This document shows positions 1-37,287 of a stretch of 37,287 nucleotides of DNA, piece by piece; within the stretch, counting starts at the first letter, position 1, and each line of letters opens with the position of its first letter. The notes beneath the pieces were generated by a model. That model was not told the DNA's origin. It worked only from the letters and a program-made list of their open reading frames with translations, and did no database searches. Both the position numbers and the translations under genes were made by a program. The DNA is from Pseudobdellovibrionaceae bacterium (lineage in GTDB: Bacteria; Bdellovibrionota; Bdellovibrionia; Bdellovibrionales; Bdellovibrionaceae), in the NCBI GenBank assembly GCA_039810425.1, contig JBDHWW010000029.1, positions 1 through 37,287 on the forward strand, in the 5' to 3' direction.

Positions 1-52
1 GTCCGTCTTTGCCCATCTCCTCAGACTACAATTTTTCTGGGAAAAATGCAAA

Positions 53-307
53 CTATGTATTGCTCTGGTTAATAATATCCACGGGAACGCCGCTAAAACA
101 GCTCCCGGTGACGACGACAGTATTCGTCGCAACCGTGTCGATGGTTGGGTAAAGAATGACAGGACCATCATTCACACCAAACTTCGCTGAGGTGTCTGGG
201 GCTTTACAGGCCACGTCCTGGCCAAGAAAGGTGAGTTTTGAGCACGCCGTTGTCGTCATCAAAGCGGTGAAGCCAAATAGCAGCGTGAGTGTTTTAATTT
301 GAACCAT
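53..307 (-). CDS. Short predicted lipoprotein, possibly a truncated remnant of a larger surface protein
   Basis: GGGGGA RBS before ATG; hydrophobic N-terminus ending TTTAC (lipobox-like); stops shortly after VVVTGSCFSGVPVDI, which looks like the start of a beta-rich domain. Confidence 0.55.
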   Translation of the reverse strand: MVQIKTLTLLFGFTALMTTTACSKLTFLGQDVACKAPDTSAKFGVNDGPVILYPTIDTVATNTVVVTGSCFSGVPVDIINQSNT

Positions 308-342
308 GAACGTCCCCCGTAGACCTCGTCAAACCTTAACGT

Positions 343-358
343 TGCAAAGACAGGTCCA
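343..358 (-). promoter_or_regulatory. sigma54-type -24/-12 promoter for the 53..307 gene
   Basis: Minus strand TGGACCTGTCTTTGCA = GG-N10-GC with TTGCA, about 35 nt upstream of the ATG. Confidence 0.5.
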
Positions 359-680
359 TCCGGGAGACCCGGTGTCAACAGATCAAGCCTTGGGAAACAC
401 TTGGCATTCTCATTGTGAAATTTTTGTTTTTTTGCGCAAACAATGACGATCGATAAGATTGAAACACTTTCACTGATCTTCGTTATGTTCCTCGCAAATT
501 CGAGCAAGGGCTTTGCTCTTTCAATGCGATCAGGGGCGCTCCCGCAGCACCGAAAATGGAACAATCTAGAACTTACCGCCGGAACTGGGTACGCACCGGC
601 ATCAAAGATGCGTTCTCAAAAAACATGTCACAGGAAATTGTCAAAGCCTTGGCGTCGTCAAGAGGGGCCTTTCCGCAAAC

Positions 681-713
681 AAAAAAAACCGGAGCCTCTT
701 CGACTCCGGTTTT
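681..713 (-). terminator. Rho-independent terminator of the S8 protease gene
   Basis: Minus strand AAAACCGGAG-TCGAAGAGG-CTCCGGTTTTTTTT: GC-rich stem plus T8 tract about 30 nt after the stop codon. Confidence 0.85.
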
Positions 714-744
714 GGTGTTATTTCACTCTGTGGTTAGAGGCTGA

Positions 745-2637
745 TTATACTTTCATCAAACCCGCGGTCCACTTCTGGATCATGGCCAGAGTTGACTGCT
801 CGGCACCTGCGAACTGAACCCCGTAAGATTGATTCGCTTCGTTCCACACGACTTGACCTGTAACCTCTACGAGGTCCCGGCCATCCGGGCTTGCGATCTT
901 CATAGTGATAATTCCGCCCTTTTCGAGGGCTTCGTCCGCGCTGAACGACGCACCACCGAGGGATATCGTCTTGAGGGAACCGGAAAGCTCGCGGTCTCCG
1001 ACCATAAGTCTGATGTCGGAATCCATTTTGAAGCGCTCGAACTTACGGCGGCCTGCTGGATCAGCGGCTTTTTGTTTTTCCAGGGCGCGCTGTCTGAGAA
1101 CAGTCCACACGATCACTGGGATTAAGAACAGGCCCGCCAGCACACCGGCGCCACTGAAGCCGTCCTTATTGTTGCCTGGCCCTTTCAACAACGCCGTTGA
1201 AACCATTCCACAACCCGGTTTTGGCGGAGTTGCTTCAGAGGCAAGACCCCGGGCATCGGCTTGATAGACCGGAGAGTAGTCCGGCTGATTTGCCAACACA
1301 TTTGCTTGGGCCTTTGCTTCAACGATCAAGTTGTAGGAGTTAATACGCGCCGAAGTTGAAACTTTTCCAAGCAAGCTTGAAACCGCAGTCGCCTTCGCCA
1401 TCATGATGTCTTTAATTTGATAACCCGTGAGATACGGAGCTTCTCGCATGGCAAGAGCCGCCATCCCAGCAACGAACGGCGTCGCCATGCTCGTGCCAGA
1501 CATAGTGCCCGTGCGATTGTTCGGCAAAGTACTCAAGATCAAAACCCCTGGACTCGCGATTTGCACTGAGCGGGAGCCGAAGTTCGAGAAACTTGCCAAG
1601 TAGTCGTAGTCTGTTGTTGCCGCTACTGAAACGTTTGAAGGCACGTCGTAGTTTGCTGGATACATGGAAACCGCGTCGTTGTTTTTACTGTTGTTACCCG
1701 CCGCCGTGGCGATGAACATACGGTTTGAGTACGCGAAAGTCAGAGCCTCATGGAGGGCGCGGCTGTAAGACGACCCCCCCCAAGAGTTATTAATCACGCG
1801 TGCACCATTATTCACCGCATAGTAAATCGCGCGGATGGCGTTAGATGTTGTCCCTGAGCCGTTCGCATCCAGGAACTTCAAAGGCATAATGCGCATTTTC
1901 GCAGTTTCAGTGATGGGATTTGCAAAGATATTAAGACTGGTGCCGACGATGATACCGGCAACGTGGGTCCCGTGGCCGTCGTCATCATAGTAGTCCGGCG
2001 TGTTGTTGATAAAGTTCCAGCCGTTGATGTCATCGATATAACCATTATAGTCATCATCGACCCCGTTTACGACTTCGCGGGTATTCACCCATAAGGCGTC
2101 GGAACTTGTAAAGACCGGATGGTTCTTATCCAGCCCCGTATCAACGATGGCCACGATCGGACGGTAGGTCGTTGACGTCGACTCAACCGCCCAAGCGTCT
2201 GATACTTTGGTCTGCGCGCCGTTCTGCGTATAGGCCGTCGCTGAAGGCGACACCTGATCTAAAGCTTGAACTTCACTGGCTTCATAAACCTTGTCGGGCG
2301 CGCCAAGCCCCGCACGGTCGTCAAAGTCTGATTTCTTAAAGACAAAGTTGGGTTCGATGTATTCAACATCCGGATCACTGGATAACTCTTCAATAGAAGT
2401 GGTGTCGGCAGAGCCGCCCTTCAACGAGATATGAACCATGTTCATCTGTGGAAAAGAGCCCTTCATATTGATTTTACTCGAGACCTTATTCAGGGCACCC
2501 GACGGCGCCGCCATCGGTTTGAACTTTACGATGTACTCCCCCGGCACCGTTTCCGGACCGGAAGATTGGGCATTGGCCATAGAAAGGCCGACAAAAAATG
2601 CAAATATCGTTGTAAGCATTGCCGAATGACTATCCAC
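745..2637 (-). CDS. Subtilisin-family (S8) serine protease with I9-like propeptide, C-terminal TM helix and PilZ domain
   Basis: Signal peptide (ANA-Q); propeptide VPGEYIVKFK...DPDVEYIEPN; catalytic motifs AIVDTG, HGTHVAG, AAGN, GTSMATP; TM GVLAGLFLIPVIVWTVL; PilZ-like RRKFER ... TISLGG ... GQVVW ... YGVQF. Confidence 0.92.
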   Translation of the reverse strand: MDSHSAMLTTIFAFFVGLSMANAQSSGPETVPGEYIVKFKPMAAPSGALNKVSSKINMKGSFPQMNMVHISLKGGSADTTSIEELSSDPDVEYIEPNFVFKKSDFDDRAGLGAPDKVYEASEVQALDQVSPSATAYTQNGAQTKVSDAWAVESTSTTYRPIVAIVDTGLDKNHPVFTSSDALWVNTREVVNGVDDDYNGYIDDINGWNFINNTPDYYDDDGHGTHVAGIIVGTSLNIFANPITETAKMRIMPLKFLDANGSGTTSNAIRAIYYAVNNGARVINNSWGGSSYSRALHEALTFAYSNRMFIATAAGNNSKNNDAVSMYPANYDVPSNVSVAATTDYDYLASFSNFGSRSVQIASPGVLILSTLPNNRTGTMSGTSMATPFVAGMAALAMREAPYLTGYQIKDIMMAKATAVSSLLGKVSTSARINSYNLIVEAKAQANVLANQPDYSPVYQADARGLASEATPPKPGCGMVSTALLKGPGNNKDGFSGAGVLAGLFLIPVIVWTVLRQRALEKQKAADPAGRRKFERFKMDSDIRLMVGDRELSGSLKTISLGGASFSADEALEKGGIITMKIASPDGRDLVEVTGQVVWNEANQSYGVQFAGAEQSTLAMIQKWTAGLMKV

Positions 2638-2661
2638 TCATGCTCCCTTGATGATAGGTAT

Positions 2662-2689
2662 TTATCGGACAATGGTCGGGAAGGCTTTA
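2662..2689 (-). promoter_or_regulatory. sigma28 (FliA)-type promoter for the S8-PilZ gene
   Basis: Minus strand TAAAG-N15-TCCGATAA, upstream of AAGGGAG RBS. Confidence 0.7.
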
Positions 2690-2805
2690 GGCCTCTTTCG
2701 CCTCAGACTGGGATGGATGTGGAAATCTCAAAATGTTTACGTATGTTCACACCCATTCGCTTTGGGCTACCAATCAAAATGAGACTCTAATAGAATGGTT
2801 TCAAT

Positions 2806-3426
2806 ATGAATCACTTCCTCAAAACACTCCGTCAGATCTTCCTTAAGGGTCTTTTCACCTTCTTGCCTATCGCCGTGACGATTTACATCATCTACGCCGG
2901 TATTGTGATCATGGAAAGCATGCTGGGAACAACCATCCAGCGCTTCTTCCCGTCTTTATATGTTCCAGGTATCGGTTTGCTGCTGACGATTGTGTTTATT
3001 TTCATGTTGGGGCTTCTCCTGAACAATATCCTGACCGCGAGTTTCTTCGGAAATATCGAAAGGCAGTTGATGAAGGTGCCCTTTATTAAGGCGATCTACT
3101 CCCCGCTCAAGGACGTGATGAACCTATTCTCACAAAATGGTTCAAAAGATCTCAAAAGTGTCGTGCTGGTTGAGGTCGGCGACATAAAAATGCTGGGTCT
3201 CGTGACCCGTGATGACTTTAGCGACCTCAAAGTGAATGGCCATCTCGTTGACCGCGTGGCGGTGTTTGTTCCACTGAGCTACGGTTTGGGCGGCTACACG
3301 ATGCTCGTTTCGCGTTCAAAGATTACAGAAATCGACATGCCGGCGGAAAAGGCCATGAGCCTTGCCATCACGGGCTGGGTAAAAGTAGCGCACAAAAATG
3401 ACGGGGACAACCGAGGAGAGCACTGA
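2806..3426 (+). CDS. DUF502 family membrane protein
   Basis: FLKGL..LPIAVT N-terminal TM, second TM, KVPFIKAIYSPLKD, VLVE, VAVFVP...GG, AMSLAITG pattern. Confidence 0.85.
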   Translation: MNHFLKTLRQIFLKGLFTFLPIAVTIYIIYAGIVIMESMLGTTIQRFFPSLYVPGIGLLLTIVFIFMLGLLLNNILTASFFGNIERQLMKVPFIKAIYSPLKDVMNLFSQNGSKDLKSVVLVEVGDIKMLGLVTRDDFSDLKVNGHLVDRVAVFVPLSYGLGGYTMLVSRSKITEIDMPAEKAMSLAITGWVKVAHKNDGDNRGEH

Positions 3427-4826
3427 TGAGTGAACCGGCAATGACGACTCTGAACAAGGCCCACCGGATTAATCTGAATCCGGCGGTCTACGGCACCTTC
3501 GCTGAGATCGGTGCCGGCCAAGAAGTGGCGAGACATTTCTTTGTTGCCGGAAAAGCCTCCCAGACAGTTGCAAAAACTATCTCCGCTTACGACATGACCT
3601 TCAGTGACGAGATCTATGGCCGCGAAAAGCACGGCCGGTATGTTTGCGAATCCCGCCTCGAAAAAATGCTGGGCCACGAATATTCCCTCTTAGTGGAGCG
3701 GCTCAGCGGCAAGCGTGGCCCGCAAACCCAGTTCTTTACTTTTGCCAACACGGTGGCCACCGGCTCCGCCAATGACAAAAAATACTGCCATGGCTGGATG
3801 GGCGTTCGCTTCCAAAGACGACCGCAAGGACCTTTCTGCGATATCATCCTGCACGTTCGCATGCAAGACCGTCACCGCCTTCAACAACAAGAGGCGCTCG
3901 GCATCCTCGGTGTAAACTTAGTGGATGCGGCTTTCTTTCATACCGATAACGCCGAAGAGTTCATTCCTTGCCTGGTGGACAATCTTAAAGAAGGCCAGAT
4001 CATCATTGATGTTTTGCATTTCAAGGGCGATGATCTGAAGCATTTCAATCCGCACCTCATGAACTTGGAACTCGTCCGCCGCGGCCTCTCTGAAGCGGTT
4101 CTGTTTGGCCCGAATAAAGAGATTCTGCACGTGTCGGATGCGGCCTATAAAAAGGCGTTGCTTATCCAGCGCGGTACTTACCGCCCGGTCACAAAGACCC
4201 ACTTGGATGTTCTCAGCAAAGGCATCACGCACTTTAAAAAAGATTTCAATTTGAAAGACGACCAGTGCCTGCCCGTGATGGAGCTCACGATGAGGACCTT
4301 GCAGCAGCCTGATGGCGAAGTCGACACCAAGGACTTCCTCGATCGCATTGAAACTCTGTGCGGCTTAGGCCAGCACGTTTTGGTTTCTAACTTCTTCTAT
4401 TTTTATTCTTTGAAAACTTTCATCCGCCAGTACTCGCAAGAGCCCATGGCGATTGTACTCGGCGCTTCCCATTTAGACCGCGTCTTTGATGAGACCCGTT
4501 ACAAGAACCTGCAGGGGGGTATCCTTGAGGGCCTTGGCAAGCTTTTAGATGCCAAGACAAAACTGTACGTTTACCCCCACAAGACGGATATGACGTGCAT
4601 GACGGCGAAGAGTTTCTTTCCCGCTCCGGCTTTAAGGCATATCTACACTCACTTCAAAGACAGTGGTCAGGTTTGTGACATTGCGGGCTGTGATGAGACC
4701 GAAATGTACACCCACTCGGATCAGGTGCATGACATGATCCTCAAAAAAAACCCCCAGTGGGAGACTCTCGTTCCAACCGGGGTCCGGGATCTTATTCGCG
4801 CCAAAAAATTATTTGGATACCAGTAA
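3426..4826 (+). CDS. Conserved cytoplasmic protein, CinA-like N-terminus plus nucleotidyltransferase-like C-terminus (family often mislabelled TonB-dependent receptor)
   Basis: INLN..VYGTFAEIGAGQEVARHFF.AG.AS.TVAKTISAYDMTFSD.IYG signature; RGTYRPVTKTH resembles the GxFxPxT/HxGH region; no signal peptide or barrel; TGATG overlap with the DUF502 gene. Confidence 0.7.
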   Translation: MSEPAMTTLNKAHRINLNPAVYGTFAEIGAGQEVARHFFVAGKASQTVAKTISAYDMTFSDEIYGREKHGRYVCESRLEKMLGHEYSLLVERLSGKRGPQTQFFTFANTVATGSANDKKYCHGWMGVRFQRRPQGPFCDIILHVRMQDRHRLQQQEALGILGVNLVDAAFFHTDNAEEFIPCLVDNLKEGQIIIDVLHFKGDDLKHFNPHLMNLELVRRGLSEAVLFGPNKEILHVSDAAYKKALLIQRGTYRPVTKTHLDVLSKGITHFKKDFNLKDDQCLPVMELTMRTLQQPDGEVDTKDFLDRIETLCGLGQHVLVSNFFYFYSLKTFIRQYSQEPMAIVLGASHLDRVFDETRYKNLQGGILEGLGKLLDAKTKLYVYPHKTDMTCMTAKSFFPAPALRHIYTHFKDSGQVCDIAGCDETEMYTHSDQVHDMILKKNPQWETLVPTGVRDLIRAKKLFGYQ

Positions 4827-4840
4827 GTGCGAAGCCCCGT

Positions 4841-5620
4841 TTAGATCCACAGGGCTGTGCGCATGGAAATAGCGGCCATTTGATAGCCCTCGATAGGAAA
4901 GCTGAGGGTGTCCTTTTCATCCGTGACTGCCAGGGCGTAAAGCAGAGGTAAGTAATGCTCGGAAGTCGGAACCGCCATCGCCGCATCTTCAGGCCATACC
5001 TTGCCGTAGTCGATGAGCTTTTGCACATCGCGCTCTTCCATGGCTTTTTTGACGTTCGTATCAAAATTCAAAGACCACGCATAGGGCGCCGGATCGCCAT
5101 GCCACTTCACCGCGCGCAGGTTGTGAACAATATTGCCACTGGCGACAATCATCACCCCTTCTTCGCGAAGGCACTTTAAACCCTCGGCAAACGCGTGATG
5201 CTCAGCCGGCGTAAAGAGTTCATTCAGACTCAGCTGTAAAACAGGAATATCTGCTTTAGGAAAAAGATGAATGAGCACCGACCACGCACCATGATCCAAG
5301 CCCCACGCCTTGGTCATTTTAACAGCCGGCATGAGCTCACGAATTCGATGCGCAAGCTCAGGCGCACCCGGCGCAGGATACTGGGTCTTAAAAAGTTTCT
5401 CTGGAAATCCATAAAAATCATGAATCGTCTGCGGCTTATCAACACTCACCACCTGAGTACCAGAGCTTTGCCAGTGGGCAGACACAACCAGAATGGCTTT
5501 CGGCCGAGGGAGGGATCCACCTAGCTTGGCAAGAGCATCACCAAATTCAGTATGCTCTATTGCATTCATAGGAGACCCATGGCCGGCAAACAAGACAGGC
5601 ATGCGTTTTGAGTTGGTCAT
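4841..5620 (-). CDS. ygiD: 4,5-DOPA extradiol dioxygenase (LigB/YgiD family)
   Basis: MPVLFAGHGSPMNA, SAHW, TIHDFYGFP, WGLDHGAW, SGNIVHNL, PTSEHYLPL motifs. Confidence 0.92.
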   Translation of the reverse strand: MTNSKRMPVLFAGHGSPMNAIEHTEFGDALAKLGGSLPRPKAILVVSAHWQSSGTQVVSVDKPQTIHDFYGFPEKLFKTQYPAPGAPELAHRIRELMPAVKMTKAWGLDHGAWSVLIHLFPKADIPVLQLSLNELFTPAEHHAFAEGLKCLREEGVMIVASGNIVHNLRAVKWHGDPAPYAWSLNFDTNVKKAMEERDVQKLIDYGKVWPEDAAMAVPTSEHYLPLLYALAVTDEKDTLSFPIEGYQMAAISMRTALWI

Positions 5621-5646
5621 AAGGGTCTCCTTTCAAAAGTTAAAGC

Positions 5647-6252
5647 CTATTTCGCAGCAGGGGCTTTTTCTTTGATCGCTTCGACTCTCAAATCAAGAGT
5701 CACTTCGTCGCCCACGACCGGGCCGATTTCAACTGCTTTAGACCAATTCAAGCCATAGTCTTTGCGGTTGATTTTAGTAGACGCGCGGAAGGCAACACGG
5801 TCGTTACCCCATGGATCTTTCACCGTACCTGTATACTTTGCCTCCAAAGTCACAGGCTTCGTCACGCCATGAATCGTCAAATCGCCGGAAATCTTCAAAG
5901 CTTCCGGAGTGCCCGTGACTTTCTTAGACTTAAACGTCAATTTTTCGAATTTCTTCGCATCAAAGAATTCTGGACTGCGCAAGTGTTCGTCACGGTCCTT
6001 GTTATCCGTGTTGATTGACGCCGCCTTGATCGACACCTCGAGAGTCGACTTATCCAACTTCGGATCAATTTTGATGGTGCCTTCAAACTCCGTGAATTTC
6101 CCTTCCACGGTTGCAACCACTAAGTGCGTCACTTCGAAGCCGACTTTTGAGTGAGCGGTATCGAGTTTGTAAGTTCCCTCTGGAATTTTGGTTTCTGCCT
6201 TTGCCATAAAGCCCACTAAAAGAGCGGGAGCGATTAAGGTCATGAGTTTCAT
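5647..6252 (-). CDS. yceI: YceI family periplasmic lipid/isoprenoid-binding protein
   Basis: Signal peptide; LDTAHSKVGF, SINT.NKDRDEHLRSPEFFD, GDLTIHGVTKPV, INRKDYGL. Confidence 0.92.
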   Translation of the reverse strand: MKLMTLIAPALLVGFMAKAETKIPEGTYKLDTAHSKVGFEVTHLVVATVEGKFTEFEGTIKIDPKLDKSTLEVSIKAASINTDNKDRDEHLRSPEFFDAKKFEKLTFKSKKVTGTPEALKISGDLTIHGVTKPVTLEAKYTGTVKDPWGNDRVAFRASTKINRKDYGLNWSKAVEIGPVVGDEVTLDLRVEAIKEKAPAAK

Positions 6253-6311
6253 AAAGTCATTCCTCCTGGTTTGTTGACTTGTTCACAGGACCTATCCTAG
6301 CCCTCTTTAAG

Positions 6312-6362
6312 TTGTTGCGATAGGAGACAGAATCAAGATATACTGTTTCATAGGTGCAACAA
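6312..6362. promoter_or_regulatory. Putative LysR binding sites in the divergent yceI/lysR promoter
   Basis: TGTTGCGATAGGAGACA (TGT-N11-ACA) and TGTTTCATAGGTGCAACA, both containing T-N11-A; outer inverted repeat TTGTTGC...GCAACAA. Confidence 0.55.
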
Positions 6363-6364
6363 TA

Positions 6365-7252
6365 ATGAGTATCGATCTAAACCAAATATTGATATTTACC
6401 AAAGTGATAGAGACCGGAAGCTTTACGAAGGCGGCCGCGTTGTTAAAACAACCTAAGTCGAGAATCAGTCGAAGACTCGCTGCGCTAGAAAGAGCCCTCG
6501 GCACTCAGCTCCTCTATCGCACAACACGACAACTCCAACTCACCGAAACCGGTAAAGACTATTACCGCCGCTGCGCCCCCTTGATTCAGGATCTTGAAAA
6601 CGCGAACAACGCAATGACTTCACATGCGGAGGAAATCAGCGGTACGCTTCGTATCACGGCCCCCGAAGACTACGGCAAGCACATCGTTGTGCCACTCATT
6701 GATGAATTCATTAAGAAACACCCCAAGGTCAAAGTCGAAGTGATCCTGTCCGGCGCCTACTTGGATCTCGTGAAGGAATCCATCGACGTCGCTTTTCGTA
6801 TCGGGAACCTGAAAAATGCCGCCATGAAATCAAAACGCATTTCAAGCATTGTCTCGATCCCCGTGGCGGCACCCGCGTTCTTAGAAAAGCAACCGCCGAT
6901 CACAAAACCGGAGCAACTGTCACAAGTGCCGTGCTTGAGCTTCCGCGCAGGAGCGCGTGATCAGTGGCGACTCCGGCGTGAAAGGCAAGACGTGAAGGTG
7001 AAAATCCAAGGACCGATCTCGTCAAACTCACCGGAGTTCATCTATCACTGCACATTGCTTGGCCGGGGCGTAGGTCTGGTGCCGGAGTTCTTATGTTCCG
7101 AGGCCCTCCAGAGCGGCCGCTTGGTCCAGGTGCTAAAAGGCTGGAGTTCGGAATCCATCCCGATCCATATTCTCACTCCGGTACAAAAAGACATTCCACT
7201 TAAGACCAAAGCCTTTATGGACTTTGCCGCCGAACGATTGCAGCTTGCCTAG
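6365..7252 (+). CDS. LysR-type transcriptional regulator (CrgA/DmlR-like)
   Basis: GSFTKAA..L..PKSRISRRLAALE..LG..LL.RTTRQL.LTE.G HTH; GTLRITAP; DLV.E.IDVAFRIG. Confidence 0.95.
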   Translation: MSIDLNQILIFTKVIETGSFTKAAALLKQPKSRISRRLAALERALGTQLLYRTTRQLQLTETGKDYYRRCAPLIQDLENANNAMTSHAEEISGTLRITAPEDYGKHIVVPLIDEFIKKHPKVKVEVILSGAYLDLVKESIDVAFRIGNLKNAAMKSKRISSIVSIPVAAPAFLEKQPPITKPEQLSQVPCLSFRAGARDQWRLRRERQDVKVKIQGPISSNSPEFIYHCTLLGRGVGLVPEFLCSEALQSGRLVQVLKGWSSESIPIHILTPVQKDIPLKTKAFMDFAAERLQLA

Positions 7253-7288
7253 CCTCTTTCATTTTTCGCTCCCTATTTCAAAAACTTA

Positions 7289-7316
7289 TAAAGTCAACGC
7301 GCCTAAATACCGATTT
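7289..7316 (+). promoter_or_regulatory. sigma28-type promoter for cpaF
   Basis: TAAAG-N15-ACCGATTT ending 7 nt before the ATG at 7324; same spacing as the site at 2662-2689. Confidence 0.55.
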
Positions 7317-7323
7317 TTTAAGC

Positions 7324-8451
7324 ATGAAAGACGACGGACAAAACGGCCCTGCGGGGCTCAATGCAGGAACCATCGATATCACTACTTCTGACTGGAAGTC
7401 AGAAGCGGGACCCATCAAAGTTTATCTGAATGACAAAACGATTTCTGAAATCATGGTGAACCGCTGGGATCGCATCTTTGTCGAAAGAAACGGCCTTATC
7501 CAAGAAGGGGAACATAGCTTTCAAAATGCGGAAGCTCTCGCTCGCCTTGTGCGCGCGCTGGCGGTGACCGTCGGTAAAGAATTGAATCGTCGTGTTCCTT
7601 ACTTGGATGCCCGCCTGCCCGACGGCTCGCGTTTGCACTTGGTGGTTCCACCGGTGGCTCTCGATGGCCCAACAATTACTATTCGTAAATCCTCGGATCA
7701 CGTCATGAGTTATCAGGAACTCATTCAAAAAGGTTCTATCGACGGCAAAGCGACTTTCTTTTTAAATCGCGCCGTTTATGCAAAACAAAACATGGTGATC
7801 AGTGGCGGTACCGGCAGCGGCAAGACGACGTTGTTGAACGTCATGAGTTCTTTCATCAGCGACCACGAGCGCGTGGTCACGATCGAAGACACCGCGGAGT
7901 TAAAACTCAACGTGCGGAATATTGTTCGCATGGAAACCAAGCCGGCCACCGGCAGCGAGCCTGCGATCACGATGGAAAGCCTTTTGAAGAATGCCCTTCG
8001 TATGCGTCCTGACCGCATCGTGATCGGAGAGTGCCGTGGTGCTGAGGCCATGGACATGCTAATGGCAATGAATACGGGCCACGAAGGCAGTTTGACGACG
8101 GTGCATGCCAATAGCGCCGCCGATGCCCTTCGCCGCATGGAATCGATGGTTCTGCGTTCAGGGATCGAAGCACCGCTTTCAATGATCCAGATGGACCTCG
8201 GCAACACGATCAATTTCATCGTTCAGGCGGAACGTTCTTTCGATGGAAAACGCCGCGTGGTCGAAATCCTCGAAATCTGCGGCCGCGATAAGGATTCGTA
8301 TATTACGCGTGAGATTTTCAAATATGATCCTGACAAAGGGTGCCTCGTATCCACGGGAATCGTGCCGCGATTCGTTGAGGCCAGCCGCGACGAAAAACTT
8401 GCCCTCAATGCGGAGATATTCGATCCCGACAAGAAGGTCCGCTTAACCTAG
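7324..8451 (+). CDS. cpaF: CpaF/TadA family pilus assembly ATPase
   Basis: ISEIMVN, DARLPDGSR, Walker A GGTGSGKTT, TIEDTAEL, ALRMRPDRIVIGECRG, MNTGHEGSLTTVHAN. Confidence 0.93.
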   Translation: MKDDGQNGPAGLNAGTIDITTSDWKSEAGPIKVYLNDKTISEIMVNRWDRIFVERNGLIQEGEHSFQNAEALARLVRALAVTVGKELNRRVPYLDARLPDGSRLHLVVPPVALDGPTITIRKSSDHVMSYQELIQKGSIDGKATFFLNRAVYAKQNMVISGGTGSGKTTLLNVMSSFISDHERVVTIEDTAELKLNVRNIVRMETKPATGSEPAITMESLLKNALRMRPDRIVIGECRGAEAMDMLMAMNTGHEGSLTTVHANSAADALRRMESMVLRSGIEAPLSMIQMDLGNTINFIVQAERSFDGKRRVVEILEICGRDKDSYITREIFKYDPDKGCLVSTGIVPRFVEASRDEKLALNAEIFDPDKKVRLT

Positions 8452-8488
8452 TGTTAGCTTCTTAGACAGTCCTTCCTTCTTTACAAAG

Positions 8489-8523
8489 CCCCCGGCATTC
8501 AGGGGCGTCATCCGGGGGTTTTT
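8489..8523 (+). terminator. Possible terminator after cpaF
   Basis: CCCCCGG/CCGGGGG stem with a large 16-nt loop followed by TTTTT. Confidence 0.45.
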
Positions 8524-8539
8524 GCTAGTATAAACCCCT

Positions 8540-9436
8540 ATGAAATTGACCCTGTTGTTGGCCTCTGCGGCTCTCGTTGGAGCCTGCACTCCGAAAAATA
8601 ACTTTGTGGAAGCACTTCCGATGGAAGACCAGCATTCCATTGTTTGGAACGAGGACACCCGCGAGGACGTCAGTGCCTTTGATGAGGACGGCCCGCTCGC
8701 CCAAGCAACGGCGCTTTTTATTCGCGACTACCGCCTAAAAAAGGATGACCATGACGACTTCAATTTTGAAGGCCGCCCGTTGGGCTCAGCCTACCCGATC
8801 TGTAAAGATGAAAAATTCCTCGATCAGAATATCTTGGGTCATTGCTCGGGAGTTCTCATCGGTCCTCGGCAAGTTCTGACGGCAGGTCACTGTGTGCCTG
8901 AAGAAAAATTCTGCACCGAAAGCTTCGTGATGTTTGGATATACCCAAATCAAAGCGATGGGTTTGAAACTCAGGGGCAATGACGTCTATGCTTGTAAGCG
9001 AATCATCAAGCTTGAACACACCAGCACCCGTGACTATGCGATCGTTGAACTTGATCGCGACGTGACCCAGGCCCAACCGGTGAAGATCGGCCGCGCGGAC
9101 GTGCTTAAAGAGAATGAGCCCGTATTGAGCCTTTCATATCCGCTGGGCTTGCCCTTGAAGCGCGACGAAGGTTCTGTTTTGAAAAATTCGGCCGGCAGTT
9201 TCCATCTGGGAGTCCGGGCCGACACCTTTTCCGGAAGCTCCGGCTCTCCGCTATTTAACCGTCAGAATGAGCTTGTCGGCATTCTCAGTTCGGGCACTGA
9301 AGACTTCGATGAAGGCGAAGTCCTCAGAATCCAAGAAGAGAAAAAACCCGGCGCTTGCGTTCATTTCAAGCGCTGCACGGACTCAACCTGCACCGGCGAA
9401 CGCTATCTCAAGACCGAAGGTATTGAGTTCCCTTAG
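8540..9436 (+). CDS. Trypsin-like (S1) serine protease, lipoprotein
   Basis: Lipobox LVGAC; CSGVLIG, LTAGHC (His), DYAIV (Asp), GSSGSP (Ser). Confidence 0.9.
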   Translation: MKLTLLLASAALVGACTPKNNFVEALPMEDQHSIVWNEDTREDVSAFDEDGPLAQATALFIRDYRLKKDDHDDFNFEGRPLGSAYPICKDEKFLDQNILGHCSGVLIGPRQVLTAGHCVPEEKFCTESFVMFGYTQIKAMGLKLRGNDVYACKRIIKLEHTSTRDYAIVELDRDVTQAQPVKIGRADVLKENEPVLSLSYPLGLPLKRDEGSVLKNSAGSFHLGVRADTFSGSSGSPLFNRQNELVGILSSGTEDFDEGEVLRIQEEKKPGACVHFKRCTDSTCTGERYLKTEGIEFP

Positions 9437-9509
9437 TCATCGCAATATCAGCATAGAATCCGGGCAACCTATTTTCCACCAGCGAAAAACCGTCCCGCCC
9501 CGGCCCAGT

Positions 9510-9527
9510 CATTACATGAATGTAATG
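9510..9527. promoter_or_regulatory. Perfect 8-2-8 palindrome, candidate operator
   Basis: CATTACAT-GA-ATGTAATG upstream of the alpha/beta hydrolase. Confidence 0.45.
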
Positions 9528-9581
9528 CAACGGCAAACAAAGCTGAAGACACGGGCTGTTGAGTTTGCTAAACTCACCGGG

Positions 9582-10454
9582 ATGAGACCATGTGACCGCA
9601 AATACTACTATGGCGAACCGGGAAAGAAGCTTCTCATTCAAGAGTGGGGCTCTGAGGATTTACCAGTGGTTTTGTTCGTTCATGGCTTTCCGGGATGCGC
9701 AGATCACGGCGGCCTGATGGCGGCTTCATCAAAGTGGGGCGCCTTTCGCCTGATTGCCATGGACCGCCCCGGCTATGGCCAATCCGACCTGCAGAAAAAA
9801 ATCACGCCTTATAAATTTGCCAACCAGATCAAAGCTTTTTTGGATGAAAAAGCTATTCAAGAGCTTTCTATCATCACCGTGAGCGGTGGCGCCCCCTACG
9901 CCATGGCAACGGCCCACCTCTTGAAAGAGCGCGTTCGCAAACTGACTTCGGTTGCGGGAGCCGCTCCTTTAACTTTAAAAAACTGCCGCTACATGAACTC
10001 CACTCAAGTGCGCATGTGGATGCTACGGACCTTCGTTCCTCAGCCGGTTTTGGAATACACCATGGGCCGTCTTTGGAAGTCCGGGATCGAAAAAGTCGAC
10101 CAATTCCTTTTCAACGAATCCAGCGAGTTCTCGCCGCCGGATCAAGAGGTCTTTGCCCACGCCGAAATTGGCCCGTTGTTGACCAGCACTCTGAAAACGG
10201 CCCTGTCACAGGGGCCAGGCGCTCTGCTAGAAGATCTTCAAGTGATTAAGAGCTCTTGGGGATTTCCATTGAATGAGGTCATCTGCCCTGTGACTTTGTG
10301 GCACGGCGGTTCTGACAATGTCATTCATTACAAGTACGCCTATGAAATGGAAAAACTTTTGCCGAAGGCCAAGTTAAAATTCATTTCCGACGAAGGCCAC
10401 TACTCTATTTCGCTGAATCGCCGCGATGAGATCCTCGGCGATTTGTTATTCTAA
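9582..10454 (+). CDS. Alpha/beta fold hydrolase
   Basis: FVHGFPG, IAMDRPGYGQS, nucleophile elbow TVSGG, PVTLWHG.SD, EGH; start 9582 chosen because TGcTAAACT lies 7 nt upstream (9516 is an alternative). Confidence 0.85.
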   Translation: MRPCDRKYYYGEPGKKLLIQEWGSEDLPVVLFVHGFPGCADHGGLMAASSKWGAFRLIAMDRPGYGQSDLQKKITPYKFANQIKAFLDEKAIQELSIITVSGGAPYAMATAHLLKERVRKLTSVAGAAPLTLKNCRYMNSTQVRMWMLRTFVPQPVLEYTMGRLWKSGIEKVDQFLFNESSEFSPPDQEVFAHAEIGPLLTSTLKTALSQGPGALLEDLQVIKSSWGFPLNEVICPVTLWHGGSDNVIHYKYAYEMEKLLPKAKLKFISDEGHYSISLNRRDEILGDLLF

Positions 10455-10496
10455 GCCATCCGCCGGCGCCATTCACTATTACCATCAAAATTCCTG

Positions 10497-11996
10497 TTAG
10501 ATTCGCGACTCGAGGTACTCGATCAGCGCTTGCACCGGCTGGCCACTGCCACCCTGGGCGCCCAGCGCGCCTTGAGCCTTGTCCGTCCATGCGTACACAT
10601 CTAAGTGAGCCCATTTTTTTCCGCGCACGAATTTTTGCAGGAAGAGTGCGGCCGTGATCGCGCCGCCGAAACTGCCGCCGGAGTTTTTGAAATCCGCAAA
10701 TGGCGAAGACAAATCACCGAAGTACTTGTTGAACAAAGGCATGCGCCAGTTCAAATCCCCCGCGCGAACGCCGGCGGAGTTCAATGAATCCGCCAGTTCA
10801 TCGTCGTTCGAGAACAAGCCCGCGATATCGACACCCAAGCCCACTTTAATCGCGCCGGTCAAAGTCGCCACGTTAATAACAACTTCTGGCTCATCAGCAC
10901 CTTTCTGGGTGACAGCAACGTCCAAAGCATCCGCCAACACCAAGCGGCCTTCCGCATCGGTGTTGTCGATTTCCACGCTCAAACCGTTGCGGGCGACGCA
11001 CACATCACTTGGGCGGAATGATTTTGCATCGACAGAGTTTTCAGCAAGCGCCATGTAGAAATCCACCGGCCCTGGATACTTAATGGCCGCAACCCAGGAA
11101 GCAAGGCCCAAGATGCTTGCCGCCCCCCCCATGTCTTTTTTCATCAGGCGCATCGCTGCGGAAGGTTTCAAATCCAAACCACCCGTATCAAATGTGACTC
11201 CCTTACCGACGAAGGCGATCGGTTTCAAATTCGATTTCTTCGCCGTTGGACGGTACTTTATGTGCAACAAGTAAGGGCCAAACTCGGCCCCTTGCCCCAC
11301 GCCTAAGATCAAACCCGCTTTTTCTTTTTCTAAGCGCGCTTTATCCCACACCGCGATTTTCATGGTTGCCGGGAATCCCATCTTCTTTGCAAAATCAACG
11401 AATGTTTTTGGATTGAGCTCATTCGGTGGCAAATTCACCAAGTGGCGGGCCACGTTCACCGCCATTGCGCGAGCCTGAGCTTGGTGCAATGTGCTCTTGT
11501 CAAAGTCTCCGAGAGATTTCTGCAAATACACTTCAGGCCACTCTTGGGGTTTTTCCTCAAACACAGAGCGGAAGTTGTAAGAAGCGACTTCCATCCCCAC
11601 CAGCGAACCGAGTTCGTGTTCGAAATCAGTGCCGATGTACTCAAGTCGGACCTGAGCCAATGCATGCGCCTTGAAGTGACCAAACAAAGCTCCGAACAAA
11701 TCGCGGCTAAATGCATAGTCGGACTCTTCTAAAAGACCCTGATGCTGGGGAGTTTCATTTTTGCGGCGGGGGCGAATGATCCAAACCGGGCCTTTGACGC
11801 CAACGAAGAAAACCATCTCGCGTTCGTTTTTCTTGAGGTCCGCAAGCTGCCAGTTCAACGCATGCTCTTCGGCGAGGGAGAGAAATTTATTTTTATCGTT
11901 CGTCCCCAAATAATAAACATAGCCGATATTCGCGTTTTTAGGCGTTTTTGGCTCTTTTCCAACAACAAAACTGTCCAACCAAGATTTAAATCGCAT
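10497..11996 (-). CDS. M17 leucyl aminopeptidase family protein
   Basis: VGKGVTFDTGG, MKKDMGG, NTDAEGRL, ATLTGA, WAHLD. Confidence 0.95.
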   Translation of the reverse strand: MRFKSWLDSFVVGKEPKTPKNANIGYVYYLGTNDKNKFLSLAEEHALNWQLADLKKNEREMVFFVGVKGPVWIIRPRRKNETPQHQGLLEESDYAFSRDLFGALFGHFKAHALAQVRLEYIGTDFEHELGSLVGMEVASYNFRSVFEEKPQEWPEVYLQKSLGDFDKSTLHQAQARAMAVNVARHLVNLPPNELNPKTFVDFAKKMGFPATMKIAVWDKARLEKEKAGLILGVGQGAEFGPYLLHIKYRPTAKKSNLKPIAFVGKGVTFDTGGLDLKPSAAMRLMKKDMGGAASILGLASWVAAIKYPGPVDFYMALAENSVDAKSFRPSDVCVARNGLSVEIDNTDAEGRLVLADALDVAVTQKGADEPEVVINVATLTGAIKVGLGVDIAGLFSNDDELADSLNSAGVRAGDLNWRMPLFNKYFGDLSSPFADFKNSGGSFGGAITAALFLQKFVRGKKWAHLDVYAWTDKAQGALGAQGGSGQPVQALIEYLESRI

Positions 11997-12054
11997 GTGT
12001 CACCCCTAGAATTAGTTTGTGATTCTGCCACGATTTTTCTTACAATGTAAGAGC

Positions 12055-13089
12055 ATGGCATGGTCTGAAGCCTTAAATATCAAATTTTGTTTTCTCAACG
12101 CAGAGAATCTCTTTCTGCTGTTTGACGAGGCTCCCGCAGTGGAAGCGCTGAAACTGGATGAGACCAAGTGGCAGCGCCTGTCGACCTCCACCTATGAGAA
12201 CAAGCCTTTGGCAAAATGCCTGGAACTGGCGAAGACGCTCAAAGACATCGACGCCGACATCATCATGCTCTGTGAAGTCGGCGGAGCGGAATCGCTCAAG
12301 AATTTTAACGAATTATTCCTAAACAGCGCCTACTCCCCGATTTTGACGGAAGGCAACTCCAATCGGAACATCGACGTGGGATTCTTGATTCGCAAGAACA
12401 TGCCGTTTTACTTTGATCTCCAGTCGAACAAAAACCGCCTGATCAATTACCTGTACCCCCACGAGCGCGCCTCAATGGAGAACAACTATCCTGTGAGTAG
12501 CGTCAAAAACCCGACGACGAGTCATAAGTTTTCGCGCGACGTGGCAGAGTTGAGGCTTTTCAAGACGGACGTCGAAAAACCGTTCCTAGGAATTTTACTG
12601 ACTCACTTGAAATCCCGCCTTGATCCCGAGGGTATTGATCCGGGAGGATTCGAGCGCCGTCAAGCCGAGCTCCAAGCTTTGGTTGAAATCTACAAAGAGT
12701 ACGAAGCAAAACATCCCGGAACCCCCGTCATGGTGGTTGGTGACTTTAACGGAAACGCCGGCGTGCAGAACACAGACGAAGAGTTCAAAGCGCTTTACGA
12801 GAACACAGAACTTAAAGACGTACTTGAACTAAGTAATGTGACTACAGAAAATAGAGCGACTTTCTATCAGGTGCGATCTTCGAGCCGCACCGAAGGCCGT
12901 CAGATTGACTTCTGCTTCCTCTCACCGCTTTTAGCGACGGAGCTTAAGCCGAATAGCTCCTATGTTTACCGTTACAAAGATGAGTTCGGCATGGGCGTTG
13001 GCATTCCAATGACATTGGAAGCCAAACTTCGCCTGCCTTCGGATCACTACCCGATCGTTTTTGAAATCGCCAATATGAAAATCTGGTGA
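12055..13089 (+). CDS. Endonuclease/exonuclease/phosphatase (EEP) family protein
   Basis: NAENL, LCEV, THLKS, GDFN, IDF, PSDHYP motifs; start 12055 lies 8 nt after TACAAT. Confidence 0.85.
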   Translation: MAWSEALNIKFCFLNAENLFLLFDEAPAVEALKLDETKWQRLSTSTYENKPLAKCLELAKTLKDIDADIIMLCEVGGAESLKNFNELFLNSAYSPILTEGNSNRNIDVGFLIRKNMPFYFDLQSNKNRLINYLYPHERASMENNYPVSSVKNPTTSHKFSRDVAELRLFKTDVEKPFLGILLTHLKSRLDPEGIDPGGFERRQAELQALVEIYKEYEAKHPGTPVMVVGDFNGNAGVQNTDEEFKALYENTELKDVLELSNVTTENRATFYQVRSSSRTEGRQIDFCFLSPLLATELKPNSSYVYRYKDEFGMGVGIPMTLEAKLRLPSDHYPIVFEIANMKIW

Positions 13090-13128
13090 TTGACCGGCCC
13101 GGAATTCGACTTTAAATTGGCACATGTT

Positions 13129-13518
13129 ATGCCCATTCAGAAATCAACGACTCCTCATATTCAGGTGGATGTTACGGCGTCTTATATTCCAGCGGAATCA
13201 CGCCCGGAGCAGAACTATCATTTTTTTGCCTATAAAATCAGTATTAAAAACACCGGCAGCCGCATGGCCCAACTCATGAGTCGCCACTGGATTATCACCG
13301 ATGGACTTGGACGCACTGAAGATGTTCGCGGCCCTGGAGTTGTGGGGTTGCAACCCAAGATCACAGCTGGCCAAACATTTGAATACGAGAGCGCATGCCC
13401 ACTCAGCACGTCTTCCGGTTCAATGAAGGGTTCATATCAAATGGTCAACGAAGAGGGCGAAACTTTCTCTGTTGAAATCCCAGAGTTCTATCTGATCGCA
13501 CCTCAAGCTTTGCATTGA
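13129..13518 (+). CDS. apaG: ApaG protein
   Basis: FAYKI.I.N.G...QL.SRHWIITD, V.GPGVVG.QP, FEYES.CPL.T..GSMKGSY. Confidence 0.95.
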   Translation: MPIQKSTTPHIQVDVTASYIPAESRPEQNYHFFAYKISIKNTGSRMAQLMSRHWIITDGLGRTEDVRGPGVVGLQPKITAGQTFEYESACPLSTSSGSMKGSYQMVNEEGETFSVEIPEFYLIAPQALH

Positions 13519-13533
13519 TAAAATGAGGGTGTC

Positions 13534-14127
13534 TTAGGGCGCGCGCATAAAAGTGCGCCAAGGACTCTTTGGGTCCTTGCGCTGATACACATAACGCTCG
13601 TGCAGGCGTCCGTTTTTGCCGTACCAGAACTCGAACTCTTCCGGAATGAGGTGGTATCCCCCCCAGTTTTCGGGGCATGGAACCACTTGGCCGTCAAAAG
13701 ACTTTTCATACTCGGCCACACGCTGAACGAAATACTCCGTACCTGGAATTTCAGAGCTTTGATTGGAGGCCCATGCACCAATTTGGCTGAGGCGTGCGCG
13801 CGTATTAAAGTACGCCACACTCTCTTCACGCGTGAGTCTGTGAACACGACCCGTGATACGGATCTGCTGCCACTCTTTCGGCGAATAGAAATTCACGCAG
13901 ACTTGATTGTTCTCTGCGATGGCTTTGCCTTTTGCGGAGTTATAATTACCATAAAAAGAAAGGCCCCCGCGAATCAGCCCTTTGTAATAGACAATTCTAA
14001 CGGAGGGCTTCAGGTCAGCACCGGCGGTCGCCAGTGCCATTGCATTGTGCTCAGGCTCCCCACGCTTTTCGGCTTCTTGGAGGAGCCTTTCAAAGTGTAA
14101 AAAAGGATCTACACTTAAATCAAACAC
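13534..14127 (-). CDS. pdxH: Pyridoxamine 5'-phosphate oxidase
   Basis: AMALAT, PSVRIV, NYNSAKG, SQIGAWASNQS, WGGY, EFW, RLHER. Confidence 0.93.
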   Translation of the reverse strand: MFDLSVDPFLHFERLLQEAEKRGEPEHNAMALATAGADLKPSVRIVYYKGLIRGGLSFYGNYNSAKGKAIAENNQVCVNFYSPKEWQQIRITGRVHRLTREESVAYFNTRARLSQIGAWASNQSSEIPGTEYFVQRVAEYEKSFDGQVVPCPENWGGYHLIPEEFEFWYGKNGRLHERYVYQRKDPKSPWRTFMRAP

Positions 14128-14129
14128 GA

Positions 14130-14885
14130 TTACTTAGTTTCTTTAGCGTCTTTTTTCTCTTTTTTAGCTTTACCGTGAGTCGCCGCCGCAGGAGCCGCTG
14201 CGCCACCAGCGCCAGCGCCTGGCTTCACGATATCCACCAACTCAACTTCAAATACCAACACGGAGTTTGCTGGGATGCCTGGACGACCCGAAGCACCGTA
14301 CGCCAATTCAGGTGGGACGAAGAGTTTGTACTTAGAACCCACTTTCATCATTTGAAGCGCTTCGGACCAGCCTGGAATCACACCTTGAACTGGGAACTCC
14401 GCAGGTTGTCCACGATCGTAAGAAGAGTCGAATTGAGTTCCGTCAATCAAAGTTCCTTTGTACTGAGCTTTAACTGTGTCGGTTTTAGAAGGAGTTTTGC
14501 CATCGCCTTCTTTTTCAACTTTATACTGAAGACCCGATGAAGTGACTTTTACACCTTCCGCGGACTTGTTCTTTTCCAAAAACTCAGCGCCTTTTTTCTT
14601 GTTCTCTTCAGCCGCTTCTTGTTGCTTCTTCATTGCGGATTCTTGAAGCTTCATCATCGCTTGTTGAATTTCCTCTTTCGTCATTTTGCTATCGCCTTTG
14701 ATAGCATCTTTCATCGCCATCGCCATAACGTCAGAGTCGACTTCGATGTTTTGTTGTTTCATATTGCCGCCGATTTGTTGCCCAATAGCGTAGCTAGCTT
14801 TTTTCAAATCAGTGTCCAATTTTTTTGTACAACCTACAGCCACCAAAAGGGCCGCAGACGAACCTGCAATAATCAACTTTTTCAT
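14130..14885 (-). CDS. fkpA: FKBP-type peptidyl-prolyl isomerase (FkpA/Mip-like), lipoprotein
   Basis: Lipobox AVGC; SYAIG; SGLQYKV, YKGTLIDGTQFDSSY, VIPGWSEAL, ELAYG, IPANSVLVFEVEL. Confidence 0.9.
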   Translation of the reverse strand: MKKLIIAGSSAALLVAVGCTKKLDTDLKKASYAIGQQIGGNMKQQNIEVDSDVMAMAMKDAIKGDSKMTKEEIQQAMMKLQESAMKKQQEAAEENKKKGAEFLEKNKSAEGVKVTSSGLQYKVEKEGDGKTPSKTDTVKAQYKGTLIDGTQFDSSYDRGQPAEFPVQGVIPGWSEALQMMKVGSKYKLFVPPELAYGASGRPGIPANSVLVFEVELVDIVKPGAGAGGAAAPAAATHGKAKKEKKDAKETK

Positions 14886-14972
14886 TCATTCTCCTGTTTT
14901 CTGTTCTTTAACCTTCATGGTTTTTAATTCTGAACAACCAATCTTTAATCATAATTCTCTTTTTTCAAAGGG

Positions 14973-16076
14973 TTAACATCCCGCACGAAGACTTCTTAGA
15001 TAGCCTAAAATCTCAGCGGAGGGGCCTCGATGAAGCACCTTCGGCTCCCTTTTCTCGAAGCTTTTTAAATAGAGCGGGTCGTAATAATAAAGCAAAAGTT
15101 TGCGAATCCACTCTTTGTTAGCCTCAAGTCCTCGGCCCGCGCGGTACTCCGCTTCAGAAAATGCCATATCTTGCAGCACTTCTTGTGCCCGAAGCCCGCC
15201 CAGTCTGCGGGAAATCGCTTCGATCGAGGCCCGATAGCGGGCAAAAACCTGCAGCGCCGCTGCCTCAGGACCGCGAACTAACGCTGTTCCCAGGACATAA
15301 TCTGCGAAAATATTCTCCACCCTCTGTTCGAATTTTTCGTTAACATACAATACCGGAGAGGCCCGCATTGTCAGGAAAAAGCTTTCAGGCAAGGTGCGTT
15401 GACCAATCATGCGACTTTCGTCTTCGAGCAGCGCCGGGCCTTGTGGAAAGTGAGCGCGCAATTGAATTAACCCCGCGCCGATGTGGTTTTCAAAATCCTT
15501 TTGCGACGGCTGGGGAATGTCCCAGGCGCCGAAGGCGGAACCGCGATGATGTGCGAGAGCCTCTAAATCCATCGCCGGATAGAATTCCGAAGCTTGTTTG
15601 AGGAGGTGCGTTTTTGCGCTCCCCGTGGGCCCGGTGAGTATCAGAAAATTCCCCTGATTTGAAAACTGTTCGATTTCGTCTAACAAAAACTGCCGGGCTT
15701 TTTTATACCCACCGGTGATCACTGGCCGATCGACACCGGCTTCATGCAACCAGCGCTGAGTGATTTGCGACCGAAGTCCGCCCCGGAAACAGTAAATGAC
15801 CGTCTCGGGGTGCCGGCGGATCTGCTCCCGCCACGCCTGCAGGCGCGACTCTTTGACCTCCCCCGACACTAAAGAGTGACCGAGCTCGATGGCCTTTTCG
15901 CGCCCCACGTTTTTGTAGGCCGTTCCCACCAGCGCGCGCTCTTCATTGTCCATGATTGGCAGATTGACCGCCCCCGGAAGCGCGCCCTGCTGAAACTCAA
16001 CCGGCGCCCTGACGTCTATCAGAGGAACTTTGTTTGTAAACAGCCCCCGGAGACCGGCGTCTTGGATATTACTCAA
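14973..16076 (-). CDS. mnmH: tRNA 2-selenouridine synthase (SelU/MnmH)
   Basis: Rhodanese IDVRAPVEF, YCFRGGLRS; P-loop GPTGSAKT; DLEALAHHRGSAFG; EDES; YYDPLY; probable TTG start at 16076 with AGGTG RBS overlapping the selD stop. Confidence 0.93.
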   Translation of the reverse strand: MSNIQDAGLRGLFTNKVPLIDVRAPVEFQQGALPGAVNLPIMDNEERALVGTAYKNVGREKAIELGHSLVSGEVKESRLQAWREQIRRHPETVIYCFRGGLRSQITQRWLHEAGVDRPVITGGYKKARQFLLDEIEQFSNQGNFLILTGPTGSAKTHLLKQASEFYPAMDLEALAHHRGSAFGAWDIPQPSQKDFENHIGAGLIQLRAHFPQGPALLEDESRMIGQRTLPESFFLTMRASPVLYVNEKFEQRVENIFADYVLGTALVRGPEAAALQVFARYRASIEAISRRLGGLRAQEVLQDMAFSEAEYRAGRGLEANKEWIRKLLLYYYDPLYLKSFEKREPKVLHRGPSAEILGYLRSLRAGC

Positions 16077-17124
16077 AGCACACCTGTGAAACAAAGTTTT
16101 CACGCGGGAGGACCTCGCCCACAATCTCCGCTTTCGCAAAGCCCTTTCGCAGTTGGCGAAGGACTTCAGGCGCTTGGTTTTTTTGAACCGACAAGAGCAA
16201 GCCACCGCTGGTTTGCGGGTCATGCAACAACTGCTTTTGCCCTTCGGACAATCCTGCGAATTGAGTGGTTTCCGCCGTGTACTGAGCATTGCTTCGATGT
16301 GCTTTTGTCAGGAAGGACTTTTCAAGGAACTCCAAGGCACGGGCGAACTTTGGCAGAGCTTCAAAGCAAAATTTCATGCTGACTTGACTCGCTTTTGCCA
16401 TCTGCATGCTGTGGCCCGAAAGGCCGAAGCCCGTGATATCCGTTGCAGAATGAATTGCCGCCACCACGTCTGCCGTCAAAAAATCGACGGCATTGTTTAA
16501 TTGAGCCATGCTTTTCAGAGCCTCGCCGATCTCGTTTTCCGAGGCCGCACGACGTTTTAACGCCGCGGTCATCGTGCCGGTCCCCAGCGCTTTGGTGAGG
16601 ATCAACACATCCCCCGGCTGGGCCTTGGCGTTCGACCACACTTTGTCTGGATGAACAAAACCAGTCACAGAAAGGCCGAACTTCAAAGTGTCATCATCAA
16701 TCGAATGCCCGCCGACAAAGTTGGCCTTGGCTTCGGCGATCACATCGCTCGCCCCTTGCATAACATCGACGATCACGGACTCAGGCATGCTTGCCAAAGG
16801 AAAGGCCAAAATCCCCATCGCCGTCATCGGTTTCCCTCCCATGGCATAGACATCGCTGAGAGAGTTCGCGGCGGCAATCCGACCGAAGAGTTTTGGCGTA
16901 TCCACAATCGGTGTGAAAAAATCGAGGGTTTGAACCAGCGCCACGTCATCATTGATTTTATAAATAGCGGCATCGTCAAACAAACCGCCATCCACAAGCA
17001 AGGCCGGATGGGCCTGGGGAAAGCGGACCTGGGAGAGGATTTTTCGCAGTTCCGAGGCCGCTACTTTCGCAGCACACCCGCCTTTTTGCACGGTTTGAGT
17101 AAGAGCAATGCTTTCTGAGCTCAT
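16069..17124 (-). CDS. selD: Selenide, water dikinase (selenophosphate synthetase), Cys form
   Basis: GGCAAK (TGT codon), DDAA, DFFTPIVD, NSLSDVYAMGG, GGHS, TDITGFGL.GH, DPQTSGGLL. Confidence 0.96.
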   Translation of the reverse strand: MSSESIALTQTVQKGGCAAKVAASELRKILSQVRFPQAHPALLVDGGLFDDAAIYKINDDVALVQTLDFFTPIVDTPKLFGRIAAANSLSDVYAMGGKPMTAMGILAFPLASMPESVIVDVMQGASDVIAEAKANFVGGHSIDDDTLKFGLSVTGFVHPDKVWSNAKAQPGDVLILTKALGTGTMTAALKRRAASENEIGEALKSMAQLNNAVDFLTADVVAAIHSATDITGFGLSGHSMQMAKASQVSMKFCFEALPKFARALEFLEKSFLTKAHRSNAQYTAETTQFAGLSEGQKQLLHDPQTSGGLLLSVQKNQAPEVLRQLRKGFAKAEIVGEVLPRENFVSQVCFE

Positions 17125-17198
17125 AATGGGTCATCCTATCCACTCACTTATTGCACTGCAATTTAATTCTGGCAGAATAAAAAGACTGGGGGGACTCC

Positions 17199-17585
17199 AT
17201 GAAAAAATTCAACTTTGCTTTAGCCTCTGTACTCGCGTTTTCTTTGGCCTTACCGGCTTTCGCCGAAGGTCCTAAAAAGAACAAACTCAATACAAACCTC
17301 TACGAGCAAGACGCGAAAGACTCCACAGTTTCAGGCAAGGTCAAAACCGTCCGTGAGGTTCAGGGCGACACCGAGGTTTTCATCGACAATCCCAAAGGCA
17401 ATAGCGGTCCTTACACCCTTCCCGAAAACATCAAAGACCGCGCCAAACTTCTGAATATCCTCCAAGCCAGCCAAAAAACCGGCGGCGGCTCCGTGACTAT
17501 GGGCATCGACGAACAACAACGTATTAAATCCGTTGAATCTTCCGGCGGTTCGGCTAAATCTTCTTCCTCGATTCCAGAGTTCTAA
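17199..17585 (+). CDS. Hypothetical secreted protein
   Basis: GGGGGA RBS; signal peptide ending AFA; no family recognised. Confidence 0.7.
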   Translation: MKKFNFALASVLAFSLALPAFAEGPKKNKLNTNLYEQDAKDSTVSGKVKTVREVQGDTEVFIDNPKGNSGPYTLPENIKDRAKLLNILQASQKTGGGSVTMGIDEQQRIKSVESSGGSAKSSSSIPEF

Positions 17586-17599
17586 ACTGAGGTTCCCCT

Positions 17600-18286
17600 G
17601 TGCGCATTCTCGTCGTTGAAGATCAAATTAAGATGGCAAACTTCCTCAAAAAGGGCCTGAATGAAGTGGGCTATGCCGTCGACCTTGCCGAGAATGGCGT
17701 GGATGCCGAGTCTTTCATGGCCCAAGGCGAATACGACCTTGTGATTCTTGATGTGATGTTGCCGGAGCAAAATGGCATTGAAACGGCCCGCCACATTCGC
17801 CGTGACGGCTATGAAGGCCCGATTCTGATGCTGACAGCGCTTTCAACTACCAAAGATAAAATTACCGGTCTGGACGCCGGGGCTGATGACTACTTGACCA
17901 AGCCCTATTCATTTGATGAGCTTTTGGCCCGCGTGCGCGCACTTCTTCGCCGGAAATCCCCCGCTGCGGCCAGCGGCGGAAATTCACTTTTGCAATACTC
18001 CGATCTCGAGGTTGATTTGCTTCACCGCAAAGTGCGCCGATCCAGTCAAGAGGTGAGTCTCACGACAAAAGAATTTGCGCTGCTAGAGTACCTGATCCGC
18101 AATGCCGAGCGCCCCCTTGGCCGTGTTTCTATTGCGGAACATGTATGGGATATCCACTTTGATTCTGAAAGCAATGTCATCGATGTCTATATCAACATGC
18201 TTCGCAAAAAGATCGATGCGCCTTTTAATAAAAAACTCATCCACACGGTGGTAGGCGTTGGCTACGTTCTCAAAGAAAATCCTTAA
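17600..18286 (+). CDS. OmpR-family response regulator (CusR/CzcR-like)
   Basis: MRILVVED, ILDVMLP, LTA, GADDYLTKP, LTTKEFALL, SNVIDVYI..LRKKID, TVVGVGY. Confidence 0.95.
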   Translation: MRILVVEDQIKMANFLKKGLNEVGYAVDLAENGVDAESFMAQGEYDLVILDVMLPEQNGIETARHIRRDGYEGPILMLTALSTTKDKITGLDAGADDYLTKPYSFDELLARVRALLRRKSPAAASGGNSLLQYSDLEVDLLHRKVRRSSQEVSLTTKEFALLEYLIRNAERPLGRVSIAEHVWDIHFDSESNVIDVYINMLRKKIDAPFNKKLIHTVVGVGYVLKENP

Positions 18287-19727
18287 ACCTCTCGGCAAAA
18301 TCAGCATTCGCCTGCGTTTGACGCTGATTTTCGTCATGATTTTCGGCACTACGACGATCCTGTTTAACACCTTCCTTTTCCTGTTCATGATTCAAACCTT
18401 GCAGCAGGATTTCGATGATGCGCTTTTCAACTATGCCGTCGACGTTTCCCAGTCGATCGAGATCGGCGTGAAGGGAGATTTGAACTTCCCTCCGCTGAAA
18501 CTCGATACCGGCAAAGTTCTTCCCTTTCCTCTCGGAACGGCGTTGATTCAAGTCGTGCATGCGTCCGGCACCGTCCTGGCCCGCGTGGGCGATTTCGGGG
18601 ATTTCAATCCGCCCTTTAAAAAGGATTTTGAGCGCCTGACAAAGGGCGAAGAGGCCACCTACCGCACGATCTCCAATATCAGCAAAATCCCCTCCGCCGA
18701 AGCCGACTCTTACCGCCTGATCAGCTTTCCGCTGGACAATTCAACCCATCCACAGGTGATTCTGCAAATCGCTGTGCCGATGACGTTGCTAGAAACCCAG
18801 ATCAGCAATCGCCTGACCTTGCTCCAGATCGGTATTCCACTCGTGCTTTTCATTGCGACCCTCGGCGGCCTCTTCTTCTCATCGCGGGCGCTGGCACCCG
18901 TCAAACACATGATTCAGGCCGCGCAGGGGATTGATGCGGGCGAGCTTAACCAGCGTGTGCCAGTGCCTGAAGCCAACGATGAGATTAAAAAATTGTCACT
19001 CACCTTGAATGAGATGCTCGCTCGTATCCATCAGGCATTCCAATCCCAAGAGCGTTTCGTCGCCGATGCCTCTCATCAATTGTTGACGCCGCTGGCGATC
19101 GTAAAAGGCGAACTCGAAGTGATGCAGAAACGTGAATACAACAAAGAAGAAGTTGACGCATTTTTGCGCAGCTCTTTGCAAGAAGTTGATAGCCTTGCGA
19201 AGATCGTTAAAGACATGTTGCTGTTGGCACGTGTTGATGCCGGCTTGGGTGGTCTTAACTTCCAAGAGCTTTTCATGGATGAGTTGGTGTTTGAAGCCAT
19301 CAGCCGTGTTGAGAAAATCGCCAACGCCAAAAGCATCCGCGTGAAAGTCGATTTGCTTGATGACAATGCTGTCGGCCGTCAATCAGTGCGGGGTGATTAT
19401 GATTTGTTATTAAACTTGCTTGTGAATATCATTGAAAACGCGATCAAGTACTCGCCCACCGGGGAGTTGGTTTCTATCACGCTGACATGGACGAAAGGGA
19501 TGACCGCCATCGTCGTGGCCGACCACGGTCCGGGGATCTCTAAAGACCAGCTCAATCTCATATTTGAACGCTTTAGCCGCGGGCCAAATGCTGAGCGCAA
19601 TACAAAAGGGTTTGGCTTAGGCCTAGCCATTGCCCAGAAAATAGCTATTCTTCACCATGCTAAGCTCTATGCAGAGAACAATGCAGACAATGGGGCGCAG
19701 CTTCATTTTGAGATTAAAAACATTTAA
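18258..19727 (+). CDS. Sensor histidine kinase (TM-periplasmic-TM-HAMP-HisKA-HATPase)
   Basis: Two TMs, HAMP DEI..L..TLN.ML, H box DASHQLLTPL, NIIENAIKYS, DHGPGI, IFERF, GFGLGLAI. Confidence 0.93.
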   Translation: MATFSKKILKPLGKISIRLRLTLIFVMIFGTTTILFNTFLFLFMIQTLQQDFDDALFNYAVDVSQSIEIGVKGDLNFPPLKLDTGKVLPFPLGTALIQVVHASGTVLARVGDFGDFNPPFKKDFERLTKGEEATYRTISNISKIPSAEADSYRLISFPLDNSTHPQVILQIAVPMTLLETQISNRLTLLQIGIPLVLFIATLGGLFFSSRALAPVKHMIQAAQGIDAGELNQRVPVPEANDEIKKLSLTLNEMLARIHQAFQSQERFVADASHQLLTPLAIVKGELEVMQKREYNKEEVDAFLRSSLQEVDSLAKIVKDMLLLARVDAGLGGLNFQELFMDELVFEAISRVEKIANAKSIRVKVDLLDDNAVGRQSVRGDYDLLLNLLVNIIENAIKYSPTGELVSITLTWTKGMTAIVVADHGPGISKDQLNLIFERFSRGPNAERNTKGFGLGLAIAQKIAILHHAKLYAENNADNGAQLHFEIKNI

Positions 19728-19764
19728 TGCGCCTTTAATGTTGGTTTTAACCTGGCTTGATAAT
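19714..19764 (+). promoter_or_regulatory. Phased TTAA direct repeats, candidate OmpR-family regulator box, upstream of a -10-like GATAAT
   Basis: TTAA at 19714, 19724, 19735, 19747 (10-12 bp period; TTTAATG repeated exactly 11 bp apart). Confidence 0.55.
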
Positions 19765-19853
19765 CTGATGACGTTTTAAAGGCGTCCTCCGGGCGCCGAA
19801 GTAAACAAAACGAGTCAGAGATGGCTCACACAAATAGACCAATTGGAGGCTCT

Positions 19854-20090
19854 ATGAAACTTGTATCTATCGTTATCGCTCTTGCATTTGCTGGTGTTGT
19901 TGCTCACGCTGAAGAACACGCGGCTCCAACTGCTGCTGCTCCGGCTGTAGCTCCTGCGACTGCTCCTGCTGCAGAAGCTAAAAAAGAAGAAGGCAAAAAA
20001 GCTGACAAACACGCTAAGAAAAAGCACAAAAAAGGTGCTGAAAAAGCTGAAGCTGCTCCTGCTACAGAAGCTGCTCCTGCAACTAAGTAA
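19854..20090 (+). CDS. Small secreted Ala/Pro/Lys/His-rich protein, Asr (acid shock protein)-like composition
   Basis: GGAGG RBS; signal peptide AHA; low-complexity AAPA repeats and KKADKHAKKKHKK; strong GCT/AAA codon bias. Confidence 0.8.
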   Translation: MKLVSIVIALAFAGVVAHAEEHAAPTAAAPAVAPATAPAAEAKKEEGKKADKHAKKKHKKGAEKAEAAPATEAAPATK

Positions 20091-20117
20091 TCTTAGTTAC
20101 AGCTTAGCTGTTTAAGT

Positions 20118-20147
20118 AAGGGAACTCGCAAGAGTTCCCTTTTTTTT
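20118..20147 (+). terminator. Rho-independent terminator
   Basis: AAGGGAACTC-GCAA-GAGTTCCCTT followed by a T run. Confidence 0.92.
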
Positions 20148-20217
20148 CACTCTTCCCTCATACGACCGCGACCAAACTGTCTTAGCCTGTTGTCACTCAG
20201 TGCACGCTGGAGGTTTT

Positions 20218-20649
20218 ATGGTCACCCGAATTTATTCCCTGATCTTTGCGGCTCTCTTAAATCTTGCTGGCGCACAAAGTGTTGCTGCCGGCGCCCCGGC
20301 CGCGCACGAACCTGAAAATGTTCCTCTGCAAATCCCGACTCCGCAAGCCGAAGCCCCCCAGACATCGCAGTCTTATTCTTACACCTTTGGTTCTTGGCCC
20401 GTAGGCTATACAACTTTCCAGGATTTTAGCTTTACGAGCTACGGTGGAATCACGCGCATCTACAGCATCTACACTTTTGGCACGTCATACAACTCCATCG
20501 ACAACTGCCCTTCGCGGCTCTATGACGGCGAACGTTGCATGATTCGCGTCTTCTTCCGTCCTTGGTTTGTCGGCTATCAAAATGGCCAAGCCACCATCTC
20601 TACAGATAGTGGTACGACGCAAATTTTTTTAAGCGGCTATGGTTACTAA
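20218..20649 (+). CDS. Secreted protein with a single Ig-like (choice-of-anchor D/ASH-like) domain
   Basis: GGAGG RBS; signal peptide; C..L..GERC.IRVFFRP...G...G...I......IFLSGYG pattern. Confidence 0.65.
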   Translation: MVTRIYSLIFAALLNLAGAQSVAAGAPAAHEPENVPLQIPTPQAEAPQTSQSYSYTFGSWPVGYTTFQDFSFTSYGGITRIYSIYTFGTSYNSIDNCPSRLYDGERCMIRVFFRPWFVGYQNGQATISTDSGTTQIFLSGYGY

Positions 20650-20661
20650 ACCTCTCTCTGG

Positions 20662-21960
20662 TCAATGCGGGATCAGCCAAAGACAGCCCACCGCCACGAG
20701 GGTCGGAAGAACCGCCGCGAGGAAAAGCTTCAGCGGGCTGACATTTCCACCCGGAAATTTATGATTCAGGATACTGAAGCCTGCCGGGTTCGGAGCATTG
20801 GCAATCACCGTCAGGCCGCCACCGGCAATGGCGCCGGCAACAAGGGCATAGCGCGAATCCAGTGTCAGGCTTGGAACTTGCGAACCTAAGTAGGTCAAAG
20901 CCGCATTGTCGGTGATCGCCGTCAACAAAGTTGCACCGCTAAACAACACCGCATCCGACATCGAAGACAAGAGCGGCTCTAACCACCATTTTTGGAATGA
21001 ACCAAAAACGATGATGCCGCCAAGAAAAAACGCCACCAGCAGGCTTTCGCGCAAGCGCAGGTTTTCTTGGTATTTTTTTGTCGCGGCAGTCAAACCCAAG
21101 AAAAACAGAAAGATCCCCATGAACACATTTTGATAGTGCGCGGTTAAAACCACCGCCACGAGGAAAACCAGATGCACCACTGTCACGCCGAAAGGAATCC
21201 GTGCCCCTTTGCGATCTTGACGCTGATCCGCTTCAAAGAGACTAAAGCAATATTTCTCAATATCTTTTCTGAAGAAGATCACCAAACCCAACGCATTCGT
21301 TGTCACAGTGACGATGCTCTTTAATCCAAAATGCTGAAACACGAAGGCCAAATCCCACTGCCAACGGCCGGCCACCATCAAAATCGGTGGCGCCGCAAAT
21401 GGTGTCAGCGCCCCCCCCACAGACACGTTCACAAACAGCACCGCCATGACAAAATAAGCCAGGCGCTCTGAAGGACTATGGAACATCGACACCAAAAGCA
21501 ATGCCGTGACGGTCATCGCCGCGGGTTCGGTGATAAAACTGCCGCTCAACGGCCCCAATGTCAGCACGACGAAAATATCCGTCAGTTTCTCCGGTGTTTT
21601 AAAAACCCTTCTTAAGCACGCGCTGACGAATTGAATGCCGTCACGGGCCAAACCCAAGACCGGGCGAGTCGCCGCAATCACCATAATCACAAAAACAAAT
21701 AGGGGCTCGGTGAAGTTGAGCCCCTCTTGAAACTCGATCGCCGCCTTGCCTCCGGAAAGAAAAAACATGCAGCCCAAGAAAACAGCGGCCCAAGCGCCAA
21801 AAACGATTTCGATCTCACTCAGCAAATGCAAAAGCCCATGCATGAAGGAGTCTTTAGAAAAACGATGTGAAAAATGCAGAATCTTTTGAACTAAAAACGT
21901 ATGAAGGATGGCAATAGCAAAAATCCCCGTCCCGAGGATTTCCAAAGTCGTCGGATTCAT
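20662..21960 (-). CDS. Putative Na+/H+ antiporter (DUF1504 family)
   Basis: A.LHTF, HLLSEIE.VFG.W, FTEPLFVFVIM, GSFITEPAAMT, NVSVGG.LTPFAAPP.LMVA, TDNAALTYL, GGGLTVIANAPNPAG; many TMs. Confidence 0.88.
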   Translation of the reverse strand: MNPTTLEILGTGIFAIAILHTFLVQKILHFSHRFSKDSFMHGLLHLLSEIEIVFGAWAAVFLGCMFFLSGGKAAIEFQEGLNFTEPLFVFVIMVIAATRPVLGLARDGIQFVSACLRRVFKTPEKLTDIFVVLTLGPLSGSFITEPAAMTVTALLLVSMFHSPSERLAYFVMAVLFVNVSVGGALTPFAAPPILMVAGRWQWDLAFVFQHFGLKSIVTVTTNALGLVIFFRKDIEKYCFSLFEADQRQDRKGARIPFGVTVVHLVFLVAVVLTAHYQNVFMGIFLFFLGLTAATKKYQENLRLRESLLVAFFLGGIIVFGSFQKWWLEPLLSSMSDAVLFSGATLLTAITDNAALTYLGSQVPSLTLDSRYALVAGAIAGGGLTVIANAPNPAGFSILNHKFPGGNVSPLKLFLAAVLPTLVAVGCLWLIPH

Positions 21961-21978
21961 CAATTCCCTCTGTGAGCT

Positions 21979-22812
21979 CTAGTTAATGTTTTTGCTCGCA
22001 CAAAGGCCCATGTTAGCAAGAACTTCCCGGCGTTGTTGACTCAATTCTTGCGTCGCTATGCTCAAAGTATCCGCGTCGCAGTGATTTTCTTGTTTGAGAC
22101 GGCTGATGGCTCGGGCTTCCGGTGGCGTCAGCGCCAAATTCCAAATTAATTTTATTTTCAGCCAACTTGCTAAATAGTCGCAGGCATATGCCCTGTTCGG
22201 GGGCATAAAACCTTCCGGCGTGCGATCGCCCTTTTTCATATTATCAGGGCCGTTCACCGCCAACAGATGATAGTCATTTGAAAGGAAGTTTGCGAATAGG
22301 CAGCGTTTTTTCCCATCCCATTGCCAAGCACCACTGATGTACGAGTTTTTCAGAGGAACCACGTGGTCAATCTGCAAATCCCCAGCATCGGCGTACTGAT
22401 TGCCCGAGTACGGATCGTTCCACTCACCGCTTTTGACGGTGCAACCCCGGGAACCGCTAAAGCGAACGGGGGTCGACGACGCCCGGATCAAAGCTTTGGC
22501 GCGCGTGTTATAGCAGGTGCCGTCGCGCGGATCTTTGACCCACGTGCCGTACTGATCCATACGGTTGTAAGGGATGGAAGGATCTTTCAAAGGTTCTTGG
22601 TGATGCTTCCAAGTCATCAGATCTATTGAAGCCGTGGCCTTTGCCGCCGCATCCACCACATCCGACAGGGTTGCAACCGGATCCATGAATTCTTTTTGCA
22701 AAGCCGCCGTCGTATCATCCTGAACCGTGTAGTAATCCGGCGACGCGGCCTTGGAAAAAGAAAGTGCTAGAACAATCTGAGCAAACACAAGCAGTGAAGT
22801 CTTTCGTGGCAC
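21979..22812 (-). CDS. Secreted HNH endonuclease (DUF1524-type)
   Basis: Signal peptide; C.NTR..L, G.W.DPY.G, LQIDHVVPL, FAN, LLAV...N..KGD. Confidence 0.85.
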   Translation of the reverse strand: MPRKTSLLVFAQIVLALSFSKAASPDYYTVQDDTTAALQKEFMDPVATLSDVVDAAAKATASIDLMTWKHHQEPLKDPSIPYNRMDQYGTWVKDPRDGTCYNTRAKALIRASSTPVRFSGSRGCTVKSGEWNDPYSGNQYADAGDLQIDHVVPLKNSYISGAWQWDGKKRCLFANFLSNDYHLLAVNGPDNMKKGDRTPEGFMPPNRAYACDYLASWLKIKLIWNLALTPPEARAISRLKQENHCDADTLSIATQELSQQRREVLANMGLCASKNIN

Positions 22813-22993
22813 GCGATTCCCCCAATTCCTTTTAGAAGTCGTGGCGCCTTGGACCTGCTACTATTAAAGGCGAGCCCACTTTGTTTCGGCAAGCATATAA
22901 TTGACAAGATTGTGTTTGGAATACTGGGGACAAAACCCATTATGTTACGTTGATTCTCTACACAGATATGAATTTTTTTGATAGCCTACCCGA

Positions 22994-23638
22994 ATGATGC
23001 AACAGACGTACCCCACGCGCCGGGTTCTTGCCGTGACCGTTGTCGGCTTGATTTTAGCTGCTATTGCGGCCCTGACGATGGATCAAAGCTTGTCTCTCTA
23101 TTTTAAGCAGCCGGAGCTAACTCCGGTGTGGCTCTTTGCACGGAACATTACAAACGCCGGGCTTAGCGAGCACTACTTTATTCTGGCGGCGGTTTTGTAT
23201 GTATTTGGAAAATGGGCGCGCCCGCAGTTTGTTCAAACCCGGATCTGGGCGCGGAATCTCTTTTTTGCCCTGCTGACGTCGGGTGTTTTCATTCATATCG
23301 TGAAGTTCTGCGTGGGTCGCCAGCGGCCACACAAATCCGAAGTCTTTGATCCTTTTGTCTTTCACCCGTTTACCACTCATTGGGACTTTCATTCGTTTGC
23401 CTCAGGACACACCCAAGTGATGTTCACCGTCGCGACGATGTTGGCGACGGCATTTCCGCGTGCCAAGTGGTTATTCTTTGCCATCGCTGCATTCTTCGGC
23501 TTCACGCGCGTGATTATTCATGATCATTTCCTGAGCGATGTACTCGGCGGCGCGGTGATCGGCTACGTCGGTACCACGACTGCTTTGTATTGGGCCGGCC
23601 GGTGGCGAGGGTCTGCTTCTTCCGCGAATCGACAATAA
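22994..23638 (+). CDS. PAP2 family membrane phosphatase
   Basis: K...GR.RP, SFASGH, TRV...HFLSDV.GG motifs with TMs. Confidence 0.9.
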   Translation: MMQQTYPTRRVLAVTVVGLILAAIAALTMDQSLSLYFKQPELTPVWLFARNITNAGLSEHYFILAAVLYVFGKWARPQFVQTRIWARNLFFALLTSGVFIHIVKFCVGRQRPHKSEVFDPFVFHPFTTHWDFHSFASGHTQVMFTVATMLATAFPRAKWLFFAIAAFFGFTRVIIHDHFLSDVLGGAVIGYVGTTTALYWAGRWRGSASSANRQ

Positions 23639-23696
23639 CACGTAGCAAAAGCTTTGAAATCTTGTTTGTCATCCAGATTCACATCATAATTCAAAG

Positions 23697-25745
23697 ATGT
23701 TTCATAATCTCCGCGAGCTCATGACCAAATGGTCTCAAGCTCCTCATTCAAGAAGGAACTTGGATACTCTCCTCAGTGCCCCCCCCGCGCCGGAGAGCAT
23801 ATTGCGTAAACGCCTTGAGTGGCTGACCGATTTGATTCAATGGATCCGGGCTCGTGGCCTGATTAAAACGGAACTCGATTTTCAAAGTGGCCAACCCCAG
23901 GCCTTGCGGGCAAAATATTTGATCTTGGTGCTTGAGCGCAATCCCGCTTGGAAGAAAAACGTCGCGCAATTATTACGATCCATCATTCGCGATACCAGCG
24001 CTCTGGACCTCTTTGTGAATACAGGCGTGCAAAACCAGCAAGGTTTTAGCGCCGAGCTGATGGACCGTCTTCATTACAAACTCCTGCCCAAGGCGCCGGA
24101 TTATAAAAATCTCGCTTCCTTCTTTAGTCAGACTTTTAAAAATGAAGAAGACTATGCCTGGCTTGGACAGCTTGATAAAAAAATCTTCGAAGACTTTCTC
24201 GCGATCTTTAGCTACGAGGACAGTTCGGAGGGCTCTTGGAACTCGCTCATTGGCGACGCGAAAGACGCGATTTTGCTTTTAGGCACCCAAGTGCGCGGCG
24301 CCGGCCTTTCAACGCCGATCCGCAGCCGCATTGAAGGCAAGCATTTCCGAGAACTCCCCTTCTTTGAATTGCCGCTTCTCGCAAATAAGATGGTCGACAC
24401 TCCAGACTCTGATCAGCGCATGGTTCTGGCGCTTCAACTTGAAAAGCTCGTTGACCGCTGTCAGCTTGCGATCACCGAAGTTTATAATCACTTAAGCGAA
24501 TACGGGGTCAGCATCGGCATTGTCTTCTTGCTCGACCGGATGGAAGCTCAGCTCCGCCGCATTCGTAATTTGATTGAGCTCGTTCTCCGCCATGATAAAA
24601 ATCCCGAGGCGGTTTCTCAGTTTGTTTCAACGCTGATCGTGGAAAATATCCGTTTTCATAAGGTGGGTGCGCTTTTTGCCGATAACATGGCTTTGATTTC
24701 CAAAAAGATCGTTGAGCGGAGCGCCGAGACCGGTGAGCACTACATTACCCGCAACCGCTCCGAGTATGTCTATATTTTACAGAAAGCAATCGGCGGCGGA
24801 TTCTTAACGGCAATCACGACCGTAATTAAATTCTTACTCTATCGCTTATCCGCCTCTGTTTTCTTTACGGGTCTTTTTGCGTCTATTAACTACGCGATCA
24901 GTTTCGTTGCGATCCAACTCATGGGCTTTACTCTGGCGACCAAGCAGCCGGCAATGACCGCTCCAGCGCTGGCCGCGAAAATGCATAAGGTGAATGATCC
25001 TGAATCCTTGGAAAAACTGGTTGATGAAATCATTAATTTGATGCGCTCCCAGTTCATTGCCGTTCTCGGGAATATCTATGCCGTGGTCCCTTCGATGATT
25101 GTGATTTCCATCGTGTGGCTCATGGCCTTCCACCAGCACCTGCAGAATCCGGACGCCGCTCACCACACCCTCCACTCGCTTTCGATTTTGGGCGGCATGG
25201 CTCCTTATGCGGCCTTTACCGGAGTTCTCTTGTGGGTGTCCAGTATCATTGCGGGTTGGATGGACAACTGGTTTGTTTATCATCGTTTGACTTCCGCGAT
25301 TTCGCAAAATCGCCGCATGATCTATGTGTTTGGCGAGTCTGGCGCAAAACGCATTGCTTTGTTCTTTAGAAAAAACATTTCCGGCTTTGCCGGGAATGTT
25401 TCTCTGGGCTTTTTTCTTGGCTTGATTCCAGCGCTAGGCACGTTCTCAGGTCTCCCGATAGATGTCCGCCATGTGACCCTTTCGTCCGGCTCACTCGCGT
25501 CCGCCGTCGTGACCTTAGGGGTTGCCACGCTCTCCACTTCCGATTTCTGGTTGGCCGTCATCGGCATCGTGGCGTGCGGCTTCTTGAACGTGGTTGTGGC
25601 CTTCAGCATGGCGATGTTTGTTGCCATCCGTGCACGCCGTATTCAAACGCCGCAACGGAATCAGATTTATCGCGCAGTGCTTGCGCGCCTTCGCAAAGAC
25701 CCGCTCAGTTTGTTTTATCCTAGAAAACAGACGACGGAAGGATAA
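23697..25745 (+). CDS. PF10136 / Gcr-like membrane protein (usually annotated site-specific recombinase)
   Basis: ERSAETGEHYITR, GGG.LTA, NYA.SFV.I, TLATKQPAMTA, RSQ..AV.GN, GNVSLGF.LG, DVRHVTLSSG; C-terminal half multi-TM. Confidence 0.85.
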   Translation: MFHNLRELMTKWSQAPHSRRNLDTLLSAPPAPESILRKRLEWLTDLIQWIRARGLIKTELDFQSGQPQALRAKYLILVLERNPAWKKNVAQLLRSIIRDTSALDLFVNTGVQNQQGFSAELMDRLHYKLLPKAPDYKNLASFFSQTFKNEEDYAWLGQLDKKIFEDFLAIFSYEDSSEGSWNSLIGDAKDAILLLGTQVRGAGLSTPIRSRIEGKHFRELPFFELPLLANKMVDTPDSDQRMVLALQLEKLVDRCQLAITEVYNHLSEYGVSIGIVFLLDRMEAQLRRIRNLIELVLRHDKNPEAVSQFVSTLIVENIRFHKVGALFADNMALISKKIVERSAETGEHYITRNRSEYVYILQKAIGGGFLTAITTVIKFLLYRLSASVFFTGLFASINYAISFVAIQLMGFTLATKQPAMTAPALAAKMHKVNDPESLEKLVDEIINLMRSQFIAVLGNIYAVVPSMIVISIVWLMAFHQHLQNPDAAHHTLHSLSILGGMAPYAAFTGVLLWVSSIIAGWMDNWFVYHRLTSAISQNRRMIYVFGESGAKRIALFFRKNISGFAGNVSLGFFLGLIPALGTFSGLPIDVRHVTLSSGSLASAVVTLGVATLSTSDFWLAVIGIVACGFLNVVVAFSMAMFVAIRARRIQTPQRNQIYRAVLARLRKDPLSLFYPRKQTTEG

Positions 25746-25827
25746 AATCACCACAACTCTTCCAAACCCTACGAAAAGTGTCGTCTAGTGTAAACCTGTT
25801 CAAAACACTTTAGTAAGGAGGATTCGT

Positions 25828-26235
25828 ATGAGCATGATGGATTCCATTCAAGAAAAAGCCGCCAGTGTTTTTGGCTCTTCAAACACCCAACTCACGCAAG
25901 CCGTCTCAAAAATCATTGATGAATGTGGCGGGATGGATGGGTTGATTAAAAAATTTCAGGATAAGGGACTCGGAGAGACCGTCCAATCTTGGATTGGCAA
26001 TACACCGAATAAATCAGTGACGGCGGACCAAATCACGAATGTGCTGGGCCCGGCGTTGTTACAAAAAGTCGCTAGTAGCGTGGGGATGGCACCGGAAACA
26101 CTCAGCCAACAGGTGGCGACTTACCTCCCACTCTTGGTGGATAAGCTATCACCTGATGGCACGGTCCCTCACGAAGGCTGGTGGGCAAAGAGCTTGGATA
26201 AAGCCAAAGAACTCTTTGGCATGAACAAGCACTAG
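25828..26235 (+). CDS. yidB: YidB (DUF937) family protein
   Basis: AAGGAG RBS; GG.DGLI.KF...GLG..VQSWIG..PN, LP.LVDKLSPDG. Confidence 0.88.
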   Translation: MSMMDSIQEKAASVFGSSNTQLTQAVSKIIDECGGMDGLIKKFQDKGLGETVQSWIGNTPNKSVTADQITNVLGPALLQKVASSVGMAPETLSQQVATYLPLLVDKLSPDGTVPHEGWWAKSLDKAKELFGMNKH

Positions 26236-26735
26236 TAGCCGTAGTACATACCTGGGACGCCTGCGCGGATGCCACCACCGATGTAGATACCACCGCTGAT
26301 ACCGACGCCTGCACCACCGTAGTAGCCCGTTGGATATCCGTAGTAACCACCACCGTAGTAGCCCGTCGGGTAGTTTCTGTACTGATAGTAGTAAGAGTTA
26401 TAAGAGCCGCCGTTATTGTAATAACCACCGTTATTATAGTAGCCACCGTTGCATCCGCCGTTGTAGCCCGTGTTGTAACCACCGTTGCATCCTGTGTTAT
26501 AGACGGTATTGTAAGCCGCTGGAATGCACTGATTATTGTACAGGCCGGTATTCGCCGGGCAGTTTGCTTGAGGTAAGCAGCCATATTGTTGGGTGTAGAC
26601 CTGACCCGCAACGCAGGTGTTTGCAGCAGGGACTGTTGCAACTGCCGGGTCGGAATTACCGCCGCCATTGTCTTTGGCACAAGCACCAAGGACAAGGAAC
26701 ACAGCAAAAACCACGGATTGAATCACGTTCTTCAT
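26232..26735 (-). CDS. Lipoprotein with Cys-rich segment and Gly/Tyr/Asn low-complexity tail
   Basis: GGAGG RBS before ATG 26735; lipobox LGAC; CVAGQVYTQQYGCLPQANC...QC; YNTG/CNGG/YYNNGG/GYYGG repeats. Confidence 0.8.
   Translation of the reverse strand: MKNVIQSVVFAVFLVLGACAKDNGGGNSDPAVATVPAANTCVAGQVYTQQYGCLPQANCPANTGLYNNQCIPAAYNTVYNTGCNGGYNTGYNGGCNGGYYNNGGYYNNGGSYNSYYYQYRNYPTGYYGGGYYGYPTGYYGGAGVGISGGIYIGGGIRAGVPGMYYGY
26310..26510 (-). repeat. Imperfect coding tandem repeats (GGYY/NGG/YPTGYYGG)
   Basis: CACCACCGTAGTAGCCCGT occurs twice; repeated CCACCGTT/GTTGCATCC units. Confidence 0.7.
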
Positions 26736-26775
26736 AGATGCCTCCACGTTCAAAATTTGGACTCGCCCCCAAGAG

Positions 26776-26792
26776 TGCATTTGGTGTGCCTA
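26776..26792 (-). promoter_or_regulatory. sigma54-type promoter for the Gly/Tyr lipoprotein
   Basis: Minus strand TAGGCACACCAAATGCA = GG-N10-GC, about 40 nt upstream of the ATG. Confidence 0.65.
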
Positions 26793-26935
26793 CGGCCACA
26801 ATCTGTAAAAAAGAACTGGGGAGAATTTGCCTGCCGAAGCCTTAAACAGGGTGCCGCAAATAGTTACCTAAACCAGGACGAAGTTTTCGCAGCCTCACGG
26901 TAGCCCCATAGGCACAAACCATGTTTTTTTAAAGC

Positions 26936-28243
26936 ATGAAGCTGCGTCTTGGGATTCTCATAGTCATTTGCTTGCTTCCATTTTTGGCGCACGCCAAAGA
27001 CGGCTGGGACCTCACCACGGACGCAAAAATAGAAAGTGTCTATTGGCCCCAAGACTATGGCGAAGACACCAACAACACTCTCAATCGCCTCTCGTTGGTC
27101 CCGGTTTTAACCGGGAGCCACGGCCGGGCTTATCGGTTCTTTTTTAAACCGGCATTTCAATGGGACCCACAGAATAAATCCAATGAAGAAAAGATCTTTG
27201 CCGACGCCGGCGAAGCTTATTTCAAACTGCGCGGTGAAACAACCAGCGTCCAAGTCGGGAGCAACATTCTTCATTGGGGCGTGACGGACGGTTATAACCC
27301 GATGGATATCGTGAATATGCGCCAATATTACGACCCGCTTCGCGCGGTGAAGCTCGGCATGGGCTCGGTGCTTTTCTCGCACAGTTCAGAGAAATCCGAT
27401 CAAGAGCTGATCTACATTCCTAAAAACCGTGAATCAATTTTGCCGGGAATTCAGAGTCGCTGGCTGCCACGCAAAGTCTATATTCCACGTACCGTGGATA
27501 ACAACGTCGCCCTCATTCTTCCAGAGAATCTTCGTTATACTTACGATAGCCGCGTTGCGCTTGATCAGGCGGCGGATAACAACATTGGACTTCGCCTGCA
27601 ATGGCACTTAGGCGCCATTGACCTGAGCTGGACCGGCTATGACGGCATCACTCAGTTTCCCATCGTGCAGCCGGAAATCACCGGCAACGTGATTCAAGTG
27701 TCGCCCACTATAATTATTCAAACAGATCCCGACGTGAAGCTTCACCTGAAATTCTACCGCCAACGCGCCAGTGGATTTTCCTGGGTCAGTAGCCATTGGA
27801 ACTTTCTTTTAAAGTACGCCACGAACTATTCGCAAAGCTATGGCGATGACCCCCTTTTACCAGGCTGGACTCATGAAAGCATCGTCGGCCTGGAAAGAAA
27901 CTTCAATATCGGCTCCGAAGGGCTTCTCGTCGCGCTCGTTCAGTATTCTTTTATCAATACCGAAAAGGAAAACGCCTCGAATATGTCTGTGACAGAAATC
28001 TTCCGCCGCGCTTGGATGGCCGGCGGCCGCTTCTCGTGGGGCGACAATTGGACTGTGACGGCTCTTGGCCTTTACGATACTCTCCATCACGGCAACTTTC
28101 AGCAGTACTCTGTGGCACGCCGGCTTTTCGACACCTGGACCCTTCAAGCAAGTGCTGAAATCATCTCTGGCAACGCGGCGACACCTCTCGGCGTGTATAA
28201 CGAGAACGACAACTACCGACTCTCCCTGAGCCGTAGTTGGTGA
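26936..28243 (+). CDS. Outer-membrane beta-barrel of the type that accompanies MMPL/LolA-like genes (DUF1302-like)
   Basis: Signal peptide AHA; EAYF...VQVG.N.LHWG.TD.YNP.D.VN motif; amphipathic strands; C-terminal beta-signal YRLSLSRSW. Confidence 0.75.
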   Translation: MKLRLGILIVICLLPFLAHAKDGWDLTTDAKIESVYWPQDYGEDTNNTLNRLSLVPVLTGSHGRAYRFFFKPAFQWDPQNKSNEEKIFADAGEAYFKLRGETTSVQVGSNILHWGVTDGYNPMDIVNMRQYYDPLRAVKLGMGSVLFSHSSEKSDQELIYIPKNRESILPGIQSRWLPRKVYIPRTVDNNVALILPENLRYTYDSRVALDQAADNNIGLRLQWHLGAIDLSWTGYDGITQFPIVQPEITGNVIQVSPTIIIQTDPDVKLHLKFYRQRASGFSWVSSHWNFLLKYATNYSQSYGDDPLLPGWTHESIVGLERNFNIGSEGLLVALVQYSFINTEKENASNMSVTEIFRRAWMAGGRFSWGDNWTVTALGLYDTLHHGNFQQYSVARRLFDTWTLQASAEIISGNAATPLGVYNENDNYRLSLSRSW

Positions 28244-28246
28244 AAA

Positions 28247-29773
28247 CTACTTCGGAGCCGGAGTGGCATGGACCGGTTGTTTTAAAGACAGCACCAGGTC
28301 TCCGCCATTTGTGCTCTGCACTTTCTGAACGAGCAAAGACACGCCGCTGGCTACCGGAATGACTGGCAACGTATAATGGAGCGTCGCCCCCTGCACCGCA
28401 CTTTGTATGCGCTTGCGAATGGCGGACGCCGCAAAGGTTTTTGACGGCGCATACTTCGCCACATAGCCGGGGTCCCACTCTGCTTGCAGACCGAGCCCGA
28501 CGCTTGTGAACTTCGCGGAGAACTTGCCATTATCAAGTGACAGATTCACCTTGCTCGTCATTGGCACTGAAAAATTCATAAACGGCACATAACCTCCGGA
28601 ACGGGGCGCGGACATTTTCGCATAAAGTGGCACGTTCACGTCATAGCTCAGGCGCTTTCCCGTCAGCCTGATGTTCTCGGGCGAATAGAGTTCAAATAAG
28701 AATTTTGCATCTTTTGGATAGCTCATCAAATCGCGCCAAACGAAGAACTGCGTAAAACGTGATGTCATCAGCGTTTGAAACCCTGGAATATCCCGGGAAT
28801 AAACTTTCTCTGCCCACGTGTTCCCGGCGTAAGCTTGCTTTGCCACGGCGATAATGAAGCTTTCAGGCACGCGGATCGTCGCTGATTGGTTTTCGCCGAA
28901 CGCGCCCTTTGACAGGCGCAAACTCACTTCACCGTGAGACTTTAGGCGCGTAAACTCCACCCGAAAAATTCCACGCGCGACCGCCATTTTTTTGGTGCCC
29001 GTAAAATCCGTGACACTCATTGAAACTTTAATGTCTGGACGCGCCGTAATGAGGCTGCGGGGCTTGGAAAGGTTTAGGGAGTATGAGTTGACATAGTTAC
29101 GTACGTATCGCATCAAGGTCGTTTTTTGACTTGTGACAATAGTAGCGTCTCCGGTGCGCTGGCGGATTTCATTGCGAACGACATCTTCAAATCCCTCTGC
29201 GCCCGAACATTTCATCGTGGTGATCTCCCACGCGTCAGAAGTCCAAGTAAGGTTTGCATCATCCACTTGCGCCCGTAAAATTGCGCCGTCAAAAACCGGG
29301 CTGAGTTGCATTGTCAGAGTTGCTTGACCCGGTTTTAAGTGAAGATTCACTCCTTCACATTTTGCCTGCACCCGGAAGCGTCCGACCACTCCGCCGACCT
29401 CGCGTTGAATGTATTGATCAATGGCAACTGCCTGAATGAAAAGTCCGGCATCAAGGCCGCGCGATGCCAGCGCAACTGTTTCGCCGCCATCGCCGATATT
29501 TGGCTTTTGCAATCGCGTCTTGAGATCGAGTTTTAATCCGGTCATGAACACCTTCACATCAGGCGTATCCAGCGTTTGATCCGGGAGCTCCCAGTTCAAC
29601 TTGAATTCTTGTTTCTGCAAGGTGTCCCACTCTTGCTCTACGAGATCTTGTTGAAAAGACCTCGGAAGCAGCATCTCAAATTCTGTTTGGACAACGGCGT
29701 TTGCGAACACAACACGGCTCAGAAAAAAAATGACGAGTGCTAAGAACAAAAATCTGAAACGACGGATCTGCAT
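28247..29773 (-). CDS. Hypothetical secreted protein, possibly BPI/TULIP-like two-lobed lipid-binding fold
   Basis: GGGGAA RBS before ATG 29773; signal peptide VFA; two halves each with helix, long beta-strand run and closing helix; fold call is inference only. Confidence 0.6.
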   Translation of the reverse strand: MQIRRFRFLFLALVIFFLSRVVFANAVVQTEFEMLLPRSFQQDLVEQEWDTLQKQEFKLNWELPDQTLDTPDVKVFMTGLKLDLKTRLQKPNIGDGGETVALASRGLDAGLFIQAVAIDQYIQREVGGVVGRFRVQAKCEGVNLHLKPGQATLTMQLSPVFDGAILRAQVDDANLTWTSDAWEITTMKCSGAEGFEDVVRNEIRQRTGDATIVTSQKTTLMRYVRNYVNSYSLNLSKPRSLITARPDIKVSMSVTDFTGTKKMAVARGIFRVEFTRLKSHGEVSLRLSKGAFGENQSATIRVPESFIIAVAKQAYAGNTWAEKVYSRDIPGFQTLMTSRFTQFFVWRDLMSYPKDAKFLFELYSPENIRLTGKRLSYDVNVPLYAKMSAPRSGGYVPFMNFSVPMTSKVNLSLDNGKFSAKFTSVGLGLQAEWDPGYVAKYAPSKTFAASAIRKRIQSAVQGATLHYTLPVIPVASGVSLLVQKVQSTNGGDLVLSLKQPVHATPAPK

Positions 29774-29794
29774 CTTGTTCCCCGTTGGAAGGTA

Positions 29795-29808
29795 TAATAA
29801 TATTATTA
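29795..29808. promoter_or_regulatory. Perfect 14-bp palindrome in the divergent promoter region
   Basis: TAATAATATTATTA overlapping TATAAT (29793-29798) in an AT-rich spacer. Confidence 0.45.
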
Positions 29809-29862
29809 ACACTCTACTTAGAAAATAAGAACTAAATATCGAACTCTTACAAAGGAATCTCA

Positions 29863-32800
29863 GTGACCTATCCATCATTGGCTAAGGATAAACTTCCAGT
29901 TTTTGTTAAAAGAGTCTGCGTCGGTATTTTAATTTTGATGAGCGCACTGACAGTATTAAGCGTTTTGACTTTCTCACGCTTGCAAACAAAGTATTCCTTG
30001 AGCCAGTTTCTGCCCAAACAAAATCCGCTGTTGGCGCTAGATGCAAAAACAAAAAAAACTTTTCAGATATCAGATTCGCAGCCGTTCATTGCGACCTTAC
30101 AACTTCTTGACAAACAACACACTTGGCTTGAGGTGGATAAAATTCAGTTACTTAAACAAACAACTGAGGAGATGGGCCGGATTGACGGCGTGAAAAGCGC
30201 CCTCAGCATCGCGACTGTTGAAGGGGCGGTGAATAACAAAGAAGGCCTTAGTGTGGGGCCCTTGCTCGAATCTCTTCCCACCCAGAGTTGGCTGAGCCAG
30301 GTGATGAAGAATGCTTTACTGACACCCGCTTTGGTGGCTAAAGACGCAAAGACGGTTTCTATCGTCGTTTATCTGAAGGACTCCGGCTCTGCGGATTTGC
30401 AGACGATGAAGTCTGAAATCGAAACGATTGCACAAAAGAGGTTGCCGTTTTCAAAAGTCGAGATCGGCGGAACTCCGGCGGTGCAATCCGATATCAGCGT
30501 GCTGCTGCAAAGCGAGGTCCGCAACTTCGTCGGCTTGGGGTTTTTGGCGTGCCTGACCGTGCTCACTATTGTTTTTGCGAATTTCACGCCGGTGATTATT
30601 TCTTTTATCATCACTGTTGTCGCGAATCTGATGATCCTCGCTGCGATGGCGATGTTGGGGTATTCGTTTACGGTGCTTTCAACGACGATTCCGATCCTTG
30701 CGACGATTACGGTGATGTCACTGTGTATTCACTCAATGCTCCGCTTGGTGGAAGAAACTAAGACCGCACCGCCGAGGCCTCATCACCGTCTAGTCATTAG
30801 AACGATGCGCGTACTGCTCGGCCCGAATTTCTTAGCGGCCCTCACGCCGATGATCGGTTTCTTAAGTCTCGCGACCACGAAGGTGCCACTCATCCGCGAC
30901 TTCGGCTTGACGGTCGCGATGGCGATCTCTATTTGCTGGATTGTTTCTTACCTCCTTCTCGTGCCGTTGCTGATTTTGCTGCCAAAACCCCAGGCGCGGA
31001 AATGGGCGTGGGCCAAGGCGCGCTGGAGTCTTTACTTTTTCCAGAAAAGCGGCGTTGTGGCTTTGCTGATCATTGGCGTGTCCGTGGCTTTGGCCCTCAA
31101 AGGACAAACGCTGTCATGGACGGCCCGCCTGTTTGATGACCTGCCGAGCGATCATCAGGTGCGCAACTCCACCGAGCTGATTGACCACGAATTGGGCGGG
31201 ATGATTCCGATCGATATAGAGCTTCGCGGGACGAAAGATATCTGGAGCGATCCGAAGCTGCTTTCGCAACTTGACAGTTTGATTCGCCGTTATCGTAAGC
31301 ACCTTGGCGTCGGCAGCGCCGTGGGGCTGCCTGATCTGCTGGCCGCCTCGAACTTAACCCAAACACGCTTGCCGGCGAGCAAAGCCTCCGCCGCAGAGAT
31401 TTTGTTTCTTTACTCCCTATCAGACCAAAGCCCTTTAAAAAACTACCTCAACACGGATTCTTCGCGCACGCGGATCGCGATTCGCGCGCAGGATCTGCCA
31501 GCAAACGAGCTCCATCGCCTTGTTGAGTTCATGACCCGCGATGCGCGTAAAACTTTTCCGGGCTTTATCGTCAATGCCTCGGGCATGGGCTCAACGATTC
31601 ACACCTTGAATAACCAGCTCTCGCGTGAATTGATCTTTGGCTTCTGGCAGTCGATGTTTGTGATCTTTGTGATACTGATTTTCGTGTTTAGATCGGCGCG
31701 CTGGTCGCTTGTGGCCTGTATTCCGAACCTGGTACCGCCGGCGGTGCTGCTCGGATTCCTTGCGATTTCACAAACTCCGATCAAACCGAGTATCGCGATT
31801 ATCTTCTCGATCGCGCTGGGTTTGGCGTTTAACAATACCGTCTATTTCCTGGCGCGCTTGCGTAGTATTCAAAAGAGCAGCTCTATTAACCGTTTGGACG
31901 TTGAAAAGGCGCTATGGCTCGAGGGGAATCCTTGTCTCATATCAAGTTTAACCCTGCTTGCGGGGTTTTCCGTATTTCTTGTCTCGTATTTCGCAATGAA
32001 TAGAACTTTTGGGTTTTACATGGTGTTGTCCATGGTGGCGGGTCTGGTGGGGGACCTCATTCTTCTGCCGACACTTTTGAAGAGCTGCCCCTGGTTGTTA
32101 AAAACTCCGAATTGGAGTCCAAGAACAAAGGAGAAATTCATGGCCAGCCTGTCCGCCGTCAGCCTCACCTTCTTGCTTTTTGGCGTCGCTACTCCGGCCC
32201 ACGCGGCGATTCCGCCGATGGATGTCCAAAAGATCGCCGCTGAAATTTCAAGCCGCATGAGTGCCAAAGATGAGGAGTTCGACGCCACCATGAAAATCAT
32301 CGAAGCCGACAAGAGTTCAAAAGAGCGCGGCATGAAAATCATGCGCCTTAGCCCAAGTAAAAAAGAACACTACGTCATGGTCCACATGCAAACTCCGAAA
32401 GACCTCAAAGGCACTTCTCTGCTGGCGACTTACAAAGACGGCAAGGAAGAGAAATGGCTGTACTTGCCTTCAAGCAAGCAGACCCGTCGCTTGGCTTCAA
32501 CCTCCAGCGAGTCAAACTCGATCTTGGGGTCTGAACTGAACACGGAAGATTTCAATATCAATACCGAAACAAGCGCCAAGAATACTCTTAAGAACGAGGT
32601 GAAGGTCCATGGCCAAACCCTTTACGTGGTGGAAAGCGATGTCAACCAAGCATCAGGCCACTACTCGAAGGTGGTCAGCTATATTGCGCAGAATGAATTT
32701 CTGCCCAATAAGTCAGAGGCCTATGACAAGCAAGGCAAGTTACTTAAAATCATTGAATTCAGCGACTACAAAAAAGTCGGCGACGGCAAGTGGCGCGCGG

Positions 32801-32922
32801 GAAAAATTAAAATCCGCAATATACAAAACAACCGCGCCACCGAAATCACCCTTTCAAACATCAAAGTGGATCAGAATCTAAAACCCTCAGAGTTCACGCC
32901 GAAAGCTTTGAGCGAAGAATAA
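29863..32922 (+). CDS. MMPL/RND family transporter fused to a C-terminal LolA-like (outer-membrane lipoprotein-sorting type) domain
   Basis: AAAGGA RBS, GTG start; two RND repeats (TM, periplasmic loop, TM bundle: IGGTP, GFLSL....PLIRDFG, IPNLVP, DLILLP); C-terminal P.DLKGT.LL, WLYLPS.K.TRR, GSEL..ED, YSK, YDKQGKLLK, W....I.I.N......T motifs. Confidence 0.88.
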   Translation: MTYPSLAKDKLPVFVKRVCVGILILMSALTVLSVLTFSRLQTKYSLSQFLPKQNPLLALDAKTKKTFQISDSQPFIATLQLLDKQHTWLEVDKIQLLKQTTEEMGRIDGVKSALSIATVEGAVNNKEGLSVGPLLESLPTQSWLSQVMKNALLTPALVAKDAKTVSIVVYLKDSGSADLQTMKSEIETIAQKRLPFSKVEIGGTPAVQSDISVLLQSEVRNFVGLGFLACLTVLTIVFANFTPVIISFIITVVANLMILAAMAMLGYSFTVLSTTIPILATITVMSLCIHSMLRLVEETKTAPPRPHHRLVIRTMRVLLGPNFLAALTPMIGFLSLATTKVPLIRDFGLTVAMAISICWIVSYLLLVPLLILLPKPQARKWAWAKARWSLYFFQKSGVVALLIIGVSVALALKGQTLSWTARLFDDLPSDHQVRNSTELIDHELGGMIPIDIELRGTKDIWSDPKLLSQLDSLIRRYRKHLGVGSAVGLPDLLAASNLTQTRLPASKASAAEILFLYSLSDQSPLKNYLNTDSSRTRIAIRAQDLPANELHRLVEFMTRDARKTFPGFIVNASGMGSTIHTLNNQLSRELIFGFWQSMFVIFVILIFVFRSARWSLVACIPNLVPPAVLLGFLAISQTPIKPSIAIIFSIALGLAFNNTVYFLARLRSIQKSSSINRLDVEKALWLEGNPCLISSLTLLAGFSVFLVSYFAMNRTFGFYMVLSMVAGLVGDLILLPTLLKSCPWLLKTPNWSPRTKEKFMASLSAVSLTFLLFGVATPAHAAIPPMDVQKIAAEISSRMSAKDEEFDATMKIIEADKSSKERGMKIMRLSPSKKEHYVMVHMQTPKDLKGTSLLATYKDGKEEKWLYLPSSKQTRRLASTSSESNSILGSELNTEDFNINTETSAKNTLKNEVKVHGQTLYVVESDVNQASGHYSKVVSYIAQNEFLPNKSEAYDKQGKLLKIIEFSDYKKVGDGKWRAGKIKIRNIQNNRATEITLSNIKVDQNLKPSEFTPKALSEE
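32140..32922 (+). CDS. Possible internally initiated, in-frame LolA-like periplasmic protein
   Basis: AAGGAG (32128-32133) 6 nt before an in-frame ATG, followed by signal-peptide-like MASLSAVSLTFLLFGVATPAHA. Confidence 0.5.
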   Translation: MASLSAVSLTFLLFGVATPAHAAIPPMDVQKIAAEISSRMSAKDEEFDATMKIIEADKSSKERGMKIMRLSPSKKEHYVMVHMQTPKDLKGTSLLATYKDGKEEKWLYLPSSKQTRRLASTSSESNSILGSELNTEDFNINTETSAKNTLKNEVKVHGQTLYVVESDVNQASGHYSKVVSYIAQNEFLPNKSEAYDKQGKLLKIIEFSDYKKVGDGKWRAGKIKIRNIQNNRATEITLSNIKVDQNLKPSEFTPKALSEE

Positions 32923-32962
32923 TCCTAACATCCACGTCCCGAAAGTTGGCGGAAAACGAAAG

Positions 32963-33460
32963 CTACCCTCCGGCTTTCTTCAAAGCTTCGGCGATGACGA
33001 TTTCGCGCTCAATGCGATAGAACAGCACGCGCTCTTCAAGGCCGTCAGAGGCAACGCCGTCGGCTTCAGAAAAGAAGTCGCGCAGACGCTCGATCTTTTT
33101 CTCAATCGTCACGCGTGTAGATTCGCGGCCTTCGGTTCTTCCTTTAGCGAAATTGAATACCAATTTATAGCGAATACCCGCGGATGGAGGCTTGGACACT
33201 TCGGGTGGCAAGAAACCATCCACCCCCTTGATGAACTCGGTCTCTAAATAACCCGTGTCTTGGTTTTCAACGGCGATGGGATACTTGATCGAAGTATGCG
33301 CCGCCCGCCAAACGCTGTCGTAGGCCGCGAAGTATACTTTCTGATGTATAGATTGCTTCAGAATTGCGTTCTCCGGATCCTGCTGACGGTCGAAAAGACT
33401 GCAGCCGGATCCGAGGAGCACCAATACCGAACTAGAAATCCAAAGAAGTGTGCGTGACAT
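32963..33460 (-). CDS. Lipoprotein, BamC-like helix-grip domain candidate
   Basis: Lipobox LGSGC; YDSVWRAA......I...NQDTGYLETE pattern; overlaps the end of the upstream gene. Confidence 0.7.
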   Translation of the reverse strand: MSRTLLWISSSVLVLLGSGCSLFDRQQDPENAILKQSIHQKVYFAAYDSVWRAAHTSIKYPIAVENQDTGYLETEFIKGVDGFLPPEVSKPPSAGIRYKLVFNFAKGRTEGRESTRVTIEKKIERLRDFFSEADGVASDGLEERVLFYRIEREIVIAEALKKAGG

Positions 33461-34907
33461 GAGTAGCATTATTGATCATCGCCGGACCGAGATCAACCGT
33501 AGAAACATTCAGACTGCCAAGGAAATTGACCTCCCAGTGCTTCCGGCCTGGCAAGTGATTGCCGCCCGGCCACGTCGGCAAAGACAGGGTCTCAGGCCAT
33601 TGTGGAGCGTACATTTCCCAGTAGCTGCTGTTCACCAACACACTCGCCCCGCCTTGAGCCGTCTGTAGAACTTGAGATACCACCGCATAAGTCGCAATCG
33701 CGTTTACGCCAGGGATCGAGTTCATCTTTTGCAACAAAAGATCGCCGTTTGCCGCCATTGCTGGATCCGCCATGATCGGCAAGAACTGCGGAGTCACGCC
33801 ATTTCCAACGGGTACCAACACCGCGCTCAAACGATCTGTACCCGGCCCACTTGCATCCAAGTCTTTCGATTTTTTCAAAACAGACAAAACAGAACCTGTG
33901 CTATCTAAAGTCGCAAGGCTTTGTTTTTGGCCTGACTTCACAACTTTCACGTCCGTGGGAACCATATATTCGTTAAAGTGAGCCACCCCGACTGCGATCA
34001 TGGTTTCATCGCCCGCGATTGCCGGGGCTGTTATGTTGACCTTGTTTTTGAAGTCCATATCGGTCACGGACAAATCCATCTGAGTGCTGGATTTTGTGAT
34101 GTTCAAATCTTTCAAACCACCACCAGAAATCGTGAAGTCATTCACGAGTTCATACATCGGAGCATTGTTACGAAGCTTGTCCACCACTTGCTTGAACGGA
34201 AAGCGGCCACGGGCAGCGAAAACTTTTTGCACCCCGCCCTCTGCGAAGTAGGTGCGATACTTAGGTTTATCGATCGTGACCGGCAAAATGTAAGATTCTT
34301 TTTGCTTCGGGAACGTGAGGTTGCTTGGAACCTCAGCATCTTGACCCAGGATCGAGATGACATCGAATTGCGGGCTGATCACGGCATCGATATTAAACGC
34401 CAAGAAATCCTTGCGAGTCATCGCCGGGATCACCAAACCGAAATCGATGATACCATCGCGGTCTTGAATCTTATGGCCCGTCGTCGTGCCACTCACTTCG
34501 AACTGGGTGGTATTCGTTTGGCTCCTTTTATGCAAACGGTACGTGCGATCGCCCGGAGCTTGGGCAAAGTAAGTGGCACGAACATACCCCGGGGCTTCGA
34601 TCGTCACAGCTTGAGCGTCAGTCCAAGCTGTGGGCAGGTCGATGTGGCCCACCGCGTCCGCTGTCATATAATTGCCAGCAAATGGAGTCCCTTCCTCCAT
34701 ACCGATGAGGATTTGGGCGCCCGCCAAGGGCTGGAGATCTTCGCCCACGATGTTGATGCCTGTTACGGCCGTCGGCGAGAAAATTCCCCAGAGTTTTCCT
34801 GAAGGAGTGGTTGGCTTGTCCTGAGAACAGCCAGCTAGGTTAAATGTGGCAATGACGCCGATAATGCTCAAAGCCCAATGATTTCGAAGACGCGTCCGTA
34901 GATGCAT
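33432..34907 (-). CDS. Large hypothetical lipoprotein with N-terminal carboxypeptidase-regulatory-like beta domain
   Basis: GGGGGA RBS; lipobox LAGC; QPLAGAQI.IG...TADAVG...VTIEAPGY pattern. Confidence 0.7.
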   Translation of the reverse strand: MHLRTRLRNHWALSIIGVIATFNLAGCSQDKPTTPSGKLWGIFSPTAVTGINIVGEDLQPLAGAQILIGMEEGTPFAGNYMTADAVGHIDLPTAWTDAQAVTIEAPGYVRATYFAQAPGDRTYRLHKRSQTNTTQFEVSGTTTGHKIQDRDGIIDFGLVIPAMTRKDFLAFNIDAVISPQFDVISILGQDAEVPSNLTFPKQKESYILPVTIDKPKYRTYFAEGGVQKVFAARGRFPFKQVVDKLRNNAPMYELVNDFTISGGGLKDLNITKSSTQMDLSVTDMDFKNKVNITAPAIAGDETMIAVGVAHFNEYMVPTDVKVVKSGQKQSLATLDSTGSVLSVLKKSKDLDASGPGTDRLSAVLVPVGNGVTPQFLPIMADPAMAANGDLLLQKMNSIPGVNAIATYAVVSQVLQTAQGGASVLVNSSYWEMYAPQWPETLSLPTWPGGNHLPGRKHWEVNFLGSLNVSTVDLGPAMINNATHVTHTSLDF

Positions 34908-35091
34908 TGAGGGTCCCCCTTCCCAATTAGTGGATCCTAAGTTGCTTTAGTATTAGGCAAATTCAAGAAACGTCCTATTTCCGAAAATGACAGATTCAAT
35001 TGCATTTTGAATGGAAGCTCTAGTCAATACTAAAGACCTGGAGCGCCTCACTTTTTGTCCGACATTAATGAAAAAGGAGCCGACTCAGGGG

Positions 35092-35120
35092 TTGACATCA
35101 GGTCTGGGGATCGTTAGAAA
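35092..35120 (+). promoter_or_regulatory. sigma70 promoter of tRNA-Met
   Basis: TTGACA-N17-TAGAAA. Confidence 0.65.
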
Positions 35121-35191
35121 AGTTGTTCTTCAAGACATGGGGGCCAAACAGAAGTGCAAGCCCAAGCTTTGGAGCGTCAAAATGACGGTGT

Positions 35192-35268
<77 letters not shown>

Positions 35269-35313
35269 ATTTTCTTCAATAAATCATTGAAATCATTAGG
35301 TTTTTAGAGGGTT

Positions 35314-35335
35314 TCGCCGACCATCAGGTCGGCGA
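35314..35335. repeat. Perfect 9-bp inverted repeat between tRNA and integrase
   Basis: TCGCCGACC-ATCA-GGTCGGCGA. Confidence 0.8.
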
Positions 35336-35386
35336 TGTAGGCGATTTTTTCTTAATTTCCTGCGTGTTTTTACCGAAAGGAAAAGC

Positions 35387-36715
35387 ATGGCGAAGAAAAA
35401 AGTAAGAAAACAAATCAAGAAGCAAAACAAAAAAACGAAATCCAAACCGTCAGCGAAAAAAATCAAGACGAAGATTTCCCAGAAAATTTCCATCACCACA
35501 ACAATTGAAACAAATCTTCCCAGTGTTGGTTCTTACTATATTCGCCCCAAACAAAAGGGAAAAAGTTTTAGTCTTTACTTGAAGAAATATGAAAATGGAA
35601 AGCCCGTCAATCCTCACCAAAAAATTGATGAAGCGATTTATTACCGCTTTGGTTTATCTGCGGAAATGACGGCGTTAGAAGCCAAGACGAAGTTAAAGGA
35701 TTTTAGAAAACTGAATAAAGCAACTCGTGAAGAAGTGGCTCGGCAAGACCGCACATTCAAGCGATACGCCCGAAGTAGAACCATCAATCAAACACTTTTT
35801 CCGCAAGAGATGGTCAATATCTTTGAACAAAAAATCAGGAATGAAAATATTGGAACTGATAAGCACCTCAATAAGAAACTTTATGTCTTTGCGACTATAC
35901 AAGAAATTATAAACTCTTTGAAACTGGTTCCCGAAACCTACGCCGAAAATTCTAAAATTATTTTTAAATACTTCATTGATAATCAATACTCACTCAACTA
36001 CTCGCAAAAAATGATTTCCATGATGAACGAATGGGGAAAATTTGCGACCGCCAAAGGGAGTGGATATTTTAAAATCATTCCACAGCCCAAAGGTAATTTC
36101 CGTGAGAAGATAAGCAAAGGCTCGCAAACAAAAACGGGGGTTCGCAAAGAAGCCCTCCCTATGACCCAAAATCTTTTAGACCAAATCGTTAGCATTGCCC
36201 CCAATCATGGCTTTACTGCCAATGAAATCAATTTCTTCAAAGCGACCTTTTATTTAGGTCTTCGCCCCGAAGAATTGATGAAAACCTCCAACGGAGGAAA
36301 GCACTATTCCAAATACACGGATTTGAAGTCAGGTCTTGATGTGGTGATGGTCTATCAGGAGAAACTTCAAGGCGTTCCAGAAAATAAACGAACCAAGCAC
36401 ATCCCCATAAAATGGGATGAACAAAAAAATGCCGTGAGTATTATTGAAAACAGAAATTTTCATAAGCCAAATTATAAAAAAATTAAGTCATTAGCCCAAG
36501 CCTTAAATTGTAATGCCGATGGCAAAGCGTTGGGTCTTTATAGTGGTCGTAAGGGCTTCACGAACTGGTGCTTTGATAAAGGCGAAACTGATTTTGTGGG
36601 CGTGGCGAGTTGGCTTGGACATTTAGATACGGCAACCACATACGCAATCTACTTAGACCGAAGTAAAGTTTTGATTGGCAACAGTGGAACACCACCAAAG
36701 GCTTCGGGGATTTAG
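35387..36715 (+). CDS. Tyrosine recombinase/integrase with Lys-rich N-terminal extension
   Basis: AAAGGA RBS; GLRPEEL (Arg I), KHIP, LYSGRK (box II with Tyr at the His position), WLGH, TYAIY (catalytic Tyr candidate). Confidence 0.88.
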   Translation: MAKKKVRKQIKKQNKKTKSKPSAKKIKTKISQKISITTTIETNLPSVGSYYIRPKQKGKSFSLYLKKYENGKPVNPHQKIDEAIYYRFGLSAEMTALEAKTKLKDFRKLNKATREEVARQDRTFKRYARSRTINQTLFPQEMVNIFEQKIRNENIGTDKHLNKKLYVFATIQEIINSLKLVPETYAENSKIIFKYFIDNQYSLNYSQKMISMMNEWGKFATAKGSGYFKIIPQPKGNFREKISKGSQTKTGVRKEALPMTQNLLDQIVSIAPNHGFTANEINFFKATFYLGLRPEELMKTSNGGKHYSKYTDLKSGLDVVMVYQEKLQGVPENKRTKHIPIKWDEQKNAVSIIENRNFHKPNYKKIKSLAQALNCNADGKALGLYSGRKGFTNWCFDKGETDFVGVASWLGHLDTATTYAIYLDRSKVLIGNSGTPPKASGI

Positions 36716-37170
36716 ATTTTTTTAATCATTTTGTGATGAGTTGATTTATATCCCAAATCATTGTTCAGTTTTAGCATTTTATTATTATCTACATGAACCC
36801 ATGTATAGATGTGGTCAAGTTTGAGTTCTTTTGCCCAAACTTCGCCACGACTTTTTAGTTCAGTAGCAATTCCTTGCTTACGAAACTTCGGAGATACCCA
36901 TAGCGTATAAATACATCCAGCAAATCTATCAAAATACGCACTTTTCTTGATTATGTGAAATCCAACCACTTCGCCAGCATCGCTAACAGCGACATCAAAA
37001 AAATCATCGGTAGTTAGTTTTTCCATCCTTTTCAATTCATCTTGAAATGCTTTTTCATCAGTTGAAAAGTCAGCATCGAAAAGTGCTGGTATTTCAATAT
37101 CAGTGCGAGCAATGAACTGAATTTCTTCTTTATTTGTTATATCTGCCCTTCGGTAAGTTATTTTGCTCAT
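36712..37170 (-). CDS. GNAT family N-acetyltransferase
   Basis: AAGGAAG RBS; EVVGF, IYTLWVSPKFRKQGIA (motif A), VHVDN..M..LN..LGY. Confidence 0.9.
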   Translation of the reverse strand: MSKITYRRADITNKEEIQFIARTDIEIPALFDADFSTDEKAFQDELKRMEKLTTDDFFDVAVSDAGEVVGFHIIKKSAYFDRFAGCIYTLWVSPKFRKQGIATELKSRGEVWAKELKLDHIYTWVHVDNNKMLKLNNDLGYKSTHHKMIKKI

Positions 37171-37287
37171 TCAAACTTCCTTATAAGGGTCAAAATCATC
37201 TTCAAATTTATTGCCCTCTAAGTCACTATGGTCGAAGCACGCACTAATCCATTGAACAACCAGCGGAGCTGTCCTTACTCGACGAAG

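Follow-up and report, generated by a model that had tools for sequence, protein, structure and literature searches.

Introduction

Two described systems resemble the locus analysed here. In Castellaniella defragrans, AmeABCD comprises an HAE3 RND permease, a LolA-superfamily DUF1329 protein, a COG4447 protein and an outer-membrane protein (PMC6394551). In Thalassolituus oleivorans, TOL_3187 is an MMPL and LolA-like fusion encoded beside the predicted porin TOL_3188 and is induced 42-fold on the n-C28 alkane; a fused MMPL–LolA-like architecture is therefore already in print (PMC6304351). Here we describe, in a window of 37,287 nucleotides (the whole stretch of DNA analysed) from a Pseudobdellovibrionaceae bacterium, a permease–carrier gene fusion, conserved among predatory Bdellovibrio-type bacteria, that keeps the ribosome-binding site, start codon and signal-peptidase motif of the carrier in frame. 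Because these three elements are conserved inside the reading frame, a separate free carrier is likely made from the fused gene, which would then have two products.

Bradyrhizobium FbcH is a cytochrome b–c1 precursor from which a signal peptidase I cut yields two membrane proteins; we know of no second, internal-start route for FbcH. In Escherichia coli, CopA and CopA(Z), a transporter and a soluble chaperone that is N-terminal and cytoplasmic, come from one gene by −1 frameshifting. Internal starts have, to our knowledge, nearly always been discovered by Ribo-seq in a small number of model bacteria. An in-frame internal start generates the C-terminal proteoforms of Salmonella SpaO-L/S, Synechococcus CcmM58/35 and CheA-L/S, and for SpaO it sets subunit stoichiometry (PMC13515050). 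Staphylococcus aureus LtaS is cut by SpsB after its last membrane segment, which frees the outer domain and ends activity (PMC10865820).

A permease–carrier fusion and its gene neighbourhood

The fused ORF (29863..32922, + strand; 1019 aa) consists of an RND permease, a signal-peptide-like linker and a LolA-like domain. As the first-pass annotation of this DNA had stated, the frame stays open past the last RND helix: it runs uninterrupted from GTG 29863 to TAA 32922, passing GDLILLPTLLKSCPWLL, the end of TM12, at about nt 32100. The MMPL/HAE3-type permease part (residues 1-746; 29863..32100, + strand) matches Pfam MMPL (PF03176) at 84.9 bits against a cut-off of 20.5; the whole-protein cut-offs of the HAE3, HpnN and ActII NCBIfam models were missed (TIGR00921, 132 vs 352; TIGR03480, 52.5 vs 752; TIGR00833, 53 vs 875). 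Its AlphaFold model (pLDDT 79.5) shows the RND membrane fold with its two repeats, plus two periplasmic domains, and Foldseek matched the model to MmpL4/5 (E about 1e-22; TM-score by target 0.77-0.79), MmpL3, NPC1 and HpnN. Proton-driven RND permeases carry acidic residues of the proton relay in TM4 and TM10. Asp and Glu are absent from the cores of TM4 (ATITVMSLCIH) and TM10 (GLAFNNTVY) in 4/4 g1 loci. Among the g10 loci, 39/40 have Asp/Glu in TM4 and none has either in TM10; in the distantly related P0110-P0114 and P0116, TM10 contains Asp.

The predicted mature LolA-like periplasmic carrier (238 aa; 32206..32919, + strand) matches LolA_like (PF17131) at 148.1 bits against a cut-off of 30. 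The Pfam search gave LolA_like and DUF1329 alone for this domain, leaving the canonical LolA family unmatched. Solved homologues include PDB 3BK5 (E 2e-26) and 9TP6 (E 8e-24), as well as 4Z48 and 3BUU. The 9TP6 structure is Porphyromonas gingivalis LolA3, described as a stand-alone protein with its own signal peptide and a hydrophobic groove (PMC13103446); it is unfused, whereas the carrier domain here is joined to a permease. Since LolA3 is reported to bind LolB very weakly (PMC13103446), 'lipoprotein-sorting' is not an established function of the carrier family.

The syntenic partner of the fused gene encodes a predicted outer-membrane beta-barrel (26936..28243, + strand) that is putatively DUF1302-like by its Atlas score of 0.98 to porin/DUF1302 clusters; Pfam and NCBIfam searches with it returned no match. 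The barrel was found in 5/5 genomes searched and adjoins RND/LolA genes in L065, L067, L068 and L144 and the LolA gene in L134. A divergent gene (28247..29773, − strand) encodes a 508-aa exported protein conserved in the cassette, with synteny in L064, L065, L067, L068, L134, L140 and L144. An LBP/BPI (lipid-binding)-like identity is a lead only for this protein: it scores 0.91 in Atlas to a cluster in which 57% of the members carry PF02886, with recognition below the mark. Its single-sequence fold has a pLDDT of 34. Complex prediction for carrier and barrel gave 0.59 against 0.00 for the best control, with runs agreeing in at least 89% of contacts and partner pLDDT at least 76; this supports a complex weakly. 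The mark was reached by 116/157 solved and 2/215 mismatched pairs, of which both mismatches and only 18 of the solved pairs scored 0.60 or less.

The locus shares with TOL_3187 the fused domain architecture and an adjoining predicted porin gene; the published account, where it deals with TOL_3187, treats it as one protein and mentions neither an internal start nor cleavage (PMC6304351). Like AmeABCD, which is described as handling hydrophobic compounds, the cassette combines an HAE3-type permease, a LolA-superfamily periplasmic protein and an outer-membrane barrel (here predicted), but the Ame genes are separate and AmeB is of the longer DUF1329 type, at 451 aa (PMC6394551). The third gene also differs, being the LBP/BPI-like lead on the opposite strand here and COG4447 in Ame.

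A probable internal start at the junction

An internal Shine-Dalgarno (SD) sequence, AAAGGAG (32127..32133, + strand; AAGGAG from 32128), lies in frame at the junction as Lys756 (AAG)-Glu757 (GAG) and is followed after 6 nt by an in-frame ATG, Met760 (32140..32142, + strand). From Met760 runs a predicted Sec signal peptide of 22 aa (32140..32205, + strand), MASLSAVSLTFLLFGVATPAHA/A, which ends in Pro-Ala-His-Ala, a signal peptidase I −3/−1 site with the cut motif AHA/A. The AAGGAG-N6-ATG and AxA segment that the first-pass annotation had picked out are thus present, and exceed chance: AAGGAG stands 4-9 nt upstream of 6 of the 10,028 internal in-frame ATGs in the genome's six-frame ORFs of 300+ codons, and only at Met760 does it come with a signal-peptide-like segment.

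Against the genome's own 16S tail, GGATCACCTCCTTT, the predicted SD pairing energy is −8.9 at the internal site and −5.8 at the 5′ start of the gene, where AAAGGA precedes the GTG (29851..29865, + strand). Pairing of −8.8 kcal/mol or stronger occurs at 1.2% of 7,370 in-frame ATG/GTG/TTG codons in the fetched orthologue ORFs. Predicted pairing is stronger at the internal site than at the 5′ start in 16/16 loci, and on this basis the free carrier would probably be made in excess of the permease. The predicted accessibility of the SD region is equal at the two starts (median unpaired 0.40 at each). In 44/44 loci the first 6 residues of the predicted short product include no Lys/Arg, which few Sec signals lack; the L065 carrier, a stand-alone protein that begins MTVLPA, likewise has no early Lys/Arg.

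Lys/Arg-Glu-x-x-start is found at the junction of 44/45 fused loci from the two nearest genera. L082 has no internal start. Across these 44 junctions the SD codons are AAG in 43 (CGG in the remaining one) and GAG in 43, the start codon is ATG in 43 and GTG in one, and the spacing is always 6 nt. The single Met-to-Val change, in L004, uses GTG and so still provides a start codon. Gene-wide codon shares are 788/2706 for AAG and 571/1970 for GAG, 29% each. Lys756 and Glu757 rank first and second for codon fixation among 424 conserved columns, on minority codons, and the next-best Lys and Glu columns are G-ending in 27/44; these control columns have the same tree as the two SD columns. Kin among the loci are not independent. 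The codon before the SD takes 9 different forms across the 44 loci. Fixation of the SD codons contrasts with saturation at synonymous sites in the rest of the gene (median top-codon share 0.51).

These nucleotide-level patterns make internal initiation at Met760 likely. Excess free carrier by this route had been proposed in the first-pass annotation; initiation is backed by the synonymous-site conservation and by enrichment in other families, and the proposed excess draws on the predicted pairing. The internal SD and start codon, conserved under nucleotide-level selection, fit in-frame internal-initiation genes of the SpaO and CcmM type. The short forms described for SpaO, CcmM and CheA are cytoplasmic, whereas here the short form would expose a signal peptide and change compartment, and would come from a polytopic transporter gene.

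Fused, split and start-less forms in other lineages

The fusion spans Bdellovibrionota, including Bdellovibrio bacteriovorus HD100 (CAE79842.1, on which our literature search found no study), where the junction reads KKEKVMAT. It is present in 93/144 50%-identity representatives, down to about 25% identity, and on the named complete chromosome of L067, NZ_CP178621.1. Other lineages keep the signal-like segment yet lose the internal start: genus g3 has an SD-backed start in 0/29 loci (best −2.2), with no start codon at that place in 10, and GGAG plus ATG occurs in only 4/55 fused loci outside the two near genera. At fused junctions from other families, a start with SD pairing of −7 or stronger is found in 23/49, compared with 63/765 control windows, and an [AVST]xA motif in 46/49.

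Split forms account for 10/59 loci from other families and also occur as L065, L133, L139 and L144. In the natural split L065 (a protein cluster of 4 members) AAGGAG-N6-ATG recurs, its start codon overlapping the stop as ATGA. Both L065 and P0079, another protein with the RND part only, branch from within the fused clade and are re-split forms. The carrier is encoded apart in G020 and G043, because each has its RND match on one contig and its LolA-like match on another.

Fate of the full-length chain and alternative readings

Ala(−1) is kept in 45/45 near loci and Pro in 36/45. In composition-shuffle tests AxA was modestly in excess in the near loci (36/45 vs mean 28.0, max 37) and not significantly so in genus g3 (20/28 vs mean 18.8). 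A cut behind the last membrane segment, as proposed here, is made in LtaS, for which the source describes no second, internal-start route (PMC10865820). We judge from the motif and its conservation that signal peptidase I cleavage of the full-length chain is slightly favoured. The suggestion in the first-pass annotation that this chain is cut gains plausibility from Ala(−1), which 18/21 aligned loci retain even in genera where the internal start is mostly missing, and gains nothing from the g3 shuffle test.

An unlikely though by no means negligible alternative is that the internal start gives free carrier while the full-length chain escapes cleavage, its former signal peptide serving as a TM13 that tethers one carrier to each permease, so that tethered and free forms coexist. 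All the internal-start evidence fits it equally, the short product is enough to explain why the near genera conserve Ala(−1), and a tether would supply a purpose for the fusion. The linker could also remain a membrane anchor, because its hydrophobicity (1.85) falls within the range of real TMs (1.57-2.62) and equals that of several; the AlphaFold model has a helix at 753-774 and low pLDDT at 775-783. Against this reading stand the Ala(−1) of lineages mostly without the internal start and AxA in 83/93 fused 50%-identity representatives, only 45 of which have a Met. The linker is, moreover, poorly conserved, with a mean column identity of 0.40-0.49 vs 0.91-0.95 for TM9-12. In the model about 6 residues separate Ala781 from the first carrier helix, which would be too short a tether to span the periplasm.

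We consider it improbable that internal initiation is lacking altogether. On that reading signal peptidase I would cut a simple polyprotein, and the SD-like hexamer would act at the RNA level in some other way, for instance by pausing ribosomes ahead of the last membrane segment or by serving in RNA processing. Entire genera do without the internal start, the short signal has no basic n-region, and synonymous constraint is wider than the SD, being raised across codons 720-760 (mean 0.64-0.65 vs 0.05-0.38 in other windows, except 0.48 on 3 columns at 760-779), a stretch that includes GAT TTG ATT CTT in genus g10. A pause, however, would need no start codon and no set distance to one, but in 44/44 loci ATG/GTG lies exactly 6 nt downstream, and the identical element is a real start in the split L065. 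Frameshifting, by which CopA(Z) is made, is not indicated here either and was rejected, because no stop is conserved in the +1 frame (first stop after 3-43 codons) or the −1 frame (after 0-62 codons), and no slippery codon is conserved either.

A recent stop-codon loss or an assembly error, both raised in the first-pass annotation and either of which would make the motifs relics of a separate gene, is scarcely credible: split forms do exist, and the ATGA overlap and the fusion are one base apart, but full-length fusions are widespread from the L067 chromosome to HD100, the SD codons are fixed against saturated synonymous sites, and RNA-run contigs X1 and X9 cover the orthologous L072 gene in one piece without indels.

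Proposed model

In the reading that we prefer, with initiation at Met760 and cleavage of the long chain, ribosomes entering at the weak 5′ GTG would make the 1019-aa chain, and those entering at Met760 a 260-aa pre-protein that would be exported by Sec and trimmed by signal peptidase I to the free 238-aa carrier. The linker would act in the long chain as an extra (13th) membrane segment, probably cut at AHA/A to release the same carrier; the two routes are compatible, not exclusive. We infer that the free carrier, probably in excess, would shuttle hydrophobic cargo such as a lipid between permease and DUF1302-like outer-membrane barrel.

More tentatively, as a possibility that we would not yet call probable, such genes may form a class of transporters found throughout the phylum, 'one gene, two compartments, two routes', in which one ORF yields an inner-membrane permease that lacks the acidic residues typical of the proton relay, together with a lipid shuttle free in the periplasm, through both a stronger nested start and signal-peptidase cleavage of the polyprotein, and lineages tune the carrier:permease ratio by switching between split, fused-with-start and fused-without-start forms. 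An internal start is here legible from synonymous sites, inside a transporter gene, and would route its short product to a different compartment. By implication, many annotated 'MMPL-LolA fusion' proteins may be two or three proteoforms, and the carrier of an uncharacterised envelope-spanning lipid pathway may be a free shuttle. HD100, with its orthologue, is genetically tractable, and the related lineages offer natural controls in split, fused-with-start and fused-without-start states.

Other features of the region

An antisense ORF of 108 aa (32016-32342) was not treated as a gene, because the length of the longest antisense frame across the junction is not constant, ranging between 52 and 148 codons in the 44 loci. 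A consensus scan for internal promoters found 4 sites vs 2.4 expected, none of them just 5′ of the internal ATG. On L072, the RNA contigs of runs X16 and X17 break off 139 and 133 nt before the internal ATG is reached, and deeper contigs cover the carrier side; both runs belong to a single study, and because neither starts nor levels can be read from contigs, they are given no weight here. Codon bias is uninformative on carrier expression because a C-ending excess occurs with or without an internal start, the C-ending codon share being higher in the carrier part in all groups (g1 +0.24, g10 +0.07, g3 +0.04, others +0.06).

A probable internal start in the permease–carrier fusion gene

The fusion ORF (29863-32922, + strand) is uninterrupted over 1019 codons and matches MMPL (84.9 bits) and, at residues 836-1017, LolA_like (148.1 bits) in Pfam. 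Downstream of the final permease helix the DNA reads ACA AAG GAG AAA TTC ATG GCC, in which an SD, AAAGGAG (32127-32133, +), lies six bases before an in-frame ATG (Met760; 32140, +) that is followed by MASLSAVSLTFLLFGVATPAHA/A. The SD hexamer is complementary to the 16S tail of the same genome. This genome's six-frame ORFs of at least 300 codons contain 10,028 ATGs that are internal and in frame; only 6 of these have AAGGAG 4-9 nt upstream, and the Met760 site alone among those 6 is followed by a signal-like segment. The ORF, its sequence and the genome-wide scan bear out the first-pass annotation, which had described an SD, an in-frame ATG and a signal-like segment inside an open frame.

Codon usage at the junction was compared across 47 loci from the two nearest genera (g1, that of the window, and g10) and two metagenome contigs, comprising 45 fused loci, one split locus (L065) and a second, permease-only copy (L135, in genome G091). 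The motif [K/R]-E-x-x-[M/V] is present in 44 of the 45 fused loci, L082 being the exception. Across these 44, the first SD codon is AAG in 43 and CGG in one, the second GAG in 43 and GAA in one, and the start ATG in 43 and GTG in one, always at six-base spacing. RBS conservation in orthologues, a check named by the first-pass annotation, holds in the near genera (44 of 45 fused loci), and the site is absent from many other lineages. Elsewhere in these genes AAG accounts for 788/2706 Lys codons and GAG for 571/1970 Glu codons. Because kin are not independent, columns were compared within one alignment: for single-codon fixation, Lys756 and Glu757 take the top two places, in that order, among 424 conserved columns (median top-codon share, 0.51), ahead of the next-best columns for Lys and Glu at 27/44. 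Such fixation on minority codons rules out a protein-level requirement for basic residues as its cause. Predicted SD pairing is stronger at the internal start than at the best 5' start in each of the 16 loci whose flanking sequence was long enough (median -8.9 versus -5.7 kcal/mol), with no difference in predicted accessibility between the two. In other families, a start with an SD of -7 or stronger occurs in 23/49 fused junctions versus 63/765 control windows. These patterns indicate selection on the internal start at the DNA level. L072 and further loci of g10 carry another motif constrained at synonymous sites (GAT TTG ATT CTT ... TTG AAA AGT; orthologue codons 730-741), which precedes the internal start by 50-80 nt; it is absent from the window's genus.

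Signal-like segment and putative products

Ala(-1), which precedes the putative cleavage site, is invariant in the near genera (45/45) and present in 18/21 non-g3 loci outside them. Among the 93 fused representatives, 83 contain AxA, and a Met is present in only 45 of them. In the near genera, column identity is 0.40-0.49 in the segment versus 0.91-0.95 in TM9-12. Composition shuffles gave a mean of 28.0 (maximum 37) against 36/45 AxA sites observed, 17.4 against 21/25 in a further set and 18.8 against 20/28 in g3, a more distant genus; this support for a cleavage motif is less convincing than the conservation of Ala(-1). The first six positions of the short product contain no basic residue in 44/44 loci, as is also true of the stand-alone carrier of L065.

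The internal start is not universal. Beyond the two near genera, GGAG plus ATG is found in only 4/55 fused loci. It occurs in none of 29 g3 loci, and the junction of 10 of these contains no start codon at all; another 3 loci are split and 4 resisted anchoring. Lineages without the internal start retain a hydrophobic segment and, in most cases, a site resembling AxA.

We consider it likely that ribosomes start at Met760 to produce a 260-aa pre-protein, which would be exported to give a free 238-aa carrier. Cleavage of the full-length chain at the same site is somewhat favored, since start-less lineages need the carrier, retain the motif and have a tether of a few residues. The carrier would probably be in excess and shuttle hydrophobic cargo towards the barrel or away from it. 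The junction described by the first-pass annotation is real, conserved and well supported as a DNA arrangement; internal initiation there and its protein products are putative.

FbcH and CopA(Z) are further systems for comparison. In-frame internal starts are described for SpaO, CcmM and CheA (PMC13515050), signal peptidase cuts the polytopic protein LtaS (PMC10865820), and cleavage follows the -3/-1 rule (PMC9360617). An MMPL/LolA-like fusion resembling ours is in print as TOL_3187 (PMC6304351); in contrast, AmeABCD (PMC6394551) keeps its components in separate genes, and the Bacteroidetes operons (PMC10434189) are likewise separate-gene cassettes. The stand-alone homologue LolA3 is reported to bind LolB only very weakly (PMC13103446). 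Neither internal starts nor cleavage in MMPL-LolA-like fusions were found in the literature covered, which included few subscription journals.

Fused and split states among relatives

Matches occur in 105/182 genomes of the family and 112/401 of the phylum, and full-length fused homologues, named Bdellovibrio proteins included, dominate the protein search. The fused state is found in 45/47 near-genus loci, in 93 of 144 representatives at 50% identity (40 end after the permease) and in 49 of 59 loci from other families, the other 10 being split. A recent stop-codon loss or assembly error is contradicted by the fused homologues, including B. bacteriovorus HD100 CAE79842.1 (junction KKEKVMAT), by the fused gene on a named complete chromosome (L067), and by contigs from RNA runs X1 and X9 that span the L072 orthologue in one piece without indels.

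L065 is split through an ATGA overlap, with an AAGGAG-N6-ATG identical to the fused junction; its permease belongs to a four-member cluster whose sequences come from several sources. A FastTree phylogeny of 141 permeases with P0113 as the root, read without a formal clade test, places L065/P0077 and P0079 at separate positions within the fused clade and suggests two re-splits. The two genes of G037 are likewise separate and share an ATGA overlap; the permease of G020 (L133/L134) and that of G043 (L139/L140) each lie on a different contig from the barrel-carrier cluster. Therefore, three states coexist: split, fused with the start and fused without it.

Structure and the conserved cassette

The predicted fusion structure (pLDDT 79.5, pTM 0.63) combines an RND fold and a LolA-like sheet, linked by a helix (753-774) and a low-confidence stretch (775-783). 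Foldseek matched the permease to MmpL4/5, MmpL3, NPC1-family proteins and HpnN; the carrier domain is homologous to 3BK5, 9TP6, 4Z48 and 3BUU. The RND proton relay is an acidic motif in TM4/TM10. Neither TM4 (~272-295) nor TM10 (~642-664) has Asp or Glu in its core; TM10 reads GLAFNNTVY at a site occupied by DD or D in distant relatives, and g10 has Asp in TM4 instead. The permease may not couple to protons in the usual way.

A syntenic DUF1302-like barrel gene lies upstream of the fusion ORF. Carrier-barrel prediction scored 0.59 against 0.00 for the best control, with 89% or more of the contacts in agreement and a partner pLDDT of 76 or higher. The tool's mark was reached by 116/157 solved and 2/215 mismatched pairs, but both mismatches and just 18 of the solved pairs that reached it scored no higher than 0.60; the prediction lends weak support to a complex. 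The divergent gene (28247-29773, -), also upstream of the fusion ORF, conserved and syntenic, has an LBP/BPI/CETP-like lead (Atlas 0.91) and is possibly a second lipid carrier; homologue lengths suggest that its start is likely 29773, not 29878.

Two more stand-alone LolA_like genes in this genome (G000:C13:55772-56296 and G000:C39:24369-24866; L146 and L147) each adjoin ABC-transporter-like genes, judged by eye from N-termini. Near the contig end, a 442-aa ORF (35387-36715, +) has no Pfam match, and its C-terminal part is presumably tyrosine recombinase-like, judging by eye from motifs. Convergent on the fusion ORF are two conserved lipoprotein-like genes (32963-33469 and 33432-34907, both -), which have no match in Pfam or NCBIfam and are syntenic in L064, L065, L067 and L068. 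A 182-aa lipoprotein-like ORF with Gly/Tyr/Asn-rich repeats (26232-26780, -) adjoins the barrel gene in L068 too.
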